From positions 3,366 through 67,365 of the forward strand of contig DAOUAM010000054.1 of the NCBI GenBank assembly GCA_034433305.1: a DNA stretch of 64,000 bases. Reading direction: 5' to 3'. The notes below the pieces were generated by a model that saw only the letters and a program-made list of their open reading frames with translations, did not search any database and had not been told where the DNA came from. The DNA comes from Dehalococcoidia bacterium. Lineage in GTDB: Bacteria > Chloroflexota > Dehalococcoidia > Lucifugimonadales > DAOUAM01. Below are positions 1 through 64,000 of the stretch, in pieces (within the stretch, counting starts at the first letter, position 1; every line of letters starts with the position of its first letter). Position numbers and translations under genes: made by a program.

Positions 1-1
1 G

Positions 2-76
2 GCCAGGCTGAACTCCGCCTGGCTGGTGCTGGGCGGAGGCGTCCTGGGGATTGCTTACAAGCTGGCGGTCGCCTGA
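2..76 (+). CDS. 3' end of an upstream CDS truncated by the window edge, with a hydrophobic C-terminus (..AWLVLGGGVLGIAYKLAVA*)
   Basis: Open frame from the window start to TGA at 74-76. It is in the same frame as the following binding-protein ORF. Confidence 0.25.
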   Translation, partial: ARLNSAWLVLGGGVLGIAYKLAVA

Positions 77-121
77 GCCGGGCATCCTGGGCCATGGCAA
101 CCCATTGCGAGGGACGCGGCC

Positions 122-1282
122 GTGACTGCGCTGGCGGCCAAGGGCTATTTAACGCTGGGCATGACAGCTTCCCTGACCGGCAGGTACGCCGCACTGGGAG
201 CGCAGGCCCTGGCGGGAGTCCAGGCCTGGGCCAAGGACGCCAACAACGCCGGCGGCGTCCTGGTGCCTGAACTGGGCCGGCGGCTGCCGGTGCGGCTGCT
301 GCATCGCGACGACGAGAGCGACGCTGGCCGCTGCCGGGCGCTGTACGAGGAGCTGCTGAGAGAGGGCGTGGACATCCTGCTTGGCCCCTACTCCAGCGGG
401 CTGGCCCTGGCCGCGGCGGAGGTGGCGGCGAGGCAGAGGCGCGTCCTGTGGGACCACGGCGGGGCGCTGGACGCCATACGCGACGCTGGCACCGGGTGGG
501 CCATCGGCGTCCTGACGCCTGCCAGCAGGTACTTCCACGGCGTCATAGACATGCTGCTGGAGACCTCGGGCGAAGCGTCCCGTCTCAGCGTGGCCATCGT
601 GCATTCTACGGCGGGCGCCTTTCCCAGGGCCGTGGCTTCAGGTGCCGAGGCGCACTGCCGGGCGAGGGGGCTGAGCGCCATCCATGTCCACCGCTTCAGG
701 CAGGCCGACGCGGCGAGCCTGAGCACCGTCGTCGCCGAATTCGAGCGCACTCGGCCCGACGCAGTGCTGGCGGTCGGCCGGATGGAGGACGACATCGCGC
801 TGGCGCGGCAGGTGAGGACGGCGAGCGCCAGCATCATGGCCTTCGGGCTGGTGGCTGCCACGCTCCCGCTCTTCAGGGATGCGCTGGGCGACGCCGCCGA
901 CGGCTTCCTGGGGCCGAGCCAGTGGGAGCCTGGCGTCCCCATTACGCCCGACTATGGGCCTTCAACAGCCGAGGCCCTGGCCAGCATGCGGCGGCACTGG
1001 CCCGGCGAGCTGGGCTACCCCATGGCCCAGGCCTACGCCGCCTGCCTGGTGGCCCAGCGCTGCATGGAGGCGGCGGGCACGCTGGAGGACGCGGCGCTGC
1101 GGCGGACCGCGGGGACGCTGGACTTCACCACCTTCTATGGCCGCTTCAGGATGGACCCGGCCACGGGCGCGCAGGTTGGGCACCAGATGCCCGTTGTCCA
1201 GTGGCAGCGGGGCCAGAAGGTGGTGGTCTGGCCGCCGGAGGTGCGCCAGGGGACGTTCCGACCCGGCCTGCCTCACATCTGA
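122..1282 (+). CDS. ABC transporter substrate-binding protein, type I periplasmic binding fold (Leu/Ile/Val-binding-like)
   Basis: 386-aa ORF with a GTG start. LTGRYAALGAQALAGVQAWAKDANNAGGV and LGPYSSGLALAAAEVA are typical of LivJ-like binding proteins. No signal peptide is present in the called ORF. Confidence 0.7.
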   Translation: MTALAAKGYLTLGMTASLTGRYAALGAQALAGVQAWAKDANNAGGVLVPELGRRLPVRLLHRDDESDAGRCRALYEELLREGVDILLGPYSSGLALAAAEVAARQRRVLWDHGGALDAIRDAGTGWAIGVLTPASRYFHGVIDMLLETSGEASRLSVAIVHSTAGAFPRAVASGAEAHCRARGLSAIHVHRFRQADAASLSTVVAEFERTRPDAVLAVGRMEDDIALARQVRTASASIMAFGLVAATLPLFRDALGDAADGFLGPSQWEPGVPITPDYGPSTAEALASMRRHWPGELGYPMAQAYAACLVAQRCMEAAGTLEDAALRRTAGTLDFTTFYGRFRMDPATGAQVGHQMPVVQWQRGQKVVVWPPEVRQGTFRPGLPHI

Positions 1283-1316
1283 TATGCTAACGCTGACGTT
1301 CCAGAGGAGCTTGCCT

Positions 1317-2087
1317 ATGCGGTTGAAGGGTAAAGTAGCGCTGATAACAGGCGCAGGCTCGGGCATCGGGCGCGCCACGGCGGTGCTGTTCGCCAGGGAA
1401 GGCGCCAGGCTGGCCCTGGCCGACCTGAGCGAAGCGCCAGTCCTGGGGACAGCAGAGCAGGTCAAGGCCAGCGGCGGCGAAGCCGTCATAGCCACCGGCG
1501 ACGTCTCCAGCAGCGCCGACGCCCAGCGCATGGTCAGGGCAGCAGTAGATGCCTACGGGCGGCTGGACATCCTGGTCAACAGCGCCGGCGTGTCGGGGCG
1601 CAACGCCCTGCCCCCAGGCGCCTCGCCCGAGGAGGTCTGGGACAGGGTCATGGACGTCAACCTCAAGGGCACCTACCTGGTGTCCTGGTACGCGGTGCCG
1701 GAGATGGAGCGCTCGGGCGGCGGCTCCATCATCAACCTGGCGTCCATCATGGGGCTGGTGGGCTACCCGGTGGGCATGGGAGGCGGCTTCAACCCCTATG
1801 TGCCGTCCAAGGGCGGCGTGGTCCAGTTCACCAGGAACCTGGCCATAGACTGCGCCAGGAAGAACATCCGCGTGAACTGCATATGCCCGGGCTACGTGGA
1901 GACCAACCTCACCCGGGGCCTGACCAGCGACCCGCAGACCAGGGCGCGGCTGGAGGAGCGGCACCCCATGGGCAGGCTGGGCAGGCCCGAGGAGATAGCC
2001 TACGCCGCGCTATTCCTGGCCTCGGACGAGTCCTCCTTCGTCACCGGCGCGCCGCTCATCGTGGACGGGGGCTATACGGCCCAGTAG
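1317..2087 (+). CDS. SDR family oxidoreductase
   Basis: KGKVALITGAGSGIGRA Rossmann motif and a YxxxK-type region (YVPSKGGV). GGAG lies about 8 nt upstream of ATG 1317. The 879 start in the ORF track is a spurious overlap with the upstream gene. Confidence 0.85.
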   Translation: MRLKGKVALITGAGSGIGRATAVLFAREGARLALADLSEAPVLGTAEQVKASGGEAVIATGDVSSSADAQRMVRAAVDAYGRLDILVNSAGVSGRNALPPGASPEEVWDRVMDVNLKGTYLVSWYAVPEMERSGGGSIINLASIMGLVGYPVGMGGGFNPYVPSKGGVVQFTRNLAIDCARKNIRVNCICPGYVETNLTRGLTSDPQTRARLEERHPMGRLGRPEEIAYAALFLASDESSFVTGAPLIVDGGYTAQ

Positions 2088-2108
2088 GGGCGCTGCGTGC
2101 AACGCACG

Positions 2109-2876
2109 CTACTGGGCGGGAGCAGCAGGCGAGGCTGTCAGCACCAGCACCTGGCCCTTCCACACCTCGCGGGCTATGCCCTCCAGCTCCTCCCGCCCCG
2201 GACGGTCCACCTGGAGGACGCGGCCCAGCAGCCTGTCGCCGAAGCCCTGGACGTACTGGCACCGCTCCCTGAAGGCCCTCAGGGTGTGGCGCTCGCCGCC
2301 CAGCAGCAGGTAGTCCAGCTGCCGCTCGTAAGGCCCAAGGACGCGCCTGGTGACCCCGCAGGCGTCGTCGAACAGTTCGCGCACCTGGCCCTCCCGGATG
2401 CGCTCGAAGCGGCGCTGGGACTGCCCGCCGGCCTTATGGCGGCCCTTGACGAAGCGCGAGCCGGTCCTGGAGGCCAGCAGCACGTCGCCCCGCAGCACGC
2501 CCACGGCGTACCGGCCCAGCCGCAGCAGGACGACGCCCACCAGCAAGTCGCGGCCCAGCATCTCCACCAGCGGCGTCACGCTGGCCCCTTCGCTAGCCTG
2601 GTCCCGCGCCACCGGGAAGGGCGGCACGATGGCTATGGCGCTAGCGTCGCCCCAGAAGGCCACGAGTCCCGTGGCCGAGTCCCTGACATGCTCGGCGATG
2701 CTGGCAAGCTCGGCCCCGTGAGCGGGCGCAGGGGCAAGCCGGCTGCTGGCGGCCTCCTCCAGCGACGCGAGCGTAAGGTATGCCGTGTGCCGGTACTCCG
2801 CCGACGCGCCTATTTCCGATAGCAACCGCAGCAGCCGGGGCTTGCTGGCCCAGTAGCGCTGGCTGACCTGGAACAT
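2109..2876 (-). CDS. acVLRF1 / Vms1-Ankzf1-like peptidyl-tRNA hydrolase (eRF1-fold)
   Basis: 255 aa containing GRHKAGGQSQRRFERIRE, a GGQ-type loop as in the bacterial VLRF1 family, flanked by eRF1-like segments. Confidence 0.55.
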   Translation of the reverse strand: MFQVSQRYWASKPRLLRLLSEIGASAEYRHTAYLTLASLEEAASSRLAPAPAHGAELASIAEHVRDSATGLVAFWGDASAIAIVPPFPVARDQASEGASVTPLVEMLGRDLLVGVVLLRLGRYAVGVLRGDVLLASRTGSRFVKGRHKAGGQSQRRFERIREGQVRELFDDACGVTRRVLGPYERQLDYLLLGGERHTLRAFRERCQYVQGFGDRLLGRVLQVDRPGREELEGIAREVWKGQVLVLTASPAAPAQ

Positions 2877-2882
2877 GCTGAC

Positions 2883-4877
2883 TCAGCGGCCGTTGGAAAG
2901 GCCCATAAAGTAGTCGTAGCGCCGGCTGGACTGCTCCACGATGCGCTCCACGTCCTCCTCCAGCAGATAGCGCTGGCGCACCAGGGCCTCGGCGGCCTCC
3001 TGGACACGCCGCAGGTAGTCGTCCCTGGAGGTATAACGCTCCTCGATGGAAAGCCGCGGGTCGCCCGAGGCCAGCCTTGCGGCGCGGGTGGGCGGGAAGG
3101 GCAGCGTCCAGCCCGCCAGGCCGCCCGTTATGCCGATGAACAGGCCCGGGTTGCCGATGCTGGGGTGGCGCAGGTTCCAGCCTGTGTAGGTCGCCAGGGG
3201 CACGCTGACGTCCGGCAACCGTATGCCCGCCACCTCGTTGCAGTCCTCGCCCACGTCCGACACCAGGGCCGGGTACTCCTCCCCCTCCATGGCCGGCAGG
3301 CGCACCGTCCGGCCCAGGGGCAGCTCGGGGCCGTAGTCCAGCCGCATGGCCCGCGTCACCTGGGACGGCACGCGGACGCCTGGCAGCCTGGCGAAGCGCT
3401 CCAGCAGCGTCCTGGACTCCACCGCCGTGCCGTCGGACAGCCTGGGATGGCGGCTGGGAGGCGGTGGCTCGCCAGTGGTCACCCAGAGGTCCAGGTTCTC
3501 CAGCGCCGCCCGCAGCAAGGGAGTGTAGTCCACGCTGTTGAAGGGCAACTGGCCCCGGGCGCCGTCCAGGGGCCTGACCTCCAGCGGCGGGAAGACGCCG
3601 GCGCCGTGCTGCGTGCCAGCGAAGTGGTAGCGCCGGACGCCGGCCGACTCGGGCGCGTCGCCCATGGCCTCCAGGTCGGTGTGGATGAGGGCCGCATCGC
3701 CCCGCCAGTACTCGGCGGAGGTATTGGTGAACATGATCCTGGGGACCTTGCCCCTCTCCTCCAGGCGGGCCAGCAGCGAGCCTTTCTGCCCGGTGACCGG
3801 GTCGGTCTGCTCCACGTCGGTGAAGGGGAAAAGCTCGGGGATGATGTAGCACACGTCCTTGGACGGCTGGCCGAAGCGCAGGTTGAACTCGCCGCGCATG
3901 CCGCCGGCGACGTGGGGTATGATGCCGTCCAGGGCCATGCGCCCATCCTCGTCCTCGTTGAGGCCCAGGTGGATAAGCTGCCGCAGGAAGCGCCCGCTCT
4001 GGGAGGCGCCGAAGGCGTAGGCGTACTGAATGTCGCCGGCGCAGGGGTTGCCCACATCCGCTGGGGCGTACTTCAGGAAGGACACGATGTCCCTGACGGC
4101 GGCGAAGCCCAGGCCCACCACCTTGCTGCCCTTCGTCTCGTAGATAAGCTGGTAAATCTTACCTGGCTCGAACCCGGACTTCAGGTGGACGTGGCAGGGG
4201 TCAGGCTCCACCTGCTCGTCCTCGACGCGCACGAAGGCCCATTTGTCGCGGCTGATGGCCGTGGCCGGGCTGTTGGGATGGTCCCTGACCAGTAGCACGG
4301 CGCTGGGGTCGTTGGGGTCCGCCGGCGGGTGAGGCAGGTGCTGCCTGTCGGCCAGCAGGAAGACGCCGGTCGGCTCGTTGGCCTGGAATTGGCACAGGAT
4401 GCGGCCCCTCAGCGGGCTTCCATCGGGGGCCAGCGCCTCGGGCGCGTCCAGGCCCATCAGCCCCGGCGTGGGCGGCACGTCGGCCTGCCAGCCGCACCAG
4501 ACGACGGTGTAGCCCTGGCGCATGAGGAAGCCGTTCCCCGGCTCCAGCGGCGCCGCCGGGTCCAGGCCACGCTCGGCGCTGTTGAAGCTGTAGAGCACCG
4601 TCTTGCGGCCACGGTTCACCACGTCAAACAGGATGCGATGGCGCCCTGCCCCACGGTCGGCGGGCTGGAGCATGGCGAAGTGGGCGGAGAACCGGACCAG
4701 CCCGCGGGGGTCTCTCGGGGCAAGCCCTATGTCGGTGATGGCGACATTGCGCGAGTCCAGGGGGTCCACGGCGAAGTAGGCCCGGCCTTCCACCAGGTCG
4801 TAGGCGCCGACCTCGCCGAACCGCTGCCCTCCGACAAAGGGCCTCCGGCTGATCACTTCCAACCTTGCAACTGCCAT
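2883..4877 (-). CDS. Large conserved hypothetical protein, alpha/beta-hydrolase-domain-like
   Basis: 664-aa ORF. AGGAGG upstream of ATG 4877. The N-terminus (FVGGQRFGEVGAYDLVEGRAYFAVDP) resembles uncharacterised alpha/beta hydrolase domain proteins. Confidence 0.45.
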   Translation of the reverse strand: MAVARLEVISRRPFVGGQRFGEVGAYDLVEGRAYFAVDPLDSRNVAITDIGLAPRDPRGLVRFSAHFAMLQPADRGAGRHRILFDVVNRGRKTVLYSFNSAERGLDPAAPLEPGNGFLMRQGYTVVWCGWQADVPPTPGLMGLDAPEALAPDGSPLRGRILCQFQANEPTGVFLLADRQHLPHPPADPNDPSAVLLVRDHPNSPATAISRDKWAFVRVEDEQVEPDPCHVHLKSGFEPGKIYQLIYETKGSKVVGLGFAAVRDIVSFLKYAPADVGNPCAGDIQYAYAFGASQSGRFLRQLIHLGLNEDEDGRMALDGIIPHVAGGMRGEFNLRFGQPSKDVCYIIPELFPFTDVEQTDPVTGQKGSLLARLEERGKVPRIMFTNTSAEYWRGDAALIHTDLEAMGDAPESAGVRRYHFAGTQHGAGVFPPLEVRPLDGARGQLPFNSVDYTPLLRAALENLDLWVTTGEPPPPSRHPRLSDGTAVESRTLLERFARLPGVRVPSQVTRAMRLDYGPELPLGRTVRLPAMEGEEYPALVSDVGEDCNEVAGIRLPDVSVPLATYTGWNLRHPSIGNPGLFIGITGGLAGWTLPFPPTRAARLASGDPRLSIEERYTSRDDYLRRVQEAAEALVRQRYLLEEDVERIVEQSSRRYDYFMGLSNGR

Positions 4878-5022
4878 ACGCTACCTCCTGCTCCAGGCTC
4901 GCGGGTCGCCCTGCGGCAAAGAGATTCTACCACCACGGGGCAACCCCTGGCGGGCGCCAGGTCTGCATTGCCGTGTTGACGTGGCCTGCGCCAGCGCCTA
5001 CACTGCGATTACAGGAGGCCTC

Positions 5023-6552
5023 ATGAGCGTTACCGCGGTCAGGCTGCAGGATGCAGAGCCACCGCTGGTGCTGGCCCTGGACGCCGGCAGTTCCTCGGTG
5101 CGCGCCCTGCTCTACGACGCCGGCGCCCGCCGAGTAGAGGGTGTCGAGGCTCGCCTGGACCATTCCATCCACACCGATGCCCACGGCACCGCTGAAGAGT
5201 ACCCGCAGCACCTGCTGGACGCCTTTTCGCAGGTTATAGACGGTGCACTGGCCAGAGCTGGAGCGCTGGCCCAGCGCATCGCCGCCGTGGGGCTGGACAC
5301 CTACGCCAGCAGCGTGCTGGGCCTGGACCGGGAGGGCAACCCTGCAACGCCCATCTACACCTACGCCGATAGCCGCCCGGCATCGGACGTGGAGCGATTG
5401 CGCCGCGAGCTGGACGTGGCGGCGGTACACCAGCGGACGGGCTGCCCCCAGCATACCGCCTACCTGCCGGGGCGCTTCCTGTGGCTCCGGCGGACGCAGC
5501 CGGACGTGTACCGGCGGGTAAGCAGGTGGGTGGACATCGGGACGTTCCTTTACCAGCAGTGGTCCGGCAGGGATGACTTGCCCATGGGCCTGTCCATGGC
5601 GTCCTGGACCGGGCTGCTGGACAGGCACAGGCTTATGTGGGACGAGGAGCTTCTTGGGCACCTGGGCGTGTCCCGAGAGGTGCTGCCGCCGCTTGCGGAC
5701 TACAGCCAGCCGGTGGAGGGCCTGGCGGGGCCGTGGGCAAGCCGCTGGAAGGCGCTGAAGGACGTGCCCTTCTTCCTGTCCATCGGCGATGGCGCGTCGG
5801 CCAACGTGGGCAGCGGCTGCGTGGGGCCTGGCAGGGTGTCCCTCACCATGGGCACCACCTGCGCCATGCGAGCAGTCCTCCAGCGGGAGCCGGAAAGCCT
5901 GCCGGCGGCGCTGTGGAGCTACAAGGTCGACCGGGGCCACCCGCTGGTGGGCAGGGCGCTGAGCGAGGGGGGCAACGTCTTCGCCTGGTTGACGGGCCTG
6001 CTCAGGCTGGCGGAGCCTCCCGACCTGGACCAGCAGCTTGGCCGGCTGCCCCCCGACGGCCATGGGCTGACGGTCCTGCCCTTCCTCCTGGGGGAGCGCA
6101 GCCCCGGCTGGAGGTCCGACGCCAGGGCCGCCATCGTCGGGCTGCGGGCGTCCACGACCCCGCTGGAAGTCCTCCAGGCGGGCATGGAGGCGGTGGCGTA
6201 CCGCTGCGGGCTCGTGGCCAGGGCGCTGGGGCCGCTGGTCGCCAGCGATTACCAGCTCATCGCCAGCGGCGGCGCGCTGCTGAGGTCACCCTACTGGCTC
6301 CAGGTCTTCGCCGATGTGCTGGACCACCCCATTACCGCCTCCGCCGAGCCGGAAGGCACCAGCAGGGGCACGGCCATCCTGGCATTGAAGGCCCTGGGCA
6401 AGATAGACAGCCTGGACGCCATCCCATCGGCCCTTGGCGAGACCTGCTTCCCCGATGGGACGCGGGCGGAGATATACCGCGCCGCCCAGGAGCGCCAGGC
6501 CCAGCTTTACCAACTGCTGCTGGAGTCCAGCAGCGGCTCCAGGGCCTCATAG
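5023..6552 (+). CDS. FGGY family carbohydrate kinase (gluconokinase/xylulokinase-like)
   Basis: LALDAGSSSVRALLYD N-terminal motif and a C-terminal FGGY segment (GGALLRSPYWLQVFADVL). GGAGG upstream of ATG 5023. Confidence 0.8.
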   Translation: MSVTAVRLQDAEPPLVLALDAGSSSVRALLYDAGARRVEGVEARLDHSIHTDAHGTAEEYPQHLLDAFSQVIDGALARAGALAQRIAAVGLDTYASSVLGLDREGNPATPIYTYADSRPASDVERLRRELDVAAVHQRTGCPQHTAYLPGRFLWLRRTQPDVYRRVSRWVDIGTFLYQQWSGRDDLPMGLSMASWTGLLDRHRLMWDEELLGHLGVSREVLPPLADYSQPVEGLAGPWASRWKALKDVPFFLSIGDGASANVGSGCVGPGRVSLTMGTTCAMRAVLQREPESLPAALWSYKVDRGHPLVGRALSEGGNVFAWLTGLLRLAEPPDLDQQLGRLPPDGHGLTVLPFLLGERSPGWRSDARAAIVGLRASTTPLEVLQAGMEAVAYRCGLVARALGPLVASDYQLIASGGALLRSPYWLQVFADVLDHPITASAEPEGTSRGTAILALKALGKIDSLDAIPSALGETCFPDGTRAEIYRAAQERQAQLYQLLLESSSGSRAS

Positions 6553-6619
6553 GGTAATGGGAGTGCCGCGTGGTATTATACTTTCAACCAGGACACTACC
6601 AGACAGGAAGGGCAGGAAA

Positions 6620-7096
6620 ATGCGCATCGCTATCGGCGGCGACCACTGGGGCCTGGAGCTAAAGTCCAGGCTCATACAGCACCTGGAGAAGCTTGGTCAC
6701 GAGGTGCTGGACGCGGGGGCCTACACCCACGACCCGACAGACGACTACCCGGACTTCGCCAGGGCCGTTGCCGAGCGGCTGGTGGCCGGCCAGGCCGACC
6801 GCGGCATAGTGGTCTGCGGCAGCGGCGTCGGCGCCTGCATCGCCGCCAACAAGGTCCGGGGCGTGCGAGCGGGCATCTGCCACGACACCTACTCGGCCCA
6901 CCAGGGCGTCGAGCACGACGACATGAACGTGCTATGCATGGGCTCGCGCATCGTGGGCGAGGAGCTGGCCAAGGAGATTGTTAACGCCTTCGTCTCGGCC
7001 AGCTTCACCGGCGAGGCCCGCCACCTCCGGCGGCTGCAAAAGGTCAAGGCCATCGAGGACAGCGGCATAGGCGCGGCAAGCCGGGCGACGGGCTAG
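6620..7096 (+). CDS. rpiB: Ribose-5-phosphate isomerase B (RpiB/LacA/LacB family)
   Basis: MRIAIGGDHWG..VVCGSGVGACIAANKVRGVRAG..DMNVLCMGSRIVG are hallmark RpiB motifs. Confidence 0.85.
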   Translation: MRIAIGGDHWGLELKSRLIQHLEKLGHEVLDAGAYTHDPTDDYPDFARAVAERLVAGQADRGIVVCGSGVGACIAANKVRGVRAGICHDTYSAHQGVEHDDMNVLCMGSRIVGEELAKEIVNAFVSASFTGEARHLRRLQKVKAIEDSGIGAASRATG

Positions 7097-7115
7097 ACAG
7101 GGGACAGGCCCTGTT

Positions 7116-7342
7116 AGAGGGTGTGTGAGAAACCTTGTTCTGGCCCTTACCGGGAGACATGGGGACGTGATGCAATTGATGCTGGGCTGGTATGCGGGCA
7201 AGGCCAGCCCCCTCTCTGACTCTCCCCCATAGGGGGCGAGGACCCTCCCTTCCCCCTGTGGGGGAAGGCCAGGAAGGGGGCCAAAGCGCCTTGCCTTGAC
7301 AAAGTCTCAGCCCTGCGGGGAACGAGTTCCCACACACCCTCT
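7116..7342 (+). repeat. MITE-like intergenic repeat, copy A (double hairpin core, terminal inverted repeats)
   Basis: TIRs AGAGGGTGTGTGAGAAAC (7116-7133) and GTTCCCACACACCCTCT (7326-7342). The core CCAGCCCCCTCTCTGACTCTCCCCCATAGGGGGCGAGG..CCTTCCCCCTGTGGGGGAAGG is shared with copies at 15259-15450 (inverted) and 39806-39976. Confidence 0.6.
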
Positions 7343-7452
7343 TATACCGGGCCTGCGCCAGCCGTCGCCGGACAGGCTGGCCCTGCGAGGCGGCTTGGCA
7401 ACACCCCCCCACAGGTACTGGGCCGCTCCGGTCGGGGTAGCCACAAGTCAGC

Positions 7453-8031
7453 CTAGCGACTGAGCGCCTCCCTGACGTCCTTCATGGCCTCGGGTGTGCG
7501 TCTGGCCCTCCTGGGCCGCGCCCAGATGGGCGTGTTCTCGACTTCCGGCACCGTCTTGAGGGATACCAGCACCGGGCCTGCCGAGCTCATGATGGCGTCA
7601 ATGTTGCCGGCCAACTCCTCCAGGTCGTCGAACTCGAAGGCGGAGGCATAGCCACAGGCCTCGGCCATGGAGGCGAAGCTGTAGCCGCCGGCGTTGGGCA
7701 CGGGCTGGCCGCCGGTGACGGCGTACACGCCGTTGTCCAGGACGAAGTGGTACAGGTTGGCAGGCGCTTTGCCGGCGATGGTGACCAGGGCACCCAGGTT
7801 CATCAGCAGGCTGCCGTCGCCGTCCACGACGATGACCTTCCGCTCCGGGCGGGCGAGGCAGATTCCCAGCGCCACCGAGGACGCCTTGCCCATGGCGCCG
7901 CTGATGGGCAGGTCCAGGGACTCCTCGCGGCTAACGTCGCGCCAGCCGCGGCCGCCTGTCATGGTGGGCAGCACCACGGCCTCACCGCGGCGCTCCTCCA
8001 GCAATCGCAGCGCATCGGTCATGGTAATCAT
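7453..8031 (-). CDS. Thiamine-diphosphate decarboxylase beta subunit (sulfopyruvate/phosphonopyruvate decarboxylase-like)
   Basis: TPP-binding GDGS..LMNLG..N motif (VVDGDGSLLMNLGALVT..LDNGVY). ATG 8031 abuts the stop of the alpha subunit. Confidence 0.65.
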   Translation of the reverse strand: MITMTDALRLLEERRGEAVVLPTMTGGRGWRDVSREESLDLPISGAMGKASSVALGICLARPERKVIVVDGDGSLLMNLGALVTIAGKAPANLYHFVLDNGVYAVTGGQPVPNAGGYSFASMAEACGYASAFEFDDLEELAGNIDAIMSSAGPVLVSLKTVPEVENTPIWARPRRARRTPEAMKDVREALSR

Positions 8032-8033
8032 GG

Positions 8034-8531
8034 CTAGACATACTCCGCGCCCATCAGGCACACCACGGGACGCTGGGTGCGCTCGGCCTCCTCGAAGGCC
8101 GTGGAGATGCGCTCCACGTCCTCGTCCGTCTCCACCAGGTAGTAGTTGATGCCCCAGGCATGCAGGACTGGCTCGGTGAAGCGCGCCGCCGAGTCAGGGG
8201 TCAAGCCGTGGCGCGTCCAGCCCCTGTAGCCAATCATCATCACCACCGGCAGGTTGATATCCAGGGCCAGGCCGCGAATGGAGTCGCCCGACTCGAACAT
8301 GCCGGTGTTCTGGATGAGGATGACCGGCTTCTTGCCGCCGACCCACAGGCCCGCGGCAATGGCCATGCTCTCGCCCTCCCTGCACACAGGGACCAGGTCC
8401 AGACTCGGGTCTGCCACCATCTGCTGGTACATGAAGTTGGTCTCGCTGTCAGGAAGCCAGACCACGTGGGTGACGCCGTTTTTGCGAAGCTGGTCAAGAA
8501 TGGCCTTGGGTGTCAAAGACAGCTCCGGCAT
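8034..8531 (-). CDS. Thiamine-diphosphate decarboxylase alpha subunit (sulfopyruvate decarboxylase ComD-like)
   Basis: 165-aa pyrimidine-binding domain (VTHVVWLPDSETN..REGESMAIAAGLWVGGKKPVILIQNTG). Confidence 0.65.
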   Translation of the reverse strand: MPELSLTPKAILDQLRKNGVTHVVWLPDSETNFMYQQMVADPSLDLVPVCREGESMAIAAGLWVGGKKPVILIQNTGMFESGDSIRGLALDINLPVVMMIGYRGWTRHGLTPDSAARFTEPVLHAWGINYYLVETDEDVERISTAFEEAERTQRPVVCLMGAEYV

Positions 8532-8612
8532 GCCACGCCCTCCTCTAGCACCGGCTGGGTTTGGAATGGCGACATTATATGTCCTTGCAGTGGGGTGGTC
8601 AATCGAGGGAAG

Positions 8613-9377
8613 TCACCGCCACTGCTCGGCGCTGTCTTGGGGCTGGTAGCCAATGGCTTCCTGGGCGTCGCCGATGTCCCAGAACCGCCACCTGTTGTTG
8701 GAGACGCCGTAGAAAATGGCGAAGCGCAGGTCATCGGGTGCCTCGATGCAGCGCTCCACCAGGTGGGCCAGGTCCCGGTGGGTGAGCAGCGTGGCGAAGT
8801 GGCGCTGGACCAGCGGCCGGCTCTGCCGGTTCAGGGTGCCGATGCGCAGGCAGATGACAGATAGCCCGTGCTGGTCCGAGTAGAACCGGCCCGCGGCCTC
8901 GCCCAAGGCCTTGCCTATGCCGTAGGGGCCGTCGGGCCGTATGGGCATGCGCGTCGTGATGAGGGGGACCTTGCGGGGGTCAAGCCCCTGGTAGTTGCCA
9001 GCCACGATGGCCGAGTAGGGGTAGTCGTTCTCGTACATACCCGTGACGTGGTTGGAGCTGGCAAAGATTACGCGCTTCACTCCGGCCCTCCTGGCCGCCT
9101 CCAAGGCGTTATAGGTGCAGGCGATGTTGTTGCGGTATACCACCTCCCAGGGGCTGTTCTGGTCGGGGTTGGAGGCCAGGTCAATGACCACGTCCTTGCC
9201 TTGAAAGGCGGGCAGTAGCGCCTGGAGGTCCGTGGTGTCGGCCACCAGCGAATCGAAGCCCTGCACAGGCTTGATGTCCACGCCGCTCAGGGCGTACTTC
9301 TCGGCCAGCGCCGCGCGAAGCACACCGCCGACGAGGCCGGCCGCACCGGTTATCAACACATTCTTCATGGTTGGCAT
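8613..9377 (-). CDS. NAD-dependent epimerase/dehydratase family protein (extended SDR)
   Basis: NVLITGAAGLVGG Rossmann motif and a YGIGKALGE catalytic YxxxK. Confidence 0.75.
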   Translation of the reverse strand: MPTMKNVLITGAAGLVGGVLRAALAEKYALSGVDIKPVQGFDSLVADTTDLQALLPAFQGKDVVIDLASNPDQNSPWEVVYRNNIACTYNALEAARRAGVKRVIFASSNHVTGMYENDYPYSAIVAGNYQGLDPRKVPLITTRMPIRPDGPYGIGKALGEAAGRFYSDQHGLSVICLRIGTLNRQSRPLVQRHFATLLTHRDLAHLVERCIEAPDDLRFAIFYGVSNNRWRFWDIGDAQEAIGYQPQDSAEQWR

Positions 9378-9510
9378 AGCATCTGGACTCCCGAAGGTGT
9401 TTTCTGGCAGGTGGGATTATACCACCAGGCCCTCCCCTTCAGACTGGCATGACTGGCCGCCATCGCCTGCCCGCGCCCGTGCACCTGTGCCCAGGATATC
9501 CTCAAATACC

Positions 9511-9539
9511 TTGCTTAGAAAAGTGAAGCGCCGTATAAT
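9511..9539 (+). promoter_or_regulatory. Sigma-70-like promoter (TTGCTT, 17 nt, TATAAT)
   Basis: TTGCTT at 9511-9516 and a consensus TATAAT at 9534-9539. It sits about 180 nt upstream of the DUF5679 ORF. Confidence 0.5.
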
Positions 9540-9717
9540 TAGCGTTGCTCGCGGTGCCGCTGTCCCTTTTTCGCACCGGAGGCAGTCCATCCCCGGAACT
9601 ATCGGACGCTTCCGGCCGGCAGTCGCGGAGGGTGCCGCTCCTCCAGCTCGATCCAGCTCCCTTGATGAACGGGTCTTCGGTCTCATAACTCTTGACTTTG
9701 CCCCTGGAGGTTGTTTT

Positions 9718-9858
9718 ATGCAGGCTTATTGTCTCAAGTGTCGTGACCATCGCGAAATCCAGAACGCCCAGCCCATCACGCTGAAGAACGGCAGGCCGGC
9801 CACCCGTGGCACCTGCTCCAAGTGCGGCTCCCCGGTGTTCCGAATCGGCAAGGCCTGA
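9718..9858 (+). CDS. DUF5679-like small zinc-ribbon protein
   Basis: 46 aa: MQAYCLKCRDHREIQNAQPITLKNGRPATRGTCSKCGSPVFRIGKA, with two CxxC pairs. GGAGG upstream of ATG 9718. Confidence 0.65.
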   Translation: MQAYCLKCRDHREIQNAQPITLKNGRPATRGTCSKCGSPVFRIGKA

Positions 9859-10108
9859 TGCCTGGCCGGTTAGCACCTCGCCCGCCACGCGGCAGCGGGC
9901 ACCATGGCTTGCAGGGCCAGCGGCAGTGCGTGCATCCCTTCTCCCGCTTGAAGCCCCGGCATTGCCAGAGTCAAGCACCCTCAGGGCCTTGCCTACCCAC
10001 GCCGCGTACTTCCAGGGGCAGGGCCGGCTTATAAGTCTGTCAGCGCGACAGTCCGGGGTGTAGCGTCCAACGCTCCGGACTGTCGCAGGACAGCCTGCCC
10101 CAAGCGTC

Positions 10109-10645
10109 TCAGGCTGGCGTGCATGTGCCCCTGGCCAGGTCGAAGTAGTGTTCGCGCCTGCCATCGCCGCCCATGAGAATGACCACGCAGGAAGGCTCTC
10201 CCCCTTCGGCCCATTGCCGATGAATGTTCCTGGGCGAGTCATACCAGTACCCCAGGTCACCCTTCTCGATGTGATGGTCTGAGAAGACCGTTAGCCTGGC
10301 ACGCTGCGGGTCGCTGCCGTCGTCCTCCCGCGTCCAGACAGTGAACCTCTCCCGGCCTGAGATGCCACACTCCACACCCCAGCGGTGATGACTGTGGACC
10401 GGCGTCGGCTGGCCGGATGCAAACCGGGCCACTATCAGGCGAAAGCGGCCCGCCGGGTCAACGTGCAGGACGCGCCCCGGCAAGCCCTGGCTCCCGGACG
10501 ACGGCTCTCCCTGAAGCGTCAGGTCGCCACCCTCAGCGACAAGTCGTTGTAGAAAAGGCCCCATGGCCCAGACACCCTCTGGCGTCCCACCTTTCTCCTT
10601 CAGGACCCTGTCCACCTCGGCGACAAACTCTGCGACCCTGTACAT
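10109..10645 (-). CDS. Cupin-fold protein, cysteine dioxygenase type I-like
   Basis: PVHSHHRWGVECGISG metal-binding cupin motif. AAGGAGG upstream of ATG 10645. The longer 11038 start is unsupported. Confidence 0.6.
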   Translation of the reverse strand: MYRVAEFVAEVDRVLKEKGGTPEGVWAMGPFLQRLVAEGGDLTLQGEPSSGSQGLPGRVLHVDPAGRFRLIVARFASGQPTPVHSHHRWGVECGISGRERFTVWTREDDGSDPQRARLTVFSDHHIEKGDLGYWYDSPRNIHRQWAEGGEPSCVVILMGGDGRREHYFDLARGTCTPA

Positions 10646-10809
10646 GGGAGTCCTCCTTGCCCTGGTACATACCTTCCTGGCCTCTGTGGATAAACTACAT
10701 GCACGCACCCGGAAGGTCAACACGGGCACGCCAGAGTCCTGGCCAGGCGGCCAGAGCGTCGTGGCCACGGAGTGGCTTACGTCCACTGATAGGGCCGGCC
10801 CATCCAGCT

Positions 10810-11379
10810 TCAGGCAGGCGCTGGGCCGTCCGATGCCCTGGGAAGCCAGTGAAGAAGGCACCAGGCGCCGCCGGCCAGGGCAGGCACCAGGCCCCAGAAC
10901 ACGGCGAAGAGACCCAGCATCAGGCGGGATGCGTCCGGCCCAACAGTGCCGCTGACAGACCAGGCCATGATGCGGGCCAGCAGCGCCACGCCCAGGAGGT
11001 GCGCCAGGAATGCCCCCGCGCCCAGGCCGGCCAGCCACGCCAGCCGTTGCAGCGGCCCCAGGCCCACCCAGGCCAGCACCAGCACGGCCAGCAGCACAAG
11101 CCCGTAGTGCAGGGCCAGGCCATCGAAGGAGATGGGCACACTGCCAGGCGGCGACGCAATGAGGAACTTGGGGCCGACGGCCCTGAGAGAAACCTCCGCT
11201 GGCAGCAGCGGCCGGGCCAGCGTCACCAGCGCCCTGTTGTAAGGCCCCGCCACGCTGGGCCAGAGCACGGCCAGCAGCAGGAGCGCCACCAGGGCGCGAA
11301 GGCCGAAGTAGAGCAGCCTAGCGGTGCCAGGCAATTCCGACGCGCTCCGTCCACCACAGCCACAGGCCAATGGCCACAA
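10810..11379 (-). CDS. Polytopic membrane protein downstream of the exosortase-like gene (start uncertain)
   Basis: Several hydrophobic helices (LVALLLLAVLWPS, LVLLAVLVLAWVGL, FLAHLLGVALLA, LGLFAVFWGLVPALAGG). It overlaps the upstream gene. An alternative TTG start exists at 11334. Confidence 0.45.
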   Translation of the reverse strand: MWPLACGCGGRSASELPGTARLLYFGLRALVALLLLAVLWPSVAGPYNRALVTLARPLLPAEVSLRAVGPKFLIASPPGSVPISFDGLALHYGLVLLAVLVLAWVGLGPLQRLAWLAGLGAGAFLAHLLGVALLARIMAWSVSGTVGPDASRLMLGLFAVFWGLVPALAGGAWCLLHWLPRASDGPAPA

Positions 11380-11812
11380 CGACGATGGCCGTCTGCCACA
11401 CCAGCAGATGGGCCACCGAAAGGTACCTGGGGAAGGTGGAGCCTATCCAGAACAGGGTGGCAATGCGGACCAGGTTGACGAGGGTAAGCACAACGACGCC
11501 CAGCAGTACGCCGCCGGCCCTGGCCTTCAGCGACGCGGGACAGGCCAGCACCGCGCCGGCGAACAGCACCATGGGGCCGATGGCCGTACACTCGGCCACG
11601 ATGCTGACCGCGAAGCCCGGCGAGTACACCACCACCCCATCGGCGCTGGTGGACGCGCCCAGCAGGTCCAGGAGGCGGCTCGCCCACGCGGCGTTCCAGC
11701 GCTGCAGGGCCAGCAGCCAGGACTGGCCCACCGCACCATAGTACAGCCCCACGGCCAGCGCGAGGCTGCCCGCCAGCGCCAGCGTCATCCTGGCCACGAT
11801 GGTCCTGCTCAT
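11318..11812 (-). CDS. Exosortase/archaeosortase family protein (short form)
   Basis: Candidate Cys/Arg/His catalytic elements in the expected order within TM helices: VAECTAIGPM, LVNLVRIATLFW, SVAHLLVW. Confidence 0.6.
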   Translation of the reverse strand: MSRTIVARMTLALAGSLALAVGLYYGAVGQSWLLALQRWNAAWASRLLDLLGASTSADGVVVYSPGFAVSIVAECTAIGPMVLFAGAVLACPASLKARAGGVLLGVVVLTLVNLVRIATLFWIGSTFPRYLSVAHLLVWQTAIVVVAIGLWLWWTERVGIAWHR

Positions 11813-12066
11813 GGGAGTTGGCCCTGATTGACACTCTTCACGAAGGTCATTACAATCTGGCTTCCGGGCACCGCCGACGCCGTCCAAGCTGAGTGTCCTC
11901 ACGAGGCTCATGCGCGCCCCTCTCCTCGTACGGGACTTGCCCGGGGCGCGTACCCACACTACCGCCTCTCGGACATCTGCCCCTGTGCAGGGGCTTTCAC
12001 AAGGTAAGCTAAACAGCTAAACTCAGAGTGACACCAGTGTAATCCCACGCACGCAAGAGACCTGCC

Positions 12067-14718
12067 ATGAAAAGCTATGAGATCAGAGAGTCCTTCCTGC
12101 GCTTCTTCGAAAGCAAGGGCCACCTGAGGGTGCCCAGCTCCTCGCTGATTCCCGTGGGCGACCCCACGCTGCTCCTGACCAACGCGGGCATGGTGCAGTT
12201 CAAGCCCTACTTCGCTGGAGAGGCGAAGCCTCCCAGGCGTCGCCTCACCTCGGTCCAGAAGTCCTTCAGGACGGTGGACATTGACGAGGTGGGAGACTCC
12301 ACTCACCTGACACTCTTCGAGATGCTGGGCAACTTCAGCATTGGCGACTACTTCAAGAAGGACGCCATAGCCTTCGCCCTGGAGTACGTGACCCGCGTGC
12401 TGGGGCTGCCCAGAGAGCGCTTCTCCATGACCGTCCACCACAGCGACGACGAAGCGTTCAACCTCTGGCGCCAGCAGGGCATTCCGGCGGAGCGCATCTA
12501 CCGGTTCGGGGACAAGGACAACTGGTGGGGGCCTGCCGGCCTGGAAGGCCCCACCGGCCCGTGCAGCGAGCTACACTACGACTTCGGTGCTGGCAGGGGA
12601 TGCCGCCAGCCCAACTGCGGCCCCAACTGCGCTAATCCCATGGACGAGGAGGGCCACCGCTGCAACAGGTTCGTGGAGCTGTGGAACCTGGTGTTCATGC
12701 AGTTCTACCACCACCTGGACGGCCACCGCACACCACTGCCGGCGCCCAGCGTGGACACAGGCATGGGCCTGGAGCGCGCCTCCGTGGTCATGCAGGACGT
12801 GGACACCATTTACAAGACGGACCTCTTCACTCCGCTCATCGGCAAGGTGGAGCAGCTCACGGGCCGGCGCTACGGCGACAACCTGGAGTCCGACTATGCC
12901 ATGCACGTGGTGTCGGAGCATGGGCGCAGCGCTTCTTTCCTGATAGCTGATGGCGTCGTGCCGGGCAACGAGGGGCGCGGCTACGTCCTGCGCCGGGTAG
13001 TCCGCCGGGCCATCCGCTTCGGCAGGCGCCTGGGGCTGGAAAGGGCCTTCCTGGGCGACATCGCCAGCGTCGTCATTGACAACATGGGCGAGTACTACCC
13101 GGAGCTACGCAACCACCGGGACTTCATCCTCACCGTGCTGAAGCTGGAGGAGGACAGGTTCCAGCAGGCCTTCCAGCACGGCTACTCCATCCTCCTGGAC
13201 GAGCTGGAGGGCAAGGCGACGCTGCCCGGCGAGGTGGTGTTCCGCCTGTGGGACACCTACGGCTTCCCGGTGGAGATGACCCAGGAGATAGCCCGCGAGA
13301 AGGGCGTGGAAGTGGACGTGGCCGGCTTCCAGCGGGAGATGGAGGCGCAGCGGGAGCGCGCCAGGGCCACGGCCCAGTTTGGCGGCGACAGGGCCAGGGT
13401 GCGCGTGTACGAGGGCCTTGGCATCGGCGCCACCAGGTTCCTGGGCTACGAGCGCCTCAGCGGCTCCTCGGTGGTCGTTGGCCTCATTTCCGGCAACCAG
13501 GCCGTCAGCCAGGTCTCCCAGGGGCAGGAGGTGGAGGTCGTGCTGGTGGAGACGCCCTTCTACCCCGAGGGCGGCGGCCAGGTGGGCGACGCCGGCGAGA
13601 TCGCAGGCCCACGTGGCAAGGTAGCCGTCCGCGATACGCAGATGGTGCTGCCCGACCTCATCGTCCACTTCGGCACGGTAGCCCAGGGCACTCTTTCCCT
13701 GGGCGACACGGTGGACGCCTACGTGGACCCGGTGCGGCGAGAGGACACGGCCCGCAACCATACGGCGACGCACCTCATCCACGCCGCGCTGCGGCAGGTG
13801 CTGGGGCCTCACGTGCGCCAGGCAGGCTCGCTAGTGGCCCCGGACAGGCTGCGCTTCGACTTCACCCACGTCAAGCCCATGACGGAGCAGGAAATCTGGG
13901 ACGTAGAGTGGCTGGTCAACGAGAAGATACGGCAGAACGCCAGGGTCACCAAGAGCGAGGATACCTACAGCGAGGCCATTCGACGGGGCGCGCTGGCCTT
14001 CTTCGGCGACAAGTACGGCGACAAGGTGCGGCTGGTGGAGATAGCCAACGGCGCCACCTTCAGCTTCGAGGTGTGCGGCGGCACCCACGTGGACCGCACC
14101 GGCGAGCTTGGCGCGGTGTACATCCTGGGCGAGTCCAGCATAGGCGCCGGCGTGCGCAGGCTGGAGGCCGTCAGTGGCAGGGCCGCTGAAAGGCTCGTCT
14201 GGGAGCGGCTCCGCCGGGAGGAGAGGCTGGCCCGCAGGCTACAGGCCACACCCTCGGAGCTGGAGAGCAAGCTGGATGCCCTGCTCACAGAGCTTGAGAC
14301 CTTGCGGCACGAAAAGGAGGGGCTGGAGCGCAAGGCCTCGCTCCAGGCCGCCGAGGGCCTGCTGGCATCGCGGCGCGAGGTCAACGGCGTGAACGTCCTG
14401 GCGGCCCGCGCCTCCGCGCCCAGCGCCGACGCCCTGCGGGAGATAAGCGACTGGCTCAGGGACAAGCTGGGCAGCGGTGTGGTCGTCCTCGGCCTGGAAC
14501 TGGATGGCAGGGCCACCATCAATGTCAGCGTGACACCAGACCTGGTGGCCCGAGGGATTGACGCCCGCGAGATAGCCCGCGAGCTGGGCAAGGTCATCCA
14601 GGGCGGCGGTGGCGGAAGGCCAGAGATGGCCCAGGCCGGCGGGCGCCGCCCGGACCGACTGCAGGAGGCCCTGGACATGGCGCCCGGGCTTGTCAAGGAG
14701 AAGGGCCTGGCACCTTGA
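12067..14718 (+). CDS. alaS: Alanine--tRNA ligase
   Basis: 883 aa. FFESKGH..PTLLLTNAGMVQFKPYF, the HxxxH/CGGTH editing-domain motifs and a C-terminal DHHA1-like domain. Confidence 0.97.
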   Translation: MKSYEIRESFLRFFESKGHLRVPSSSLIPVGDPTLLLTNAGMVQFKPYFAGEAKPPRRRLTSVQKSFRTVDIDEVGDSTHLTLFEMLGNFSIGDYFKKDAIAFALEYVTRVLGLPRERFSMTVHHSDDEAFNLWRQQGIPAERIYRFGDKDNWWGPAGLEGPTGPCSELHYDFGAGRGCRQPNCGPNCANPMDEEGHRCNRFVELWNLVFMQFYHHLDGHRTPLPAPSVDTGMGLERASVVMQDVDTIYKTDLFTPLIGKVEQLTGRRYGDNLESDYAMHVVSEHGRSASFLIADGVVPGNEGRGYVLRRVVRRAIRFGRRLGLERAFLGDIASVVIDNMGEYYPELRNHRDFILTVLKLEEDRFQQAFQHGYSILLDELEGKATLPGEVVFRLWDTYGFPVEMTQEIAREKGVEVDVAGFQREMEAQRERARATAQFGGDRARVRVYEGLGIGATRFLGYERLSGSSVVVGLISGNQAVSQVSQGQEVEVVLVETPFYPEGGGQVGDAGEIAGPRGKVAVRDTQMVLPDLIVHFGTVAQGTLSLGDTVDAYVDPVRREDTARNHTATHLIHAALRQVLGPHVRQAGSLVAPDRLRFDFTHVKPMTEQEIWDVEWLVNEKIRQNARVTKSEDTYSEAIRRGALAFFGDKYGDKVRLVEIANGATFSFEVCGGTHVDRTGELGAVYILGESSIGAGVRRLEAVSGRAAERLVWERLRREERLARRLQATPSELESKLDALLTELETLRHEKEGLERKASLQAAEGLLASRREVNGVNVLAARASAPSADALREISDWLRDKLGSGVVVLGLELDGRATINVSVTPDLVARGIDAREIARELGKVIQGGGGGRPEMAQAGGRRPDRLQEALDMAPGLVKEKGLAP

Positions 14719-15140
14719 GAGTCCTGGCGCTGGACGTGGGCGAGCGGCGTATCGGGGTCGCCCTCAGCGACCCGCTGGGCCTCCTTGCCAGGCCGCTCAC
14801 CACCATAACCCGCACCAACGAGCAGGACGACATCGAGGCCGTGTTGCGCCTGGCCCAGGAGCACGGCGCAGAGGAAATCCTGGTGGGCCTGCCCATCTCG
14901 CTGTCTGGCCGGCGAGGCCCCCAGGCCAGGCTGACCGCCCAGTTCATCAGGGCCCTCTCAGCCAGGACTGACTTGCCGGTGAAGTCCAGGGACGAGCGGC
15001 TTTCCTCGGTGGAAGCCGAGCGCCTGCTGAGGGAGTCGGGCATCGAGCCTTCCAGGCAGAAGGCGCTGCTGGACGCCGCAGCCGCTGCCGTCGTCCTCCA
15101 GTCCTACCTGGACTCCCGGCGGCGCGAAGAGGCGCGCTAG
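14715..15140 (+). CDS. ruvX: Holliday junction resolvase-like nuclease RuvX/YqgF
   Basis: RVLALDVGERRIGVALSD motif. The TTG start overlaps the alaS stop codon. Confidence 0.9.
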   Translation: MRVLALDVGERRIGVALSDPLGLLARPLTTITRTNEQDDIEAVLRLAQEHGAEEILVGLPISLSGRRGPQARLTAQFIRALSARTDLPVKSRDERLSSVEAERLLRESGIEPSRQKALLDAAAAAVVLQSYLDSRRREEAR

Positions 15141-15258
15141 CTAGCAGGCACATTGCATGCAACGCCACTGCCAATTGCCCTTGCCTGGCAGGACCTGCAG
15201 CGCTTTTGAGACGCGCCCACAAGAGGGTATGCAGGGGCGGATTTATAAGGACTAACAA

Positions 15259-15450
15259 CCTGGGAGGGTAATTCAGGGCGGCACCATGCCCCCATTCCCT
15301 CGACAGGCTCGGGCCTGTCCTGAGCGTGCCGAAGGAGAGGGGGCTGGCGACTGGCCCCCTTCCTGACCTTCCCCCACAGGGGGCAGGGACTGTTCTCGCC
15401 CCCTCTGGGGGAGAGTCAGAGAGGGGCTGGTCATGCCGTTACCCTGCCTG
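15259..15450 (-). repeat. MITE-like intergenic repeat, copy B (inverted orientation)
   Basis: The reverse complement aligns by eye with copy C over essentially its whole length, and with the first ~80 nt of the copy A core. Confidence 0.6.
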
Positions 15451-15705
15451 CACTCGGCCTGAAAACGCTCAAAGCCAGAGCTGAAGGTGCAGGCACAGGA
15501 CCTTCGCCTGCAAGATGGCCTGCCGGTCCTCCGTTAATAGTTTCGCAAGGGCCGTTCTCCCTTATCGGACGATGTACAGACCTGGGGGGCACGCTTAGAC
15601 TGGGAGCGGCCTTCGCTCCAGACATCCTGGCCGTTGAGCGGCCGGGTACCTGTCGGCGCAGCAGGGCATTGGAAGAGTGGATGCAGGGATGAGTGGGAGG
15701 ACATC

Positions 15706-16155
15706 ATGTCAATGCACGGCAACCAGGCGGAAATCCTGGACCTGATAAAGCAGGACCACGACCAGGTCAAGGAGTTGTTCCAGCGTTTCGAGGAGACCTA
15801 CGAGTCCGACAGGCAACAGGCCAGCGAGATAGCCCAGCAGATCATCTCCGACCTGACCACCCACAGCGAACTGGAAGAGGAACTGGTGTACCCGAGCCTC
15901 AAGCAGCAGGACGAGCGACTCTTCTACGAGGCCCGCGAGGAACACCACGTGGCCGAAGTGCTCCTGGAAGAGCTTGAGGAAATGAGCATCGAAGACCCCT
16001 CTTTCACAGCCAAGATGATGGTGCTGCGAGAGAACGTCACCACTCACATCGAGGAAGAGGAGTCCCAGGTCTTCCAGAAGCTGAGCGAGCTACCAGAGGA
16101 TACCTTGAGAGACATGTCGCAGGCGTGGCGCTCGCGGAAGGCCGCGGTCACGTAG
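15706..16155 (+). CDS. Hemerythrin (HHE cation-binding) domain protein
   Basis: DLIKQDHDQVKELF..HSELEEELVYP..EEHHVAE pattern. GGGAGG upstream of ATG 15706. Confidence 0.8.
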   Translation: MSMHGNQAEILDLIKQDHDQVKELFQRFEETYESDRQQASEIAQQIISDLTTHSELEEELVYPSLKQQDERLFYEAREEHHVAEVLLEELEEMSIEDPSFTAKMMVLRENVTTHIEEEESQVFQKLSELPEDTLRDMSQAWRSRKAAVT

Positions 16156-16210
16156 CGTACCGCCAGCTAAGGCCCCGGCTACTCCTCAAGGCGGCACAGT
16201 GCTTCTCAGC

Positions 16211-16256
16211 CAGCGGGCAGGACGCGCCTGCGTCCTGCCCGCTGCGTTTCTGTTGT
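16211..16256 (+). terminator. Rho-independent terminator
   Basis: Perfect 15-bp stem CAGCGGGCAGGACGC / GCGTCCTGCCCGCTG (16211-16225 / 16230-16244) with a 4-nt loop, followed by the T-rich tract CGTTTCTGTTGT. Confidence 0.6.
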
Positions 16257-16308
16257 GGCAGCCCTGAAGGCTTGCTATACTATCGGCAGGCTCAGCAAAG
16301 GGCAGGCT

Positions 16309-17172
16309 ATGACGCTACTTGCAGGCATCCTGGGCTACCCACTGGCCCACTCTATCTCGCCGGTCTTTCAGCAAGCCGCTTTCGACTACTGCTCCCTGCC
16401 AGTCCGCTACTGCGCCTGGCCTGTGCCGCCGGAGGGCCTGGCCGGGGAAGTACAGAAGCTGCGGGGTGAACAGTACCTGGGCGCCAATGTGACGGTCCCC
16501 CACAAAGAAGCGGTGCGCGCGTGGCTCGATGCCATGGACCCCTGGGCACAGATCATAGGTGCCGTCAATACCATCGTGCGAGAGGACGGCAAGCTGGTGG
16601 GCTACAATACCGATGCCTATGGGTTCATCCGGGCGCTGAAGGAGCGGGCCGAGTTCAGTCCCGGGGGCCAGCGTGTCCTGCTACTGGGCGCCGGCGGGGC
16701 CGCGCGCGCTGCGGCCTTCGGACTGGCGGAGGAAGGCATCGCATCCCTGGCCATCGCCAACCGGACGCTGGCCAGGGCGCAGGCGCTGGCGGCTGAGGTC
16801 AGCGCCCGCCTTGCCAGCGTGACGGCTATCACGCTGGACGGCCCTGCGCTGCAAGAAGCGGCGTCCAGGGCTGGCCTTATTGTCAACTCCACCACCATGG
16901 GTATGGCCCATGGGAGCGCCGAGGGGCAAAGTCCCCTGCGGGCTGCTGAGATTCCGCCTGGTGCCCTGGTCTATGACATGGTGTACAATCCTGTGGAGAC
17001 GCCCCTGCTGAGGCAGGCGCGGCAGGCGAAGGCCCGGACTCTCGGCGGCCTTCCCATGCTCATCTACCAGGGCGCGGCGGCCTTCGAGCGCTGGACAGGC
17101 CGAAAGGCGCCCGTGGAAGTGATGTTCCGTGCTGGCGAGGCGGCGCTGGCGAAGCTGGCCGCCTCCGGCTGA
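16309..17172 (+). CDS. aroE: Shikimate dehydrogenase
   Basis: LLAGILGYPLAHSISPVFQQAAF, GANVTVPHK, LLLGAGGAARA and NSTTMGM motifs. Confidence 0.9.
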   Translation: MTLLAGILGYPLAHSISPVFQQAAFDYCSLPVRYCAWPVPPEGLAGEVQKLRGEQYLGANVTVPHKEAVRAWLDAMDPWAQIIGAVNTIVREDGKLVGYNTDAYGFIRALKERAEFSPGGQRVLLLGAGGAARAAAFGLAEEGIASLAIANRTLARAQALAAEVSARLASVTAITLDGPALQEAASRAGLIVNSTTMGMAHGSAEGQSPLRAAEIPPGALVYDMVYNPVETPLLRQARQAKARTLGGLPMLIYQGAAAFERWTGRKAPVEVMFRAGEAALAKLAASG

Positions 17173-17200
17173 CGGCGCGCTGGCACCTCCATACCTGGAC

Positions 17201-18892
17201 TTGAGGCAGCAGAGTTTGAAGTCCAACATCTTCATAACGGGTTTCTCCGGCTCCGGCAAGACCACCGTGGGCAAGGAAGTGTCCAGGCGGCTGGGTTGGC
17301 GCTTCGTGGACATAGACGAGGAGATAGTCAGCGCCGCCGGCAAGTCCATCGAGGCCATCTTCGCCGAGGATGGCGAGGCGCGCTTCCGCGACCTGGAGCA
17401 CCAGTGCCTGGCCCGAATCGCCCAGGGCGAGCGGCAGGTGGTATCCACCGGCGGTGGCATCATCGCCCAGGAGCGCAACCGCCGGGTTATGGAGGACAGC
17501 GGCGTTATAGTCTGCCTGGAGGCCCGGCCAGAGACCGTCCATCAGCGCCTGACCGAGGAGCAGGCCAGGGCCAGCGGCCCCGTCGTCCGGCCCATGCTGG
17601 TGTCGCCTGACCCGTTGGCCCGCATCCAGTCGCTGAAGGCCCAGCGGCAGGCCAGCTACGCCCTGGCCCACTGGACTGTCCACACCGACCATCTTTCACC
17701 GGCTGAGGCCGCCGAGGAGGTCATCAGGGGCTTCAGGCTCATCAGCGCCCGCGCCAGGGACGGCGGTGGCAGCGAGGACGCTGACCTGGCGGCTACCGTG
17801 CGCACCTCCTCCGGCGACTACCCCGTCTGGGTAGGCTGGGGCATCCTGGACGAGTTGGGTGAGCGCACGAAGCGCGTGCTTTCGCCCCGGATGGCCTACG
17901 TCATAACGGACGAGGGCGTGTACCGACATGCCCGCGCAGCCCAGGTGTCCCTGGAGGCAGCGGGCATTCCCGCCCACCTGTTCATCATCCCGCCGGGCGA
18001 GCAAAGCAAGACGCTGGAGACGGCGCAGCTTATCTACAAGTGGCTGGCCGAGCGCCGCGCCGAGCGCGGCCACCTGGTGCTGGCCGTGGGCGGCGGTGTG
18101 GTGGGCGACCTGGCCGGATTCGTGGCCGCCACCTTCGTCCGGGGCATGCCCTTCGCCCAGGTGCCCACCAGTCTGCTGGCCATGATGGACGCCGCCATCG
18201 GCGGCAAGGTGGCCGTGGACCTGCCAGCGGGCAAGAACCTGGTGGGGGCCTTCTACCAGCCCCGCTTTGTCCTGGCCGACGTCAAGACGCTCCTGACCCT
18301 GCCCCAGCGAGAGCTGCGCTCCGGCTGGGCCGAAGCCATCAAGCACAGTCTCATCCTGGATAGAGAGTTGCTGTCCCTCTTCGAGGGCCAACTGGAGTCC
18401 ATCCTCAACCTGGAGCCAGAGACGGCCACGCGCATCATCCAGCGCAGCGTCGCCATCAAGGCCAACGTGGTCTCCCAGGACGAGAAGGAGACGCTGGGCA
18501 TAAGGGTGCTGCTGAACTACGGCCACACGGTGGGCCATGCGCTGGAGGCCGCCACGGGCTACCGTGCCTTTCTGCACGGCGAGGCCGTCAGCGTGGGCAT
18601 GATGGCGGCGGCCCACATCAGCCGGGAAATGGGCATGCTCAGCGACGCCGAGGTCCAGCGCCAGCGGCGGCTGCTGGAGGCCTTCGGGTTGCCCGTGTCC
18701 TGCCGAGGCGTGGACATGGACGCGGTCAGCAGGGCCATGCTCATGGACAAGAAGACGTCTGGACGGGCCATCCAGTGGGTGCTGCTGGACGGGATCGGCA
18801 GGGCGGTCACCAGAAGGGATGTGCCTCCTGAGGCCGTCCAGCACGCCCTGCGCTGTATAAGCGAGTCAGACTGTTGTTGTAGCAGCAGGTAA
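17201..18892 (+). CDS. aroK/aroB: Bifunctional shikimate kinase / 3-dehydroquinate synthase
   Basis: N-terminal P-loop ITGFSGSGKTTVGKEVSRRLGW..FVDID (AroK). C-terminal LAVGGGVVGDLAGFVAATF..GKN..HTVGHALE (AroB). Start is uncertain: TTG 17201, TTG 17216, or 17129 overlapping aroE. Confidence 0.9.
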   Translation: MRQQSLKSNIFITGFSGSGKTTVGKEVSRRLGWRFVDIDEEIVSAAGKSIEAIFAEDGEARFRDLEHQCLARIAQGERQVVSTGGGIIAQERNRRVMEDSGVIVCLEARPETVHQRLTEEQARASGPVVRPMLVSPDPLARIQSLKAQRQASYALAHWTVHTDHLSPAEAAEEVIRGFRLISARARDGGGSEDADLAATVRTSSGDYPVWVGWGILDELGERTKRVLSPRMAYVITDEGVYRHARAAQVSLEAAGIPAHLFIIPPGEQSKTLETAQLIYKWLAERRAERGHLVLAVGGGVVGDLAGFVAATFVRGMPFAQVPTSLLAMMDAAIGGKVAVDLPAGKNLVGAFYQPRFVLADVKTLLTLPQRELRSGWAEAIKHSLILDRELLSLFEGQLESILNLEPETATRIIQRSVAIKANVVSQDEKETLGIRVLLNYGHTVGHALEAATGYRAFLHGEAVSVGMMAAAHISREMGMLSDAEVQRQRRLLEAFGLPVSCRGVDMDAVSRAMLMDKKTSGRAIQWVLLDGIGRAVTRRDVPPEAVQHALRCISESDCCCSSR

Positions 18893-18898
18893 AGCGTC

Positions 18899-19747
18899 GT
18901 GGAGTGGCTATGGCTCATTCTCCTCGGCTTAGGCACTGGCACCTTCGGAGTGCTTGTCGGAGCGGGGGGTGGGTTCATACTCGCTCCACTGCTGCTCATC
19001 CTCTTTCACATGGAGCCTCACGTGGTGGCGGGGACCACCCTGGCTCTGGTGGCGGTCAATAGCGCCTCCGGCTCGGTGGCTTACTGGCGCATGAGGCTGA
19101 CAGACCTGCGCAGCGGCCTGCTCTTCGCCATCGCTGGCTTGCCTGGCGCCATAACCGCGCCCTTTGTGGTCCGGGAAGTCGCCGGCGGCACCTTCCAGGT
19201 GCTCTTCGGGGTGCTGCTGCTGGGCCTGGTGCTGTACATGGTGCTGCCCCGGCCAAAAGCGGCGGCCTCGGCCAACTCCGCGCCGCCCGAGGCCAGGCTG
19301 ACCTCAAGGAGGGGCTGGCTGCCGGCGGTAAACTCCAGCCGCCACATTACCACGACGCGGGGCCAGAGCTACCAGTATGAATTCAACGAGGCCGTGGGCA
19401 TGGGCTTCAACTTCGTCCTGGGATTTATCGCCAGCTTCTTCGGCATAGGCGCGGGGTTCCTGCAGACGCCGGTGCTGGTGTACGCCTTCGGGTTCCCCGT
19501 CCAGGTAGCCGCGGCCACCTCGGTCTTCGTGATATCCCTGTTGTCCATCGTGGGCACGGGCACCAACATCTTCCTGGCGCACATTGACTGGCAAGCCTTC
19601 CTGTGGGCCGGCATTGGCCTGGTGGCCGGAGGACAGGTGGGCGCCCGCCTGGCGACCCGTTTCAGAGGCGTCTGGATTTTGAGGCTGCTGGCTATCGTGG
19701 TGCTGGTGCTGGGCATACGACTCATCTGGCAGGGGCTTCAGGGATGA
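18899..19747 (+). CDS. TauE/SafE (TSUP) family anion exporter
   Basis: 282-aa polytopic membrane protein with a duplicated 4-TM architecture and GxGGG motifs. Confidence 0.75.
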   Translation: MEWLWLILLGLGTGTFGVLVGAGGGFILAPLLLILFHMEPHVVAGTTLALVAVNSASGSVAYWRMRLTDLRSGLLFAIAGLPGAITAPFVVREVAGGTFQVLFGVLLLGLVLYMVLPRPKAAASANSAPPEARLTSRRGWLPAVNSSRHITTTRGQSYQYEFNEAVGMGFNFVLGFIASFFGIGAGFLQTPVLVYAFGFPVQVAAATSVFVISLLSIVGTGTNIFLAHIDWQAFLWAGIGLVAGGQVGARLATRFRGVWILRLLAIVVLVLGIRLIWQGLQG

Positions 19748-20922
19748 CAGCCTTCACCCTTCAGGCCACCGACGGCCCCGCCAGGGCGGGCGTCCTGCAC
19801 ACACCTCACGGCGACGTGCCAACGCCGGCCTTCATGCCTGTGGCCACCCAGGGCTCTGTCAAGGCGCTAGGCCCCGATGACCTCAGCGCGGTGGGCGCGC
19901 GGATTGTCCTGGCCAATACTTATCACCTGTACCTTCGGCCTGGGGTTGAGGTCGTCCAGCGACTGGGAGGCCTGCACGGCTTCATGGGCTGGAGCCGGCC
20001 AGTCCTGACGGACAGCGGCGGGTTCCAGGGCTTCAGCCTGGAGCACCTGCGGGAGATCACAGAGGACGCCATCATATTCAAATCTCACATAGACGGCAGC
20101 CTGCACCGCTTCAGCCCGGAAGCGGCTGTGCGCTACCAGGAGGGCCTGGGCGCGGACATCATCATGCCCCTGGACGTGTGCGCGCCGGCCGGCGACGCCC
20201 GGCGGTCCATCGAGCTGGCGGTGGAGCGTACCAGCCGCTGGGCCGTCCGCTGTCGGGAGGCCCACTCCCGGCCCGGCCAGTTGCTCTTTGGCATCGTCCA
20301 GGGCGGCGTATACCGCGACCTGCGGGAGCGCTCCGTCCAGTCCATCACCGCCCTGGGGTTCCCGGGCTACGCCATCGGCGGCCTCAGCGTGGGCGAGTCC
20401 AAGGCGGAGATGTACGAGACGGCGGCCTTCACAGCGGGGCTGCTGCCCACCGGGGCGCCGCGCTACCTCATGGGGGTAGGCTCGCCCGAAGACCTGGTGG
20501 AGTGCGTCGGCCTGGGCATTGACATGTTCGACTGCGTGTTGCCCACCCGCCTGGCCCGCAACAGCGCCCTCTTTGTGCGCGAGGGTCGTACCAACATTGA
20601 CACGGCACCATTCAGGGACAGGCAAGGCCCCATCGAGGAAGGCTGCGACTGCTTCACCTGCCGCCACTTCTCCGCCGCCTACGTCCACCACCTGTTCCGG
20701 GCCAGAGAGTTGCTGGCCTACCGCCTGGCGACCATCCACAACCTCAGGTTCGTGCTGCGGCTCATGGAGGAGATGCGGGCCGCCATACTGGAGGGAAGGT
20801 TCGCCCAGTACCGCGCCGGGTTCCTCAGCCGCTTCGTCCCGCCAGACGAGGAGACGCGGCGCGTCCAGAAGGAGAAGTGGCTGGCGTCACGTTCCAGGAC
20901 ACCTGGTACCAGTCCCGCGTGA
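19744..20922 (+). CDS. tgt: tRNA-guanosine(34) transglycosylase
   Basis: TPHGDVPTPAFMPV..GTVK, LTDSGGFQ, GYAIGGLSVGE, and the CxCxxC zinc site (CDCFTC). ATG overlaps the upstream stop. Confidence 0.95.
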   Translation: MTAFTLQATDGPARAGVLHTPHGDVPTPAFMPVATQGSVKALGPDDLSAVGARIVLANTYHLYLRPGVEVVQRLGGLHGFMGWSRPVLTDSGGFQGFSLEHLREITEDAIIFKSHIDGSLHRFSPEAAVRYQEGLGADIIMPLDVCAPAGDARRSIELAVERTSRWAVRCREAHSRPGQLLFGIVQGGVYRDLRERSVQSITALGFPGYAIGGLSVGESKAEMYETAAFTAGLLPTGAPRYLMGVGSPEDLVECVGLGIDMFDCVLPTRLARNSALFVREGRTNIDTAPFRDRQGPIEEGCDCFTCRHFSAAYVHHLFRARELLAYRLATIHNLRFVLRLMEEMRAAILEGRFAQYRAGFLSRFVPPDEETRRVQKEKWLASRSRTPGTSPA

Positions 20923-21185
20923 AGGCAGCGGCGCAGTCCGCTCCCCCTGGCGGGCTGGCACTTGCTACACGACAGTTTTTTGAAAGTGGAGTGGACAGTG
21001 GTGCAGGCGCTGGCGGACCTCACCCCCTGTGTTTAGGGGCACAGCGTCGGCTGAGCTACGGCCCCTCTCCACGCGTGTACCGGCTAGACACCTCTGTAAC
21101 ATGCCCTGGTACACAGACCTGTGTAACAGCGGACTGGCAAGGCTGGAGGGAGATGAGCCAACTTCTTCCAGGCCAAAACGGTCGA

Positions 21186-21218
21186 ACATACAAAAGGGGC
21201 AGGTCTGTCACCTGCCCC
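21186..21218 (-). terminator. Rho-independent terminator downstream of the ThiS-like gene
   Basis: 9-bp GC stem GGGGCAGGT/ACCTGCCCC (21196-21204 / 21210-21218) with a 5-nt loop. On the minus strand it is followed by TTTTGTATGTT. Confidence 0.6.
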
Positions 21219-21247
21219 TGCATGTCCTGGCTTCGGGCTACGGGCCG

Positions 21248-21526
21248 TCAGCAGCCGCCGGCGACGGCCGGCACAATGCTGATCTCGTCTCCGGACCTGG
21301 TAGCTGTGCCGAGGCCCTTCAGGAATCTCACGTCCTCGCCGTTGATGTAGATGTTGACAAAGTTCCTTAGCTGGCCCTGCTCGTCGCAGATGCGGCCCTT
21401 GATGCCGGGGAACTTGCTGTCCAGGGAGTTGATAACCTCGGCCAGGTTGTTGCCCTCCACCGAGACCTTGTCCTGGCCGTTGGTGACACGGCGAAGAGGC
21501 GTGGGTATCCTCACCGTTACGCTCAT
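21248..21526 (-). CDS. ThiS/MoaD-family ubiquitin-like sulfur-carrier protein ending ..AGG-C
   Basis: 92 aa with a MoaD-like pattern (VNIYINGEDV..GDEISIVPAVAGGC). GGAGG upstream of ATG 21526. One Cys follows the GG. Confidence 0.75.
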   Translation of the reverse strand: MSVTVRIPTPLRRVTNGQDKVSVEGNNLAEVINSLDSKFPGIKGRICDEQGQLRNFVNIYINGEDVRFLKGLGTATRSGDEISIVPAVAGGC

Positions 21527-21599
21527 GTAACGAGAACCTCCGCAATTGTGCTCTAGAGTCCCAGATGCGGCCTGCCGTCGGGCGACCTGGCGTGGGGCC

Positions 21600-21842
21600 T
21601 TACCCCTCGACCACATCCCCGCTCACCGGGTCAACCCGGACGCCAGTGGCGGTGACCCACTCGAGGCCGTTGGCTATCTCTTCTTCGTCGCCTTCCAGCT
21701 CCAGGACGACCCAGCCCATGTCATCGCGCACGTCGGCGCGGCGGATGTTGGTCACAATTCTGAACTTGTGTCCCAACTCATAGATGATGGGTTCGGTGAT
21801 AAGTTCCTGGGGGAAGGTGAACTTGACACGCTTCCTGGCCAT
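21600..21842 (-). CDS. NIL-domain protein
   Basis: FPQELITEPIIYELGHKFRIVTNIRRADV..GWVVLELEGDEEEI resembles the MetN C-terminal NIL domain. Start is 21842 or 21863. Confidence 0.6.
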   Translation of the reverse strand: MARKRVKFTFPQELITEPIIYELGHKFRIVTNIRRADVRDDMGWVVLELEGDEEEIANGLEWVTATGVRVDPVSGDVVEG

Positions 21843-21859
21843 GGCCCTAGCCCTGCTGG

Positions 21860-23098
<1,239 letters not shown>

Positions 23099-23228
23099 CG
23101 CCTCACTCCTCCAGGACTGTGAACCAGGGTTGCCAGTGGCCGCAAATAGGCCAGAGTAAAGCCTTTTATAGCATAGGCATGGTAGCAGCAGCCCGCCAGC
23201 TTGTCAAGGAAACCGGACGAAGGCGGGC

Positions 23229-24152
23229 CTAACCGCCAGAAGGCATCGCCGACTGTTCATTGGCAAGCATGCTAGCGATGAGCCTGGCATTGACTATACC
23301 CTGGTCACCCCGGTTGGTGTTCACCAGCAGGTGGACTTCCGCGGCCCTCTCCTGGAGGTAAGCTATGCGGGGCAGCCACTGGCGCACGTCCTCTTCCTGG
23401 TAATAGTAGTCGAAGCGCTCGGATACGGTCAGGCCAGGCTTCTCCCACGTCTCGGCGTTCCTGCCGTGGAACCTGACCAGGGCGATGCTGCTGGTGACCT
23501 CGGCCACGGGCGGCACCGACGAGCGGAAGCCCTGGGGCGCGTCCACGCAGACGAAGGCCAGGCCGCGCTGCCTCAGGAAATCGAAGGTGGCGTCGTGGGT
23601 GCCCTCGGACAGCCAGCCAGCGTTGCGGAACTCCACGGCCAGGCGGTACTCGGGCAGCTTCTCCTGACACATCAGGATGTGGTCCAGGCTCTCCCTGCCG
23701 GGATGGAACCAGGGCGGGAACTGGAATACCACCACGCCCAGCTTGCCGGCCTCGTGCATGGGCCTTATCGCCTCGCGGTAGCGCAGCCACAGGTCGTCGC
23801 GCAGCTCTTCGGGGACATGGCGGTAGTACAGCCTGCCCTTCTCCCGCGCCTCGTCGGGAAGCTCCTCCCTGATGTCCCTGGGCAGGGCGCTGAGAGGCAC
23901 CGGGTGATTGGTGAACAGGCCGAAAGCTTTGATGTCGAACACGAAGTCCTGGGGCGTCCGGGACACCCACAGGGCCGCCGTGCGCTGGGAAGGAAGCGCG
24001 TAGTAGGAGCTGTCAACCTCGACAATAGAGAAGTGAGAGGAGTAGAAGCGCAGCCGTGCCTCGGCTGTCTTTGCGGAAGGCGGATAGAAGCGCCCCGACT
24101 CGATGAGGGTCCTGTCCGTCCAGGAGCAAGTGCCTATGAGAGTGCGGGCCAT
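23229..24152 (-). CDS. DUF72 (YecE-like) family protein
   Basis: IGTCSWTD..FYP..RLRFYSSHFSIVEVDSSYYALP and the FRNAGW motif. Confidence 0.85.
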   Translation of the reverse strand: MARTLIGTCSWTDRTLIESGRFYPPSAKTAEARLRFYSSHFSIVEVDSSYYALPSQRTAALWVSRTPQDFVFDIKAFGLFTNHPVPLSALPRDIREELPDEAREKGRLYYRHVPEELRDDLWLRYREAIRPMHEAGKLGVVVFQFPPWFHPGRESLDHILMCQEKLPEYRLAVEFRNAGWLSEGTHDATFDFLRQRGLAFVCVDAPQGFRSSVPPVAEVTSSIALVRFHGRNAETWEKPGLTVSERFDYYYQEEDVRQWLPRIAYLQERAAEVHLLVNTNRGDQGIVNARLIASMLANEQSAMPSGG

Positions 24153-24332
24153 TGCTGATCGCTCCTGGCCTGTCCCGCCGCCGGCTGGCGGCGGACGCGT
24201 GGCCGCTGTCCCGATTGAAACACCTGTACCACTGCCAATATTTTAGCACAGGACATGCGCTGGCGGGCTTTTGCTTGCCCAGGCAGGCCAGGCGGGATAT
24301 ACTGCTGGAAAAACGCCCCAGAAGGCTGGCCC

Positions 24333-24986
24333 ATGGCCCCCGAAGAACGCTGGCTTCCCCTCTTTCCACTGAGCACGGTGCTGTTCCCCAACGCCCCGCT
24401 GCCCATCCAGATATTCGAGGACCGCTACAAGCTCATGCTCCGCCACTGCCTGGACAGCGACTCCAGGTTCGGCGTGGTGCTGATCAAGTCCGGCTCCGAG
24501 GTGGGCGAGCCGGCGACGACCTACTCCACGGGCACCGTGGCCCAGATTGCCCAGGTGAACCCCATCCAGGGCGAGCGTTTCTTCGTCCTGGTGACCGGCG
24601 AACAGCGCTTTCGCATCAAGGAGGTGACGCAGCTACGTCCCTACATGGCCGCCAGAGTGGAAGTGCTGGAGGACGCCGGGGAGACGTGGCTGCCTCCCAC
24701 GGAGCTACAGGCCGTCAGGGACGAGGCCACACGTTACGCCAGGCTGCTTCTGGGGCTGCGCGGCGCCTGGACGCGCGAGGTCGCCATGCCCTCCGACCCC
24801 ACAAGGCTATCCTACTTCATAGGGACCTTGCTCCAGGTTGGAGTCGCGGAGAAGCAGGTGCTGCTGGAGGAAGCATCCGCCGCCAGACGGCTAGAGGCGG
24901 AGCTGGACATGCTGCGGCGAGAGAGCGAGGCCCTCAGGAAGCGTGTAGTACAGGAACTTGCCTACCGCCGCTTCAGTCGGCAGTGA
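24333..24986 (+). CDS. Stand-alone LON N-terminal substrate-binding domain protein
   Basis: LPLFPLSTVLFPNAPLPIQIFEDRYKLM is the canonical LON N-domain opening. No ATPase or protease domain is present. Confidence 0.8.
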   Translation: MAPEERWLPLFPLSTVLFPNAPLPIQIFEDRYKLMLRHCLDSDSRFGVVLIKSGSEVGEPATTYSTGTVAQIAQVNPIQGERFFVLVTGEQRFRIKEVTQLRPYMAARVEVLEDAGETWLPPTELQAVRDEATRYARLLLGLRGAWTREVAMPSDPTRLSYFIGTLLQVGVAEKQVLLEEASAARRLEAELDMLRRESEALRKRVVQELAYRRFSRQ

Positions 24987-25922
24987 TCACACCTGGGCCA
25001 CCAGCTTTTCCAGCCGCCTCGCCGAGCCAGGCGGCAGCGGGCCTGGGAACACCTCCGGGTGGATGATCTGCCCAAGAAGCTCCAGGCCGTCCACCAGCCT
25101 GGGGCCACTGCGGCTGAACAGGCCGCAGGCGTCCAGCGCATAGACCTCGCCGCGCCTCACGGCGGGGATGGCCCGCCAGCCGGCCAGGTCCCCCAGGGCC
25201 AGGAACTCCTGCTCTGCCCTGTCCACGTCCATGCCGCAGGGCATCAGCAGGAGAATGTCCGGGGAGCTACCCACCAGCTCCTTCAGGGTGATGCGCCTGG
25301 AAGGCTCGCCAGGAGGCGTCAGGACGTCCACGCCGCCTGCCAGGTGGACCATCTCCGGCACCCAGTGGCCGCCCACGATGAGGGGGTCGAGCCACTCCAC
25401 GGACGCCACCCTCGGCCTGGCGGTGGCCCTAGCCGCCCTGGCACGCACCGCCTCCATGCGCTCCCGCAGGGCCGCCACCAGGCGCCTTGCCTCCGCTGCC
25501 CTGCCTGTATGTTCCCCGACCCGCTGGATGTCATCCAGGACATCGCCAAGGCCCCTGGGGTCCAGGGTAAGCACCCTGGGGGGCATGTCCAGCACCACAA
25601 CGGCGCGGTCCACGTCCTCGCTGGACACCGCGCACACGTCGCAGAGCGCCTGAGTGATGAGCAGGTCTGGCCTGATGTCCCGCAGGGCCTCCAGGTCAAT
25701 CTCGTAGATGCGCTCGCCGCTGGAGACGATTTCACCCACCAGGCGGTCTATCTCCTGGCTGGTAAGCCTGGCCGGGTCGAACTTGCTCCTGACCACCCGC
25801 CGCTTGGCCCTGGCCTCGGCGGGGTAGTCGCACTCGTGGCTCACGCCGAGCAGAGAGTCGCCCAGCCCCAGGGCAAATACGATTTCCGTGGCGCTGGGCA
25901 GCAACGAACATATACGCACCAC
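24987..25922 (-). CDS. Cobalamin/siderophore-type (BtuF-like, class III) binding protein, no signal peptide
   Basis: RICSLLPSATEIVFALGLGDSLLGVSHECDYP and DLLITQ motifs. GTG start. Confidence 0.7.
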   Translation of the reverse strand: MVRICSLLPSATEIVFALGLGDSLLGVSHECDYPAEARAKRRVVRSKFDPARLTSQEIDRLVGEIVSSGERIYEIDLEALRDIRPDLLITQALCDVCAVSSEDVDRAVVVLDMPPRVLTLDPRGLGDVLDDIQRVGEHTGRAAEARRLVAALRERMEAVRARAARATARPRVASVEWLDPLIVGGHWVPEMVHLAGGVDVLTPPGEPSRRITLKELVGSSPDILLLMPCGMDVDRAEQEFLALGDLAGWRAIPAVRRGEVYALDACGLFSRSGPRLVDGLELLGQIIHPEVFPGPLPPGSARRLEKLVAQV

Positions 25923-25995
25923 TCTACCCCTCCTCTCGGGCCAGCTTGCTCCACGACGCTACCGGACAGGGCAGACCTCACCGACTGCGTCCCTT

Positions 25996-27204
25996 CTAGG
26001 GATGCAGCACGCCAGCCTTTTCGAAGACGTCCGCCAGCCGGGCGATGCCCTCGCGTATCTCCTCCGGAGTGTTGTAGCCGAAGCACAGGCGGGCGTAGTT
26101 CCTGCCGGATACGCCGTCGGGCGCGAACATGTTGCCGGGGATGTAGCCGACGTCGGCTGTGTCCAGTGCCACGTCGCGCAGCTTGACCAGGTCGGCCCCC
26201 TCTGGCATCTTGAGCCAGATGAACAGGCCACCGGAGGGCCGGCTCCAGGTGGCGCCCGAGCCGAAGTTCTCGCCCAGGGCCGCCAGCATGGCGTCCCGCT
26301 TGGCCCGCTGGATCTCGTTGATGTCCTCGATGTGCTGGGCAAGCTGGCCCGTTGAGTAACGATGTATCGCAAAGGCGGCAAACAGGTTGACCGCGCCACC
26401 GCTCTTGGCGGCCAGCGCCCGCTCCAGCACCTCGCGCGGCGCCGTCAGGTAGCCCAGCCGCATGCCCGGCGCGATGATCTTGGAGAACGAGGCCACGTAC
26501 ATCACATGGCCTGTGTCGTCCAGGGAGTATATTGATGTCACGTCCTGGCCGTCGTAGCGCAGGTCAACGTAGCAATCGTCCTCCATGATAGGCACATCGT
26601 ACTTCTGGGCCAGGCGCACCATGGCCTTGCGCCGCTCCAGGGTCATGGTCCAGCCCTGGGGGTTCTGGAACGTGGGGATGGTGTAGATAAGCTTGGGGTG
26701 CTTGCCCTCGGACAGCGCCTTCTTTATGGCACGCTCCAGGGCGTCGGGCAGCATGCCCTCCTGGTCGCAGGGGATGCCGCGAATATCGGCGCGGAAGCGC
26801 CTCATCTGGGCAAGGGTGCCGGTATATACGAAGTCCTCGGTGAACACCACATCGCCGGGGTCAACGAGGACTTCCAGGAGCATATGTATCGGCTGGCTGG
26901 AGCCATCGCCGAGGATGATATCGTCGGCCGAGACGTGGATATTGCGTTCCCTGGCGAGCTTCTGGGCGACGAATTCCCGCAGGGGCGGATAGCCCTGGGG
27001 GTGATGGTAGATTGCCAGGTCCCTGCCTTCCTCTCTCAGCGCCTGCTTCAGGGATTCCACCAGACCGTCGAAGGGAATAGACTCCGGGTCTGGATAGGCC
27101 ACCGCGAAGTCGTACTTGCCGCGCCGGGCCACTCCACGGGGCCTGGGGTCGGGCGCTGACTTCGCGAAAAGCCCCTGATAGCTGAACTGTCTGGTCTCGG
27201 CCAT
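25996..27204 (-). CDS. PLP-dependent aminotransferase, class I/II (2-aminoadipate/aromatic aminotransferase-like)
   Basis: 402 aa. YxxPxG (YHHPQGYPPLR), NPQG (FQNPQGWTM) and a SFSKIIAPGMRLGY PLP-lysine motif. Confidence 0.85.
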   Translation of the reverse strand: MAETRQFSYQGLFAKSAPDPRPRGVARRGKYDFAVAYPDPESIPFDGLVESLKQALREEGRDLAIYHHPQGYPPLREFVAQKLARERNIHVSADDIILGDGSSQPIHMLLEVLVDPGDVVFTEDFVYTGTLAQMRRFRADIRGIPCDQEGMLPDALERAIKKALSEGKHPKLIYTIPTFQNPQGWTMTLERRKAMVRLAQKYDVPIMEDDCYVDLRYDGQDVTSIYSLDDTGHVMYVASFSKIIAPGMRLGYLTAPREVLERALAAKSGGAVNLFAAFAIHRYSTGQLAQHIEDINEIQRAKRDAMLAALGENFGSGATWSRPSGGLFIWLKMPEGADLVKLRDVALDTADVGYIPGNMFAPDGVSGRNYARLCFGYNTPEEIREGIARLADVFEKAGVLHP

Positions 27205-27482
27205 TCAATGTCCTCCTTGTGAGTTCACTCTCATGACAGGTTGAAGTTAAGTGTATTATTTCCTGGCGTGCATGGCAACCTTGCGTCCCTCCAGCCGCCT
27301 GGGCATGAGGGCAAGCCATTTATGTGCATACCCGGGCCGTTACCTCAAGGCAGAGGCGACACCTCCCTTTCCTCCCCCAGGGACGCTTCTACCGCCCAGC
27401 GCCGGCGTCTGGCGGGGCGTACGTAGCGAGCGTGGGCGAGTCCGACAGGCCATGCTTGCAGTGCCCGCGGCCAGATGGCGGC

Positions 27483-29924
27483 CTAAGGGGTCTGGGATAG
27501 GGTGCCTGCCATCTCGGGGACGGGCGTCTCCTCCAGCGCCGCCTCCAGCACCTGGTCGGCGGTGTCCACGAAGATGAACCGCATCTCCTGGCGCAACGCA
27601 GAGGGGACATCTTCCACGTCACCCTCGTTTCGTCTGGGCAGCAGCACGGTCTTGATGCCCGCCCGGTGGGCCGCCAGCACCTTCTCCTTGATGCCGCCTA
27701 CGGGCAGCACGCGGCCACGCAGCGTGATCTCGCCCGTCATGGCCACCTGGCTGCGCACTCGCCGGCCGCTGGCCACGGAGGCAATGGCCGTCGCCATGGT
27801 CACACCGGCGGAGGGGCCGTCCTTGGGCACCGCGCCGGCGGGCACGTGGACGTGTACCGTCCTGCCATCGAAGACACCCGGGGCTATGCCCAGCCGGCCG
27901 GCGTTGGAGCGGACGTAGGACAGCGCCGCCTGGGCGCTCTCGCGCATCACGTCGCCCAGCATGCCCGTGAGGATAAGGCGCTCCTCCCGGCTGGGCATCA
28001 GCGTAGCCTCGACGAACAGGACCTCGCCGCCGGTGGGCGTCCAGGCCAGGCCGATGGCCACGCCGGGCCGCTCGGTGCGCTCCGCCACGTCCTCGAAGAA
28101 CCTGGGACGGCCAAGGTATGCCGGGACAACCTCAGCCGTCACGCGCACCGGCCCATGGCGCCCCTCGGCGATCTCCCGGGCCGCCTTGCGGCAGATGGCG
28201 GCTATCTCTCGGTCCAGGTTACGCACGCCTGCCTCCCTGGTATAGCCACGTATGACGGCCCTAATGGCGTCAGGCTCCAGGGAAAGCTCCTCGGGCTTCA
28301 GCGCGTGGTAGGCCAGTTGCTTGGGGATGAGGTAGCCCTGGGCTATGGACAGCTTCTCCTCGTCGGTGTAGCCAGAAAGCTGCAGCACTTCCATGCGGTC
28401 GCGCAGCGGCGGGGGAATGGTGTCCAGGGTGTTGGCCGTGGTAATAAAGAGCACCTGGGACAGGTCGAAGGCCACGCCCAGGTAGTTGTCCACAAAGCTG
28501 TGGTTCTGGGCCGGGTCCAGCACCTCCAGCAGTGCGGAAGACGGGTCGCCGCGCCAGTCCGCGCCGACCTTGTCAATCTCGTCCAGCATGAAGACCGGGT
28601 CCCTGGCCTCGGCGCGGCGGATGCCCTGGATGATGCGCCCCGGCAGGGCGCCGATGTAGGTGCGCCGGTGGCCGCGTACCTCCGCCTCGTCGTGAATCCC
28701 ACCCAGGGACATGCGGACAAATTTGCGCCCCAGCGCCCGGGCGATGGACTGGCCCAGGCTGGTCTTGCCGACTCCCGGCGGCCCCACGAAGCACAGGATA
28801 GGCTCGCGGGCCGCGTCCTCGCCGGCCGGCGTCTGCGGCGCCAGGGTTTCTTCCGCCCCGGCAGGCGCCGCCACTGGCCTGCGCTCCTGGCGCAGCTTGC
28901 GGACAGCCAGGTACTCCAGGATACGGTCCTTGATCTTCTCCAGGTCGTAGTGGTCCTCGTCCAGCACTCTACGTGCCCGCGCCACGTCTATGGTGCCGCC
29001 CGTGAGCTTGTTCCAGGGCAGGCTGGCCATCCAGTCCAGGTAGGTTGTGATGATTCCATGCTCAGGCGAGGCCGTGGAGATGGCGCTCAGGCGGTCCAGC
29101 TCGCGCTCGGCCTCCCGGCGGGCCTCGGGTGGCAGGCCGGCCTCCTCGATGCGGCGGCGCAGTTCCACCACGCCGGTGCGGTCGCCGGCCTCGCCCAGCT
29201 CCTGCTGTATGGTCCGGAGCTGCTCGCGCAGGAAGTACTCCCGCTGCGCCCTGGTCATCTGGCGCTGGGTCTCCGCCGTGATCTGCCTGCCAAGCTGGCG
29301 CACCTGTATCTCATGCTGCAGTAGCTCGGCCAGTCGCCGCATCTTGGCCGCGACCGAGTCCATCTCCAGCAGTTCCTGGCGCACGTCCAGGGATAGCGGG
29401 GCCGTGGACGCCACCAGGTAGGCCACCTGACGAGGGTCGCTCAGCGCCTCCACGGCGCCCACAAGCTCCTTGGGTAGCTCGTCCACCAGTCCCACAAGCT
29501 GCTTGAAGAGGTCTATCAGCGCCTGGCGCAGCGCCTCGGCCTCGATGCCGGCGACAGGCCCCTCTGGGTCAGGCTGAACGCGGGCCACCATGTATGGTTC
29601 CACACTGGTGTATTCAAGTATGCGCACCCGCTCTATGCCCTGAATGACCAGGCGCAGCGTCCCTTCCGGACCACGGGCAAGCTGGTGAATGACTGCCGCC
29701 GTGCCGACCCGAGGCACGTCGCCGGGGCCGGGCTGCTCCGGGCCATCCGGCCTGGCCGCCACCACAGCCACCAGGCGCTCGCCGCGCATGACATCATCCA
29801 CCAGGTGGACGGACCGCGACTGGCCCACCACCAGGGGGACCACCGCCATGGGGAAAAGCACCATTCCACGGACAGGAAGCACAGGCAGGAGTTCGGGAAT
29901 CCTGGGGCCTTCCTGGTCTGTCAT
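27483..29924 (-). CDS. lon: ATP-dependent endopeptidase La (Lon protease)
   Basis: 813 aa. LON N-domain, Walker [10 protein letters not shown], and a protease PKDGPSAG serine motif. Confidence 0.97.
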
Positions 29925-29929
29925 GCCAT

Positions 29930-30340
29930 CTACCTCCCCTGAAGCCTGGGGAGAGCTATGTGTAGCAGGCCCCTGTCGTAGCGCGCCTCCACACGCTCGT
30001 GGTCCACGGACGATGGTACGCCGATCTCCACCCGGAACGGCCCCTGGCGGATCTCCGCCGCATGGAAGACGCCCCCAGGCTCCATGGGCGGGAGCCTGCG
30101 ATGCCCTTCAATGACCAGGGCATTCTCGTACAGCACCACATCTATGCTCTCCTCGTTGACTCCCGCCACCTCCACGGTGACGAAGAGGCCGCTGGGAGTC
30201 TCATACACGTCGGTGGGCGGCGACCAGCGTGTCTGGAACAGGACGAAGCCCATCGCTCGGGAGCGCAGGGCCTCGGTGAGAGCGCGAGTGCCCTCGCTGC
30301 TCACTACCACGTACTGGTAGCCAAGCCTTCTGTACCTCAT
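29930..30340 (-). CDS. Hsp20/alpha-crystallin family small heat-shock protein
   Basis: PPTDVYETPSGLFVTVEVAGV..DRGLLHIALPR alpha-crystallin domain. GGAGG upstream of ATG 30340. It lies 5 nt upstream of lon. Confidence 0.85.
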   Translation of the reverse strand: MRYRRLGYQYVVVSSEGTRALTEALRSRAMGFVLFQTRWSPPTDVYETPSGLFVTVEVAGVNEESIDVVLYENALVIEGHRRLPPMEPGGVFHAAEIRQGPFRVEIGVPSSVDHERVEARYDRGLLHIALPRLQGR

Positions 30341-30412
30341 GACGCCAGCCTCCTGCCAGGTAGACCTGCGCCCTTGCCCAGCCGCCCCGGACACGGACTA
30401 CCTCTCAAGGCG

Positions 30413-30442
30413 ACTATAATGACAGGCTTCGGGCGGTGTCAA
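30413..30442 (-). promoter_or_regulatory. Sigma-70-like promoter for hsp20-lon (TTGACA, 18 nt, TATAGT)
   Basis: Minus-strand TTGACA at 30442-30437 and TATAGT at 30418-30413. Confidence 0.4.
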
Positions 30443-30728
30443 GCCACAGCGCCCAGGCACCCCAGGGAGACACGCCAGCCCTCCAACTGGTCATGGCGGT
30501 GGCAACCGGCGCCACGTGGCACGAAAATGCACTTGCCCTTGCTGTTGTTCCTCGCTCCGCTAGATATGACTTTCTCAGAGGAATTGTTCACCCAGTGATG
30601 AAAAGTATGTACAATTACGCGCACAGGACTGGAAGCATTGAGATGGACAATGGCCAGGGAGCACTGGAGGAAAGGGTCGCCTGACAGGGCCAGTCTCCCG
30701 GCGGCGGCCGGCGCCGCGAGGAGGTCCA

Positions 30729-31880
30729 ATGAAGGCTTCAATACGCCTTGGGAAGATCGCGGGCATCGAAATCGGCATTCACTACTCGTGGTTTGTGGTC
30801 CTGGCCCTCTTCACCTGGAGCCTCGCCGCCGGGTTCTTCCCAGACAGGTACGAGGGCTGGAGCCAGGTGACGTACTGGGGTACAGCCATCGTCGCGGCGC
30901 TGCTGCTGTTCGCGTCAGTGCTGGTGCACGAGCTAGCGCACTCCCTGGTAGCGCGAGGCCGTGGCTTCCCAGTAGAGGGCATCACCCTGTTCATACTGGG
31001 AGGAGTCAGCAACCTGAGGGCCGAGGCCAGAGGCCCCAAGGACGAGTTTGTAATCTCGGCGGCCGGGCCTCTGACGAGCGTGGTGCTGGCGGTCATATTC
31101 CGGCTTGCCCTTGTACCCCTGGGGGACAGGGATACGCCCGTTGCCGCCGTGCTTACATACCTGGCGCTGGTCAACGTGCTGCTGGCCCTGTTCAACCTGC
31201 TGCCCGCCTTCCCCCTGGACGGAGGCCGCGTGCTGCGCTCCATCATCTGGGGCGCGACGCACAGCCTGAGCAAGGCCACCAGCGTCGCCGCGCGCGTGGG
31301 GCAGGTGGCGGGCTACCTGTTCATTGCCGCTGGAGTGTTCGAAGTCCTGCGCGGCAACTTCCTGGGCGGTCTGTGGATAGCCTTCGTGGGATGGTTCCTT
31401 CAGAGCGCGGCCAGCACCAGCCTGCGAGAGATGGAGGCCGAGGCCAGCCTGAAGGGCATCCTGGTGGAGGACGTGATGGAGCGGCACCCCCTGACCATCG
31501 GCCCCGATGTGTCCATCCAGGAGGCCGTCTTTGACTACTTCCTGCGCCATGGCAAGCGAGCGCTGCCGGTGGTCGAGGGCGACAGGCTAATGGGCATTCT
31601 GACTCTCACCGACGTCAAGAGCGTGCCACAGCAGCACTGGGGCAGCAGGAAGGTCCGGGACGAGATGACGCCCGTACCCCTCAAGTCCCTGTCGCCTCAC
31701 GACGAGCTAGCCCAGGCACTGGTGCTGCTGGGCCAGGACTCGCTCAACCAGGCGCCAGTGGTGGAGGGCGGCCAGCTTGTGGGGCTGCTGAGCCGCGCTA
31801 ACATCATTCAGTACCTGCACTCGCGCCGCGAGCTTGGCCTGCTGCCCGACGGGAAGCAGCCCCGGGACTTGCAGGGCTAG
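30729..31880 (+). CDS. Site-2 protease family (M50) zinc metalloprotease with tandem CBS domains
   Basis: HELAHSLVAR HExxH motif, NLLPAFPLDGG motif, and a C-terminal CBS pair. Confidence 0.85.
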   Translation: MKASIRLGKIAGIEIGIHYSWFVVLALFTWSLAAGFFPDRYEGWSQVTYWGTAIVAALLLFASVLVHELAHSLVARGRGFPVEGITLFILGGVSNLRAEARGPKDEFVISAAGPLTSVVLAVIFRLALVPLGDRDTPVAAVLTYLALVNVLLALFNLLPAFPLDGGRVLRSIIWGATHSLSKATSVAARVGQVAGYLFIAAGVFEVLRGNFLGGLWIAFVGWFLQSAASTSLREMEAEASLKGILVEDVMERHPLTIGPDVSIQEAVFDYFLRHGKRALPVVEGDRLMGILTLTDVKSVPQQHWGSRKVRDEMTPVPLKSLSPHDELAQALVLLGQDSLNQAPVVEGGQLVGLLSRANIIQYLHSRRELGLLPDGKQPRDLQG

Positions 31881-31895
31881 CCCTGGCCCTCGCGG

Positions 31896-32135
31896 CTACC
31901 GAAGGGCCTTGACCAGTTCCTCGTACTCCTCCCTGGTGATCTCGCCACGGGCCAGGCGCCTCCTGACGATTTCCAGCGGCGTTTCCTCCTCGCGCCGTGG
32001 CTGGCCTCCGCCCCGACTCGCCGTGAGCCGGTTGACCACCCATACCACGAGCCAGACGACCAGCGCCCAGAAGGCAAGCGTCCATAGCCCGCCGAGGACC
32101 ATCCACCATCCCATGCCGTCATGAAAGCCCCACAT
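31896..32135 (-). CDS. SHOCT-domain small membrane protein
   Basis: One Trp-rich TM helix followed by LEIVRRRLARGEITREEYEELVKAL (SHOCT). Start is uncertain (32135 or 32177). Confidence 0.6.
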   Translation of the reverse strand: MWGFHDGMGWWMVLGGLWTLAFWALVVWLVVWVVNRLTASRGGGQPRREEETPLEIVRRRLARGEITREEYEELVKALR

Positions 32136-32299
32136 TCCAGCCCCCTTTACCTGGAGCCTCGGGCCAGGGAGGGACATGCCCGCCCCGACCCACGCTTCTA
32201 ATGTAGCGCAACCAGCGTGAGGAAGTCATGACATACCGCCTTCCCACTGGAAAGGCTGGCCGGCCTTCCAGGAACGGAAACAAGACGCGAAAAGTCTGC

Positions 32300-32328
32300 T
32301 ATCAATGGGTGAAAAGCGGTGATAGAAT
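32300..32328 (+). promoter_or_regulatory. Candidate extended -10 promoter (TGaTAGAAT) for the RiPP-like operon
   Basis: TG at 32320-32321 and TAGAAT at 32323-32328, with a weak -35 (TATCAA/ATCAAT). About 80 nt upstream of the precursor ATG. Confidence 0.35.
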
Positions 32329-32409
32329 GTTCACTGTGCCTGAACAGGCATGCCTTTTCTCTATGCACGCGGGCATAGACGCCCGCGCGACCAGTCCAGG
32401 GAGGTCTCC

Positions 32410-32595
32410 ATGGCAGAGGGCAGAGAGGACCGCAAGGGACTTGAGGGCGAGGGGAACTCCTCCAGGCAACATGCAGGCCCGCGCACGCGTCAGCCCTTCG
32501 TTGAGCCACGGCTGAGGTTCGTCGAGCCAAAGCTGGTCAAGCACGGGGACGTTACCAGGGTGACGGCGGGCTTCTTCGGCTCCTTCTCTCCGTAG
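32410..32595 (+). CDS. Candidate RiPP precursor peptide (61 aa) with a lasso-type leader motif and GFFGSFSP core
   Basis: GGGAGG lies 5 nt upstream of ATG 32410. Sequence: MAEGREDRKGLEGEGNSSRQHAGPRTRQPFVEPRLRFVEPKLVKHGDVTRVTA-GFFGSFSP. The stop is 13 nt before the kinase gene. Confidence 0.6.
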   Translation: MAEGREDRKGLEGEGNSSRQHAGPRTRQPFVEPRLRFVEPKLVKHGDVTRVTAGFFGSFSP

Positions 32596-32608
32596 TCCTG
32601 GCCGGGCA

Positions 32609-33616
32609 ATGCGTGCCACGTTGGTAAAGGAACTGTACTTCCTGTGCGGGCAACCTGTGCAGGTCGTCTGCTCCGACCAGGCGCAGGCGGCAAGGCTGCG
32701 TGGCCTGTGGCGTGACCTCTTCGTGGTGACTCCCGCCGCCGGTGAGGGCGGCACGCCCGCTGTACGCCTGCACTTCGACGGCATGGGCCAGGATGAACAG
32801 AGGCCCCAGACTGGCGAGCGAGTCTTCTCGTCTCCCCCCCTGGTGGTGACCAGGACCGCTGGCGGCTTCCACATCCGCTGCCGCTCCTCCGCCATGCGCC
32901 TGGACCTGGCCGGCGGCTACGGCAACGCGTCGCTGGACGAGGACTTCTGGGACTATCCCCTGGAAGACCGGCGAGAGTTCTTCCTGCTGACATTCCTCAT
33001 GCTACTCCGCAGGCGAGGCCTGTTCGGCCTGCACGCCAACGCGGTGGAAAGCGACGGCGCTGGGCTGTTGGCGGTTGGCAGGTCGGGCTGCGGCAAGACG
33101 ACCCTCACGCTAGCCCTTGTACTGGAGGGCTGGCGCTATCTATCGGACGACGCACTGGTGCTGCGGCGAGGCCCCTCTGGCGTGGCCGCGCTGGCCTTCC
33201 GAAGGGGCATGTCCCTGACAGCGGACACCGCCGGGCGCTTCCTGGCACCTGAGGTCTGGCATGGCGGGGCAAGGCTGCGAGAGGAAAAGGTGCTGGTACA
33301 CCTGGACTCCATCTTCCCACGCAGCGCCCTGGCCAGGTGCAGGCCACGGGCCATCGTGTTCCCCAGAGTAGTGGGGGCGCGGCGCAGCCAGCTTGTGCCC
33401 GCCAGCGAAACGTCCGCCTTCGTCCGCTTGCTGGAGCAGAGCCCGGGCATCATGACCGACAGGGCCTCGGTCAAGGCCCAGGCGGAAGTCCTCAAGCTCC
33501 TCCTGGAGCAATGCAAGGCCTACGACCTGGCACTGGGCATGGACGTCTTTGAGGCCCCTGGCTCGCTCTCCAGCATACTGCGGCAGGTCCTGGAGGCTGG
33601 CCCATGCGGCGAATAG
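32609..33616 (+). CDS. HPr kinase-related (HprK C-terminal-like) kinase
   Basis: LHANAV..LLAVGRSGCGKTTLTLAL..YLSDDALVL matches the P-loop and downstream HprK-like motifs. Confidence 0.75.
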   Translation: MRATLVKELYFLCGQPVQVVCSDQAQAARLRGLWRDLFVVTPAAGEGGTPAVRLHFDGMGQDEQRPQTGERVFSSPPLVVTRTAGGFHIRCRSSAMRLDLAGGYGNASLDEDFWDYPLEDRREFFLLTFLMLLRRRGLFGLHANAVESDGAGLLAVGRSGCGKTTLTLALVLEGWRYLSDDALVLRRGPSGVAALAFRRGMSLTADTAGRFLAPEVWHGGARLREEKVLVHLDSIFPRSALARCRPRAIVFPRVVGARRSQLVPASETSAFVRLLEQSPGIMTDRASVKAQAEVLKLLLEQCKAYDLALGMDVFEAPGSLSSILRQVLEAGPCGE

Positions 33617-34641
33617 TCGTGGAGCTTACCGACCGCTGCAACTTGAGCTGCATGCACTGCTTCGCCGGAAGGCATGGCGGCAGCCATGACCTGCCCATGC
33701 ATGTCCTCCAGCGCGTGCTGGCCGAGGCCAGGGAATATGACTTCGGGCACGTGAGCTTCACCGGCGGCGACCCGACAGTCCATCCCCAGTTCCCCGAGGC
33801 GCTGCGCCTGTCCCGCGAGGCCGGCTACCAGTACAGCTTCGTCACTAACGGCTGGAACTTCACGTCCATCTATGACCGGCTGCTGCCCTACCGCGACAGG
33901 CTCACCGTGGTCACCTTCAGCCTCGATGGCGCCACGGAGGCTGTCCACGACCAGCTCCGGGGGCAAGGCTCCTTTCGCCGCGCCTTGAGAGGCATGAGCA
34001 TCTGCGTCATCGAGGACATTCCCTTCACCATCAACATGGTGGTCACGGCCCGCAACCAGCACCAGCTCGGGGAGATGGCGGCACTGGCGGCGCGCCTGGG
34101 CAGCCGTGGCCTGCGCCTGTGCCACCTGATGCCATCGCCCCGGACGGCGGCCCTGGGGCTGGACCTCTCACCCGCTGACCGCAAGGCAGTAGAGGCCCAG
34201 GTGGCCCGTTTAAGACAAGAGGCCCCTGTCCCCGTGGTCATGGCCCCGGGATACCACACTCGCGAGCTGTTCCCCTGCGCGCCCCTGAACCTGGAGGAGG
34301 TCAACGTGGACTGCCAGGGCAACCTCACCAGGTGTTGTCATCTTTCGGGCCACAGCCCGGGCACAGGGCGGGAGGACGTGGTGGGCAGCCTGCTGGCGAT
34401 GAGCTTCGGGGAAGCGTACCTGAAGCTGAAGGAGGAGGACCAGCGGTTCAGAGCGTACAAGGCTGAGCGGCTGCGGCAGGGCCGGCTGGCCGACTCGGAC
34501 CTGTTTGCTTGCTGGTACTGCTCGGTGTACTACGGTAAGGTGTGGTGGCTGAAGCGCGTCGCGGGCCACCCCTGGGGGCCGCTGGTCTGGCAGCGCGGGC
34601 CTGCGGCCTCCGCCACTGTGCCGGCTGAGGAAGGGGAGTAG
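33604..34641 (+). CDS. Radical SAM enzyme with a C-terminal SPASM/twitch-like Cys cluster
   Basis: CNLSCMHC (CxxxCxxC) at residues 12-19, FTGGDP, and C-terminal cysteines C..CQGNLTRCCHLSG..CWYC. It overlaps the kinase gene by 13 nt. Confidence 0.85.
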   Translation: MRRIVVELTDRCNLSCMHCFAGRHGGSHDLPMHVLQRVLAEAREYDFGHVSFTGGDPTVHPQFPEALRLSREAGYQYSFVTNGWNFTSIYDRLLPYRDRLTVVTFSLDGATEAVHDQLRGQGSFRRALRGMSICVIEDIPFTINMVVTARNQHQLGEMAALAARLGSRGLRLCHLMPSPRTAALGLDLSPADRKAVEAQVARLRQEAPVPVVMAPGYHTRELFPCAPLNLEEVNVDCQGNLTRCCHLSGHSPGTGREDVVGSLLAMSFGEAYLKLKEEDQRFRAYKAERLRQGRLADSDLFACWYCSVYYGKVWWLKRVAGHPWGPLVWQRGPAASATVPAEEGE

Positions 34642-34642
34642 G

Positions 34643-34927
34643 ATGGTAACTCTGAGCACCAAGGCCAGGCCCGACCCGGATGTGCTGTTCACCGGCCTCA
34701 GGAACGGGGAGTCTGTGCTGCTGCACCTGGGCACAAAGACCTACTACAGCCTCAACGAGACGGGGACGCGTATCTGGAGGCTCCTGGCGGAGGGCCTGGA
34801 GGTAGGCGAGATTGGCAGGCGGCTGGAGGCAGAGTACGATGTGACGCTGGAGCATGCCCAGTCCAGTGTCATTCGGCTGGTGGAGGCGCTGGTAAGCGAG
34901 AAGCTTGTCCTGGCCGGCGAGGGATAG
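34643..34927 (+). CDS. PqqD-family peptide chaperone (RiPP recognition element)
   Basis: 94 aa. LLHLGTKTYYSLNETGTRIWRLLAEG..EIGRRLEAEYDV is a typical PqqD/RRE pattern. It starts 1 nt after the rSAM stop. Confidence 0.8.
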   Translation: MVTLSTKARPDPDVLFTGLRNGESVLLHLGTKTYYSLNETGTRIWRLLAEGLEVGEIGRRLEAEYDVTLEHAQSSVIRLVEALVSEKLVLAGEG

Positions 34928-34950
34928 CCTGGACAGCGAGGGCATGGAAG

Positions 34951-35481
34951 ATGACCGCCATACGCCTGGCCACAGCGGCAGACGTCCCTGAACTGGCGAC
35001 GCTGTACTCCCAGGAGGCAGGCCGGCAGCAGGCCATGGACCCGGTCGTGCAGGTCCTGCCGGGCGTCAACTGGGCTGCCTACGTGGCCGCCAGGCTCCGT
35101 CGCAGGAACGCCGCCATCTTCGTGGCCGAGGACGAAAGTGGGCTGGTCGGCTACATAGACCTCCGCATAGCCCATCGCGGCGCGACGGGCGGCCTGTTGG
35201 CGGCGGTGCGAAGGCTGGCCGGCCGCTGGCGGGGACAGGTGCCCTCAGTCCTGGCACCCAGACGCTACGGCTTCATCGAGGACCTGTATGTCCACCCTCG
35301 CCTGGCAGGCCGCGCTGTATGGGTCGGCATACGGCTGCTGAACGCTGGCCTGCGGTGGTGCCGCCAGCACCGTCTGTCCCACGTGGAGGGCGCCATAGCT
35401 ATCTCCAACGAGAGCGCCCGCGCCCTGGCGGACAGGCTGGGGTTCTCCGCCGCCTGGGTCCTCGTTCGGCGAGAGCTATGA
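34951..35481 (+). CDS. GNAT family N-acetyltransferase
   Basis: IRLATAADVPELATLY..FVAEDESGLVGYIDL..GIRLLNAGLRWC is an acetyl-CoA-binding-type pattern. Confidence 0.8.
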   Translation: MTAIRLATAADVPELATLYSQEAGRQQAMDPVVQVLPGVNWAAYVAARLRRRNAAIFVAEDESGLVGYIDLRIAHRGATGGLLAAVRRLAGRWRGQVPSVLAPRRYGFIEDLYVHPRLAGRAVWVGIRLLNAGLRWCRQHRLSHVEGAIAISNESARALADRLGFSAAWVLVRREL

Positions 35482-35491
35482 CGCCCGGAGG

Positions 35492-36967
35492 CTAGCTCTC
35501 AGGGATGCCGTAAACATCCACGAAGAAGTCGAAACGCTCGCGCCTGACCAGGCCAATCTCATAGGCCAGGGAGAAGGTCTCGCCCGGCTGGAGGATGCCA
35601 TCGCCCAGTGCTTCCGGTGGCACCGAGAGTATGGAGCCTACCCCACCCGACCCACCGTCCGCGTTGAGCACCACGTGGCCGCCAGATAGCACCATCACCA
35701 CCGTGTGCATGTCTGTGATGTCCACCGAGGAGATGTTCTTCCACGTGGCGGTTATGGTGTAAACGCCAGCGGGGGCGCGGTTATCGGCGGGATTGTAGGA
35801 GGTGGTGAGGTTTTGAAGGCTGAGCAGGTCATTGACCAGCACCGGCTCCGGTGCGCTGGCCGGCGTTACCTCCACCGTGACCAGGGCTATGTCAGTGCCG
35901 CCCTGGCCGTCGCTGACCGTGTAGGTGAAGGTGTCGGTGCCCTGAAAGCCGGAGGCGGGCTGGTAGGTCACTGTGCCGTCGGGGTTCACCTGCACTGTGC
36001 CGTTGGAGGCCTGGGTCACGGCGATCACTTCCAGGTCTGCGTTCTCGGGGTCCGAGTCGTTGTCCAGGACATCAACGTCCACCGGTGTCCCTGCTGGCGT
36101 GGACGCAGCGTCGTCCACCGCCACGGGCGGGCGCGTGTCCACGAAGCTCCCCGCCTTGATGAACACTGCCGAGTCCAGCAAGTCGTCACCGGCGTCGCCG
36201 ATGGCCAGCTTGATGTGGTTGGTCTCGTCGGCTATTACCTCGGCCTCGACCATCAGCACGACAGTGAGGCCGTCCAGCTCTGTGTTGACGGTGCCTCCGC
36301 CGTCGTCCAGGTCGTTGTTGATGTACAGGTCAGGGTGGCTGGCGTTTATGCCAAAGGGGTTGCCACCATTGACGTTGTTGATGGCTACGGGCGTGGCGTT
36401 GCCAGGAATGAGCGCAACGTTGTCCCCATTGAGAAAGAAGGCAAAGACGTCGTTGAAGGGGCTGTTGACAAACTCGTTATACTCTTCTGATGCGAAGACA
36501 TACTCAAAGGTAATGATGTCGTGGCTGGGAACGAAATCAAACTCCAGCACAGCCGCGTCGAAGGTCTGCACCTCCTGCTCCGCCACCAGCGCATCCAGGT
36601 CGTCGTCGCCCGGGGCGCCGTTGCTGCCTGACATGAAGTCGCTGAGGTTGGGCCCTGCCACGTCGGCTGCGGAGCCTGTGCTCAGGACAATGCCACTGTC
36701 GAACCCGATAATTCCATTCCCGCCGGTAAACGTGCCCGCGGCGGCTTCCACGCCGTGGTACTGGACGTTGCTCACGGTCACGTCGCCCCCACCCAAAAGA
36801 GCCGCCACCAGGTCTTCGGGAGTCTGGCCGGACAGATCAGAAACCACAAGGTCGCTATCGGCGTGTGCCTGGGTCACCCAGGAGAGCCAGAGGGCCACGG
36901 CCAGCAGCAGCGTCAGCTTCACCAGGATGCGACCGATGCCATCGGGGGCTACACCTGTCCTGTACAT
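35492..36967 (-). CDS. Secreted choice-of-anchor L domain protein with a cadherin-like/Ig repeat
   Basis: Signal peptide (LLLAVALWLSWVTQAHA). NVQYHGVEAAAGTFTGG..GIVLSTG..LEFDFVP..FEYVFASEEYNEF..NDVFAFFLNG..IGDAGDDLLDSAVFI. Then VAVDDAASTPAGTPVDVDVLDNDSDPE. GGAGG upstream of ATG 36967. Confidence 0.75.
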   Translation of the reverse strand: MYRTGVAPDGIGRILVKLTLLLAVALWLSWVTQAHADSDLVVSDLSGQTPEDLVAALLGGGDVTVSNVQYHGVEAAAGTFTGGNGIIGFDSGIVLSTGSAADVAGPNLSDFMSGSNGAPGDDDLDALVAEQEVQTFDAAVLEFDFVPSHDIITFEYVFASEEYNEFVNSPFNDVFAFFLNGDNVALIPGNATPVAINNVNGGNPFGINASHPDLYINNDLDDGGGTVNTELDGLTVVLMVEAEVIADETNHIKLAIGDAGDDLLDSAVFIKAGSFVDTRPPVAVDDAASTPAGTPVDVDVLDNDSDPENADLEVIAVTQASNGTVQVNPDGTVTYQPASGFQGTDTFTYTVSDGQGGTDIALVTVEVTPASAPEPVLVNDLLSLQNLTTSYNPADNRAPAGVYTITATWKNISSVDITDMHTVVMVLSGGHVVLNADGGSGGVGSILSVPPEALGDGILQPGETFSLAYEIGLVRRERFDFFVDVYGIPES

Positions 36968-37177
36968 AGGTCCTCCGCAAGGGCTTCCCGGCCCCTGGCC
37001 GCGGCCGGCGACGGCTGTATGCCTCCTGGCACGGCAGAGGCCGGGCAACACTGTTCCGACTTCGCTTTCCAGTACTGGAATGGACTCCCACGCCCCACTG
37101 GAAACATGCGGATGGACGCACACGAAGCGGGCGCTGAGTAACGCTGATGGCGCGGCCCTTGGGGTGGTCTGGCTGCC

Positions 37178-38266
37178 ATGAAGGTCCTCGCCGAAGCCGA
37201 GTTCCTGACCTGCTGCTGCCGCGAGGAGGCATCGCGGGACGCGGAGGCGCCGCGCACCAGTGCGGCGGCGGTACGGCGCTGGGAGCAGGTAGTCCTGCTG
37301 GCCGCCAGGCATGGGGTAGCTGGCCTGGTGCTACCCACCGTGGAGTCGTTAGCGCGGGAAGGAAGTGCCCCCCTGGAGGCCGAGGCAGGACTCCGGCGCA
37401 TCGCCGCGCTCCACGTCGCCAGGACGGCGCGCCTGCGGCTGGCCCTGACTGAGGTACTGGCCGCGGCGCGACAGCGCGGTGTGAAGGTCATGGTACTGAA
37501 AGGCGCGGCGCTGGGGACCATGCTCTACCAGGACCCACTGCTACGGCCCTCCCAGGACATAGACTTGCTCTGCCAGGAGACCGAATACGAAGGCGTGCGC
37601 GACACACTGCTGCGCCTGGGCTACACCACGCAGGACGGGCTTGCCACAGTCCGCCGGCGTGCTTCCCTGGAGACCCTTTTCGAGCGCCACTTTCAGCACC
37701 CCGACGGCCTCGTAGAGGTAGAGCTTCACACAGACTGCATCAAGCTGGGAGTAAGGCCCCGGCACTCCGAGGCCATCTGGGGCAGGGCGATGGCCGTGGA
37801 GATAGACGGCGAGCCAGCCCTGACGCTGGCCCCGGACGACCAGGTGCTGGTGCTGAGCATCCACCTGCACCGGCACGGCTTCAACAGGCTCATCTGGTTC
37901 AAGGACATGGACCTGCTGCTGCGCCTGTACGGGCCCTCGCTGGACTGGGAGAGGATATGCGCCGAGGCTGGCAGCGAAGGGGCGACGCCATCCCTCTGGT
38001 ACACCCTGAGCTTGCTGGCTGCCATCCTCCACCCACCCATTCCGCCGGAGGTGCTGCGCGTGACAAGGCCGCCGGCTATCATCAGATGGGCGCTGGCGCG
38101 TATCTGGCCGGAAGCGGAGGTCGTGAACCTGCGGAGCAAGACCAGGAGGCGGGCCGTCCAGTTCAGCGTGCATGAGTCCTGGCGCGGGACGCTGCCCAGC
38201 CTGGTGCTGATGGGCCGCAGGCGCGAGAAGGTCGGCATACTGCTGCGCCGCCTGCTGCCAGGCTAG
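37178..38266 (+). CDS. Uncharacterised nucleotidyltransferase family protein (PF14907-like)
   Basis: 362 aa. SQDIDLLC, VELHTD and FKDMDLL motifs, plus the N-terminal 'rescue' helix region typical of the family seen next to PqqD/HprK-like genes. Confidence 0.6.
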   Translation: MKVLAEAEFLTCCCREEASRDAEAPRTSAAAVRRWEQVVLLAARHGVAGLVLPTVESLAREGSAPLEAEAGLRRIAALHVARTARLRLALTEVLAAARQRGVKVMVLKGAALGTMLYQDPLLRPSQDIDLLCQETEYEGVRDTLLRLGYTTQDGLATVRRRASLETLFERHFQHPDGLVEVELHTDCIKLGVRPRHSEAIWGRAMAVEIDGEPALTLAPDDQVLVLSIHLHRHGFNRLIWFKDMDLLLRLYGPSLDWERICAEAGSEGATPSLWYTLSLLAAILHPPIPPEVLRVTRPPAIIRWALARIWPEAEVVNLRSKTRRRAVQFSVHESWRGTLPSLVLMGRRREKVGILLRRLLPG

Positions 38267-38381
38267 CGCTCCTTGACCTGATTTTTCCTGCAGGCGTGAG
38301 ACCACTGGCACGGGCCGGGCCGAACGCCAGGCGGCCGGCAGGCCATGACGACCAGCTATAGCACCTGCCGTCCAGAAGTAG

Positions 38382-38410
38382 TTGACTAGCGCTGTTCATA
38401 CTGCTACACT
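38382..38410 (+). promoter_or_regulatory. Sigma-70-like promoter (TTGACT, 17 nt, TACACT)
   Basis: TTGACT at 38382-38387 and TACACT at 38405-38410, upstream of the 38486 ORF, which has a GAAGGAGAG SD. Confidence 0.5.
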
Positions 38411-38485
38411 TGTGCAATCACTATCGGTCACTGTTTAGTAAGCGTAGGTGTGCTGAGGGTCCCGGAGTGAAGGAGAGTCGAAAGC

Positions 38486-38968
38486 ATGGCTAAGCTCAAA
38501 GCCATCAAGCGGTGGCCTTTGTGGGCCCTGGGGACCGCGCTGGCGTTGGTGCTGCTCGTGGTCACGGGAGCCGGCCTGGCGACGCGCATGGTGGCCGCAC
38601 AGTCCACCAACAATGAGCGCTTCGGCGGGGTGGGTAACGTGGTCAACCTGTCGCTTACAGCAGAACGCCTCGACCCCTGCACCAGTGAGATCCCCGTCGG
38701 CGCCAACTACTATGAGGTGCCGGAAGACCAGGTCCTGCTGATAACCGACATCGTAACCGTGGGCGGAGGTAAGACCATCCGCATCCTGACTGACGTCAGG
38801 AAGGTGCCGATATTCCGCCTGCCCAGCAACGCCACCGTTAAGCTCGATACGCCGCTGGTAATCTACGGTGGAGAGAAGCTTTGCGTCGGGCATGGCCCTG
38901 ATGAAAGCACCGCGAACTACTCCGTTTCCCTCTCCGGTACCCTCCTGGACGATCGGCGCGGCCGCTAG
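38486..38968 (+). CDS. Hypothetical N-terminally anchored or secreted protein
   Basis: 160 aa. TM/signal segment WPLWALGTALALVLLVVTGAGL. No recognisable domain. Confidence 0.5.
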   Translation: MAKLKAIKRWPLWALGTALALVLLVVTGAGLATRMVAAQSTNNERFGGVGNVVNLSLTAERLDPCTSEIPVGANYYEVPEDQVLLITDIVTVGGGKTIRILTDVRKVPIFRLPSNATVKLDTPLVIYGGEKLCVGHGPDESTANYSVSLSGTLLDDRRGR

Positions 38969-38997
38969 GCTACCCACTCAAAGCAAGCAGCCCCTCA

Positions 38998-39027
38998 CAC
39001 AGGCCCTCGGTGTACCGAGGGCCTGTG
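38998..39027 (+). terminator. Terminator-like GC hairpin (no clear U-tract)
   Basis: 13-bp stem CACAGGCCCTCGG / CCGAGGGCCTGTG with a TGTA loop, immediately after the 38968 stop. Confidence 0.4.
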
Positions 39028-39154
39028 GTGTCCTGGCGCCGTGCAAGGCCGGCGCTGCCACCCCTGAATACATGGTTGCACTCTGCACCCGAAGTTGCCA
39101 CAATGGGGAGAGGGGCCGCCAGCCCGTCGCGCTTGAGGGGGCTGTCCCTGGGGC

Positions 39155-39748
39155 ATGACCAAGAGAGCACTCACCTTTGCCGCGCTGCTATTCCTTGTGC
39201 TGGGCTTTGTCGGCCTGCTGGGACTGGGTCTCATGGACAGGTCGCCAGTGACAGGCCGGAGCGGGGCCACCCGGGTCGGCAAGCCAGCGCCAGACTTCGT
39301 GCTGCCACTTTTCAGCGGCGGGGAGTTCAAGCTCTCAGCCTACCGTGGTCAGCCTCTCGTCATCAACTTCTGGGCGTCCTGGTGCCCGCCGTGCGTGGAG
39401 GAGGCGCCGGCCCTGGAGCGGGTCTGGCAGAGCTACAGGGACCAGGGAATTGTGGTGTTGGGTGTCAACATGCAGGACGCCGAGGGTGATGCCAGGGCTT
39501 TTCTGGCCCAGTTCAACATTACCTATCCCAACGGCCCGGACACAACAGGGAGCGTAACAGTGGACTACGGCGTCATTGGCCTGCCAGTCACCTTCTTCGT
39601 TGACCGGCAGGGCGTGGTGCAGCGCCGCTGGGTGGGCGCTATATCTGAGTCCCAGCTTACGACCTGGGCCGAGGCCCTGCTCTCCGGTGCGCCTGCCTCT
39701 GGCCCCACTGAGGGCGAGAACCCCCAGGAGTTCTACAAATTTAACTAG
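39155..39748 (+). CDS. TlpA/ResA-family thiol:disulfide oxidoreductase
   Basis: N-terminal TM anchor and a FWASWCPPCVEEAP thioredoxin CxxC motif. Confidence 0.85.
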   Translation: MTKRALTFAALLFLVLGFVGLLGLGLMDRSPVTGRSGATRVGKPAPDFVLPLFSGGEFKLSAYRGQPLVINFWASWCPPCVEEAPALERVWQSYRDQGIVVLGVNMQDAEGDARAFLAQFNITYPNGPDTTGSVTVDYGVIGLPVTFFVDRQGVVQRRWVGAISESQLTTWAEALLSGAPASGPTEGENPQEFYKFN

Positions 39749-39805
39749 CCGTCACCTCTTCCCTGCTGGCTACGGACGCCGGCCCCACCATGTGGACTTT
39801 AACAA

Positions 39806-39976
39806 CAGGACAGGGTAATGACGTGACCAGCCCCCTCTCTGGCTCTCCCCCACAGGGGGCGAGGATGTCCCTTCCCCCCTGTGGGGAAGGCCAGGGCCTT
39901 CCCCTTCGGCACGCTCAGGACAGGCCCGAGCCTGTCGAGGGGAAGGGGACATGGTGCCGCCCTGAAATCGCCCTCT
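39806..39976 (+). repeat. MITE-like intergenic repeat, copy C
   Basis: CAGGACAGGGTAATGACGTGACCAGCCCCCTCTCTGGCTCTCCCCCACAGGGGGCGAGG..CCCTGTGGGGAAGG..CGGCACGCTCAGGACAGGCCCGAGCCTGTCGAGGGGAAGGGGACATGGTGCCGCCCTGAA matches copy B in reverse complement. Confidence 0.6.
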
Positions 39977-41017
39977 CTACAATGGCAGGTACACCTTCTT
40001 GCCTGACTGGCCGCTGCGGATGACAGCCTCGGTGAACTCCATGTACTTCACGCCGTCCTCGAAGGATGTGTGAGTGACAGGCTCCAGGCCACGGATGGCA
40101 TTGATGAACTCCTCCTCCACGCGCCAACGCCCCTGCTTCTCCGGCGGCACGGGTATCTCGGCCAGCTTGTCGTCGCCACGCCGGCCGCCGAAGAGCTTGA
40201 GCGTGGGCGCGTCCAGGTGCAGCGTGCCGTCGGTGCCGAACATCCAGACGCCGTCGGAGGGCGCCAGGCCGGTGACGGTACTGAAGCGCATGTGGACCAC
40301 CGGGCCAGAGGCCATCTCGCACAGTACCTCCACGTGGTCGGGGATGGTGATGTAGCGAAGACCGCCAGCCTCGTCCTTGCGGGACGTCACGTTGACCCTG
40401 GTAAGGGCCATGACGCTGCCCGCCGGGCCCAGCCAGCGCATCATGGCCTCGTACCAGATGCCCATCTGCATAGTGTTGTAGCCGCTCAGGTCGCGGTTAT
40501 GGCGCCAGTGGAAGGGAGCGTCGTAGTCTATGAAGCTGCCCTGGTGGACCGCCATGTCCACCGAGAGGATTTTGCCCAGGTAGCCATCAGCGATAAGCTC
40601 CTTGATGACCTTGTCCACCTTGAGCGTATGGGGAGCAGGGACGATCTGGGTCACCAGCTTTGGCTTCTTGCGGGCGGCGGCCAGCATGGTGTGGGCCTCG
40701 GCGGCGTTCATGGCCATGCGGGCCTCGGTCAGGACGTGCTTGTTGGCGTCCAGGGCGGCCAGCACCAGGGTGCAGTGCATGTAGGGCCAGGTGCCGATGC
40801 AGATGGCGTCGGTGTCCGGCGCGGCGATGAGGTCTTGCCAGTTATCGTACACCCTGGGGATTTCGTACTCGTCGGCGATCTTCTGGCCGGACTCGCGGCT
40901 GCGGTTGGCAACACTGATAATGTCCACGCCCTGGATGGCCTTGAAGCCCGGGATGTGCCGGAGCCGGGTGTTGGCCCCGGCGCCGACCAGGCCGATGCGA
41001 ATGATGTCGTTGGTCAT
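39977..41017 (-). CDS. Gfo/Idh/MocA family oxidoreductase
   Basis: IRIGLVGAGANTRLRHIPGF Rossmann N-terminus and the C-terminal alpha/beta domain. Confidence 0.85.
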   Translation of the reverse strand: MTNDIIRIGLVGAGANTRLRHIPGFKAIQGVDIISVANRSRESGQKIADEYEIPRVYDNWQDLIAAPDTDAICIGTWPYMHCTLVLAALDANKHVLTEARMAMNAAEAHTMLAAARKKPKLVTQIVPAPHTLKVDKVIKELIADGYLGKILSVDMAVHQGSFIDYDAPFHWRHNRDLSGYNTMQMGIWYEAMMRWLGPAGSVMALTRVNVTSRKDEAGGLRYITIPDHVEVLCEMASGPVVHMRFSTVTGLAPSDGVWMFGTDGTLHLDAPTLKLFGGRRGDDKLAEIPVPPEKQGRWRVEEEFINAIRGLEPVTHTSFEDGVKYMEFTEAVIRSGQSGKKVYLPL

Positions 41018-41167
41018 GTCCCGTCCTCTCTCGAAGGAGTGTTGAGCATCGGGTCAGATTATAGGCGAGCGGCTGGGCATAGTCCAGCCACCCGCCCCGG
41101 AGGCCATTGCCTGGTCTGGCCGCTCGCTGCTACGGGCAGGCGCGCCAATGCCTGGACATCCGCCTGG

Positions 41168-41863
41168 TCACAGGAACCTGTCAAGCTCGGTCAAACTAGC
41201 GACCCAGGGCATGGTGCCGCTGGCAGGCCGTCCGTAGCGGGCCATCAGCACGGCGGCGAGGCCCAGCTTGCTGGCAGCCTCCACATTCTCTGGCGCATCG
41301 TCCACGAACAGGATGTTTTCAGGCGGCAAGCCCAGGGCCTCGATGGCGGCCCGGAATATCCTGGTATCAGGCTTGGAGCAGCCCACGTGGCAGGACAGGA
41401 CGAAGGCCCTGAAATACTCGCGCAGCCCCAGGAGACGGTACTTCCGGTCCAGCGAGGGCCAGGTGTTGGACAGGATGCCCAGCTCCACGCCGGCCTCTTG
41501 CAACGCATTGAGGGCCGGGTGAGTGTCCGGAAAGACCTCGAAATTGGGTACGCTTACCAGCACGTCGGCCAGCGTCCAGGAGAGGTCGTGGGGAGGCGAG
41601 GCCAGCCCCATGCGCTTCAGCAGGATGTCATAGAACACCTGGAACTGGGCACGCTCCTCGTCCTCCGTGCTGAGGCGGTGATTGTCAGTGAGGTACCTGA
41701 GGCCCTCCTGAATGCCTGCCTCCAGCTGTCCCCAGTCAAGCTCCCGGACTCCCCTGGCGGCCAGCACCTCACGGAAGTGATGGCCCGGAAGCCACGTGCC
41801 TCCTAGCGGGCGCACCAGCGTGTCGCCGGAGTCCAGCAGAATACCCTTGATGTCGCCTGACAT
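41168..41863 (-). CDS. HAD-superfamily hydrolase
   Basis: ILLDSGDTLV (DxD motif I), SNT (motif II) and FVDDAPENV (motif IV). ATG at 41863. Confidence 0.75.
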   Translation of the reverse strand: MSGDIKGILLDSGDTLVRPLGGTWLPGHHFREVLAARGVRELDWGQLEAGIQEGLRYLTDNHRLSTEDEERAQFQVFYDILLKRMGLASPPHDLSWTLADVLVSVPNFEVFPDTHPALNALQEAGVELGILSNTWPSLDRKYRLLGLREYFRAFVLSCHVGCSKPDTRIFRAAIEALGLPPENILFVDDAPENVEAASKLGLAAVLMARYGRPASGTMPWVASLTELDRFL

Positions 41864-41865
41864 GG

Positions 41866-42771
41866 CTATCTGGCAGGTGGGTAAAGCAGCCTGCCCTGCC
41901 GCCTGGTGATGGCCTGGAAGACGTAGCCCTCCCCGGTTGTGACGTACAGGACGTTGAGGCCGGGGCCGCCGAAGGTGCAGTTGGTGGGCCGGTCCACGGG
42001 CACCGGGTGCCGCTCCAGCACCTCGCCCGTGGGCGAGAAGACGTAGATGGACGGGCCAGGGCCACCCTGCCGGTAGCCCGCCGTGGCGATGATGTTGCCC
42101 TCGACGTCCAGGCACATGCCGTCAATGCCCCGGTGGGGGCCGAAGTCGTGCAGCACCTTGCATGGCCCCAGGCTGCCATCCTCATTGACGGGGTATGCCC
42201 GGAGCTGGCGCTTCTCGTCCGGGTTGCGCCCGCTCTGGGCCACGTAGAGGGTCTTATAGTCCAGGGAGAACAGGATGCCGTTGGGGCGCGTCGTGTCGAA
42301 GGTGACGCGCGTCACGGACCAGGTGCCGTCGGGCTGCGGGTCCAGGCGGTAGACCGAGTCGTGGTCAAGCTCCTTGTTGGCGCGGTCCAGGCTCCAGGGG
42401 CCGCCAGCGCCCTCGTAGTAAGGGTCTGTGAACCACACCCGGCCCTGAAGGTCTATGGCCAGGTCGTTGGGAATGTTGAAGCGTTTGCCCTGGAACCTGT
42501 CGGCCAGGACGGTGACGCCGCCGTCCCGCTCGTAGCGCACCACCCGCCGGGCGCCGCCTTCGCAGGCGTACAGCGCGCCGTCCTTGTCGAACATGAGGCC
42601 GTTGGCGCAGTTGGTGTCGGACCGGAACACCGATGTAGTCTTTGTCGCGGGGTCATAGCGCATGATGCGACTGGCCGGGATGTGGGTGAACAGCAGGCCG
42701 GCGCCGTCCCAGGCCGGCCCTTCCGTGGTCCCGCCGTAGGGACCGCTGATGAGAACAAAGTCCCAGGGCAT
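41866..42771 (-). CDS. SMP-30/gluconolactonase/LRE family protein
   Basis: EGPAWD.., NGLMFDKDGALYACE, PNDLAIDLQGRVWFTDP, PNGILFS and GIDGMCLDVEGNI are beta-propeller lactonase motifs. Confidence 0.85.
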   Translation of the reverse strand: MPWDFVLISGPYGGTTEGPAWDGAGLLFTHIPASRIMRYDPATKTTSVFRSDTNCANGLMFDKDGALYACEGGARRVVRYERDGGVTVLADRFQGKRFNIPNDLAIDLQGRVWFTDPYYEGAGGPWSLDRANKELDHDSVYRLDPQPDGTWSVTRVTFDTTRPNGILFSLDYKTLYVAQSGRNPDEKRQLRAYPVNEDGSLGPCKVLHDFGPHRGIDGMCLDVEGNIIATAGYRQGGPGPSIYVFSPTGEVLERHPVPVDRPTNCTFGGPGLNVLYVTTGEGYVFQAITRRQGRLLYPPAR

Positions 42772-42817
42772 GTCGGCCTCCTCTCCGCCTGATTATGCCC
42801 GCCTCAGCAGGGGCTAG

Positions 42818-43645
42818 CTAGATGACCTCTTTGGACTCGCCCACGTCGCCGGCGCCGGCGACGCCTAGCTCCTCGCCAGCCTTTCTGATGGCGCCGAACT
42901 CCTGCCGGAAGCCGTTGTGCATGGTGCGGGCGTCGGTGCTGTACAGGACGAAGCGGGCGCCCTCGCGCAGCCACTTGATGGTAAGCTCCACCGACTGGTG
43001 GTGAATCATGCAGGGCACGTTGCGGGCCTTGCAGGCCTTGATAATCCGGCGGAGCGCTGCCTCGTAGTCCGGGTGCTCGTACTGGTTGGGGATGCCCAGG
43101 GAGATGCTCAGGTCATTAGGCCCCACGAATATGGCGTCTATACCATTGACCTTGAGGATATTCTCCAGGTTCTCGATAGCTGGCACGCTCTCGATGCCGA
43201 TGATGCAGACGTTGTTGCGGTTGAGGTCCTCCAGGTACTTCCTGGAAGCCTCGCTGGGGAACTGGCCGGACTCGACGGCCTTGCGCACCAGCGCCCCCTT
43301 GAGCGGGCGCCACCTGGCCGCGCCCACGACCTCCTTGACCTCCTCCACGGTCTCGCAGTAGGGCGCCAGGACACCCTGGGCGCCGGCGTCCAGGGCCATG
43401 GTGACGTAGTGGGAGTCTGGTATCGGCACCCTGATGATGGGCACGACGCCGGTAAAGTTGAAGGCGGCGAGGAAGTCGGCCACCTCGTCGCGGCCACGGG
43501 GCGAGTGCTCCGTGTCTATGATGACGTAGTCCAGGCCAAAGCGGGACATGGGCGTGGACCAGCGCGGGTTGCGGCTCATGGAAAGCATGGTGCCGTACAC
43601 GACGCCGCCAGCCTTCAGCTTCTTCTTCAGTTCCTCCCCGTTCAT
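42818..43645 (-). CDS. HpcH/HpaI family 2-keto-3-deoxy-sugar-acid aldolase
   Basis: LDYVIIDTEHSP.., IIRVP, IIGIES.. and FVGPNDLS motifs. AGGAGG upstream of ATG 43645. Confidence 0.85.
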   Translation of the reverse strand: MNGEELKKKLKAGGVVYGTMLSMSRNPRWSTPMSRFGLDYVIIDTEHSPRGRDEVADFLAAFNFTGVVPIIRVPIPDSHYVTMALDAGAQGVLAPYCETVEEVKEVVGAARWRPLKGALVRKAVESGQFPSEASRKYLEDLNRNNVCIIGIESVPAIENLENILKVNGIDAIFVGPNDLSISLGIPNQYEHPDYEAALRRIIKACKARNVPCMIHHQSVELTIKWLREGARFVLYSTDARTMHNGFRQEFGAIRKAGEELGVAGAGDVGESKEVI

Positions 43646-43906
43646 ATATCCTCCTGTCGGCTTGGTATCTGCCAGGGTCACGGCCTGAAGTGATGTTCCA
43701 GGGCCTTGTACCGCTTGATTGTAGCTTCCAGGCTGAAGGTGTCAAGTCTCCACCGCAGGTTGCCGGCGGCAGGTCCACCAGGCCTGTGACCGGTCGCACG
43801 CTGTTGACTGCCGGCAGGCCTGGTGCTACTCTGGCGCGGCGGCCTGCCGCGCCGTCCCCTGCCGACGGCCCGCGCAGGACGAATTGCGCTGACCTGGGGC
43901 TGGGAC

Positions 43907-45130
43907 ATGCGCCGGCTGGACTACGGCTGGGTGATACTGGCGACAGGCTTCATTGTCCTGTTCTTTGGCGGGGGCTCCAGGTTCACCTTCGGGCTGATGC
44001 TCAAGCCCATGACTGATGAGCTGCACTGGACCCGCTCGTCCCTGTCACTGGCGGTGACCGCCTACATGGTGGTGTCGGCCCTGGCAATGCCCCTGGTGGG
44101 CCGCCTCATGGACAGGTACGAGGCGCGCTGGGTCATGGCTGGCGCCGTGCTGCTGGGCGCCGCCGGCATCGGACTGATGGGCCTGGTCACGCAGCCGTGG
44201 CACGTCTTCGCCCTGTACGGCCTGGTGTACGCCGTGGGCAGCGCGGGGACTTCGGTCTCGCCTGTGGGGGTCGTCATAAGCCGCTGGTTCTCCCGGCGCC
44301 GTGGCATCGCCAATAGCGCCGCCATTGCTGGCAACGCCGTGGGGCAGTTGCTCATCATCGCCGTGCTGACCTCGGTGCTGACGGCCGCGGGGTGGCGCCT
44401 GTCCTACAGGCTGCTGGGCGCCGTCTACGCGGCGGTCGCGCTGCCGCTGGTGCTGGCCGCCCTGCGGCCCAGGCCACAGGACGCGCCCGGTAGCGCCGCC
44501 ACTCCCGCAGGCGGCACAGCAGGCAACGCGTCCGGGGGCGCTCCCCACACAGGCGGCGTACTTACCTCGCGGCAGTTCTGGCTCCTCCTGGTGGTGTACT
44601 CCATCTGCGGCTTCCAGGACTTCTTCGTTGCCACCCACGTGGTGGCCTTCGCCACCGATGAAGGAGTCAGCCAGGTGCTGGCGGGCAACCTCCTGGCGCT
44701 TATGGGCCTGATGGGCGTGGCCGGCGTGATGACGTCGGGCCTGCTGGCCGACGCCTGGGGCGCGACGCGGCCGGCCGGGCTATGTTTCCTGCTGCGCATC
44801 GCCATCTTTGGCCTGGTGCTGCTGGACCAGGGTACGGCCAGCATAGTCGCCTTCGCCTTGCTGTACGGCCTCACCTTCCTCATCACGGCGCCCCTCACGG
44901 TCATCTTCGCCGGCAACATTTTTGGCATGGCGCGGCTGGGCACGGTGAGCGGCGCCATCTCCATGGTCCATCAGATCACCGGAGGGCTGGGCGCCTACGC
45001 TGGCGCCTTCTCCTACGACCGCTGGGCCAGCTACGACGGGGCCTTCGCGCTGATGCTGGCGCTGTCCCTCATAGCCACGCTGGCGACGGCGCTGGTGAGA
45101 GACAGGCGAGCGCTCCACACGGCGTGCTAG
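43907..45130 (+). CDS. MFS transporter
   Basis: About 12 predicted TM helices and an MFS loop motif (GRLMDRYEARW). Confidence 0.8.
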   Translation: MRRLDYGWVILATGFIVLFFGGGSRFTFGLMLKPMTDELHWTRSSLSLAVTAYMVVSALAMPLVGRLMDRYEARWVMAGAVLLGAAGIGLMGLVTQPWHVFALYGLVYAVGSAGTSVSPVGVVISRWFSRRRGIANSAAIAGNAVGQLLIIAVLTSVLTAAGWRLSYRLLGAVYAAVALPLVLAALRPRPQDAPGSAATPAGGTAGNASGGAPHTGGVLTSRQFWLLLVVYSICGFQDFFVATHVVAFATDEGVSQVLAGNLLALMGLMGVAGVMTSGLLADAWGATRPAGLCFLLRIAIFGLVLLDQGTASIVAFALLYGLTFLITAPLTVIFAGNIFGMARLGTVSGAISMVHQITGGLGAYAGAFSYDRWASYDGAFALMLALSLIATLATALVRDRRALHTAC

Positions 45131-45136
45131 CAGGCG

Positions 45137-46039
45137 TCACAGGGCGCGAGCGGGCGCCAGGTCCAGGACTTCCACCAGGCGCCGGACTTCCCTGTAGGCC
45201 GTGCCATCGGGTGGCGCCGCCGGGTGCCGGACGTAGGCCGTCTTGAATATGCCCCGCAGCCTCAGCACCTCTTTGGTCAGGTAGTAGGCGATGCCAAGGC
45301 CCTGGCCCAGCAGCTTCAGGAGCGGCTCGTACTTGTCGAAAAGCTCGGTGGCCTGGTCTTCCTGGCCACTCTGGAACAGGTCCCAGACCCGGCGAAAGAC
45401 CTCGGGGATGGCGCAACCCGGCATGGTCCCCACCGAGCCGCGTCGCAGCTCCTCAAGGAAGAAGTTGCCGCCGGCGCCGCCGAAGACAATCAGCGTATCG
45501 CCGCCAAGCTCCCTGGCCTCTGCCACCCGTGGCGCAGTGGGTGGCGTTTCCACCTTGGCGTAGCAGGCCTTCTCACTCTCCCGCGCAATCTGGACGGCCA
45601 GCGCTGGCGGGACCGGCGCCGTGGCGACGTCCTGGATAAAGATGGGGACGCTAATGGCGTCGGAGATACGGCGGTAGTACTCCCTCACCTGCCCTGAGGT
45701 CGTGGGGACGGCCGTGGGTGGCAGGACCATGACGGCGTCCGCTCCCAACTCCTCCGCACGGCGGCTGTACTGCACGGCCAGGTCCGTGCCCTGAGCACCG
45801 GTGTTCACCACTATCTTGACCCTGCCTCGGGCCTGCTCCACCACGGCTTTTACAGCCTGGTCGCGCTCGGCCTCCGACAGCTTGAAGACCTCGCTGGCCA
45901 GGGCCACGCCCAGGCCATGCACGCCGGCCTGGACGGCGTACTCCACTTCCCGCTGCAGGTCTTCCACATCAATTCGCCCTTTCTCGTCGAAGGGCATGGC
46001 CAGGATGGGGTACACCCCTTTCATAGTCCTGTCAACCAT
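45137..46039 (-). CDS. Dihydrodipicolinate synthase/N-acetylneuraminate lyase family aldolase
   Basis: GVYPILAMPFDEKGRID.., GVHGLGV and a Schiff-base Lys context (CYAKVE). Confidence 0.8.
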   Translation of the reverse strand: MVDRTMKGVYPILAMPFDEKGRIDVEDLQREVEYAVQAGVHGLGVALASEVFKLSEAERDQAVKAVVEQARGRVKIVVNTGAQGTDLAVQYSRRAEELGADAVMVLPPTAVPTTSGQVREYYRRISDAISVPIFIQDVATAPVPPALAVQIARESEKACYAKVETPPTAPRVAEARELGGDTLIVFGGAGGNFFLEELRRGSVGTMPGCAIPEVFRRVWDLFQSGQEDQATELFDKYEPLLKLLGQGLGIAYYLTKEVLRLRGIFKTAYVRHPAAPPDGTAYREVRRLVEVLDLAPARAL

Positions 46040-46165
46040 TGAATCCTCCTGCTAGTACTGGTACATACCGGATACAGCTACACCCACGGCCTGGGGCGAC
46101 GTCGCCCCGACACGGAAGGTGGCACCACTGGCACGCGGGCGGCCAGCGTTGCGCGGCGCGCAAAT

Positions 46166-46876
46166 TCAGGCCTTCCCCATATAGCCGCACACACCAGACC
46201 TGGGGGAGTTGACCACTGGCATGAGTTCGTCTAGCATGCTCTCGTGGTCGGCGGCGCAAGCATCGCAAAACAGGCCCTTGCCTTCCCAGTTACACTCAGG
46301 GCAAATCTGGGTGGCCGGCGCTCCGCAGTTGGAGCAGCGCTGGTCGGGGGGGTCGTTCCGGGCCAGAAGCCTGATCTTCTTCCCTGGGGCATCGGCGGGG
46401 CGTTCCAACTCTACCTTAAGGACAAGCTCTGTGGTCGTGCCGAAGTCGTACTCATGGTAGAACTTCATGCCAGGCTTGAGGACATTCCCGAGAGGATGGC
46501 CCAGGTCCTCCTCATCATCCTCGTCAATCCAGAAAGATGACCGCTCTGGCATGGCAGTGTACCGCTTGCCCTCGATGGTGAAGGCGCTCATGTGGCCGCA
46601 GCACTCCAGCCAGATGTCCCTGAGGAACTCGTCCAGGTCCTCCAGGGTAGCGGTCGCGGGCGCCTCGAGGTGAAGCCAGTACACCTTGGATGCCGCTCGT
46701 GGCTCCACGATCAGGTGGAAACTCGTGCTTTGCCTGGCCTTCTTACGCGGGGGCCTCAAAGGGAACCGCGCCTGACACGTCTCCAGGTGCCTGACCATCG
46801 CCCGCTTGCCGAAGCTGGCGTTGCAGAACACGCACCTGCCCTTGGTGCCCCTGGGCCTCTCTGCCTTCTCTGCCAT
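46166..46876 (-). CDS. Hypothetical zinc-ribbon protein, possibly pRiA4b ORF-3-like
   Basis: N-terminal CVFC..H..C and C-terminal CSNCG..CPEC..CDAC zinc ribbons. The central LEDLDEFLRDIWLECCGHMSAFTI..YEYDFG resembles the pRiA4b ORF-3 fold pattern. Confidence 0.35.
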   Translation of the reverse strand: MAEKAERPRGTKGRCVFCNASFGKRAMVRHLETCQARFPLRPPRKKARQSTSFHLIVEPRAASKVYWLHLEAPATATLEDLDEFLRDIWLECCGHMSAFTIEGKRYTAMPERSSFWIDEDDEEDLGHPLGNVLKPGMKFYHEYDFGTTTELVLKVELERPADAPGKKIRLLARNDPPDQRCSNCGAPATQICPECNWEGKGLFCDACAADHESMLDELMPVVNSPRSGVCGYMGKA

Positions 46877-46924
46877 GGTGAAGACTCCCTGGACTGTCGC
46901 ACCCGGTGGACCTAGCCGGCACGG

Positions 46925-47674
46925 CTAGTAAGTTGCCCGGCCTCCACTGATATCAAAGACCGCGCCGGTGCTGAAGGAGCACTCGGCGGAGCACAGCCAC
47001 GCCACCAGCGCGGCAATTTCGTCTATCTCGCCCGTGCGGCCCATGGGTATGCGCTCCACCATGTACCTGACCTGGTCCGGCGTGAACTCGTCCAGTATCC
47101 TGGTCTGGACTACGGCGGGCGTGACGCAGTTGACCCTTATGCCTGTACGGGCCAGCTCCTTGCCCACGGACTTGGTAAGGGCAATCACGGCACCCTTGGT
47201 GGCCGAGTACGGGACCATGCGCGGGTTCCCCTCTTTGCCGGCGATGGAGGCGATGTTGACTATGCGCCCATAGTCGCGCTGGAGCATGTAGGGGACGACC
47301 TTGTTGCAGAAGATGAAGACGCCGCGCAGGTTGGTCCGATAGACGCGGTCCATCTCTTCGACGGGCAGCTCCCAGATGTTGCCGTTCTTGCCGCCAATGC
47401 CCGCGTTATTGACCAGGATATCTATGCGGCCCCAGGTATCCATCGCCCGCCGCGCGGCCCGCTCCGCCGTTGCCGCCTCGGCCACGTCGCCGACCTCCAG
47501 CAGGGCGTCCACGCCCCTGGCCCTGAGTTCGCTGGCGGACTGTTCGCCCAGGCGAGGGTCCAGGTCCACTATGACCACCCGCGCGCCTTCGCTGCCCAGC
47601 CGCCTGGCGATACCGTAGCCGATGCCCGTGGCGGCCCCTGTGACAATGGCTACCTGTCCATCGAAACGTGCCAT
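46925..47674 (-). CDS. SDR family oxidoreductase (FabG-like)
   Basis: VAIVTGAATGIGYG, NNAG, and YSATKGAV catalytic motifs. Confidence 0.9.
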   Translation of the reverse strand: MARFDGQVAIVTGAATGIGYGIARRLGSEGARVVIVDLDPRLGEQSASELRARGVDALLEVGDVAEAATAERAARRAMDTWGRIDILVNNAGIGGKNGNIWELPVEEMDRVYRTNLRGVFIFCNKVVPYMLQRDYGRIVNIASIAGKEGNPRMVPYSATKGAVIALTKSVGKELARTGIRVNCVTPAVVQTRILDEFTPDQVRYMVERIPMGRTGEIDEIAALVAWLCSAECSFSTGAVFDISGGRATY

Positions 47675-47871
47675 GTGTTCTCCTCAAGCTTGTGGCGACC
47701 TGCTGCCGAAGTCGGAGGCGCTGCCAGCACCTGGATAGCCACCGTGCAGCTTCCGACCTGGCCCACCAGCCAACATACTGGTCGGCTGTATTATAGACTG
47801 TCAGCGTTGCTGGTCAAGGACAGTGGTATAATCGGGCCACATGGAGAGGATTCCCATCCAAGGAGGCCGCC

Positions 47872-49026
47872 GTGAAGTTTGGCTTCTTCATGATGCCGTC
47901 GCACTCACACCGCGATAATCCCACCCTGGCCTTTGAGCGAGACTTACAGCTCATCGAGTACGCCGAGGGCCTGGGCTTCGACGAGTTCTGGGTCGGAGAG
48001 CACCATTCCGGCGGCTGGGAGACCATCCCAGCACCTGACATCTTCCTGGCGGCCGCCGCCACCCGCACCAGGAGGATTCGCCTGGGCACGGCAGTCATAA
48101 ACCTGCCATACCATCACCCCTTCCACGTGGCCGAGCGCATGGCCTTTCTGGACCACCTGGCCTACGGGCGCATCATGCTGGGCTGCGGGCCGGGCGTGCT
48201 TTCGCCTGACATCAAGCTCTTCGGCCTGGACCCAACAGAGCTGCGGCCCATGATGAACGAGTCCCTGGAAATCATCCTGAAGCTCTACCGTGAGGACGGG
48301 CCTGTCAGCTACGAGGGCAAGTACTGGCAGATAAGGGATATGGAGATTCAGGTGAAGCCCTACCAGCAGCCCCATCTGCCCGTGTTCCTGGTCAGCTCGG
48401 GCAGCGGCAACAGCGTCCGGGAAGCAGCAAGGCACGGCTTGCCGGTCATATCGGGCGTCTTCACCCTGCCCACCGCCCTTGGCCTGCGCCAGCAGTGGGA
48501 CCTCTACGAGCAGGAGGCCAGGACGCGAGGCCACAGCGTGAGCCGCGACGAGTGGCGGCTGTCCACCAACATCTACCTGGCCGACTCCACGGAGGAGGCT
48601 ATACGCGACATAGCCTCCGGCGCCATGGCCGAGATGCGCCAGTACTTCTTCAACAACGGCGGCAAGCCCACCTATGAGGCCTACCCCGGCCAGCCCGCCG
48701 ATGAGATAACCATCGAGCAGGTGATAGCCCAGCGCCGCTGGATTATCGGCGACCCGGACTACTGCATCAGGCGGATAAGGGAACTGCAGGAGGAGACAGG
48801 CGGCTTCGGCGCCCTGCTCATGGTGGCAGTGGAGTGGACCTCCACGGAGAAGTGGCGCCGCTCCCTGGAGCTATTCGCCCGGTACGTGATGCCCCAGTTC
48901 AGGGGCACGCTGCGCGGCATCCAGCGTGCCTGGGAGCGCATGGTGGAGGACAACCGCGCCGGCCGGCTGCCCAACGCCCGCTCCGGCGTCGTACGGGTGG
49001 ATGGCGGCCAGCAGCGGACGGGGTAG
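47872..49026 (+). CDS. LLM-class (luciferase-like) flavin-dependent oxidoreductase
   Basis: FDEFWVGEHHS.. and RIRLGTAVINLPYHHP motifs. GTG start preceded by AGGAGG. Confidence 0.85.
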   Translation: MKFGFFMMPSHSHRDNPTLAFERDLQLIEYAEGLGFDEFWVGEHHSGGWETIPAPDIFLAAAATRTRRIRLGTAVINLPYHHPFHVAERMAFLDHLAYGRIMLGCGPGVLSPDIKLFGLDPTELRPMMNESLEIILKLYREDGPVSYEGKYWQIRDMEIQVKPYQQPHLPVFLVSSGSGNSVREAARHGLPVISGVFTLPTALGLRQQWDLYEQEARTRGHSVSRDEWRLSTNIYLADSTEEAIRDIASGAMAEMRQYFFNNGGKPTYEAYPGQPADEITIEQVIAQRRWIIGDPDYCIRRIRELQEETGGFGALLMVAVEWTSTEKWRRSLELFARYVMPQFRGTLRGIQRAWERMVEDNRAGRLPNARSGVVRVDGGQQRTG

Positions 49027-49084
49027 GACTACCAGGCGGGATGCCCACCAGGCTGCCACTGGCACCATGATCTCTGGAGCCCGC

Positions 49085-50686
49085 CTACTGCGCCGAGGAA
49101 GAAGCCTGGCTTACCAGAAAGGGGACTTCATAGATTATATCCCCGTTCTGCGCCTCCACCTTGAAGGTGTAGTCTCCAGGGGTTACGGTGCTGTCAATAG
49201 TGACCACCAGCAACGAATTGGAGACCAGCGTGGCGGGCAGGTGGACCCCCTCGATGGTGCCCTGCACCGGCCTGAGGAAGACCACGGAGACCCGGTCCAG
49301 GTTCGAGCCTATCACCCGTACCTGCTGGCCAACGCTAGTCGAGGTCGGGGTGACGTCCACGACCTCAGGCACAGGTCCGGGCCGGGTGAGAACATAGGTG
49401 GTGACCGCCGCCGCGGCACCCACCACGCCCAGGGCGACGATAATCAGGAGCAACGCCGGCGACCGGGGGAAAGAGGCCTGCCGCGCCACCGGCGCTGGAG
49501 GGGCAGCACTCTGGGATGCTGGAGTCACACTCTGGGTCAAGCGGAGCATCTCGTCGGCCCTTTTGATCTCGCGCTCGTAGCGATTGGCTATGTCGGCATT
49601 CTCGCGTTTAAGGGCCTCGACTTCCCGCTGGTACCTCTCGTTCTGGGCGCGCAGCTCCTGGACCTCGGCGGCCTGCCTGGCTCGCTCCTGCTCCTCCTGC
49701 CTCAGCTTTTCGTTGCTGGCCTCGATGGCCCTGTTGATTTCATCCACCAGCTTGTTCCAGCCGTCCACCTGCTCCCTTTTCCATTTTCGCGTCACTACCC
49801 GCAGAATATCGGCGAAGGCCGTGATGAGCGCATAGGAAAAATGGGAGGCAGGTGCGTGGAGGAAGGGGATCTTCTGGGTCTTGTATGCCTTGAGGGCCTC
49901 CACATCCAGGGGTACGGGATGAGTGTCCTCATAGCGCACCGGGAACTCTTTGGTAAGCTCCAGCCGGAACCCCGCTTCCATCTTGCTCAGGTCCAGATGG
50001 TTGGAACCCTGGCCGGTCTCGGTTGCCTTGTTGACGATAATGGCCCGTAGCAGCGGCTTCCTCTGGAGTTCGTTGGCCGCGGCGCTGACACGCTGGACCA
50101 GGTTCCTGTCCTGGTAGAACGAGGTGTAGTCGGCCTCGGTGACGACAATGAAGCTATCGGCCAGGGCGCAGACGTCGGTGCTCTCGAAGTTGAACCCTCC
50201 CCGCGTGTCCACCAGCACGTAGTCAAAGGTGGCCTGCGACCTCAACGTGTCGAAGAGGGCCTGGACGGCCTGGCGGAAGGTGGCACGGTCGAGAGGCGGC
50301 ACGGGTGGCCTCACGCCGTCCTCCGGCAGGTCTCCATAAAGCTCCTTACTGCTGATGAGGGCCTCGTAGATTACTCCGTGGTCCGCCGTCCCGCTGCGGT
50401 TGATGGGTTGGGGGCTGAAGGCGAGGTTGCCGCCTGCCAGGAAGCCCCTCAAGACGCCGCTGAAGGTGCTCTCCTGAGGGAGTTCGTTTATGTGCCTCAT
50501 TCCCTGAGGGCCGAGGAGGAACAGGGACAGGCCATCGGTGGCGGTGTCGGCATCAATCATCAGCACGCGGTGGCCGGTGCGGGTGAGGGCATAGCCCAGG
50601 CTGGCGGCTATCACCGTCTTGCCAGTCCCGCCCTTGCCGCTGCTGAACGCGATGATCTCGAGGTGCCCTGACTCCTGAATTGCCAT
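49085..50686 (-). CDS. Membrane-anchored ParA/MinD-like P-loop ATPase with coiled coil, TM helix and IPT/TIG-like C-terminal domain
   Basis: Deviant Walker A SSGKGGTGKT and DADTATDG. A long heptad-rich segment (EKLRQEEQERARQAAEVQELRAQNERYQREVEALKRENADI). TM helix LLLIIVALGVVGAAAAVTTYVL. The C-terminal beta-rich segment VTPTSTSVGQQVRVIGSNL..GDYTFKV. Confidence 0.7.
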   Translation of the reverse strand: MAIQESGHLEIIAFSSGKGGTGKTVIAASLGYALTRTGHRVLMIDADTATDGLSLFLLGPQGMRHINELPQESTFSGVLRGFLAGGNLAFSPQPINRSGTADHGVIYEALISSKELYGDLPEDGVRPPVPPLDRATFRQAVQALFDTLRSQATFDYVLVDTRGGFNFESTDVCALADSFIVVTEADYTSFYQDRNLVQRVSAAANELQRKPLLRAIIVNKATETGQGSNHLDLSKMEAGFRLELTKEFPVRYEDTHPVPLDVEALKAYKTQKIPFLHAPASHFSYALITAFADILRVVTRKWKREQVDGWNKLVDEINRAIEASNEKLRQEEQERARQAAEVQELRAQNERYQREVEALKRENADIANRYEREIKRADEMLRLTQSVTPASQSAAPPAPVARQASFPRSPALLLIIVALGVVGAAAAVTTYVLTRPGPVPEVVDVTPTSTSVGQQVRVIGSNLDRVSVVFLRPVQGTIEGVHLPATLVSNSLLVVTIDSTVTPGDYTFKVEAQNGDIIYEVPFLVSQASSSAQ

Positions 50687-50711
50687 GGGCTAGGGGGCGC
50701 TCCTTGACCCC

Positions 50712-50921
50712 TCACATATGCGTGATTACTGAGACTCGTGGGAAACCCGGCGGGCGGTCTGGCGTCCTGATGTCAGGGTCGTTGGCCGTGTACTTTCCCT
50801 CCTCAGGTGCCGTGGAGATGCGGCCCAGGCTGCCATAGCCAGGCCCGCTCACTCGGCCTCCCGCCAGCCCAGAGTAGTCGGTAGGTGGGGGCACAGGCCC
50901 GGACCCTGGGAACTGGTTCAT
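50712..50921 (-). CDS. Small Pro/Gly-rich ORF, apparently translationally coupled (ATGA overlap) to the upstream gene
   Basis: 69 aa. Its ATG overlaps the stop of the 50918-51250 ORF. It ends 25 nt before the ParA-like start. No recognisable domain. Confidence 0.35.
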   Translation of the reverse strand: MNQFPGSGPVPPPTDYSGLAGGRVSGPGYGSLGRISTAPEEGKYTANDPDIRTPDRPPGFPRVSVITHM

Positions 50922-51587
50922 TGCTGACCACCCTTGGGGCTGACCTTCTCCATAAACCTCGCTCTAAGCTCACTGTCCTTGATGTTGAGTTGGCGGTGCA
51001 GGGCCACAGCGTTCACACAGGCGTCCGGCCCGGGGTAAAACGGGTCCACGTGGGTTGTCCACAGCAACTGGAACTGGCGGGCGGCGTCCAGGAACGCCTC
51101 CCGCGACTCAAGGTATGCCTGGGCGCGCTCCTGGGAGTTGCTGAAGTTCTCCAGGTTGGCCAGGATGGCGAGAATAGCCGCACCCACGGCGGCGATGAGA
51201 GAGATTCTCCAGGAGGCCCATCCAGAAGCTCCTCGTCGGCTCCACCGCATTGACGTAGGCGGCCAGGAGGTTCAGGATGGCGACAACGCCCGTGCTGATT
51301 ATTATGGTCCAGCGCCATCTCCTGTGGGACCTGGTGTACTCCTTATACCGCTCCACGCACAGGTTGGAGGAATTGTAGAACTCCATCAAGATGTTGGTAT
51401 AGGTCTCGTGGACCCGGCTTATAAACTCTTTGCGTTGCTCCTCGGTCCGATTAGGCTCAGCCCAGGCTTCTCTGCGGGCCTCGACCAGGGCACCATCGAG
51501 GAGCGGCTCAGGCCGTTCCGGGGCAGTCGCCGGCCCTGGGGCCACAGGCCCGACTGGCCCAACGCGGTGTCCTCTGTCATCGTCCAT
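50918..51587 (-). pseudogene. Two-TM SLATT-like protein split by an apparent +1/-1 frameshift near 51205-51245
   Basis: ORF 51108-51587 carries TM1 (WRWTIIISTGVVAILNLLAAYV). ORF 50918-51250 carries TM2 (WRISLIAAVGAAILAILANL) plus a C-terminal helix. The two frames overlap by 143 nt. Confidence 0.35.
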
Positions 51588-51714
51588 CCTGAGCTCCTAA
51601 TGCCCCAGGGACGCTAGGACTACGCTGGCCGCTCCTCTCTACATTCAGCCCGCCAACATGAGGGACTGCCCATCCAGGCCGCCAGGAACGCAGCTTTGCC
51701 CTTCCTGGATGGAC

Positions 51715-51743
51715 TAGTTACTCCGACATAATTCTTATGTCAA
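51715..51743 (-). promoter_or_regulatory. Sigma-70-like promoter (TTGACA, 17 nt, TAACTA) overlapped by a 7-bp palindrome
   Basis: Minus-strand TTGACA at 51743-51738 and TAACTA at 51720-51715. The palindrome GACATAA-nnn-TTATGTC at 51725-51741 spans the -35/spacer. Confidence 0.4.
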
Positions 51744-51875
51744 GTGCCACTGCAACCCTCTTATTCGTCCGTCGCCTGGCATCGTGCGCCGGCCGACCCG
51801 CCGCCATGACTGGCCCATTTCCCCCGCGCAGTCAGACAGCGCGGCCAGCAAATCGCTCGGGAGGAGGGGTAGTGG

Positions 51876-52211
51876 CTACTTTTTCTTCCAGTCCCTGGCC
51901 CAGTTGGCGTCGGTGGGCCAGATGTTGTGGGCGCCCCGGCCCGCCCCCTTGGGGCCTTCGACGCGCCAGTCCTTCGTGGCATCACGCCACTTGATGAAGT
52001 GGGGCTGCTTCAGGTGTTCCTGGAAGGCGGCCTCGTCCCTGTACACCTCGTACAGCCAGATGCGATTGGGGTCCTCCCCGTCCTGGACGACGTCGAAGCG
52101 CAGGCAGCCTGGCTCGTTCTTCACCGACCCCTCGGCATCGGCGATCATTTCCTTGATGAACTGCTCCTTGAAGCCCGGCTTTATCTGGATAGGCGCCACG
52201 ATAACGTACAT
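51876..52211 (-). CDS. Antibiotic biosynthesis monooxygenase (ABM) domain protein
   Basis: 111 aa with a ferredoxin-like ABM pattern (EPGCLRFDVVQD..IWLYEVYRDEAAFQEHLKQPHF). Confidence 0.8.
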   Translation of the reverse strand: MYVIVAPIQIKPGFKEQFIKEMIADAEGSVKNEPGCLRFDVVQDGEDPNRIWLYEVYRDEAAFQEHLKQPHFIKWRDATKDWRVEGPKGAGRGAHNIWPTDANWARDWKKK

Positions 52212-52285
52212 TGCTCCTCCTCACTTGTAAAGTGCAGCGCGGCCCTGGTATGACCTGCCGCTCCTGGACCTGAGGGCGCCGGCCC

Positions 52286-53491
52286 TCATGAGTCCTGGTG
52301 CTCGGCCAGCGTGCGGCTGGCGGCGGCGACGCCGGCCCCGCGAGGCACCTCGTAGCCGCACCGAGGCAGGACTTCCTCCAGCGCGGCCAGCAGCGCCAGG
52401 ACGAACTCCCCCTTGCTGGACTCGCCCATCAGGCCGATGCGCCAGACCTTGCCGGCAAGCTCGCCCAGGCCGCGGCCAATCTCGATGCTGTACTGGCGCA
52501 GCAGGGCCTGCCGTACCCTGGCCTCGTCGGTGCCATCCGGTACCCAGACCAGGGTTATCTGGTCCAGGGCGTACTCCTCGGGCACCACGGGCCTCAGGCC
52601 CAGGGCCTGGAGGCCAGCGCGCAGCGCCGAGGCGTTGCGGCGGTGCCGCTGGAAGCGTCGCTCCAGCCCCTCCTCCAGCACCATGCGCAGTGCCTCCCTC
52701 AGCGCCAGCAGCATGCTCACCGGCGCGGTGTGGTGGTAAACGCGCTCGCTGCCCCAGTACTTCATCAGCAGGCCCAGGTCCAGGTACCACGAGACGGGCC
52801 TGGTCTTGCGAGTAGCCACGACGTCCCGCGCCCTGGGGCTAAGCGCCACCGGCGCCAGCCCGGGAGGGCAGCCCAGGCACTTCTGGGTGGCCGAGTAGGC
52901 ATAGTCAATGCCCCAGCGGTCCACCGCCACGTCGCTGCCGCCCAGCGAGGTCACGGCGTCCACTACCAAAAGCGCTCCGTGCTCGCTGGCGAGCCTGGAG
53001 ATGTCCTCCAGAGGCTGCCTGACGCCCGTGGAGGTCTCGGCATGCACCGCCATCACCAGCTTCACCCGCGAGTGCTTCTGTAGCTCGGCCTCCAGGACAT
53101 CGGGCGGGAACGGCCGGCCCCACTGGGCGCGGAGCGGCACAACCCTGGCGCCCACGCGGCCAGCCATGTCCACCATACGCTCGCCGAAGTAGCCGCATAC
53201 GCACATGACCGCCACATCGCCAGGCTCCAGGAGGCTGGTCAGGCCCGCCTCCATGCCTGCGGAGCCGGTGCCCGGCACAGCCAGGGTTATCCCTTCGCTG
53301 GTCTGATAGACCTCCCTGAGTAGCGCGGAGATTTCGTCAAGAATGAGGACGAAGTCTGGGTCGAGGTAGCCCAGCATGGGGGCCATCATGGCCTGGAGCA
53401 CCCTGGGACTCACATTGCTTGGCCCTGGGCCAAGGAGAATCCGAGGTGGCACGACAGGCACCCTGGAAGCGGGCAACCGCGCAGGGGTCAT
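52286..53491 (-). CDS. Class V aminotransferase (serine-pyruvate/alanine-glyoxylate aminotransferase-like)
   Basis: LLGPGPSNVSPRVLQAM.., ETSTGV, and a SATQKCLGCPPG PLP-lysine motif. Confidence 0.85.
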   Translation of the reverse strand: MTPARLPASRVPVVPPRILLGPGPSNVSPRVLQAMMAPMLGYLDPDFVLILDEISALLREVYQTSEGITLAVPGTGSAGMEAGLTSLLEPGDVAVMCVCGYFGERMVDMAGRVGARVVPLRAQWGRPFPPDVLEAELQKHSRVKLVMAVHAETSTGVRQPLEDISRLASEHGALLVVDAVTSLGGSDVAVDRWGIDYAYSATQKCLGCPPGLAPVALSPRARDVVATRKTRPVSWYLDLGLLMKYWGSERVYHHTAPVSMLLALREALRMVLEEGLERRFQRHRRNASALRAGLQALGLRPVVPEEYALDQITLVWVPDGTDEARVRQALLRQYSIEIGRGLGELAGKVWRIGLMGESSKGEFVLALLAALEEVLPRCGYEVPRGAGVAAASRTLAEHQDS

Positions 53492-53533
53492 GAGTCCCTC
53501 CTTTGGGGCGGCAAAGGCTTTCGCCCGGAGGCG

Positions 53534-53935
53534 CTAGCGGATGGCCGCGACGCCTGCCTGGGCAGCCAGCTCGTCCTGGTCGGCGGTGCCGCCGCTTCCG
53601 CCTATGGCGCCGACGCACACACCGTTGCGGACTATGGGCACGGCGCCGGTGCCGGGTATGAGGTCGCCGCCCTCCATCATGACCAGGGAGCGCATTACGG
53701 GCGTATCCGCCCGCGCCTGAAGGTCGCGGCTGGGCACGCCGAACGCCGCCGACGCCCTGGCCTTGCCCCGAGAGACCGGCGCGGTGCGCCATGGGGCGCC
53801 ATCCATTCGCACCATGCAGACCAGGTCACCCCGGGCGTCCACCACCGAAAGGCTCAGTGCCACGCCCATCTCGACAGCCTTCGCCTCCGCCGCTTCCAGC
53901 GCCTTCCTGGCTTCAGCCAACGTCAGCCCTGCCAT
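53534..53935 (-). CDS. GlcG/HbpS-like heme-binding (DUF336) protein
   Basis: VVDARGDLVCMVRMDGA.., S..KA.. and GAIGGSGGT motifs. Confidence 0.8.
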   Translation of the reverse strand: MAGLTLAEARKALEAAEAKAVEMGVALSLSVVDARGDLVCMVRMDGAPWRTAPVSRGKARASAAFGVPSRDLQARADTPVMRSLVMMEGGDLIPGTGAVPIVRNGVCVGAIGGSGGTADQDELAAQAGVAAIR

Positions 53936-53962
53936 AGCTTCCCTCCTTGACGCGAGACTCTC

Positions 53963-55492
53963 CTAGCTGTGATGATGCCGGTTGTAGCGGTCCTCGTACC
54001 GCACTATGTCATCCTCGCCCAGATAGCTGCCGGACTGGACCTCGATGATCTCCAGGGGGATAATGCCCGGGTTCTCCAGGCGGTGCTTCACCCCCACAGG
54101 CACGTAGGCCGACTGGTTCTCCGTGAGCAGAAAGACCTCGTCCCCGCGCGTGACCCTGGCCGTGCCCCGGACGACCACCCAGTGCTCCGCCCTGTGGTGG
54201 TGCATCTGGAGCGACAGCGCGGCAGAGGGGTTGATGGTGAGCCGCTTCACCTGGAAGCCAGGGCCGGAGTCCACGGTCTCGTAGTGGCCCCAGGGGCGAT
54301 GCACCTTGCGGTGGTTCTCCTGCTCGGCCCGGCCCTCGGCCTTGAGGCGGCTTACGATCTCCTTCACTTCCTGCACCCGGTCCTTGTGGGCCACCAGCAC
54401 GGCGTCGGCGGTCTCCACCACTATGACGTCTTTGAGCCCCACCGCGGCCAACATACGGTGCTTGGCGATGAGGAGAGCGTCCTGCATGGAGCGGGCGTAC
54501 ACATCGCCCTGGATGAGGTTGCCCTCCACGTCCCGGCTGGCCTCTTCCCACAGGGCCGACCAGGAACCCACATCGGACCAGCCCACGTCCAGCGGCAGGA
54601 CCACGCAGCCCGAGGTCGCTGAGGGGCCTTGGCCGTTCGACAGGGCCGGGCTGGCCAGCCTCTCCATGACTGCGTAGTCTATCGAGTCGCTGGGACAGGC
54701 GGTGAACAGCTCCGCCTTGGGGCGATAGAAGTCGCCGTCCCAGTGGCCCTGGGCGTAGGCAGCCCTGCACGCCTCGGCGATGTCAGGCCGGTGGCGCTGG
54801 ACCTGCTCCAGCCAGACTGAGGCCTTCATCATGAAGATGCCGCTGTTCCACAGGTAGTCGCCAGACTCCAGGTAGGCCCTGGCCGTGGCGCGGTCCGGCT
54901 TCTCCACAAAGGCATCCAGGACGCGGGCCGAGGAGGCGACTGCCTGTGCCAGCGCTCCGCCTTGATTCGTCGCCATAACGCTGGCCAGGGCCTTGCCCTT
55001 CTTGATGTAACCATAGCCCGTGCTGGGCGCCGTGGGGACGATGCCAAAGGTAACTATATAGCCACACTGGGCCAGGGCCGCTCCCTCCTGCACCGTCCTG
55101 CGGAACCCCTCCACATCCTTGATGACGTGGTCGGCGGGCATGGCCAGCATCACCGGGTCCAGCTCCTGGCCCTGGTGGTTGTCCGACAGCGCCAGCGCCG
55201 CCAGGGTCAGGGCTGGCGCCGTGTTGCGGCCCACAGGCTCCAGAATAATGCGAGACGGCGCCTTGCCCAGGCCGCGCACCTGCTCCGCCGCCAGGAAGCG
55301 ATGGACTTCGTTGCAGACGATTATGGGGGATGCCACGCCTTCCAGGCCATCCAGCCGGGCCAGCGTGTCCTGGAGCATGGTGCGTTTGCTTACCAGGGGA
55401 AGGAACTGCTTGGGGTAGTATTCCCTGGAGAGGGGCCACAGGCGGGTGCCGGAGCCGCCAGCTAGTACCACAGGGTGCAGGGCCATGGTCAC
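53963..55492 (-). CDS. manC: Mannose-1-phosphate guanylyltransferase / mannose-6-phosphate isomerase
   Basis: VVLAGGSGTRLWPLSREYYPKQF N-terminus and a C-terminal cupin (RPWGHYE..HHHRAEHWVVV). Confidence 0.9.
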   Translation of the reverse strand: MTMALHPVVLAGGSGTRLWPLSREYYPKQFLPLVSKRTMLQDTLARLDGLEGVASPIIVCNEVHRFLAAEQVRGLGKAPSRIILEPVGRNTAPALTLAALALSDNHQGQELDPVMLAMPADHVIKDVEGFRRTVQEGAALAQCGYIVTFGIVPTAPSTGYGYIKKGKALASVMATNQGGALAQAVASSARVLDAFVEKPDRATARAYLESGDYLWNSGIFMMKASVWLEQVQRHRPDIAEACRAAYAQGHWDGDFYRPKAELFTACPSDSIDYAVMERLASPALSNGQGPSATSGCVVLPLDVGWSDVGSWSALWEEASRDVEGNLIQGDVYARSMQDALLIAKHRMLAAVGLKDVIVVETADAVLVAHKDRVQEVKEIVSRLKAEGRAEQENHRKVHRPWGHYETVDSGPGFQVKRLTINPSAALSLQMHHHRAEHWVVVRGTARVTRGDEVFLLTENQSAYVPVGVKHRLENPGIIPLEIIEVQSGSYLGEDDIVRYEDRYNRHHHS

Positions 55493-55807
55493 CTCCGTTC
55501 AGCCCGATAGCTCCGAGTCGGCAAGAGGGGCTTCTCCGGTAGCTTCTGGCCTGACATGCAAGAATTATATGTAGCCATATAATCCCCGGTCAACTTGCGA
55601 AAACGTCCGCTTACGTGCCGATGACTCGTGGGCGCCCGGCCCACTGAGAGGCAAGCCATGTATCATGCCGCCCCTGCTGGAAGGTGGCGGCTGAGTCTCT
55701 TCTCCTGTCAGCCCATCGGGGGAGAGGGCTGGCCGCCTCTTTTCAGCAAGAATGGTACGAGTCCCCCGCTGCCCTCTCTGCCAGTAGCGGTCTGCTAGAA
55801 TCGGTGT

Positions 55808-57073
55808 ATGGAATACGTGGCAGACCTTCACCTGCACTCGGCCTACGCCCGGGCCACCAGCAAGGAGCTGAGCTTCGAGAACCTGGCCCACTGGGCGAAG
55901 CTGAAGGGCATTGACCTGCTGGCCAGCGCGGACTTCACCCACCCGGTCTGGTCCGAGGAGACACGGCGCAAGCTGACTGACCTGGGCAACGGGCTGTACG
56001 AGCACGGGGGCGTCAGGTTCGTCCTGGGCACGGAGGTCAACTGCGCCACACGCCACGGCGGCAAGGGCCGGCGCGTCCACATGCTGCTATTCGCCCCAGG
56101 CCTGGACACGGTGGCCCGGATCAACGCCGCCCTTGCCGGCAAGAGCGACGACCTGGAGCAGGACGGCAGGCCGACCCTCCAGATGTCCCCCAGGGACCTG
56201 CTCACCACCGCCCTGGATCTGGACAGCCGGTGCCTGGTCATACCCGCCCACGTCTGGACGCCCTGGTACGGCGTGTTTGGCTCCTTCTCCGGCTTCGACT
56301 CCCTGGAGGAGTGCTTCGGGGACATGGCGGAACACATCCACGCCGTGGAGACTGGGCTTTCCAGCGACCCGGCCATGTGCTGGCGTGTCCCGGAGCTGGA
56401 CAGCCGGGCCATCGTCTCCTTCTCCGATGCCCACTCGCTGCCCAGGCTGGGACGCGAGGCCACGGTGTTCGAGGGCGAGCTTTCCTATGACGGCCTGGTA
56501 CAGGCCATCAAGGCCCAGCGCATCGCCTACACCGTGGAGTTCTTTCCCGAGGAGGGCAGGTACCACTACTCGGGCCACCGTGAACACGGTGTGCGCTACT
56601 CCCCCGAAGAGGTCCAGCGGCACGGCCAGCGCTGCCCTGTCTGCGGGCGCAGGCTTACCCTGGGGGTGACCTATAGGGTCGAACAGCTTGCCCGGAGGCA
56701 GGTCCAGTCCTGGGTGGACGAGCACTCCTTCACCAGGGCCGACAATGGCCGTCCGCCTTACATAATGCTGGTGGGCCTTCAGCAGGTCATAGCCGAGAGC
56801 CTGGGTGTGAGCACCAGCTCAAAGAAGGTCCAGGCTGAGTACACGCGATTGCTGAGCGAGCTGGGTGCCGAGCTTGTGGTGCTGAAAGACGTCCCGGTGG
56901 CGGAGGTCCAGCGCGTAGCCGGCCCACGAGTGGCCGAGGGCATCGCAAGGGTCCGCCGAGGCGACATCTCCATAGAGCCGGGCTACGACGGCCTGTACGG
57001 CATCGTGAAGGTGTGGCCCGACTCGGCGGACACGCAGGACGAGGCTTCCCAGGGCCGCCTGCCATTGCAGTAG
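55808..57073 (+). CDS. Endonuclease Q family protein (PHP-like fold with zinc finger)
   Basis: YVADLHLHSAYARATS opening and a CPVCGRRLTLGV zinc ribbon followed by YRV. Confidence 0.65.
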   Translation: MEYVADLHLHSAYARATSKELSFENLAHWAKLKGIDLLASADFTHPVWSEETRRKLTDLGNGLYEHGGVRFVLGTEVNCATRHGGKGRRVHMLLFAPGLDTVARINAALAGKSDDLEQDGRPTLQMSPRDLLTTALDLDSRCLVIPAHVWTPWYGVFGSFSGFDSLEECFGDMAEHIHAVETGLSSDPAMCWRVPELDSRAIVSFSDAHSLPRLGREATVFEGELSYDGLVQAIKAQRIAYTVEFFPEEGRYHYSGHREHGVRYSPEEVQRHGQRCPVCGRRLTLGVTYRVEQLARRQVQSWVDEHSFTRADNGRPPYIMLVGLQQVIAESLGVSTSSKKVQAEYTRLLSELGAELVVLKDVPVAEVQRVAGPRVAEGIARVRRGDISIEPGYDGLYGIVKVWPDSADTQDEASQGRLPLQ

Positions 57074-57146
57074 GCGATGCGCGCTGACACCACAGGTCTG
57101 CCGCAAAAGGTTATACTATCGCCAGCATTTTACGCTGGAGGCACTC

Positions 57147-57566
57147 ATGATACATATAACCGAGGAGATGCGGGAGTTGGTCAACAACGCCCTGGCCGAC
57201 AGGGTGCCCTGTATCCTGGGGACTGCCTCCAGTGATGGCAAGCCACAGATCAGCCTCAAGGGCAGCCTCATGGTCTATGATCACGAGACGCTGGCCTACT
57301 GGGAGCGCGCGCTGCGGACGGCCCTGGAGAACATCTCCGAAAACCCTCAGGTTGTAGTCCTGTACCGCAACCCGGACAGGCGCATCAACTGGCGCTTCCA
57401 CGGCACCGCTAAGGTATACGATTCGGGGCCTGTGCGCGACGATGTGATGGCCCGCACGGTAAAGGCGGAACTGGACAGGGACCCCGACCGCAAGGGCGTG
57501 GCCGTGCTGATCACCGTGGACCGGATAACAGACCTGTCTGGCAGGGTGCTGCAGCAGCGGGACTGA
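57147..57566 (+). CDS. Pyridoxamine 5'-phosphate oxidase family (FMN/F420-binding split barrel) protein
   Basis: 139 aa. PCILGTASSDGKPQISLKGS..LAYWER is a typical PPOX-class pattern. Confidence 0.7.
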   Translation: MIHITEEMRELVNNALADRVPCILGTASSDGKPQISLKGSLMVYDHETLAYWERALRTALENISENPQVVVLYRNPDRRINWRFHGTAKVYDSGPVRDDVMARTVKAELDRDPDRKGVAVLITVDRITDLSGRVLQQRD

Positions 57567-57576
57567 GCGCGAGGGG

Positions 57577-58896
57577 CTAGGCGCCGCCATCCCCCGCCGG
57601 CGTGGCGGCGGGCTGAGGCCGGTACTTGATGGAGAACTTGCTCTCCCGGATGCTGAAGCTGGCCAGGCTGGCGCCGGCCAGCAGCGAGCCAGCGATGGCA
57701 AAGGGGACGGTGTAGGAGCCGAAGGCGTCGTACAGGGCGCCTCCCATGTACACGCTGAGCGCCCCACCGGTCTGGTGGGCAAGCGTCACCATTCCGGCCA
57801 GCGTGCCCATATGCTTGAGGCCGTACACCTCGGCGGTCAGGGAGGAGGTAAGTGGCGCCGTGGCAATCCAGGAGAAGCCCGCCACAATGGCAAAGCCCCA
57901 CAGGGCGATGGGGCCAGGGGCCAGCAGAAGCATGGCGTAGGCCAGGCCGCGGACGGCGTAGGTGGCCCCCAGCAGGTTCTTGCGGCCCAGCCTGTCGGAC
58001 CAGGCGCCCACCATCAGGACGCCCAGCACGTTCAGGCCACTCATGACACCGAAAGCCAGCGCGGCAACCCCCGGCGACGCGCCACGCTCTATGGCGAAGG
58101 GCACATAGTGGGCCGAGATGATGGCCGTGGTCATGCCGCAGACGAAGTACCCGCCCGTGAGTTGCCACATGGGCAGGGACTTGTAGGAGTCCCGCCAGCG
58201 GTCAACCTCCAGCGGGCCGCGTGCCTCTTGGGAGGCCCGCGTGGACGGCGGGCCACTCGCCCCGGTAGGCCCGGAGTCGCCGTCCGGCTGGAGGCCCATC
58301 TGCGCGGGGCTGTCCCGCAGCAGGACAAAGGCCAGGGGCAACGCCAGTCCCAGCACCAGCGCGCCCAGCACTGTCCACGCCAGCCGCCAGTCCGCCGTCT
58401 GTATCAGCAACATGGCCAGGGGGACCAGCACCAGCGAGCCGGCGGACGCGCCGGCTGTGCTGATGCTCAGCGCCACGCCCCTGTTGCGCCGGAACCACCG
58501 GGCCAGCACGGCATGCACCGTCACCAGCGAGACCCCGCTGGCCGCGACGGACATGACCACGCCATATACCACTATAAAGAAGGCTATGTTGCTGGTGCGG
58601 GCCAGCAGCAGGGTGCCAGCGCCCAGGACAAACAGGCTGGTCAGGATAACCTTGCGCCCGCCCAGTCTGTCATAGAGCCGACCTATGAAGGGCTGGCTGA
58701 GGCCGTTGACCAGCCAGCCTATGGCAATGGCCAGGGAGATGGCGCCACGGCTCCACTCCAGGTCCCCGCTCATGGGGATTATGAAAACGCCGGTGCTATT
58801 CCTCGCGCCGGTGGAGACCAGCATGGCGAAGGCTGCGGCAGCTACGATAAGCCAGCCGTAGAATATGCGGCTGCCCACCCTGGATTTCGGCCACAT
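57577..58896 (-). CDS. MFS transporter
   Basis: About 12 TM helices and a GRLYDRLGGRK MFS motif. AGGAGG upstream of ATG 58896. Confidence 0.8.
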   Translation of the reverse strand: MWPKSRVGSRIFYGWLIVAAAAFAMLVSTGARNSTGVFIIPMSGDLEWSRGAISLAIAIGWLVNGLSQPFIGRLYDRLGGRKVILTSLFVLGAGTLLLARTSNIAFFIVVYGVVMSVAASGVSLVTVHAVLARWFRRNRGVALSISTAGASAGSLVLVPLAMLLIQTADWRLAWTVLGALVLGLALPLAFVLLRDSPAQMGLQPDGDSGPTGASGPPSTRASQEARGPLEVDRWRDSYKSLPMWQLTGGYFVCGMTTAIISAHYVPFAIERGASPGVAALAFGVMSGLNVLGVLMVGAWSDRLGRKNLLGATYAVRGLAYAMLLLAPGPIALWGFAIVAGFSWIATAPLTSSLTAEVYGLKHMGTLAGMVTLAHQTGGALSVYMGGALYDAFGSYTVPFAIAGSLLAGASLASFSIRESKFSIKYRPQPAATPAGDGGA

Positions 58897-59150
58897 GCTT
58901 GCCTCCTGGGATACCCTGCGTGGTAGCCTGTTGACTGGAAGTCTAGCACCGCGGACACAGATGGACAAGGCCCCGGGCCGCTGCCGCCGCCTTGCAGGCA
59001 GCACAGGCTGTCAGTGCATCCGATTATGCAGAATAATACTTAATTCGATTGCAAAATCAGACGTTTCCATACAATAATCACTAGGAACACCATGTGACCT
59101 GGGCGCACTCGTGCCACAACATGCTCCAGGGGCGCTAAGGAGAAGAAGCC

Positions 59151-59747
59151 ATGTCTGAGCAGCGGAGAGTCACACTGAAGCCGGTCACCAGGGAAGACGT
59201 CGCGCGGATAAAGAGGTGGCTTGGGGACGAGGAGGTGGCGGAAAGCTGGTTCGGCAGGTATTCCTACGGCGACCCGGCGCACCTGGGATACCACCCTTCG
59301 GAGATGGAGCACGCCTCGGAGTCCGAGTGGGAGCATGTGTTCAACAACCCTGAGCACCGCATCTACTCCATCTACAACGAGAGCGGCGAGCACATAGGCG
59401 AGGTCCACATAGCCATCGAAGAGTCCCTGGGCGACGGCCAGGTATCCATTCTCATAGGGCGCAAGGACCTGTGGCACCAGGGCTACGGCACAGCCGGCAT
59501 GAGGGCCGCCCTGGACCTGGCGTTTACCGAGCTGGGCCTGTACCGCGTGTGGGTGGACATCCCTGAGTACAACAAGGCCGCCAGGGCCATGTGCGAGCAC
59601 CTGGGCTTCATGCACGAAGGGACGCTACGCAAGAGCCGGCCCCACGAGGGCGCCAGGTTCGACTCCGTGGTAATGGGCATGCTGGCAACCGAGTACACCC
59701 AGCGGACTCCTCGCGAGGGCGCTGCTAGCGAAACTCCACGGGTCTGA
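59151..59747 (+). CDS. GNAT family N-acetyltransferase
   Basis: VTLKPVTREDVARIKRW.. and the WHQGYGTAGMRAALDLAF acetyl-CoA-binding segment. Confidence 0.8.
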   Translation: MSEQRRVTLKPVTREDVARIKRWLGDEEVAESWFGRYSYGDPAHLGYHPSEMEHASESEWEHVFNNPEHRIYSIYNESGEHIGEVHIAIEESLGDGQVSILIGRKDLWHQGYGTAGMRAALDLAFTELGLYRVWVDIPEYNKAARAMCEHLGFMHEGTLRKSRPHEGARFDSVVMGMLATEYTQRTPREGAASETPRV

Positions 59748-59828
59748 AAGCTGTCCGTGGGCTGTCACTCTTACCCTGGTCTGCCAGTAAGGGAAACGGG
59801 CTAACGTCAGGTCCGTGCAGGCGTGGTG

Positions 59829-60485
59829 CTACTCGTCTATGACCACCAGCCCCTCACGGGCCGCGTGAACAATCGCCTCCGCCCTGCTCTTCACGCCAAG
59901 CTTGCTATAGATGCTGGTCAGATGGAACTGGACGGTCGCCAGGGAAACGTGCAGGCGCTCGGCAATCTCAGGGTTGGAAGCGCCGTCCACCAGTAGCTGA
60001 AGTATCTCCGCCTCTTTGTCCGTTAGCCTGTCGGACAGGGCCGTGCGCCCGTTGGAAGACTGGCCCAGGTAGCCCTGCACCACCTTCCGGCTCACCTGAG
60101 TGGAGAAAACGGTGCGCCCGGACTTTACCATGCGAAGGGACTCTATGACCTCCCTGGGAGGCGTGTCTTTCAGCACGTAGCCCTCGACCCCCAGCTCCAT
60201 CATGGCCCGAATGTATGGTTCGTTGGAGTAGTTGGTCAGCACTACGACTCGGACATCCGGGTAGTGGACGCGGATGCGCCTGACCAGTTCCACTCCGTTG
60301 ATCTCGCCCTTGAGCCGGATGTCCGTCAGGACAACATCTGGCCTGGCCCTGTTCAGCACCTCCAGTGCCTCCAAGGCGCTCGCCACATCGCCCGCGATCT
60401 CGAAGTCAGGCTCCCCTGACAGGGTAGCTACAACCCCGGCCCGGAAGATCGGGTGGTCGTCAATTATCAGGACGCTGATCATCAA
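59829..60485 (-). CDS. NarL/LuxR-type response regulator (ComA-like position)
   Basis: REC domain (VLIIDDHP..DVVLTDIRL) and a C-terminal LuxR HTH (LTDKEAEILQLLVDGASNPEIAERLHVSLATVQFH). It overlaps the kinase stop by 4 nt. Confidence 0.9.
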   Translation of the reverse strand: MMISVLIIDDHPIFRAGVVATLSGEPDFEIAGDVASALEALEVLNRARPDVVLTDIRLKGEINGVELVRRIRVHYPDVRVVVLTNYSNEPYIRAMMELGVEGYVLKDTPPREVIESLRMVKSGRTVFSTQVSRKVVQGYLGQSSNGRTALSDRLTDKEAEILQLLVDGASNPEIAERLHVSLATVQFHLTSIYSKLGVKSRAEAIVHAAREGLVVIDE

Positions 60486-62794
60486 GAGTTACCTCTGCCA
60501 TTGACTCCTTGCAATCTGGACGGACCATCTATGGGAAGTGACGCCACCACCGTCGTCCCTGACGGACTGCGGGGCAAAATCAGCAGACGCCCCCCGAGCT
60601 GCTCCGCTCTTTCCCGCATCCCGATGACACCAAGCTTGGTGCCAGGGGAGAGGTCCCTGGTCTGCTGAAAGCCGACACCATCGTCCTCTATGGTCAGGGT
60701 CACCCGGTCTTCTTCCCAGGCCAGGTGGACCCAGACGGTGCTGGCGCTGGCATGCCGCCGGCAGTTGGTCAGCGCCTCCTGGGCTATCCTGTACAGGGCA
60801 AGCTGAATCTCCGGAGGGACGTAGCCATCGCGCTCCACAGGTTCGTAGCTAAAGACCACTTTGAAGCCGGAGGCGGCGCTGGCCTCTGTCCCCAGCCACT
60901 CCAGCGCCCGCACCAGCCCCAGGTCTTCCAGCAGGGCAGGATGCAGCCTGGCCGTGAAGTTACACAGGTCCTCCGCAATGCGCTGGAGCTTCTGCTGGAC
61001 CTCAGAGGAAAGCCCGGCGCCTGCGTGCTGCCAGATAACGTTGGTGATCTGCTGAAGCGGCTCATCGTGGATGTAGGAGGCGATGCGCGCTCGCTCGGTC
61101 TCCTGGGCCTGCACCAGCCGGCGGTTCAGCTCCCTCAGCTCCCCAGCCTTGGAGCGGAGTTCCTCCAGCAACTCCAGCTTCTCCACAATAGTAGCCATAT
61201 GCCCCGCAACGGACTCCGCCAGCTTCATGTCCTCTCGCTGAAAAGGCTCCTCGGTTACCTTGGGGCCGAAGCAGAGGACCCAGGTCTCGTGCGGCTGCCT
61301 CTTGAGCTTCACCATAAGCACGTGCTCGGCGTACAGGTCCGTGGAAAGCCGCAAGAGCGACAAGCCCTGCTCAGCCTTGCCTTCTTCCTTCGAGTCCAGC
61401 AGCGGTACCAGGCCATCCGGGACTGTGCCGACCGAGGCCTTCACCTTGGCCCCATCGTCCGAAAGCCCGATGAAGGATGCAAAAGACAGCCTCAGTTCCC
61501 GGACGATGGTGCCCAGCACCGTCGTGGCCAGGTCGTCGAAATGCTTGGCATAGGCGGCGTGGATGCTGACACGCCGGGCCAGGTCGGCATGGTCTATGTA
61601 CTCCCGGTAGAGCAGCCTGTCCACCGCCGCGAAGGCCAGCCGCCTCGTCCCGGACATGGACGGGACGGCCACGAACAGGGCCGCCAGCAAGAATAGCTCT
61701 GCCGCCACGTTCTCGCTCACCTCGGGGCCACCTACCTGTCCCAGTGTGGCAATGAGCGCGCCATACAGGACAAAGACGCAGAAGGAAATCAGGGCGTAGG
61801 CCGCGCCTCTGTGCACCAGGCGCCGAATGCCCATGAGATGGTGCCGCATTATGGCGTACCCGAAGGACAGGGGTATCAGAGTAAGGCCGAGCACCGTGAC
61901 CTCAGGGCGCAGGACGAAGGGCAGGCCAGCCGCCGCTGGCAGCACACTGAAGATGATTATTGGCCCTACCGCGGCCGCGGTACCGACGGCCATGATGCGG
62001 ACCTGCTCCCTGGTGACCGGTGAGCGCGCCCCCAGATAAGTCCATGCCAGCAGGACCACTCCGCCCAGGAACGCCGCGCCCACGTAGGCGAAGGTAAGCC
62101 GCCTTACCGTGTCAAAGACCTCGGGCACGGCCAGTACGCCCACCACCCAGAGGACGTCGAGCAGCAGGGCAATGGCCAACATCATGGCCGGCACCAGCCA
62201 GTGGCGCCTCCGCGCGAATATGTAGAAGAAGAACAGGAACAGCACTGACATCCAGTGGACAAGGGGCGCCTCTGCCAGTTGCGCCAGGATGTTGGACCGC
62301 GCGGTCGCCGGGGCCAGCACTATGACTATGGCGGCCACCAGAAGGAACAGCGCCAGCGTCAGGACCTGGAGCGAACGCCTGGAGCGGAAAAACACCAGGA
62401 AACCAGTTACCGCGAAGACCAAGCCAATGGCCCAGAGGCTGGCTATGAGCGAATTGGGCGGCTGCGGCGACCGGCCCGACAACTCCAGACTCTCTCCGCC
62501 CCGGACAGACAGCACCCTGAACTCCTTCCCCCGGTCACCACCCCTGACACTCCAGGTCCGCCGGGTGATGTCAGTCCCATCTATTGCGAGAAGCACATCC
62601 CCTACCCTGACTCCAGTGTCCCAGGCGGGCGTCCCGGGACGCACCCATGTGACTACCGCCTTGCCGTCCTGGGCAAAAGCCACGTCCACTCCAAGTCGGG
62701 GTTCGCCCAGCCATACCACCACCGCCAGCACAAGTCCTGCTGGAAATGAAATGGCAAGAAGCCACCATAAAGTTGTTGCTGCCCTGGTAAACAC
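60482..62794 (-). CDS. Polytopic sensor histidine kinase (TM1, PDZ-like loop, multi-TM, HisKA_3, HATPase_c); ComP-like architecture
   Basis: 770 aa. PDZ-like GVRVGDVLLAIDG after TM1. At least 7 further TM helices. H-box YIHDEPLQ. HATPase N/G boxes (EALTNCRRHA, DDGVGF, GMRERA). GTG start. Confidence 0.85.
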   Translation of the reverse strand: MFTRAATTLWWLLAISFPAGLVLAVVVWLGEPRLGVDVAFAQDGKAVVTWVRPGTPAWDTGVRVGDVLLAIDGTDITRRTWSVRGGDRGKEFRVLSVRGGESLELSGRSPQPPNSLIASLWAIGLVFAVTGFLVFFRSRRSLQVLTLALFLLVAAIVIVLAPATARSNILAQLAEAPLVHWMSVLFLFFFYIFARRRHWLVPAMMLAIALLLDVLWVVGVLAVPEVFDTVRRLTFAYVGAAFLGGVVLLAWTYLGARSPVTREQVRIMAVGTAAAVGPIIIFSVLPAAAGLPFVLRPEVTVLGLTLIPLSFGYAIMRHHLMGIRRLVHRGAAYALISFCVFVLYGALIATLGQVGGPEVSENVAAELFLLAALFVAVPSMSGTRRLAFAAVDRLLYREYIDHADLARRVSIHAAYAKHFDDLATTVLGTIVRELRLSFASFIGLSDDGAKVKASVGTVPDGLVPLLDSKEEGKAEQGLSLLRLSTDLYAEHVLMVKLKRQPHETWVLCFGPKVTEEPFQREDMKLAESVAGHMATIVEKLELLEELRSKAGELRELNRRLVQAQETERARIASYIHDEPLQQITNVIWQHAGAGLSSEVQQKLQRIAEDLCNFTARLHPALLEDLGLVRALEWLGTEASAASGFKVVFSYEPVERDGYVPPEIQLALYRIAQEALTNCRRHASASTVWVHLAWEEDRVTLTIEDDGVGFQQTRDLSPGTKLGVIGMRERAEQLGGRLLILPRSPSGTTVVASLPIDGPSRLQGVNGRGNS

Positions 62795-62803
62795 GGCAGC
62801 ATT

Positions 62804-63814
62804 TTATCTAATTTCCTCCTGAGCAAGCAATCTCGCCAGGGGCCAATCACCTGGTGCCTTCGCCGCCAGGGCCCTTCCCACGCGCTCCGCGTGGGCCTTC
62901 TCGATGGCGGCCCGCATCCACGAATAGTGGATGGCGCCACAGCGCCACAAGGCTTCCTTGACCTCGTCCTCAGAGGCCGGGGCGTCCGTCTCCCGGGCGT
63001 AGTAGCGCTGCACCAGCCGGGCGTGGGGGCTGGACTCCGGCGGCAGGTCCAGGGCAAAGACCACGGGGAGAGTCTTTTTCCGCAGTCTCAGGTCGGACTT
63101 GCCGACGCTTCCAGGCCATACGGCGGCAATATCGTTCATGAGCTGCATCAGCAGCCCCAGGTGCCAGCCAAACTGGGCATACAGGGCTACTTCCTCTTCA
63201 TTGCCGGTGCCGACGCAGGCCCCCACCTCGGCGGCACACCTTACCAGGGAGGCCGACTTTAGCCCCGACACCAGGACTGCCTCTTCCACCGTCACGGGAG
63301 ACAGGCCCTCCAGCTCCATGTCCCGGACCTGCCCTCTCATGGCGTCCATGGCCAGGGCATCAATGGCCCGCATGGCCCTGACCACTCTGTCTGAGGGCAC
63401 GCCTCTCTCGGCCAGCCTTCCAATGGCCGCGTGGCACAACATTAGCAGGCTATAGACGGTCTCCAGCGTCCGGCCACAAGTGCGGCGGTCGCCAGGCGGG
63501 GCGACCTCGCCATCCTCGATGTCGTCTATAAGCTCGCAGGCGGCCATCAGCAGTTCCATGGCCGCGACGGCTGGGACCGCCTCCAGGGACTCGCGGCGGC
63601 CGGCCGAGGCGAAGGCCAGGAACGTCAGGGCGGCACACAGGCTGGGCTTGCCTTCGGGGAGGACTCGTGACGGCCCTGAGAGGGCCGCCAGGACCACTCC
63701 CTCCAGCCCCGCGCCCAGGCGCGCGCCCTGGACCAGTCCCAGCAACTCGTCCCTGATCGCCTGTGTGACCTCCGCCGACAGCAGAGGCGGCCCCTTGCTC
63801 GTCGCTACAGGCAT
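62804..63814 (-). CDS. Polyprenyl synthetase-fold protein (ComQ-like isoprenyl transferase candidate)
   Basis: 336 aa. A FARM-like LIDDIEDGE and a degenerate SARM-like LMQLMNDIAAV. It lies 9 nt upstream of the kinase gene. Confidence 0.55.
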   Translation of the reverse strand: MPVATSKGPPLLSAEVTQAIRDELLGLVQGARLGAGLEGVVLAALSGPSRVLPEGKPSLCAALTFLAFASAGRRESLEAVPAVAAMELLMAACELIDDIEDGEVAPPGDRRTCGRTLETVYSLLMLCHAAIGRLAERGVPSDRVVRAMRAIDALAMDAMRGQVRDMELEGLSPVTVEEAVLVSGLKSASLVRCAAEVGACVGTGNEEEVALYAQFGWHLGLLMQLMNDIAAVWPGSVGKSDLRLRKKTLPVVFALDLPPESSPHARLVQRYYARETDAPASEDEVKEALWRCGAIHYSWMRAAIEKAHAERVGRALAAKAPGDWPLARLLAQEEIR

Positions 63815-63818
63815 AGGG

Positions 63819-63998
63819 CTAGATCCACCAGTCCATGCTCATGAGGTTCGGCGCGCTCCTGGGCAGGTCGGACGTATGCGCGGCCAGGTCGGGCAAGGCC
63901 TTGAGAGAGCTTGCAACCATGCTCTCCTCGTCCGACTCCAGGGACAGGGACTGCAGGAAGCGCTCCAGGGAGGCGCTTAGCTGGACGCTCTCCACCAT
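63819..63998 (-). CDS. Candidate ComX-like pheromone precursor (59 codons from ATG 63998; may extend beyond the window)
   Basis: Hand-translated: MVESVQLSASLERFLQSLSLESDEESMVASSLKALPDLAAHTSDLPRSAPNLMSMDWWI*. The stop is 4 nt before the ComQ-like ATG. The frame remains open to the window edge. Confidence 0.4.
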   Translation of the reverse strand: MVESVQLSASLERFLQSLSLESDEESMVASSLKALPDLAAHTSDLPRSAPNLMSMDWWI

Positions 63999-64000
63999 GC

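Follow-up and report, generated by a model that had tools for sequence, protein, structure and literature searches.

A predicted RiPP pathway of the phosphorylated lasso/LPP type with a radical SAM enzyme, from a Dehalococcoidia locus and its relatives

The window (the whole stretch of Dehalococcoidia DNA that was analysed, 64 kb) contained a locus that is predicted from its genes to be a radical SAM (rSAM)-containing variant of the phosphorylated lasso/LPP (linear polyphosphorylated peptide) type of RiPP pathway. With a probability of roughly 60%, it represents an uncharacterised RiPP family that is a descendant or sibling of the phosphorylated lasso/LPP machinery, in which an rSAM enzyme replaces the lasso cyclase. 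This reading is built on features established by sequence analysis and comparison of loci: which genes are present and how well they are conserved, the motifs of leader and core, catalytic motifs that are intact, and the lack of a cyclase. The pathway is widespread, and its product is probably modified by the rSAM enzyme and the kinase and not tied into a lasso.

The preliminary description of this locus reported four tightly packed genes, and their ORFs, spacing and motifs (GRSGCGKTT...SDD and CNLSCMHC) were all confirmed. On the forward strand, these genes encode an HprK-like P-loop kinase of the HprK/PEPCK fold (32609-33616, 335 aa), an rSAM enzyme (33604-34641, 345 aa), a discrete PqqD-family RRE that is nearest to lasso B1 (34643-34927, 94 aa), and an accessory GNAT acetyltransferase (34951-35481, 176 aa). 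The kinase and rSAM genes overlap by 13 nt, whereas gaps of 1 nt and 23 nt separate rSAM from PqqD and PqqD from GNAT, respectively. HMM searches matched all of the family assignments (Hpr_kinase_C and, below its cutoff, TIGR04352; PF04055; PF05402; PF00583). The 61-aa precursor peptide is encoded on the same strand at 32410-32595 (leader, 32410-32568; core, 32569-32592, followed by the stop codon), and is separated from the kinase gene by 13 nt. The four-gene delimitation was too small, as an NTP_transf_5 nucleotidyltransferase-fold protein (37178-38266, forward strand; PF14907, 167.7 bits) and a secreted adhesin (35492-36967, reverse strand, 491 aa) also belong to the system. An Rfam scan of the 64-kb window gave no matches.

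The gene linkage was strongly conserved across 40 loci from at least eight phyla. These loci contained the kinase (40), PqqD (35), the precursor (34), NTP_transf_5 (32), the leader protease B2 (22), GNAT (10), and a signal-peptidase-like protein (5), and their hosts included Chloroflexota, Deinococcota, Planctomycetota, Acidobacteriota, Nitrospirota, Desulfobacterota-like, and gamma-proteobacterial MAGs. The loci with GNAT spanned several phyla. In locus L085, the rSAM enzyme is 85% identical to that of the window and the gene architecture is preserved. The kinase gene adjoined the rSAM gene in all 40 loci, directly upstream and often overlapping; thus, the kinase is no optional tailoring enzyme of the lasso kind but just as obligate as the rSAM enzyme. 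It was fused to B2 in one locus (L025).

The kinase scored 55.6 bits against TIGR04352 (HprK_rel_A), which is below the cutoff of 200, and its H142, Walker A motif (G157xSGxGK163), and D180-D181 were kept in 34 homologues. Its AF2 model resembled ATP-PEPCK and HprK/P, and was of moderate confidence (pLDDT 74) because the word-indexed homologue search gave 12 matches. The rSAM enzyme matched PF04055 with 80 bits and had more than 450 close homologues, among which the nearest named ones were from Chloroflexota MAGs. Its cluster motif (C12-x3-C16-x2-C19) was nearly invariant in 30 homologues. The C-terminal domain contained six conserved cysteines arranged as CX13GX4C(C) ... CX2C only, whereas the seven-cysteine SPASM motif reads CX9-15GX4C...CX2CX5CX3C...C. 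A homologue with 55% identity matched SPASM positions 5-46 of 67 with 26.5 bits. The SPASM part of the earlier assignment was only partly right: neither Pfam nor NCBIfam detected SPASM in the window enzyme, and, judged by its cysteine pattern, the C-terminal domain resembles a truncated SPASM or a twitch-like domain with degenerate Fe-S features. The AF2 model of the rSAM enzyme (pLDDT 90) matched BlsE, SuiB, SkfB, anSME, PqqE, and CteB, the nearest folds being those of BlsE and SkfB, both twitch enzymes, and of SPASM enzymes. No NCBIfam family reached its cutoff for this enzyme, and the best was MftC (106 vs. 265 bits). The rSAM enzyme lacked an N-terminal RRE and therefore needs the discrete PqqD, to which it was fused in one homologue (P0103).

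The PqqD protein matched PF05402 with 66.8 bits and scored below cutoff against lasso_PqqD_Bac (52 bits) and lasso_PqqD_Strm (46.6 bits), while the remaining PqqD models gave at most 21 bits. GNAT matched PF00583 with 37.7 bits, and G109 and D127xD129 were the conserved residues of NTP_transf_5. In locus L087, a sulfotransferase occupied the usual place of NTP_transf_5, which again suggests that tailoring takes place on a hydroxyl.

The ATG of the precursor is preceded by a GGAGG Shine-Dalgarno sequence, the 61-aa reading is preferred, and an identical 61-aa product is recorded in NCBI/Logan. With 19.5 bits against a curated cutoff of 19, the precursor qualified for NCBIfam lasso_leader_L3. 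Its leader carries two tandem FxxPxL motifs followed by GxxxxxTx, and FVEPKLVKHGDVTRVTA fits the lasso consensus YxxPxLx3Gx5Tx that is recognised by the B1 RRE; the leader motif was kept across 24 aligned precursors. The proposed RiPP-type operon with a true lasso-type leader, a B1-like RRE and an rSAM enzyme in the place of the lasso cyclase was upheld by these features. Homologues of the precursor were found in the related loci (33) and in the database (1,214 relatives, counted as clusters). A sister group (L028 and L032) combined YVEPxVL leaders with Cys-rich cores.

The core consists of eight residues, GFFGSFSP, and F-F-G-x-F-(S/T)-P was essentially invariant in the best 120 of the 1,214 database precursors. 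Among these 120, F1, F2, and F5 were conserved in 100%, G3 in 98%, and P7 in 97%, and the chain terminated at Pro7 in 53%. Core positions 4 and 6 were variable, and all 120 carried Ser, Thr, or Tyr at one of them. GFFGSFSP had no Asp or Glu at core positions 7-9, and no acidic residue occurred in the motif of the best 120; together with the frequent end at Pro7, this indicates that the macrolactam acceptor is absent. Cysteine was likewise missing from the window core and from the FFGxF(S/T)P motif of the best 120 relatives. A core with neither Cys nor a ring-forming Asp or Glu cannot give a lasso, a sactipeptide, or a ranthipeptide, and the latter two were ruled out by the Cys-free core. Furthermore, as most cores end in Pro, the kinase cannot have a C-terminal Ser as its target.

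The earlier statement that a cyclase and B2 are missing from the 64 kb agreed with the motif search, the ORF scan and a B2 profile built from the related loci, which were all negative. The SGGxDS PP-loop motif was absent in every frame of the window and from 39 related loci; in all, 0 of 14,060 frames contained it. All twelve scanned window ORFs of at least 435 aa matched housekeeping or unrelated families; a 578-aa ORF (40070-41806) was checked for a cyclase by the motif search only. This ORF overlaps an oxidoreductase-like gene (39977-41017) on the opposite strand. None of the 40 loci contained an asparagine-synthetase-like PP-loop cyclase within +/-10 kb, even where B2 occurred, a canonical lasso B2/C pair was found in no homologous locus, and no large protein family recurred in the neighbourhoods of the related loci. 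With the linkage strongly conserved and the B2/C pair missing throughout, neither of the two grounds for rejection named in the preliminary description applied. B2 itself was present in 22 of the 40 loci (49-84 bits against the lasso_biosyn_B2 cutoff of 33) and retained its Cys and His, a signal-peptidase-I-like protease was found in five, and 13 had no nearby leader protease. Lack of a leader protease thus holds for the window, but not for the related loci with B2 or a signal-peptidase-I-like protease. No exporter or transporter family was conserved across the locus neighbourhoods.

In the proposed route, the B1-type PqqD would bind the [F/Y/W]xxPxL...G(x5)Tx leader and offer the core to the enzymes. 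The rSAM enzyme would abstract a hydrogen atom in the F-F-G-x-F-(S/T)-P core, and an intramolecular carbon-carbon (cyclophane-like) crosslink that engages the invariant Phe residues would be the most likely outcome, making the octapeptide rigid in place of a lasso fold. Owing to the variable positions 4 and 6 and to Gly3 (sometimes Gly4), which has no C-beta, there is no fully conserved canonical three-residue cyclophane motif except F5-x-P7, and the rSAM enzyme could alternatively catalyse epimerisation or hydroxylation, or act only after phosphorylation. The HprK-like kinase would (poly)phosphorylate Ser or Thr at core position 6, or at position 4 if position 6 is not hydroxylated. Phe-centred crosslinking and Ser phosphorylation, as suggested in the preliminary description, are still plausible. 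NTP_transf_5 may then add a hexose or a nucleotide to the phosphate, as proposed for PsmN and LppN, and GNAT, if present, would acetylate the new N-terminus, the sole available amine. The leader would be cleaved after Thr(-2)-x by B2 or a signal-peptidase-like protease in most genomes, and presumably by a protease unlinked to the locus in this organism.

The closest published system is the LPP family of Bacillota, which comprises an RRE together with an HprK-like kinase, an NTP transferase, and a leader peptidase resembling signal peptidases, but no cyclase (Popov et al., Nat Commun 2026; PMC13381572). Its kinase LppK polyphosphorylates an internal Ser in a leader-bearing peptide that is presented by an RRE (PMC13381572). 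The window shares with LPP the HprK-like kinase, the discrete RRE, an NTP transferase (compared with LppN by description), and the lack of a cyclase. LPP leaders also contain a lasso-like [Y/W]xxP RRE-binding motif, the LPP leader peptidase has a counterpart in five of the 40 present loci, and both families are linked to the cell envelope or to polysaccharide loci. On the other hand, the LPP core gene set lacks an rSAM gene, a term missing from the main text of the LPP paper (PMC13381572), whereas the present family has one. LPP cores are long and variable (precursors of 35-200 aa), in contrast to an invariant 7-residue motif here, and the leaders read YxxPxVLxHQxIxFETxxS in LPP and FxxPxLxxxGxxxxxTx in the present family. 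LPP has an MsbA-like exporter and the archaeal-type signal peptidase I-like LppS, neither of which was found in the window, and the commoner protease of the present family is B2, unlike in LPP. LPP was reported as restricted to Bacillota, whereas the present family occurs in Chloroflexota, Deinococcota, Planctomycetota, Acidobacteriota, Nitrospirota, and others. The locus had been put forward as an undescribed RiPP class; cyclase-less kinase/NTP-transferase clusters were meanwhile published in 2026 as LPP (PMC13381572), but these have no rSAM enzyme, another core and other hosts. No account of the present system was found in full-text literature searches, in which the LPP paper and a lasso-modification review came nearest.

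Phosphorylated lasso peptides (paeninodin, pseudomycoidin; PMC9266682) share with the present family the leader consensus, a B1-type PqqD, an HprK-like kinase, and an NTP_transf_5-type enzyme, and one lasso peptide is phosphorylated and then glycosylated by PsmK and PsmN (PMC9266682). They also share B2 with the related loci, and GNAT and sulfotransferase accessories occur in both. Unlike these systems, the present family has no asparagine-synthetase-like cyclase, Asp/Glu acceptor, or ABC exporter, and its rSAM enzyme is obligate. The rSAM-SPASM/twitch RiPP maturases (PqqE/PqqD, MftC/MftB, SuiB, SkfB, CteB, triceptide 3-CyFE) have the CX3CX2C core, an auxiliary-cluster domain, RRE dependence, and a short conserved aromatic-rich core in common with the present system, but differ from it in that the latter has only six auxiliary Cys and a core without the Cys, Tyr, Trp, Lys, and Glu that these maturases use. 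To our knowledge, none of them has a kinase as obligate partner. Haft's bioinformatic cassettes (SynChlorMet ScmC/D/E/F, GeoRSP, and HPr-rel-A), which are uncharacterised, show the same combination of HprK-like, PqqD, and rSAM/SPASM domains, and precomputed Pfam ScmC (PF27840) matches were present on several kinases of the present family. The window proteins are not SynChlorMet or GeoRSP members, since they scored 20 (ScmC), 20 (ScmD), 82 (ScmF), and 51 bits (GeoRSP_rSAM) against cutoffs of 125, 100, 400, and 400, respectively. A lasso-type leader, B2, and NTP_transf_5 are, as far as we know, not part of the cassette definitions.

The adhesin starts at the ATG at 36967, which carries a GGAGG and was fixed by comparison with L085, and contains a signal peptide, choice-of-anchor L, and cadherin/Big_9 domains (NCBIfam, Pfam), followed by a novel C-terminal domain (CTD, 35495-35869). 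Proteins with this CTD of ~120 aa were located beside or inside the clusters at 21 of 38 rSAM-seeded loci. Sequence searches of Pfam, NCBIfam, and PDB with the CTD gave nothing significant, and the domain is rare (840 matches among 1.84e9 representative proteins). Six CTD proteins end in an FFGxFxP tail as in the precursor core, whereas most have no FFG tail, and a CTD-seeded search from a tight alignment revealed many CTD loci without the system nearby. The genetic association of the CTD with the pathway emerged from the present analysis. A donor-strand arrangement, in which tail-less CTDs lie beside clusters and tailed ones away from them as trans strand complementation would have it, was rejected because the cluster-adjacent CTD proteins were of mixed tail types, with no clean correlation.

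The lasso-type leader and PqqD, the B2 in 22 of 40 related loci, and enzyme types known from lasso tailoring (kinase, NTP transferase, acetyltransferase, and sulfotransferase; PMC9266682) would also fit an ordinary lasso cluster with its cyclase and B2 elsewhere in the genome and with the rSAM enzyme, kinase, and GNAT in tailoring roles. This reading is very improbable: it is largely refuted by the core, which lacks Asp/Glu at positions 7-9 and ends at Pro7 in 53% of the best 120 precursors, the PP-loop cyclase was missing from the vicinity of B2-bearing loci too, and the kinase and rSAM enzyme are obligate rather than optional. It is scarcely credible that a lasso cluster is decaying here into a non-functional remnant. 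The window does lack a protease and an exporter, but every ORF is intact and tightly coupled, catalytic residues are kept in dozens of homologues across phyla, and L085 retains the architecture.

The peptide might instead be the scaffold on which a small cofactor-like or signalling molecule is built, as with PQQ and mycofactocin, which would suit a core that is ultra-conserved across phyla, the absence of a dedicated exporter, and rSAM family scores that were best for MftC and PqqE-type enzymes, whose PqqD partners are discrete. However, Phe, Gly, and Pro are ill suited as precursors of redox cofactors, no dependent oxidoreductases were conserved in the neighbourhoods, and B2, kinase, NTP transferase, GNAT, and sulfotransferase are typical of peptide products, which makes a scaffold role quite improbable. 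Somewhat less improbable, although still unlikely, is that the secreted CTD proteins are the main clients of the enzymes, which would modify or sort their C-terminal tails (e.g., ...GFFGRFRP-COOH), with the small leader-bearing ORFs as secondary substrates or regulators. Such a rare domain at more than half of the rSAM-seeded loci, the six precursor-like tails, and the "choice-of-anchor" domain of the window protein favour this explanation. Nevertheless, the CTD proteins have signal peptides and the enzymes do not, an RRE-binding leader is missing from the FFG-tailed proteins, such tails are absent from most CTD proteins, and many CTD loci do not have the system in their vicinity. Conservation is also far higher, and numbers are greater (1,214 clusters), for the small precursors, which sit immediately upstream of the kinase, typically no more than a few hundred nucleotides away.

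If the rSAM-containing phosphorylated lasso/LPP-type reading is true, lasso-type leader, RRE, and protease machinery has been re-used with an rSAM enzyme and an obligate kinase, and the product would be a very small, extremely conserved peptide in at least eight phyla, most of them poorly cultured. It would bring a new class-defining modification to RiPP chemistry, extend the LPP concept beyond Bacillota, and make kinase-rSAM cooperation testable. The link to the rare, unmodelled adhesin CTD points to a role in the envelope or biofilm matrix, and the cell envelope, alongside CTD-bearing surface proteins, is where the product probably acts. We know of almost no such roles among RiPPs, and the question of physiological role is likewise left open for paeninodins and LPPs. 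A more speculative idea, which we offer tentatively, is that, once crosslinked, phosphorylated, and maybe glycosyl- or nucleotidyl-decorated, the FFGxF(S/T)P peptide acts as cognate ligand or as anchor of the CTD on diverse surface adhesins and not as an antibiotic, in a RiPP-based surface display or matrix assembly. The motif would then be present in cis on some proteins (...GFFGRFRP-COOH) and supplied in trans to others. An FFGRFRP C-terminus was also found on large leaderless secreted proteins of anammox-type genomes, and the role of the motif may therefore not depend on RRE-guided modification.

Judged from sequence, the locus belongs to a large RiPP family, uncharacterised, lasso-derived, and without a cyclase, which is defined by the pairing of a radical SAM enzyme (rSAM) with an HprK-like kinase and by an FFGxF(S/T)P core. 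Four co-directional ORFs, described earlier as HprK-like kinase, radical SAM, PqqD, and GNAT genes, were reproduced on the forward strand at 32609-33616, 33604-34641, 34643-34927, and 34951-35481, together with the 13-nt overlap of the kinase and rSAM genes and the gaps of 1 nt (rSAM-PqqD) and 23 nt (PqqD-GNAT). Pfam and NCBIfam domain searches agreed with these assignments: the first product was a P-loop protein of the HprK type, with matches to Hpr_kinase_C and to TIGR04352 (55.6 bits, far under the cutoff of 200), and the next three matched PF04055 (80 bits), PF05402 (66.8 bits), and PF00583. The RiPP-type operon with a lasso-type leader proposed in the preliminary description stood; its SPASM label was only partly right, and its scope of four genes was too small. 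The locus also contained an NTP_transf_5 gene (37178-38266, forward strand; PF14907, 168 bits) and, between GNAT and NTP_transf_5 on the reverse strand, a gene for a secreted adhesin of 491 aa with choice-of-anchor L and cadherin/Big_9 domains (35492-36967).

The precursor ORF is best read, from its sequence context, as 32410-32595 (forward strand), which would encode 61 aa and has a GGAGG ahead of its ATG; the same 61-aa product is recorded in public assemblies. It only just attained the curated cutoff of NCBIfam lasso_leader_L3, and the consensus [F/Y/W]xxPxLxxxGxxxxxTx is that of a textbook lasso leader, as had been claimed. A second FxxPxL copy preceded the leader motif in most lineages. 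The window carried two tandem [F/W]xEPKL motifs of the RRE-binding type (FVEPRL-R-FVEPKL, 32494-32538, alignment A2), RRE being the leader-binding PqqD-type domain, and Trueperaceae precursors carried only one; such tandem motifs might recruit two RRE-dependent partners. A profile search recovered 1,214 precursor clusters, every one annotated as hypothetical. Among the best 120 of these, the core F-F-G-x-F-(S/T)-P had invariant F1, F2, and F5, with G3 in 98%, Ser or Thr at position 6 in 87%, and P7 in 97% (as the last residue in 53%), while Ser, Thr, or Tyr occupied position 4 or 6 in 120/120. The leader Thr mostly lay two residues ahead of FF in the same set, so that B2-type cleavage would free GFFGxF(S/T)P. 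In four loci of Trueperaceae MAGs (L019, L020, L021, and L007), two to three precursor copies alternated with lipoprotein-like LRR/DUF11 genes on the same strand, upstream of the kinase and rSAM genes.

The earlier statement that the 64 kb contained neither an asparagine-synthetase-like cyclase nor a B2 protease was borne out by motif, ORF, and B2-profile searches. Asparagine-synthetase-like cyclases carry an SGGxDS PP-loop signature, which occurred in no frame of the window; the twelve scanned ORFs of at least 435 aa included no cyclase, all being housekeeping or unrelated genes (Lon, AlaRS, TGT, shikimate kinase/DHQ synthase, MFS transporters, and others). A 578-aa ORF (40070-41806), covered by the SGGxDS motif search, looks spurious; an oxidoreductase-like gene overlaps it on the other strand. 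A lasso B2 profile made from related loci found no match in the window.

Profile searches over 40 loci, including this window, detected the kinase in all 40, PqqD in 35, the precursor in 34, NTP_transf_5 in 32, lasso B2 in 22, GNAT in 10, and a signal-peptidase-I-like protease in 5; in 13 loci, the window among them, these searches found no nearby protease. The kinase gene directly preceded the rSAM gene in nearly all 40. The B2 proteins exceeded the curated lasso_biosyn_B2 cutoff (49-84 versus 33 bits), and the SGGxDS motif was found in 0/40 loci. The preliminary description had named an unconserved linkage and homologous loci with a canonical B2/C pair as points against its reading; the linkage proved to be conserved, and the B2/C pair occurred in none of the 40. 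An rSAM-PqqD fusion (P0103, 436 aa) and a B2-HprK-like kinase fusion (L025:4617-6113, 498 aa) support a putative physical coupling of the components. L085, whose rSAM is 85% identical to that of the window, had the same gene order, adhesin included. More than 450 close rSAM homologues were found, the best 120 with 51-100% identity and chiefly from Chloroflexota MAGs, and a scan of species-representative genomes added homologues from Trueperaceae, Planctomycetota (Brocadia, Jettenia, and Novipirellula), Acidobacteriota, Nitrospirota, Thermodesulfovibrionia, delta-proteobacterial MAGs, and Competibacteraceae. Genes for the export or biosynthesis of polysaccharides (Wzz, Poly_export, Wzy_C, GT4 glycosyltransferases, and Wzt-type ABC) adjoined some clusters (L004:629-7019, L031:7535-8686, and L011:13111-14523), recalling the capsule-locus setting of paeninodin and of the linear polyphosphorylated peptide (LPP) gene clusters.

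The C-terminal domain of the window rSAM gave no SPASM match in Pfam or NCBIfam; it contains six conserved Cys in the arrangement CX13GX4C(C)...CX2C, and in one homologue the match to the SPASM model covered only its first two-thirds. For the high-confidence predicted structure (pLDDT 90), BlsE and SkfB, both twitch enzymes, were the nearest matches, followed closely by the SPASM enzymes SuiB, anSME, PqqE, and CteB. Because its cluster motif begins at residue 12, the rSAM has no built-in RRE and would therefore rely on the discrete PqqD. The kinase retained His142, Walker A G157xSGxGK163, and Asp180-Asp181, which we take to match the His, P-loop, and Asp-Asp conserved in HprK/P, and its predicted structure matched ATP-PEPCK and HprK/P. 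The G...DxD nucleotidyltransferase motif was retained in NTP_transf_5, as were the Cys and His in the B2 proteins of related loci.

We consider an RRE-guided peptide maturation pathway that combines rSAM and kinase to be the probable function (probability about 0.6). PqqD would bind the leader, the rSAM would modify the invariant aromatic core, and the kinase would (poly)phosphorylate the conserved hydroxyl at core position 6 or 4, with NTP_transf_5 possibly decorating the phosphate. The new N-terminus, the sole amine in the core, would be acetylated by GNAT, and the leader would be removed by B2, by a signal-peptidase-like protease, or, in the organism of this window, by an unlinked protease. 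For the rSAM step, the best guess would be a cyclophane-type, intramolecular C-C crosslink standing in structurally for the lasso fold, held with far lower confidence than the pathway as a whole. In the Caldilineaceae locus L087, a sulfotransferase (PF00685, 9712-10644) adjoined B2 in the usual place of PqqD and NTP_transf_5; this replacement of NTP_transf_5 again points to a hydroxyl as the tailoring site. Since the kinase and the rSAM are each obligate and their translation is coupled, one of the two reactions may need the other, for example, speculatively, with phosphate as a leaving group in a radical step. Parts of the proposed pathway have precedents: LppK acts on a precursor presented by an RRE and polyphosphorylates it at an internal Ser, and LPP leader cleavage requires earlier phosphorylation (PMC13381572), while pseudomycoidin is phosphorylated by PsmK and then glycosylated by PsmN (PMC9266682).

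Lasso, sactipeptide, and ranthipeptide products were ruled out because the core has neither Cys nor a ring-forming Asp or Glu. The top NCBIfam matches of the window PqqD were two lasso-B1 models (52 and 46.6 bits, both below cutoff). The nearest published system is the LPP family of 2026, reported as restricted to Bacillota, which has a lasso-like leader, a stand-alone RRE, a kinase of the HprK-like type, an NTP transferase, a signal-peptidase-I-like leader peptidase, an MsbA-like exporter, and no cyclase (PMC13381572). The window family shares this leader, RRE, kinase, and transferase logic without a cyclase. In contrast to LPP, however, it has an obligate rSAM and a short, invariant core, usually employs B2 rather than a signal-peptidase-like protease, lacks an exporter, and occurs in other hosts. 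A sister group (L028, 5893-12645; L029; and L032) bridges the two families; its loci contained a kinase, two PqqDs, two rSAMs (the second with a full SPASM), a signal-peptidase-like protease, NTP_transf_5, and two to four precursors that join YVEPxVL leaders to Cys-rich cores (GGCGCG). Since no window protein reached a curated NCBIfam enzyme-family cutoff (release of June 2026), and scores with the SynChlorMet and GeoRSP models were far below theirs, the locus was filed outside the lasso, LPP, and characterised rSAM-RiPP families, as a related new type.

The longest adhesin ORF (606 aa; 35492-37312, reverse strand) runs into the start of NTP_transf_5. Comparison with L085 reset the start to the ATG at 36967, preceded by GGAGG, which gives a signal peptide and 491 aa and leaves a divergent intergenic region of 210 bp. 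The final ~120-125 residues (35495-35869, reverse strand; residues 367-491 of the adhesin) form a C-terminal domain (CTD) with no sequence match in Pfam, NCBIfam, or PDB; its consensus is ...GxFTIxAxFxNxS...LTGGNLLLNADGGPGGVG...PGESFxVxFxIGLxxxxPFxFFVDVxG, and its short signature NADGGPGGVG ... FxFFVDVxG. The CTD ends otherwise unrelated repeat proteins with signal peptides (LTD/CLIPPER, beta-helix/PMP, FG-GAP, and beta-propellers) and is rare: 840 matches at E <= 1e-3 came from a set of 1.84e9 representative proteins. Nevertheless, in 21/38 rSAM-seeded loci, the genes for CTD proteins adjoined the clusters or lay within them, with the CTD gene placed between core genes in L016 and L033. Beyond the window, the CTD was recorded in L001, L003, L008, L010, L014, L016, L017, L033, L086, L087, L097, and L112. 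The CTD was absent from the four Trueperaceae loci. A reciprocal CTD-seeded metagenome scan found system genes in 7/32 loci and the full system in three of the nine of at least 8 kb; L088 and L089, both with system genes, are near relatives of the window, and L089 lies on the same contig as L085. This linkage suggests an envelope or matrix role, echoes the capsule-locus setting of LPP and paeninodin (PMC13381572), and motivates the reading, from gene context, that the mature peptide may be a ligand or anchor for the CTD.

Three tail types follow the CTD. In the first, which includes the window adhesin, the protein stops at once. The second, found in many Chloroflexota-type proteins (P0263-P0405; L001:5800-8550, L003:5248-8184, and L087:4138-6885), is ~42 aa long and contains a strand, GFxFx(V/I)xE, and, at its very C-terminus, (L/I)(Y/F)LP(L/I)(V/I)x(K/R)-COOH, a motif that may be an undescribed sorting signal. 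The third is basic, of similar length (~42 residues past the CTD), and ends in (G/R/K)FFGRFRP or, more broadly, (G/R/K)FFGRF(R/Y)P(K/Q), a motif shared with the precursor core. This type was found in large, leaderless, secreted CTD proteins: four of the best 150 matches (P0300, P0306, P0331, and P0379) and two of Brocadia (L010:435-1712 and L010:5146-9519).

Follow-up and report, generated by a model that had tools for sequence, protein, structure and literature searches.

A membrane-anchored MinD/ParA-type ATPase is part of a conserved three-gene module with a SLATT-superfamily two-TM protein and a small protein

A conserved module of three tightly coupled genes

We found a conserved, previously undescribed module of three tightly coupled genes, in which a gene for a SLATT/DUF4231 two-TM protein (gene 1) is followed by a gene for a small protein (gene 2) and a gene for an ATPase (gene 3). 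It lies in the window, i.e. the whole stretch of 64,000 nt of Dehalococcoidia DNA that was analyzed. The computed features of the module are its architecture and membrane topology, intact catalytic motifs, obligate and coupled gene linkage, SLATT membership, swapping of the outer domain, and an accessory, decaying status. Family-specific motifs are DTRGGF.FE, TSFYQDRNL, and W..EQV..WN. No description of the module was found in PADLOC, Pfam, or the searchable literature, the first description of SLATT by Burroughs et al. (2015) aside. The genes and their parts are listed below.

50918..51587, minus strand: gene 1, SLATT/DUF4231-superfamily two-TM protein, disrupted by one frameshift (three-frame translation, alignment, DUF4231, GC3)
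51587 to about 51215, minus strand: gene 1 frame A, N-terminal cytoplasmic region and TM1 (WTIIISTGVVAILNLLAAYV) (three-frame translation)
about 51215 to 50918, minus strand: gene 1 frame B, TM2 (ISLIAAVGAAILAILANL) and C-terminal helices (three-frame translation)
50712..50921, minus strand: gene 2, conserved soluble small protein of 69 aa (ORF list, loci comparison, alignment)
49085..50686, minus strand: gene 3, membrane-anchored MinD/ParA-type ATPase of 533 aa (ORF list, Pfam, alignment, AF2, Foldseek)
49787..50686, minus strand: ATPase domain of gene 3, residues 1-300 (invariant columns, AF2 pLDDT above 90 throughout, Foldseek)
49529..49777, minus strand: coiled-coil stalk of gene 3, residues 304-386 (AF2 helix, heptads, weak Pfam coiled-coil matches)
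49400..49456, minus strand: single TM helix of gene 3, residues about 411-429, N-in/C-out (hydropathy 2.65, flank K/R bias)
49109..49360, minus strand: extracytoplasmic IPT/TIG-like (E-set Ig) domain of gene 3, residues 443-526 (AF2, Foldseek PDB)

Four points go beyond an earlier, sequence-only reading of this region: the upstream gene belongs to the SLATT superfamily, it is frameshifted, the C-terminal domains are interchangeable, and gene 3 is a member of a recurrent family and not a one-off fusion.

Domains of the ATPase protein

The sequence-only reading had proposed an N-terminal ATPase with a deviant Walker A motif, and this was borne out. The motif SGKGGTGKT (residues 16-24) contains the deviant KGGTGKT with the signature Lys18, the fold is that of MinD/ParA, and only the generic Pfam models AAA_31 (1.2e-12) and CbiA (3e-12) are matched above threshold. 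The signature lysine (Lys18), the lysine of the Walker A motif (Lys23), the two aspartates of switch I (Asp45 and Asp47), and the aspartate of Walker B (Asp160) are invariant across 29 aligned family members, and the switch II region has the family-specific motif VDTRGGF.FE. Of 120 homologues, 111 have the motif KGGxGK[ST]; the others look N-terminally truncated. The best 30 Foldseek matches of the ATPase domain are MinD, Soj, FlhG, FleN, McdA, and ParA (E 5e-11 to 4e-9), with target-normalized TM-scores of 0.64-0.76 for MinD, Soj, FlhG, FleN, and McdA.

Residues 304-386 form one unbroken helix of 83 residues in the AF2 model. Its best heptad register has 57% hydrophobic residues at the a/d positions, compared with 20% overall, and 45% of the residues are charged, in agreement with the heptad-rich coiled coil of about 70 residues that had been noticed before. 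The stalk is followed by the TM helix (Kyte-Doolittle mean 2.65), and 114 of 121 family members have one TM helix at the equivalent position. The N-terminal flank of this helix is richer in K/R in 97 of the 114 and the reverse is true for 4, indicating an N-in/C-out orientation. The proposed topology, with a single TM helix, the ATPase inside, and an Ig domain outside, was thus confirmed by hydropathy and K/R bias.

The C-terminal domain is all-beta, with pLDDT values of 81-91 in the full-length AF2 model; modelled alone it has nine strands and a pLDDT of 84.9. Its best PDB matches in Foldseek are E-set/IPT-TIG domains (E 2e-5 to 1e-3), including the C-terminal E-set domain of galactose oxidase (TMq 0.69-0.72), the NF-kB p50 dimerization/IPT domain, and the BCAP DBB domain; further matches are the CAMTA1 TIG and EBF1/3 IPT/TIG domains. 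The earlier suggestion of an IPT/TIG-like domain therefore holds for the fold, but not for the profile level: the Pfam TIG/IPT profile does not match the domain, for which Y_Y_Y (E = 0.15) was the only Pfam hit. Among the NCBIfam models, a choice-of-anchor Z repeat was matched with E = 0.005. One homologue (P0001) has the IPT/TIG-like domain in two tandem copies.

The architecture of gene 3 is recurrent, with 130 clusters at 50% identity among 1.84 billion representatives. While the ATPase core and the TM helix are conserved in the relatives, the outward domain is swapped, and its type varies even among close homologues. Pentapeptide repeats are found in 49 of 120 homologues, and other C-terminal domains are NBR1-like Ig, CarboxypepD_reg, Sel1, PKD, TonB_C, BNR, and LRR. 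A scan of genome contigs with the ATPase alignment reduced to generic Walker A/B patterns retrieved only ordinary MinD/ParA proteins of 22-30% identity and no orthologues. Current annotations label the members of the module only as "ParA family protein", the name in one source of the ATPase homologue of Granulicella arctica (WP_263381704.1), whose locus is intact, or as "hypothetical".

Comparison with MinD/ParA ATPases and BY-kinases

In another view, gene 3 would encode either a common partition or division ATPase of the ParA/MinD type or a BY-kinase/polysaccharide co-polymerase of the Wzc type, and its neighbours would be incidental. The generic Pfam and NCBIfam P-loop matches (MinD, ParA, BcsQ, eps_fam) and the name of the Granulicella homologue are in line with this view, but we consider it highly improbable. 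The matches to named families are confined to about residues 10-60 and are far below the respective NCBIfam cut-offs, i.e. 55 bits versus 202 for minD_arch, 53 versus 213 for minD_bact, 38 versus 180 for ParA_partition, and 35 versus 158 for BcsQ. The same is true for the BY-kinase models eps_fam (31 bits versus 108) and EpsG (24 versus 314). In addition, the neighbours are obligately linked to gene 3, and neither ParB, parS, MinC, nor MinE was found near it.

The protein resembles MinD, Soj/ParA, FlhG/FleN, and McdA in its fold, the deviant Walker A motif, the switch aspartates, and a membrane-associated function, and it has a small partner gene beside the ATPase gene, as MinE with MinD and ParB with ParA. 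In contrast, the sequence identity is only 15-22%, and sequence matches are restricted to the P-loop. ParA/MinD ATPases are usually soluble cytoplasmic positioning proteins, and MinD binds the membrane reversibly with an amphipathic helix. A C-terminal targeting helix of this type is absent from gene 3, in which the ATPase domain continues into the coiled coil and a real TM helix, so that the protein is permanently anchored. It also has an extracytoplasmic domain, and the genes beside it encode a SLATT protein and an unrelated protein of about 65 aa. A classical MinD or ParA identity was rejected on the basis of the subfamily scores, the TM helix, and the outer domain.

BY-kinases/Wzc share with gene 3 a membrane-linked P-loop domain of the same broad class and a coiled-coil region. 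However, the order and topology of gene 3 are opposite, with an N-terminal ATPase, a single TM helix, and the C-terminus outside, its protein sequence lacks a tyrosine cluster at the C-terminus, and the best 50 structural matches include no BY-kinase. Together with the low profile scores, this led to the rejection of a BY-kinase/Wzc identity, and the earlier statement that the arrangement differs from that of BY-kinases was correct.

The upstream gene is a frameshifted member of the SLATT superfamily

Reconstruction of gene 1 yielded a product of 223 aa that aligns end to end with 18 intact homologues of 201-232 aa. All 18 homologues have two adjacent TM helices and flanking cytoplasmic helices in one polypeptide, whereas TM1 and TM2 are in separate reading frames in the window. 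GC3 places the frame switch at about 51200-51230. The upstream two-TM gene of the sequence-only reading belongs to a conserved family, but its copy in the window is split over two frames. A programmed frameshift was rejected in view of the single intact ORF in 18 of 18 homologues. The frameshift could be an assembly error; the gene density of the window is otherwise normal. A second frameshift near 51455 was considered, as GC3 peaks in another frame upstream, but was rejected: W42 and R52, which are invariant in the family, align in frame A, and GC3 is confounded by the Pro/Gly/Ala-rich N-terminus.

The Pfam model DUF4231, which we take to be a member of the SLATT clan in Pfam, is matched by 18 of 19 members of the two-TM family, with a best value of 2.7e-7, and the Granulicella homologue scores 25.1 bits compared with a gathering score of 24.7. 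Matches of the family to the NCBIfam models SLATT_1, SLATT_4, and SLATT_5 are sub-threshold (8.9e-7 to 3e-3), and at threshold the profile search assigned the two-TM protein to no specific family among SLATT_1-6. The PADLOC models for RT-associated SLATT proteins and CBASS 2TM effectors are weakly matched.

SLATT proteins have been described as predicted pore-forming effectors in CBASS, RADAR, AbiA, and DRT systems, the DRT10 defence has been reported to require SLATT, and an enrichment in defence islands has been cited for DUF4231. How SLATT effectors are activated was called a central question in the DRT10 work.

A conserved small protein between the two genes

The start codon of gene 2 overlaps the TGA of gene 1 as ATGA (50918-50921), and 25 nt separate its end from gene 3. 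At the same position, an ORF of 58-71 aa is present in 32 of 32 related loci that span the interval, and the alignment of the family has the signature PTDFxGLA ... Y ... G.YE.N..GI.KP ... PP. The Pro/Gly-rich ORF of 69 aa proposed by the sequence-only reading is therefore a real conserved gene with the stated overlap, but the Pro/Gly richness is a trait of the present high-GC copy alone and not of the family. Pfam, NCBIfam, and PADLOC profiles do not match gene 2, and neither profile searches nor the alignment revealed similarity to MinE or ParB.

Linkage of the three genes and their genomic surroundings

Conservation of the neighbourhood, a check that had been proposed earlier, was found from both sides of the trio. 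All five neighbourhoods of ATPase homologues contain the three genes in the same order, with overlaps of 1-11 nt or gaps below 20 nt. A search from the SLATT side gave the same result: in all 27 metagenome loci with at least 430 nt of downstream sequence, the ATPase gene is located 220-320 nt downstream on the same strand, with a small ORF in between.

The genomic context differs completely from carrier to carrier. In 12 of 12 inspected loci the trio is flanked by unrelated housekeeping or metabolic genes; one toxin-antitoxin pair and one IS1595 transposase are among these flanks. No recognizable defence island was present in the flanks of the inspected loci, and nucleotide-signal or nucleic-acid-producing enzymes (SMODS, SLOG, TIR, RT) are absent from the trio and the flanks of the 12 loci. 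Copies of the module were not found on phage, viral-contig, or plasmid records. None of the system models of PADLOC-DB 2.0 gave a significant full-length match for any component; the ATPase matches PDC-M28B over the P-loop only (residues 7-60, 3.6e-8), in addition to coiled-coil matches at chance level.

The surroundings bear on a possible role outside of conflicts, in which the tethered MinD/ParA ATPase would position, assemble, or gate a SLATT-like channel or scaffold of the envelope in normal physiology, with the outer domain anchoring the complex to a component of the wall or matrix. Candidate processes would be the release of solutes, nucleotides, or eDNA, the sensing of surfaces, and signalling in development or biofilms. 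The location among housekeeping genes and not on mobile elements would fit such a role, as would the classical function of MinD/ParA ATPases as positioning or assembly factors, the nearest folds being MinD, Soj, FlhG, and McdA, and the presence of TonB_C, CarboxypepD_reg, PKD, and IPT, which are typical wall- or matrix-binding modules. However, the family is rare and patchy, with 130 clusters among the 1.84 billion representatives, the carriers have completely different genomic contexts, close relatives have lost the trio or carry it frameshifted (see below), and the relatives of the two-TM protein are known from conflict systems only. We regard this explanation as unlikely.

Decay and deletion of the module

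Near relatives lack a large part of the module. The deleted segment and a palindrome at its border are as follows.

49542..51724, no strand: segment of 2,183 bp, missing from near relatives (loci L119-L121, blastn, junction sequences)
51725..51741, minus strand: palindrome GACATAA-gaa-TTATGTC over a TTGACA hexamer (window letters, junction sequences)

The segment is cleanly absent from syntenic contigs of 94-96% identity from three samples (L119-L121), with blastn break points at 51725 and 49541. It spans the leader of gene 1, gene 1, gene 2, and residues 1-381 of the ATPase. The relatives retain a remnant of 134 aa with the TM helix and the IPT domain alone (P0191, 95% identical).

The palindrome is located 138 nt upstream of gene 1, and the deletion of the relatives begins directly past it. 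In the relatives it reads GACGTAA-aa-TTACGTC, i.e. both arms are changed and the symmetry is kept. It is possibly an operator or promoter element. A simple scan for sigma-70 promoters and terminators between 48900 and 52000 yielded nothing above chance.

With a frameshift in the window and a deletion in near-identical relatives, the module is accessory and decaying, and it is probably non-functional in the present genome because the SLATT gene is frameshifted. Gene loss is expected for any dispensable gene and not for immune or toxic genes alone. The frameshift and deletion alleles in near-identical strains represent ready-made material for comparisons.

The loss of the cassette also bears on an addiction or stress module resembling toxin-antitoxin systems, with the SLATT protein as toxin, the small protein as antidote, and the ATPase as a chaperone- or insertase-like controller that does not sense the outside. 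Inactivation of the putative toxin gene in the window and loss of the whole cassette in relatives would be compatible with this explanation, as would the tight translational coupling that places the small protein right behind a putative membrane toxin and another toxin-antitoxin pair adjoining one locus. In contrast, the conserved TM helix and the highly variable outward domain of the ATPase would be left unexplained, and the trio was not found on plasmids and phages, which commonly carry classical TA modules. Its probability appears to be quite low.

Discussion

The sequence-only reading had offered signalling, positioning, or a conflict system as possible functions. Conflict or signalling is favoured over positioning because gene 3 is obligately linked to a two-TM protein of the SLATT superfamily and because the module is accessory and decaying. 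We infer a sensing role, an ATP-dependent switch, pore formation, a role of the small protein, and a biological purpose of the whole, and tentatively favour an accessory module of the conflict or abortive-infection type, composed of an outer sensor, an ATP-dependent dimer switch, a SLATT pore, and a regulatory small protein.

According to this model, the gene 3 protein would be a membrane-seated coiled-coil dimer with cytoplasmic nucleotide-binding domains and an exchangeable binding domain outside, here the IPT/TIG Ig fold. When the outer domain is engaged or disturbed, e.g. by a phage, damage to the envelope, or the surface of a foreign cell, a signal may pass through the TM helix and the stalk and alter the ATP-dependent state of the sandwich dimer formed by the MinD/ParA domains. 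This state would control the adjacent SLATT protein, which is predicted to form pores, and opening of the pore would depolarize the membrane and lead to arrest or death of the cell, similar to abortive infection and other responses to conflict. The small protein may be a cytoplasmic regulator, which either tunes ATP hydrolysis or bridges or plugs the SLATT protein; MinE and ParB peptides tune the hydrolysis of their ATPases.

The conserved TM position, the K/R bias, and the variable C-terminal domains support a sensor role, and the invariant signature, Walker, and switch residues together with the MinD/ParA fold support a switch role. Several observations count against the conflict model: the flanks are outside of defence islands, copies on mobile elements were not found, PADLOC matches are weak or partial, and the trio has no nucleotide-signal generator (SMODS, SLOG, RT), the usual partner of SLATT. 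The pentapeptide repeats and Sel1 domains count against a sensor, as neither is a classical receptor of the cell exterior, and pore formation by SLATT proteins is mostly a prediction.

The systems with SLATT effectors that were compared are CBASS with 2TM effectors, RADAR with RdrD-type accessory proteins, AbiA/UG23, DRT3, and the RT-SLATT pair of DRT10/UG17. Like these, the trio has a two-TM protein whose gene is closely linked to, and often overlaps, that of a cytoplasmic enzyme that uses NTPs, and it is small, self-contained, and patchily distributed. It differs in that the partner is a MinD/ParA ATPase with a TM helix and an outer domain instead of a nucleotidyltransferase, SLOG protein, or RT, in that neither a second-messenger generator nor an ncRNA is evident in the trio, and in that neither defence islands nor mobile elements were found to carry it. 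Zorya ZorAB and Kiwa KwaAB share the concept of a membrane complex with a long coiled coil that relays envelope events to an effector. They have no homology to the trio, whose switch would be a MinD/ParA ATPase and whose effector would be a SLATT protein, and the match of PADLOC ZorA to the coiled coil of gene 3 is at chance level (E = 0.03).

A more specific reading, which we regard as doubtful, is that the trio represents an unrecognized class of outside-in immune or conflict receptor, in which a single-pass MinD/ParA ATPase opens a SLATT pore directly, without a nucleotide messenger. The interchangeable outer domains (IPT, pentapeptide, NBR1-like, PKD, and Sel1, among others) would recognize invaders or envelope damage, and the dedicated partner of about 65 aa would tune the ATP-dependent dimer switch.

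Should the model be wrong, the trio would still be a clearly defined and conserved family of three genes. If it is true, a protein switch, in addition to nucleotide or nucleic-acid signals, could control SLATT pores, which would bear on the question of effector activation. For MinD/ParA ATPases, acting as a transmembrane receptor with a modular outer domain would be a new role, and the module would be a candidate envelope-surveillance system of soil bacteria of the Acidobacteriota and of Chloroflexota-like type, the defence repertoires of which have been little explored.

Domain architecture and predicted topology of the ATPase

The module is encoded on the minus strand and comprises the following genes:

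50918-51587, minus strand: gene for a protein with two TM helices
50712-50921, minus strand: small ORF, 69 aa, whose ATG overlaps the upstream stop codon as ATGA
49085-50686, minus strand: ATPase ORF, 533 aa

The deviant Walker A motif of the ATPase, SGKGGTGKT, is located at residues 16-24, and the Pfam models AAA_31 and CbiA match above their thresholds. The named NCBIfam models for MinD, ParA, BcsQ and BY-kinases stayed far under their cut-offs and covered only residues 10-57; sequence matches in the PDB were likewise confined to the P-loop. An AlphaFold2 model built from 29 family sequences (mean pLDDT 82.5) comprises the ATPase domain (residues 1-300, pLDDT >90), one unbroken helix (residues 304-386), a linker modelled with low confidence, a short helix coinciding with the hydrophobic segment, and an all-beta domain (residues 443-526, pLDDT 81-91). 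In a Foldseek comparison with the PDB, the structural neighbours of the ATPase domain were MinD, Soj/ParA, FlhG/FleN, and McdA, with target-normalised TM-scores of 0.64-0.76 and identities of 15-22%, and no BY-kinase was present among the top 50 matches. The long helix has a heptad register, with 57% hydrophobic residues at the a/d positions vs. 20% overall, and 45% of its residues are charged. The C-terminal domain, modelled separately (pLDDT 84.9), resembles E-set/IPT-TIG domains, i.e. the galactose oxidase C-terminal domain, the NF-kB p50 dimerisation domain, BCAP DBB, CAMTA1 TIG, and EBF IPT/TIG. The sequence-only reading had described a deviant Walker A ATPase, here found to have a MinD/ParA-type fold, followed by a coiled coil, a TM helix between this stalk and a beta-rich IPT/TIG-like domain, and a 69-aa ORF with a start overlapping the upstream stop; every element of this description is correct.

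A rare ATPase family with exchanged outer domains

The ATPases form a genuine, though rare, family. Among 5.8 billion proteins searched, 241 relatives were retrieved, and exhaustive phmmer searching of 1.84 billion cluster representatives gave 130 clusters at E <= 1e-30. The best 120 of the 241 relatives are 43-59% identical to the query across its N-terminal 60-95%, and 111 of these 120 contain KGGxGK[ST]. Together with the window protein, 114 of 121 members have just one segment of strong hydrophobicity, usually near residue 400 and in some members as early as about residue 330. Residues K18, G22, K23, D45, D47, and D160 are invariant in the alignment of 29 sequences, as are the family-specific motifs VDTRGGF.FE, TSFYQDRNL, SFR..L, and W302/W310 at the start of the stalk. 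Because this invariance includes the catalytic residues, the ATPase looks catalytically competent. Comparing the 15 residues before and after the TM segment, Lys/Arg are more frequent before it in 97 members and less frequent in four. This bias and the missing signal peptide support a topology in which the ATPase is cytoplasmic and the C-terminus extracytoplasmic.

No C-terminal domain is common to the whole family. Pentapeptide repeats are present in 49 of the best 120 relatives, and NBR1-like Ig, CarboxypepD_reg, Sel1, PKD, TonB_C, BNR, and LRR domains occur in others. The IPT-like domain of the window protein recurs among the relatives only in the homologue P0001, in two copies.

The ATPase gene is part of an obligate three-gene module

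Five ATPase-homologue neighbourhoods were fetched (metagenome contig L001, Granulicella arctica L002, L083, L084, and L085). In each of them, an ORF of 58-71 aa precedes the ATPase gene and is itself preceded by an ORF of about 200-226 aa, which is cut by the contig end in L001. The genes overlap by 1-11 nt or are separated by <20 nt. In an alignment of the window's reconstructed copy with 18 intact homologues, conserved helical regions flank a pair of adjacent TM helices in the protein of about 200 aa. Pfam DUF4231 matched 18 of the 19 sequences (best 2.7e-7), with the Granulicella protein above the gathering score. NCBIfam SLATT_1, SLATT_4, and SLATT_5 gave sub-threshold matches, and the PADLOC models for RT-associated SLATT and the CBASS 2TM effector gave weak ones. 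From these matches and the two-TM layout we concluded that the protein is a SLATT-superfamily member.

The reverse search, which started from SLATT and scanned metagenome contigs, retrieved 33 loci. Downstream sequence reached at least 430 nt in 27 of them, and all 27 have the ATPase gene in the same orientation at a distance of 220-320 nt; the six loci without it each have <300 nt of such sequence. The ATPase gene is thus part of an obligate three-gene module. The small ORF is always present in the SLATT-ATPase interval, and 25 aligned small ORFs define a signature (PTDFxGLA, about nine residues, Y, AT..G.YE.N..GI.KP..LP.Y.PP) that the window's small protein fits. It had no match in Pfam, NCBIfam, or PADLOC.

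Decay of the module

The SLATT gene of the window is frameshifted: TM1 lies in the frame starting at 51587 and TM2 in the frame ending at 50918, and the joined frames encode 223 aa, which align with intact homologues over the full length. GC3 periodicity places the switch at about 51200-51230. This may be an assembly error; a real mutation is plausible because gene density elsewhere in the window is normal, with long high-GC3 ORFs covering 85% of it. At 51460-51590 (minus strand), GC3 peaks (0.85-0.95) in another frame than the one aligning with homologues, likely owing to the Pro/Gly/Ala-rich, non-conserved SLATT N-terminus; this other frame contains a 53-aa ORF (51419-51580).

A 134-aa protein encoded on six contigs (P0191) is 95% identical to ATPase residues 401-533. 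The three contigs fetched, from three sequencing runs, are syntenic with and 94-96% identical to the window, and lack exactly 49542-51724. Lost with these 2,183 bp are the SLATT gene, the small gene, and ATPase residues 1-381. The deletion starts right after a palindrome (GACATAA-gaa-TTATGTC, 51725-51741, minus strand), which lies 138 nt upstream of the SLATT gene and overlaps a TTGACA hexamer, so that the TM+IPT stump sits directly behind the palindrome. In the relatives the palindrome reads GACGTAA-aa-TTACGTC (L119, 3480-3495; L120, 4934-4949), i.e. both arms differ and the inverted repeat is kept. The palindrome could serve as an operator or promoter element, or form a hairpin. The module in this genome is probably a relic.

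In another lineage, a Sel1-type member on a 273,769-bp ENA contig (P0367 together with P0368) is present as two ORFs; one has 287 aa and the other 368 aa, and the first departs from the intact 663-aa homologue P0071 after '...FHATHGVP'. It may be a frameshifted allele, which would make a third inactivation, or a long-read indel or assembly error. P0071 was called without a P-loop, and its annotated start is therefore probably wrong.

Genomic surroundings

The window is chromosomal, encoding AlaRS (72% identical to that of a Chloroflexi MAG), Lon, and AroK-AroB. The module's flanks differ at every locus examined and mostly contain metabolic or housekeeping genes, e.g. for argininosuccinate lyase, OMP decarboxylase, a sigma factor and its anti-sigma factor, pseudouridine synthase, methyltransferases, a radical-SAM enzyme, transketolase, and a GMC oxidoreductase. 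The only mobility hints are an IS1595-family transposase (L099, 1944-2882) and a UPF0175/DUF3368 toxin-antitoxin pair (L085, 2630-3145), each adjoining a related module. Viral contigs, phage records, and plasmids yielded no copy of the module.

Four genes from the module, a 236-aa protein (46166-46876, minus strand; called with only 173 aa in relatives) combines a PRiA4_ORF3-like domain with Cys-rich, zinc-ribbon-like ends. A 421-aa ORF (55808-57073, plus strand) has a PHP-like N-terminus (HLHS...) and no Pfam match at E <= 1e-5; its L120 orthologue has a precomputed PF27218 (MJ0043_C) match, and it presumably resembles endonuclease Q. A 606-aa protein with Big_9 and cadherin-like domains (35492-37312, minus strand) is probably a surface protein, and a 770-aa protein (60482-62794, minus strand) has an unusual sensor-kinase-like layout of N-terminal PDZ and C-terminal HATPase_c. 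In the otherwise gene-dense window, 1283-2108, 9378-10108, and 6917-7452 (536-826 nt each) contain no long high-GC3 ORF and could harbour genes for RNAs, short ORFs, or other disrupted genes.

A possible mechanism

MinD/ParA ATPases are ATP-dependent dimer switches, and small partner peptides adjust their hydrolysis activity. SLATT proteins are predicted to form pores as effectors of CBASS, RADAR, AbiA, and DRT systems; DRT10 defence genetically requires SLATT, the activation of which is described in the DRT10 work as an open question. Combining both, we tentatively propose, as the most economical model, a conflict-type module: the outer domain would sense an extracytoplasmic cue, the coiled-coil-tethered ATPase dimer would change its nucleotide state, and the SLATT protein would respond by permeabilising the membrane, with the small protein as a putative regulator or adaptor. 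Swapped outer domains, patchy distribution, lack of conserved context, and recurrent loss fit conflict systems. Against this reading, neither defence-island association nor mobile-element carriage was seen at the loci and records examined, and there is no nucleotide-signal generator. A physiological role in the envelope or in channel regulation appears rather improbable, and a toxin-antitoxin-like module quite unlikely. A classical partition, division, or BY-kinase role is effectively excluded.

MinD/ParA, SLATT/DUF4231, and E-set Ig, to which the components belong, are all known superfamilies, but no PADLOC system matches their combination. We found no literature linking SLATT or DUF4231 with a ParA/MinD ATPase, in a search that did not include the original SLATT paper; the one paper in which both sets of terms occur treats them in separate systems. 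The conserved three-gene module is apparently undescribed, and we classify it among SLATT-effector modules, with a controller of a new type. The interest of the ATPase gene exceeds that of an isolated, unusual fusion, as it belongs to a conserved module for which a testable mechanism can be proposed.

Follow-up and report, generated by a model that had tools for sequence, protein, structure and literature searches.

Four linked minus-strand genes at the end of a 64,000-nucleotide stretch of DNA from an uncultured member of the Dehalococcoidia (the window) appear from their sequences to form one operon, which probably encodes a peptide signalling circuit of the ComQXPA type. They comprise a gene for a small precursor peptide (X), a predicted peptide tryptophan prenyltransferase (Q), a ComP-type sensor histidine kinase (P) and a NarL/LuxR-type response regulator (A). 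Re-derivation of the ORF positions bore out the linkage given in an earlier sequence-only reading of this DNA: a 4-nt gap between X and Q, a 9-nt gap between Q and P and a 4-nt overlap between P and A, which shrinks to 1 nt if the regulator begins at the ATG at 60482. The same reading had proposed a ComQXPA analogue in a distant lineage, and this is supported by the motifs of Q, the homology of P to ComP, the NarL-type regulator and the gene linkage. The positions of all features are given in Table 1.

Table 1. Features of the X-Q-P-A cassette in the window.
Feature	Position	Strand	Remarks
X (precursor peptide gene)	63819..64000 in window (ORF from in-window ATG: 63819..63998)	(-)	ORF ends ..MSMDWWI
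Trp73 and Trp74 codons of X	63825..63830	(-)	W74 (position -2): predicted site of prenylation
Q (ComQ/StheQ-type peptide tryptophan prenyltransferase, predicted)	62804..63814	(-)	336 aa, trans-IPPS fold, DDIED
FARM of Q, D97-D98-I-E-D101	63512..63526	(-)	Prenyl diphosphate/Mg2+ site; matches StheQ D85/E86/D89, +12 offset
Pseudo-SARM of Q, Q224-L-M-N227-D228	63131..63145	(-)	Replaces DDxxD; matches StheQ Q212/N215/D216
P (ComP-type sensor histidine kinase)	60482..62794	(-)	770 aa
TM1 of P	aa 12-30, nt 62705-62761	(-)	Hydropathy
Extracytoplasmic PDZ domain of P, TM1-TM2 loop	aa 31-115, 62450..62704	(-)	Pfam, topology, AF2/Foldseek; proposed pheromone-binding site
TM2-TM10 of P	aa 116-381, 61652..62449	(-)	Hydropathy, positive-inside pattern, AF2 helices
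Cytoplasmic GAF-like alpha/beta linker of P	aa 386-545, 61160..61639	(-)	AF2, Foldseek GAF matches, weak Pfam GAF_2
Kinase core of P: HisKA_3-type DHp and HATPase_c (aa 664-755)	60530..61159	(-)	H576 in I-H-D-E-P-L-Q
A (NarL/LuxR-type response regulator)	59829..60485	(-)	218 aa from TTG; 217 aa if ATG at 60482

The precursor peptide

Only 2 nt precede the in-window ATG of X at 63998, so the window itself does not define the start of this gene. Contig L001, which matches the window at 100% identity along 6,626 nt and reaches past its edge, revealed a complete gene of 75 aa at positions 662-889. Its ATG lies 6 nt 3' of the ribosome-binding site GGGAGG and an in-frame stop precedes it; the window holds the last 59 of the 75 residues and the stop codon, the true ATG lying about 46 nt past the window end. 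X is a real free-standing gene with a strong ribosome-binding site, and the possibility that it is the C-terminus of a large unrelated protein, which the sequence-only reading had raised against its own proposal, is thereby removed. Beyond X, L001 carries a 247-nt intergenic region followed by a divergent gene for a 126-aa PAS protein. Paired palindromes upstream of X constitute a candidate operator, their count alone being only modestly above chance.

The leader of X follows the pattern F-L-x-S-L-S-L-x-x-D-E-E ... LP..LPxxxP and is succeeded by the variable tail LMSMDWWI. In 15 loci, a homologous ORF of 59-76 aa immediately precedes Q. All 18 precursors, from distinct loci, carry tryptophan within the last three residues (14 at position -2), and they span at least three unrelated leader types. 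The SLSL-DEE leader of the window X had no Pfam match; leaders of some related precursors belong to RiPP-style families (Frankia_peptide/NHLP-like).

The census of Dogsa 2014 looked for short precursors of ~55-75 aa in which a modifiable tryptophan lies among the C-terminal 5-10 residues, and X, with 75 aa and W73 and W74 at its C-terminus, answers this description and in this respect resembles ComX. Unlike ComX, it is no member of PF05952: the full-length X and three relatives gave no match to this model at E <= 10 (a genuine ComX from locus L019 scored 38.8 bits), and hhalign detected no sequence similarity to the ComX profile (E 0.14, prob 0.4%). Its tryptophan also lies at the extreme C-terminus (-2, often as WW), whereas that of ComX lies 2-6 residues in.

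The prenyltransferase

Q was recognised by the Pfam model PF00348 polyprenyl_synt (60.7 bits), and its AF2 model (pLDDT 89.7) showed Foldseek TM-scores of 0.7-0.8 to GGPP synthases and to the indole prenyltransferase Ord1. Type I GGPP/FPP synthases (PDB 3NF2, 1WY0; NCBIfam IdsB) share its fold and the FARM and are its best raw matches in sequence and structure, but they keep the DDxxD SARM, GKRxRP and RRG and lack conserved neighbours encoding a peptide or a kinase. An alignment of Q and its family with 10 canonical chain-elongating relatives revealed that the SARM DDxxD, the N-terminal GKRxRP and the RRG after the FARM are all three missing from Q and its family. EGKPSL replaces GKRxRP in Q, and five residues are missing after the FARM and again after the SARM. 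The FARM residues D97 and D101 are invariant across the family, as is the pseudo-SARM in the family alignment; the motif Q-x-x-N-D was present in 128 of 146 new family representatives and also, as Q-I-x-N-D, in seven Bacillus ComQ sequences. Bacillus ComQ, likewise a trans-IPPS fold with FARM and Q-x-x-N-D pseudo-SARM, displays the same motif losses and deletions. Judged by these motifs, Q lacks the chain-elongation (IPP-binding) apparatus and has kept the donor site, and it appears to be a peptide tryptophan prenyltransferase of the ComQ/StheQ type.

In profile comparisons with hhalign, Q matched Bacillus ComQ with prob 99.8, E 1e-27 and a score of 194, below its score of 311 against GGPPS-like proteins (ComQ against GGPPS-like, 154). 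As Q is closer to GGPPS-like proteins by overall profile score, its clade membership rests on shared derived motifs rather than on a tree; the deletions and lost motifs that Q and ComQ have in common speak for placing the two on one branch.

Prenylation of peptide tryptophan at C3 is demonstrated in the literature for StheQ, ComQ and PalQ only. StheQ of Sphaerobacter thermophilus (Chloroflexi) farnesylates in vitro the -2 Trp of StheX, whose 69 residues end in WWx; the August 2026 preprint calls the biological role of StheX unknown and mentions no receptor, kinase or regulator (bioRxiv 10.64898/2026.08.29.745113). The window locus shares with StheQ/StheX a Chloroflexi host, a ComQ-family enzyme with FARM and NDxxx pseudo-SARM, and an adjacent peptide of ~70 aa with Trp-Trp at -3 and -2. 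Thirteen StheQ residue numbers map onto Q at a constant offset of +12; eight of these residues are identical (D85, D89, D153, A167, K174, Q212, N215, D216), three are conservatively replaced, and StheQ D219 and T267 correspond to Ala and Pro. Overall identity is ~30% to the StheQ-like Thermomicrobiales protein P0247, which stands in here for the sequence of StheQ itself. The corresponding StheQ-like locus, L055, differs from the window in its Frankia_peptide/NHLP-like X leader and in what follows Q, namely a ComP-type sensor and then GAF-HD-GGDEF in place of a complete ComP/ComA-type pair.

In PalQ/PalX/PalP of Paenibacillus alvei (PMC10853753), too, one cluster combines a small precursor whose C-terminal tryptophan is conserved with a histidine kinase and a prenyltransferase from the isoprenoid-synthase superfamily, and PalQ is positionally selective for a C-terminal tryptophan. 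Unlike Q, PalQ is not PF00348-like but falls, apart from ComQ, in a subfamily that resembles terpene synthases; the leader of PalX is of the NHLP type, the tryptophan of PalX has to be the very last residue, and the host is a Firmicute (PMC10853753). Ord1 (PDB 9V4G-9V4J), the mechanistic reference for StheQ in bioRxiv 10.64898/2026.08.29.745113, is an IPPS fold adapted to indole prenylation and resembles Q in sequence (E 1e-9 over aa 71-321) and structure (target-length-normalised Foldseek TM-score ~0.8), but its substrate is a small-molecule indole rather than a peptide of ribosomal origin, and no genes for a precursor or a receptor accompany it.

The kinase and the regulator

P is predicted to contain 10 TM helices with both termini inside. 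Pfam detected PDZ_6/PDZ_2/PDZ at aa 32-105 and HATPase_c (PF02518) with 49 bits; HisKA_3 (PF07730) remained below threshold (16.8 bits, cut-off 24), and the NCBIfam matches were all of the HisKA_3 class (MctS/UhpB/NarX/LiaS). As reference we took a ComP encoded in the same locus as a ComX recognised by Pfam PF05952. BLASTP aligned aa 34-756 of P with aa 37-770 of this Bacillus ComP (E 3e-35), with coinciding H-boxes. The sensor of P alone matched ComP in hhalign over 481 collinear columns (prob 99.2, E 2.4e-19; reversed control, E 0.1), the N-terminal membrane region (aa 1-385) with E 2.7e-18 and the PDZ domain with prob 98 and E 2e-13. By these comparisons the homology between P and genuine ComP covers the whole protein, the sensor as well as the core, and the kinship suspected in the sequence-only reading extends collinearly through both. 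Both proteins have ~770 aa, TM1, a PDZ loop, nine more TM helices and GAF-like, apparent HisKA_3 and HATPase_c domains in the same order. The PDZ-like first loop noted in that reading is no departure from ComP: Bacillus ComP has one too (a weak PDZ match), and its extracellular loop has been described as PDZ (PMC9620489).

A, translationally coupled to P and directly following it, consists of a REC domain (Response_reg, aa 5-117) and a GerE HTH (aa 153-208) and thus shares the NarL/GerE type of ComA. Along its full length it shares 29% identity with B. subtilis ComA (E 5e-32); its best NCBIfam matches were MadR, MctR and NarL, with no ComA model among them. By sequence, A is a generic NarL-family member, and orthology to ComA is unsupported beyond the family level.

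Conservation of the cassette

Each of the 14 distinct related Chloroflexota loci that offered enough sequence has the order X-Q-kinase-regulator, with translational coupling, and this order persists down to 23% Q identity amid unrelated flanks. The placement of the precursor gene upstream of the transferase gene, proposed in the sequence-only reading, holds for the window and for every related Chloroflexota locus examined. Because X, Q, P and A are kept as proteins and in order across independent loci with unrelated flanks, the cassette is more than a chance arrangement. A linkage to the two-component system that is not conserved had been counted among the grounds for abandoning the proposal; as the linkage is conserved, this ground falls away. 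The sensor stays with X-Q even as the output domain changes: in L056, X-Q is accompanied by a ComP-type sensor on a HisKA kinase, and in L055 by one next to GAF-HD-GGDEF.

Between the window and locus L010, identity decreases from the regulator (89%) and the DHp domain (87%) over X (59%) and Q (59%) to the TM region (49%) and the PDZ domain (44%). By analogy, this gradient matches the pherotypes of Bacillus com, where peptide, enzyme and sensor are likewise variable and kinase core and regulator conserved. Further features common to the window and the Bacillus subtilis group are four same-strand genes that overlap or abut. The genes of the window are adjacent and on one strand as in the census definition (PMC4008528) but are ordered X-Q-P-A, not Q-X-P-A; identity to the Bacillus proteins is low (Q 23% to ComQ, P 22% to ComP), and the host is a GC-rich member of the Chloroflexota rather than a Firmicute.

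Proposed circuit and alternatives

In the circuit we propose, translation of X would yield a precursor of 75 aa whose leader, acidic and helical, would be bound by Q while Q holds farnesyl or geranyl diphosphate at its FARM/Mg2+ site. Q would then alkylate C3 of the penultimate tryptophan (W74), probably followed by closure of a pyrroloindoline ring. The four-gene cassette contains no exporter or protease gene, and a protease and an exporter encoded outside it would release a short C-terminal lipopeptide, plausibly LMSMDW(prenyl)WI, the stretch of ~8 residues that follows the conserved LPxxxP(N/S). The extracellular peptide would be bound by the PDZ domain and the polytopic membrane module of P, and P would phosphorylate A and so change transcription. 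Targets of A may include its own operon via the paired palindromes; the B. subtilis system, by contrast, is described as free of feedback on signal production (PMC7794433). For the window locus we infer prenylation, processing site, export, ligand-receptor pairing and regulon, and from homology and linkage we infer signalling by the full cassettes of Chloroflexota.

The strongest alternative, which we regard as rather unlikely, is that the product of X and Q is a prenylated RiPP that serves mainly for something other than cell-cell signalling, for example as an antimicrobial, as a surfactant or as a lipopeptide anchored in the membrane, and that P and A only control or auto-induce its production in the manner of nisin. 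The RiPP-style leaders of some precursors, the treatment of PalQ/PalX as a RiPP cluster adjoining a histidine kinase (PMC10853753) and the unknown role of StheX (bioRxiv 10.64898/2026.08.29.745113) speak for it. Against it, genes for immunity, transport or additional tailoring are absent from the cassette at the window locus and at related loci; the receptor shows homology to ComP throughout its sensor; and peptide and sensor are the most diverged parts, as expected of a signal-receptor pair. Since the kinase would sense an autoinducing antimicrobial as well, this alternative overlaps with the signalling model.

The PDZ domain of DegS senses exposed C-termini of misfolded envelope proteins, and in the AF2 model the PDZ loop of P gave Foldseek matches to the PDZ domains of DegS/DegP/DegQ/CtpA/CtpB. 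P might thus sense a ligand of this kind, unrelated to X, with X-Q merely co-transcribed or part of the output. The TM-PDZ-polytopic sensor module also occurs in Verrucomicrobial NtrC-type kinases and SpoIIE phosphatases with no known link to Q or X and is therefore not diagnostic of pheromone sensing. We nevertheless consider such a ligand improbable: the adjacency of X-Q and sensor survives very divergent subfamilies and changes of the output domain, the PDZ loop and X diverge fastest, which is unexpected for a generic stress sensor, and the Bacillus homologue of P is the ComX receptor.

That Q is an ordinary geranylgeranyl/farnesyl diphosphate synthase and the small ORF a non-functional or unrelated frame is hardly credible, for although GGPP synthases are its top PDB and NCBIfam sequence matches and JGI labels most homologues 'geranylgeranyl pyrophosphate synthase', all its NCBIfam equivalog scores reach only 5-23% of the cut-offs (e.g. 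102 vs 450), the SARM aspartate and IPP-binding motifs are absent, X is conserved as a protein with invariant terminal tryptophan, and peptide prenylation has been proven for StheQ, a homologue that shares the motifs of Q.

The ComQXPA-type signalling circuit therefore remains the preferred reading. Its novelty is lower than first estimated, given StheQ/StheX of Sphaerobacter, and the view that such cassettes occur only in Firmicutes is outdated by that preprint and by a 2022 KEGG survey, which notes ComP/ComA-type pairs in Chloroflexi. What sets the present findings apart is a complete cassette of four genes in which X and Q are permuted, together with a leader of a third type and a gradient of variability that resembles the Bacillus pherotypes. 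If our reading is true, ComQXPA-related peptide quorum sensing would be widespread outside the Firmicutes.

Organisation of the cassette

ORF inspection bore out the four minus-strand genes that a sequence-only reading had placed in the final 4.2 kb of the window, namely a small ORF (X), a prenyl-synthetase-type enzyme (Q), a kinase (P) and a regulator (A). The spacing also agreed, with gaps of 4 nt and 9 nt followed by a 4-nt overlap of P and A, which shrinks to 1 nt if the regulator begins at its ATG. NCBIfam models placed the kinase core among HisKA_3-class kinases (MctS, UhpB, LiaS, NarX) and the regulator in the NarL family; the Pfam HisKA_3 match of the kinase was sub-threshold (16.8 bits).

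Coordinates of the cassette genes and of features in related loci
Feature	Position	Strand	Description	Source
X, in-window part	window 63819-63998	-	small ORF ending MSMDWWI	ORF
Q	window 62804-63814	-	336 aa, with DDIED; polyprenyl_synt	ORF + Pfam
P	window 60482-62794	-	kinase, 770 aa; three PDZ models at aa 32-105, HATPase_c	ORF + Pfam
A	window 59829-60485	-	regulator, 218 aa; Response_reg, GerE	ORF + Pfam
GNAT acetyltransferase	window 59151-59747	+	directly downstream of A	Pfam label from identical contig
MFS transporter	window 57577-59004	-	downstream of A	Pfam label from identical contig
Divergent signalling proteins	L001 34-414; L010 6014-6568; L011 5478-6242; L018 5795-6457	-	PAS-only or HisKA + HATPase_c
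Paired palindromes	L001 527-564		just past window end, about 110-135 nt upstream of X start; CTAGAG-AAAG-CCCTAG, TTAGCG-GTTC-CGCTAG
Paired palindromes	L010 6616-6653		same position as in L001; perfect CTAGAG-GAGA-CTCTAG, CTAGAG-AATT-CTCTAG
Palindrome, two Anaerolineales loci	L007 3287-3302; L008 5614-5629		different, perfect CTGTGG-AAAT-CCACAG
StheQ-like locus	L055 5767-10434		Thermomicrobiales MAG
Loci with more distant Q	L056 4765-8511; L057 769-5476		Q of the N-D type
Bacillus ComX	L019 3371-3592		natto-type pherotype, 73 aa

The in-window ATG of X is preceded by two bases and then the window edge. As the sequence-only reading had proposed, its start was resolved from sequence beyond that edge: the Logan contig L001, whose Q protein is the same and which matches the window at 100% identity across 6,626 nt, runs 707 nt further and reveals a 75-aa ORF, MSVALADPKKLEELSSMVESVQLSASLERFLQSLSLESDEESMVASSLKALPDLAAHTSDLPRSAPNLMSMDWWI. 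This complete gene, with GGGAGG 6 nt before its ATG and an in-frame stop upstream, rules out X as the C-terminus of a larger unrelated protein. A Bacillus-style X between Q and the kinase was also ruled out, since the gap measures merely 9 nt. Upstream of X, L001 contains a 247-nt intergenic region and then a divergent 126-aa PAS-only protein. An Rfam search of the window gave no RNA family match, and consensus scans for promoters and terminators gave no informative signal. The GNAT and MFS genes probably lie outside the cassette because they are not conserved beside it in other loci; the MFS protein is the nearest candidate exporter.

A ComQXPA-type circuit is the best-supported reading of the locus, and we regard it as probable. 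According to this reading, W74, the last Trp of X, would be prenylated by Q, a short lipopeptide would be released from X and detected by the PDZ/10-TM sensor, and the signal would be transduced by the NarL-type regulator.

Conservation of the cassette and of its precursor peptides

Word-indexed protein searches yielded about 45 proteins closely related to Q. The named ones are all from MAGs of Chloroflexi, SAR202 or Dehalococcoidia, and JGI calls two of them 'competence protein ComQ'. A genome scan revealed eight loci in MAGs of Chloroflexota (SAR202, Dehalococcoidia, Thermoflexus, Anaerolineales) and one further locus binned as Gemmatimonadetes. The permuted order of the sequence-only reading (small ORF, Q, kinase of about 770 aa, GerE regulator) recurred in every locus with enough sequence and held down to Q identities of 23-37% (loci L005-L008). 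In all these loci the kinase is homologous along its whole length. Linkage to the two-component genes is likewise conserved, the genes being closely packed and the flanks unrelated between loci.

Comparison of 15 precursors, taken as the ORFs directly upstream of Q, identified a common leader, F/I-x-S-L-S-L-x-x-D-E-E ... LP ... LPxxxP(N/S), followed by a variable tail of 5-8 residues; the L010-type tail reads LIRMDVWK. All 15 carry Trp among the last three residues, 11 of them at -2 and often as WW. No precursor is similar to ComX in sequence: searches with X and three relatives gave no match to the ComX family PF05952, and hhalign returned E 0.14 for X against ComX; membership of the window's X in the NHLP or ComX families was rejected by NCBIfam and Pfam searches. 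A preprint of 31 August 2026 described the Sphaerobacter thermophilus enzyme StheQ and its peptide StheX, which has 69 aa with Trp at -3 and -2, the latter being farnesylated in vitro by StheQ (bioRxiv 10.64898/2026.08.29.745113). The preprint describes stheX as lying downstream, in contrast to the upstream position of X in all loci seen here. By its sequence, X is a putative functional analogue of ComX, with the modifiable residue placed as in StheX and homology to ComX undetectable.

Neither a histidine kinase nor a response regulator is mentioned in the preprint, which describes the biological role as unknown (10.64898/2026.08.29.745113). A RiPP with a mainly non-signalling role is an unlikely explanation of the peptide, and a ComQXPA-type circuit is preferred.

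Three very divergent loci contain precursors with other leaders, Frankia_peptide/NHLP-like or unclassified, again upstream of Q. In the StheQ-like locus L055 the precursor (66 aa, Frankia_peptide/NHLP-like leader) ends STVFWK. Q is followed there by two ORFs, one aligning with the TM1-PDZ portion of the window kinase and the other with its TM7-TM10 portion, and then by a gene for a GAF-HD-GGDEF protein. The arrangement represents a ComP-type sensor with c-di-GMP output or else a frameshifted MAG gene. The small ORFs of L056 and L057 have Trp at -2 (SPEWT, PLAWV), ComP-type sensors come after Q in both, and the kinase core of L056 is HisKA, not HisKA_3. Adjacency of X, Q and sensor thus outlasts changes of output.

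Small soluble signalling proteins, either PAS-only (126 and 184 aa) or with HisKA and HATPase_c (254 and 220 aa), are encoded divergently from X in four loci (L001, L010, L011, L018) and may provide accessory input to the same promoter region. One database protein, P0005 (381 aa, ENA contig of 64.8 kb), carries the X leader (..LDEFIRSLSLPADEERSVASALEMLPGSGQRPTA) as an in-frame extension at the Q N-terminus and lacks the Trp core; it is a fusion of natural origin, a locus in decay, or an artefact of assembly or gene calling.

The putative receptor kinase is homologous to ComP along its sensor

Hydropathy and the positive-inside rule predicted 10 TM helices for the kinase, with the N-terminus inside and aa 31-115 outside. 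An AF2 model of aa 1-545 (pLDDT 81) contains a beta-rich domain at aa 31-115, matched by Foldseek to PDZ domains of DegS, DegP, DegQ, HtrA, CtpA and CtpB, and an alpha/beta domain at aa 386-545, matched to GAF domains.

For comparison with ComP, real Bacillus comQXPA loci were recovered from metagenomes with the B. subtilis ComA sequence as probe, which matched the Bacillus reference L019 at 100%; L019 was confirmed as a comQXPA locus by its ComX, which passes PF05952. This ComX is of the natto-type pherotype and has a C-terminal extension (..KWPPIEAISNFFEDDKRKSLI). The likeness to ComP put forward in the sequence-only reading was borne out by BLASTP, which aligned aa 34-756 of the window kinase with aa 37-770 of the L019 ComP (771 aa; E 3e-35, 22% identity). 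A profile-profile comparison that left out the kinase core (aa 1-540 with ComP 1-545) gave a probability of 99.2% across 481 collinear columns, at E 2.4e-19 (reversed-profile control, E 0.1); for the PDZ loops alone E was 2e-13, and for the N-terminal membrane region (aa 1-385) it was 2.7e-18. A modelling paper attributed 10 TM helices and a PDZ loop, proposed as ComX-binding, to B. amyloliquefaciens ComP (PMC9620489); the PDZ loop is thus common to both kinases and not a novelty. A PDZ stress sensor unrelated to X, to which the Foldseek matches with DegS and its kin might point, is quite improbable alongside the collinear homology with ComP, and a receptor for the X-derived peptide remains the preferred reading.

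Between the window and L010, its nearest full relative, identity falls from the regulator (89%) and the DHp domain (87%) through the ATPase (70%), the GAF-like domain (60%), X and Q (59% each) to the TM region (49%) and the PDZ domain (44%). Bacillus com pherotypes show the same variability gradient, which hints at a ligand paired with its receptor.

The TM1-PDZ-polytopic module of ComP-type kinases also occurs with other outputs in other phyla, in proteins P0105-P0126 from database searches (24-34% identity to the query sensor region over 37-94%, in the best cases about 25% over 94%). These are fusions to PAS-GAF-HisKA NtrC-type kinases (a Verrucomicrobiae MAG and unnamed metagenomic proteins) or to SpoIIE/RsbU phosphatases, and some contain Pfam HisKA_7TM.

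The enzyme is probably a distant member of the StheQ/ComQ kind

Q was aligned with canonical relatives that retain DDxxD. [quoted passage not shown] The N-terminal GKRxRP is replaced by EGKPSL, and five residues are missing both after the FARM, at the site of the RRG motif, and after the second of the aspartate-rich motifs (SARM), where Q224-x-x-N227-D228 stands in place of DDxxD. In chain-elongating trans-IPPS, the altered positions form the IPP-binding site and the second metal site. Bona fide ComQ sequences of Bacillus, taken from metagenomic comQXPA loci, likewise have DDIEDxD and Q-I-x-N-D and carry deletions in the same two regions. An exhaustive HMM search collected 401 cluster representatives at E <= 1e-30; the top 150 contained 146 new sequences, 128 of them with the N-D motif.

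Crystal structures of StheQ revealed one Mg2+ at the FARM and none at the NDxxx pseudo-SARM, and its activity requires N215, D216 and D219 (10.64898/2026.08.29.745113). Neither single-sequence nor profile word-indexed protein searches recovered Sphaerobacter; StheQ was compared by way of the residue numbers published for it and of a StheQ-like protein from Thermomicrobiales that the exhaustive search had returned. Thirteen StheQ residues map onto Q at a constant offset of +12, eight being identical (D85, D89, D153, A167, K174, Q212, N215, D216) and three conservative. Twelve of the 13 also occur in the Thermomicrobiales MAG protein, which shares 30% identity with Q. The enzyme of the window thus appears to be a distant member of the StheQ/ComQ kind.

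Profile-profile scores were 194 for Q against ComQ (probability 99.8%, E 1e-27), 311 for Q against GGPPS-like enzymes and 154 for ComQ against the latter, and by these values the Chloroflexota enzymes look to be a relative of ComQ that has diverged less. Their common branch is supported by shared derived sequence characters, not proven by a tree. The best PDB hits of Q were GGPPS and the indole prenyltransferase Ord1, and its AF2 model (pLDDT 89.7) is about equally similar to both, as the preprint reports for StheQ (10.64898/2026.08.29.745113). An ordinary GGPP synthase, for all this resemblance, is hardly credible beside the altered substrate and metal sites and NCBIfam scores of 5-23% of the cut-off for any prenyl diphosphate synthase equivalog.

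Palindromes upstream of X

Paired 6-4-6 palindromes, 22 bp apart, were found upstream of X in L001 and L010, in each case as the sole matches within the locus, and CTAG is about 10-fold enriched in these upstream regions of the L001, L010, L007 and L008 loci. The ComA box is a 6-4-6 inverted repeat, TTGCGG-N4-CCGCAA, bound by a dimer. The matching geometry suggests autoregulation by the cassette's own regulator through these candidate sites. CTAGAG-N4-CTCTAG is absent throughout the 64-kb window, so we have no regulon targets to propose.

Implications for peptide signalling in Chloroflexota

To our knowledge, ComX-type peptide quorum sensing is treated as a Firmicutes speciality. A 2014 census found comQXPA nowhere outside Firmicutes (PMC4008528). 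The view of the sequence-only reading that such cassettes are essentially confined to that phylum has been overtaken, as the StheQ preprint already reports a Chloroflexi ComQ (10.64898/2026.08.29.745113). It is the sole Chloroflexi report we found, covers enzyme and peptide, and leaves their biological role open. Already known, then, are the enzyme chemistry, now also in Chloroflexi, and the ComP architecture. The literature searched held no description of the complete four-gene cassette in Chloroflexota or its breadth there, the permuted X-Q order, the distinct X leader family, or the full-length receptor homology with ComP.

Taken jointly, the observations allow a broader reading, which we advance tentatively and short of calling it probable. 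The loci may belong to an ancient, phylum-wide Chloroflexota family of prenyl-peptide quorum-sensing cassettes (SAR202, Dehalococcoidia, Anaerolineales, Thermoflexus, Thermomicrobiales) whose enzyme and receptor share ancestry with Bacillus ComQXPA. The extracellular PDZ domain would read the lipidated C-terminus (W-prenyl-x-COOH); peptide, enzyme and PDZ domain would co-diversify into pherotype-like groups; the sensor would have been rewired to a HisKA_3 kinase with NarL regulator, a HisKA kinase or c-di-GMP enzymes; and the operon would be auto-induced via the paired 6-4-6 palindromes.

The relatives provide a natural series of peptide/PDZ pairs for the study of how lipidated peptides are recognised by ComP-type receptors. 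They also offer a large collection, at least 128 new clusters at 50% identity, of putative prenyltransferases for peptide Trp, with varied tails. The locus and its relatives add the missing half, a ComP-homologous receptor and a regulator in one operon with peptide and enzyme. With them, a ComQ-like enzyme of unknown role becomes a signalling circuit open to direct test, and so does the preprint's question about the purpose of the peptide. The lineages concerned, from soil, subsurface and deep ocean, are largely uncultured and ecologically abundant.
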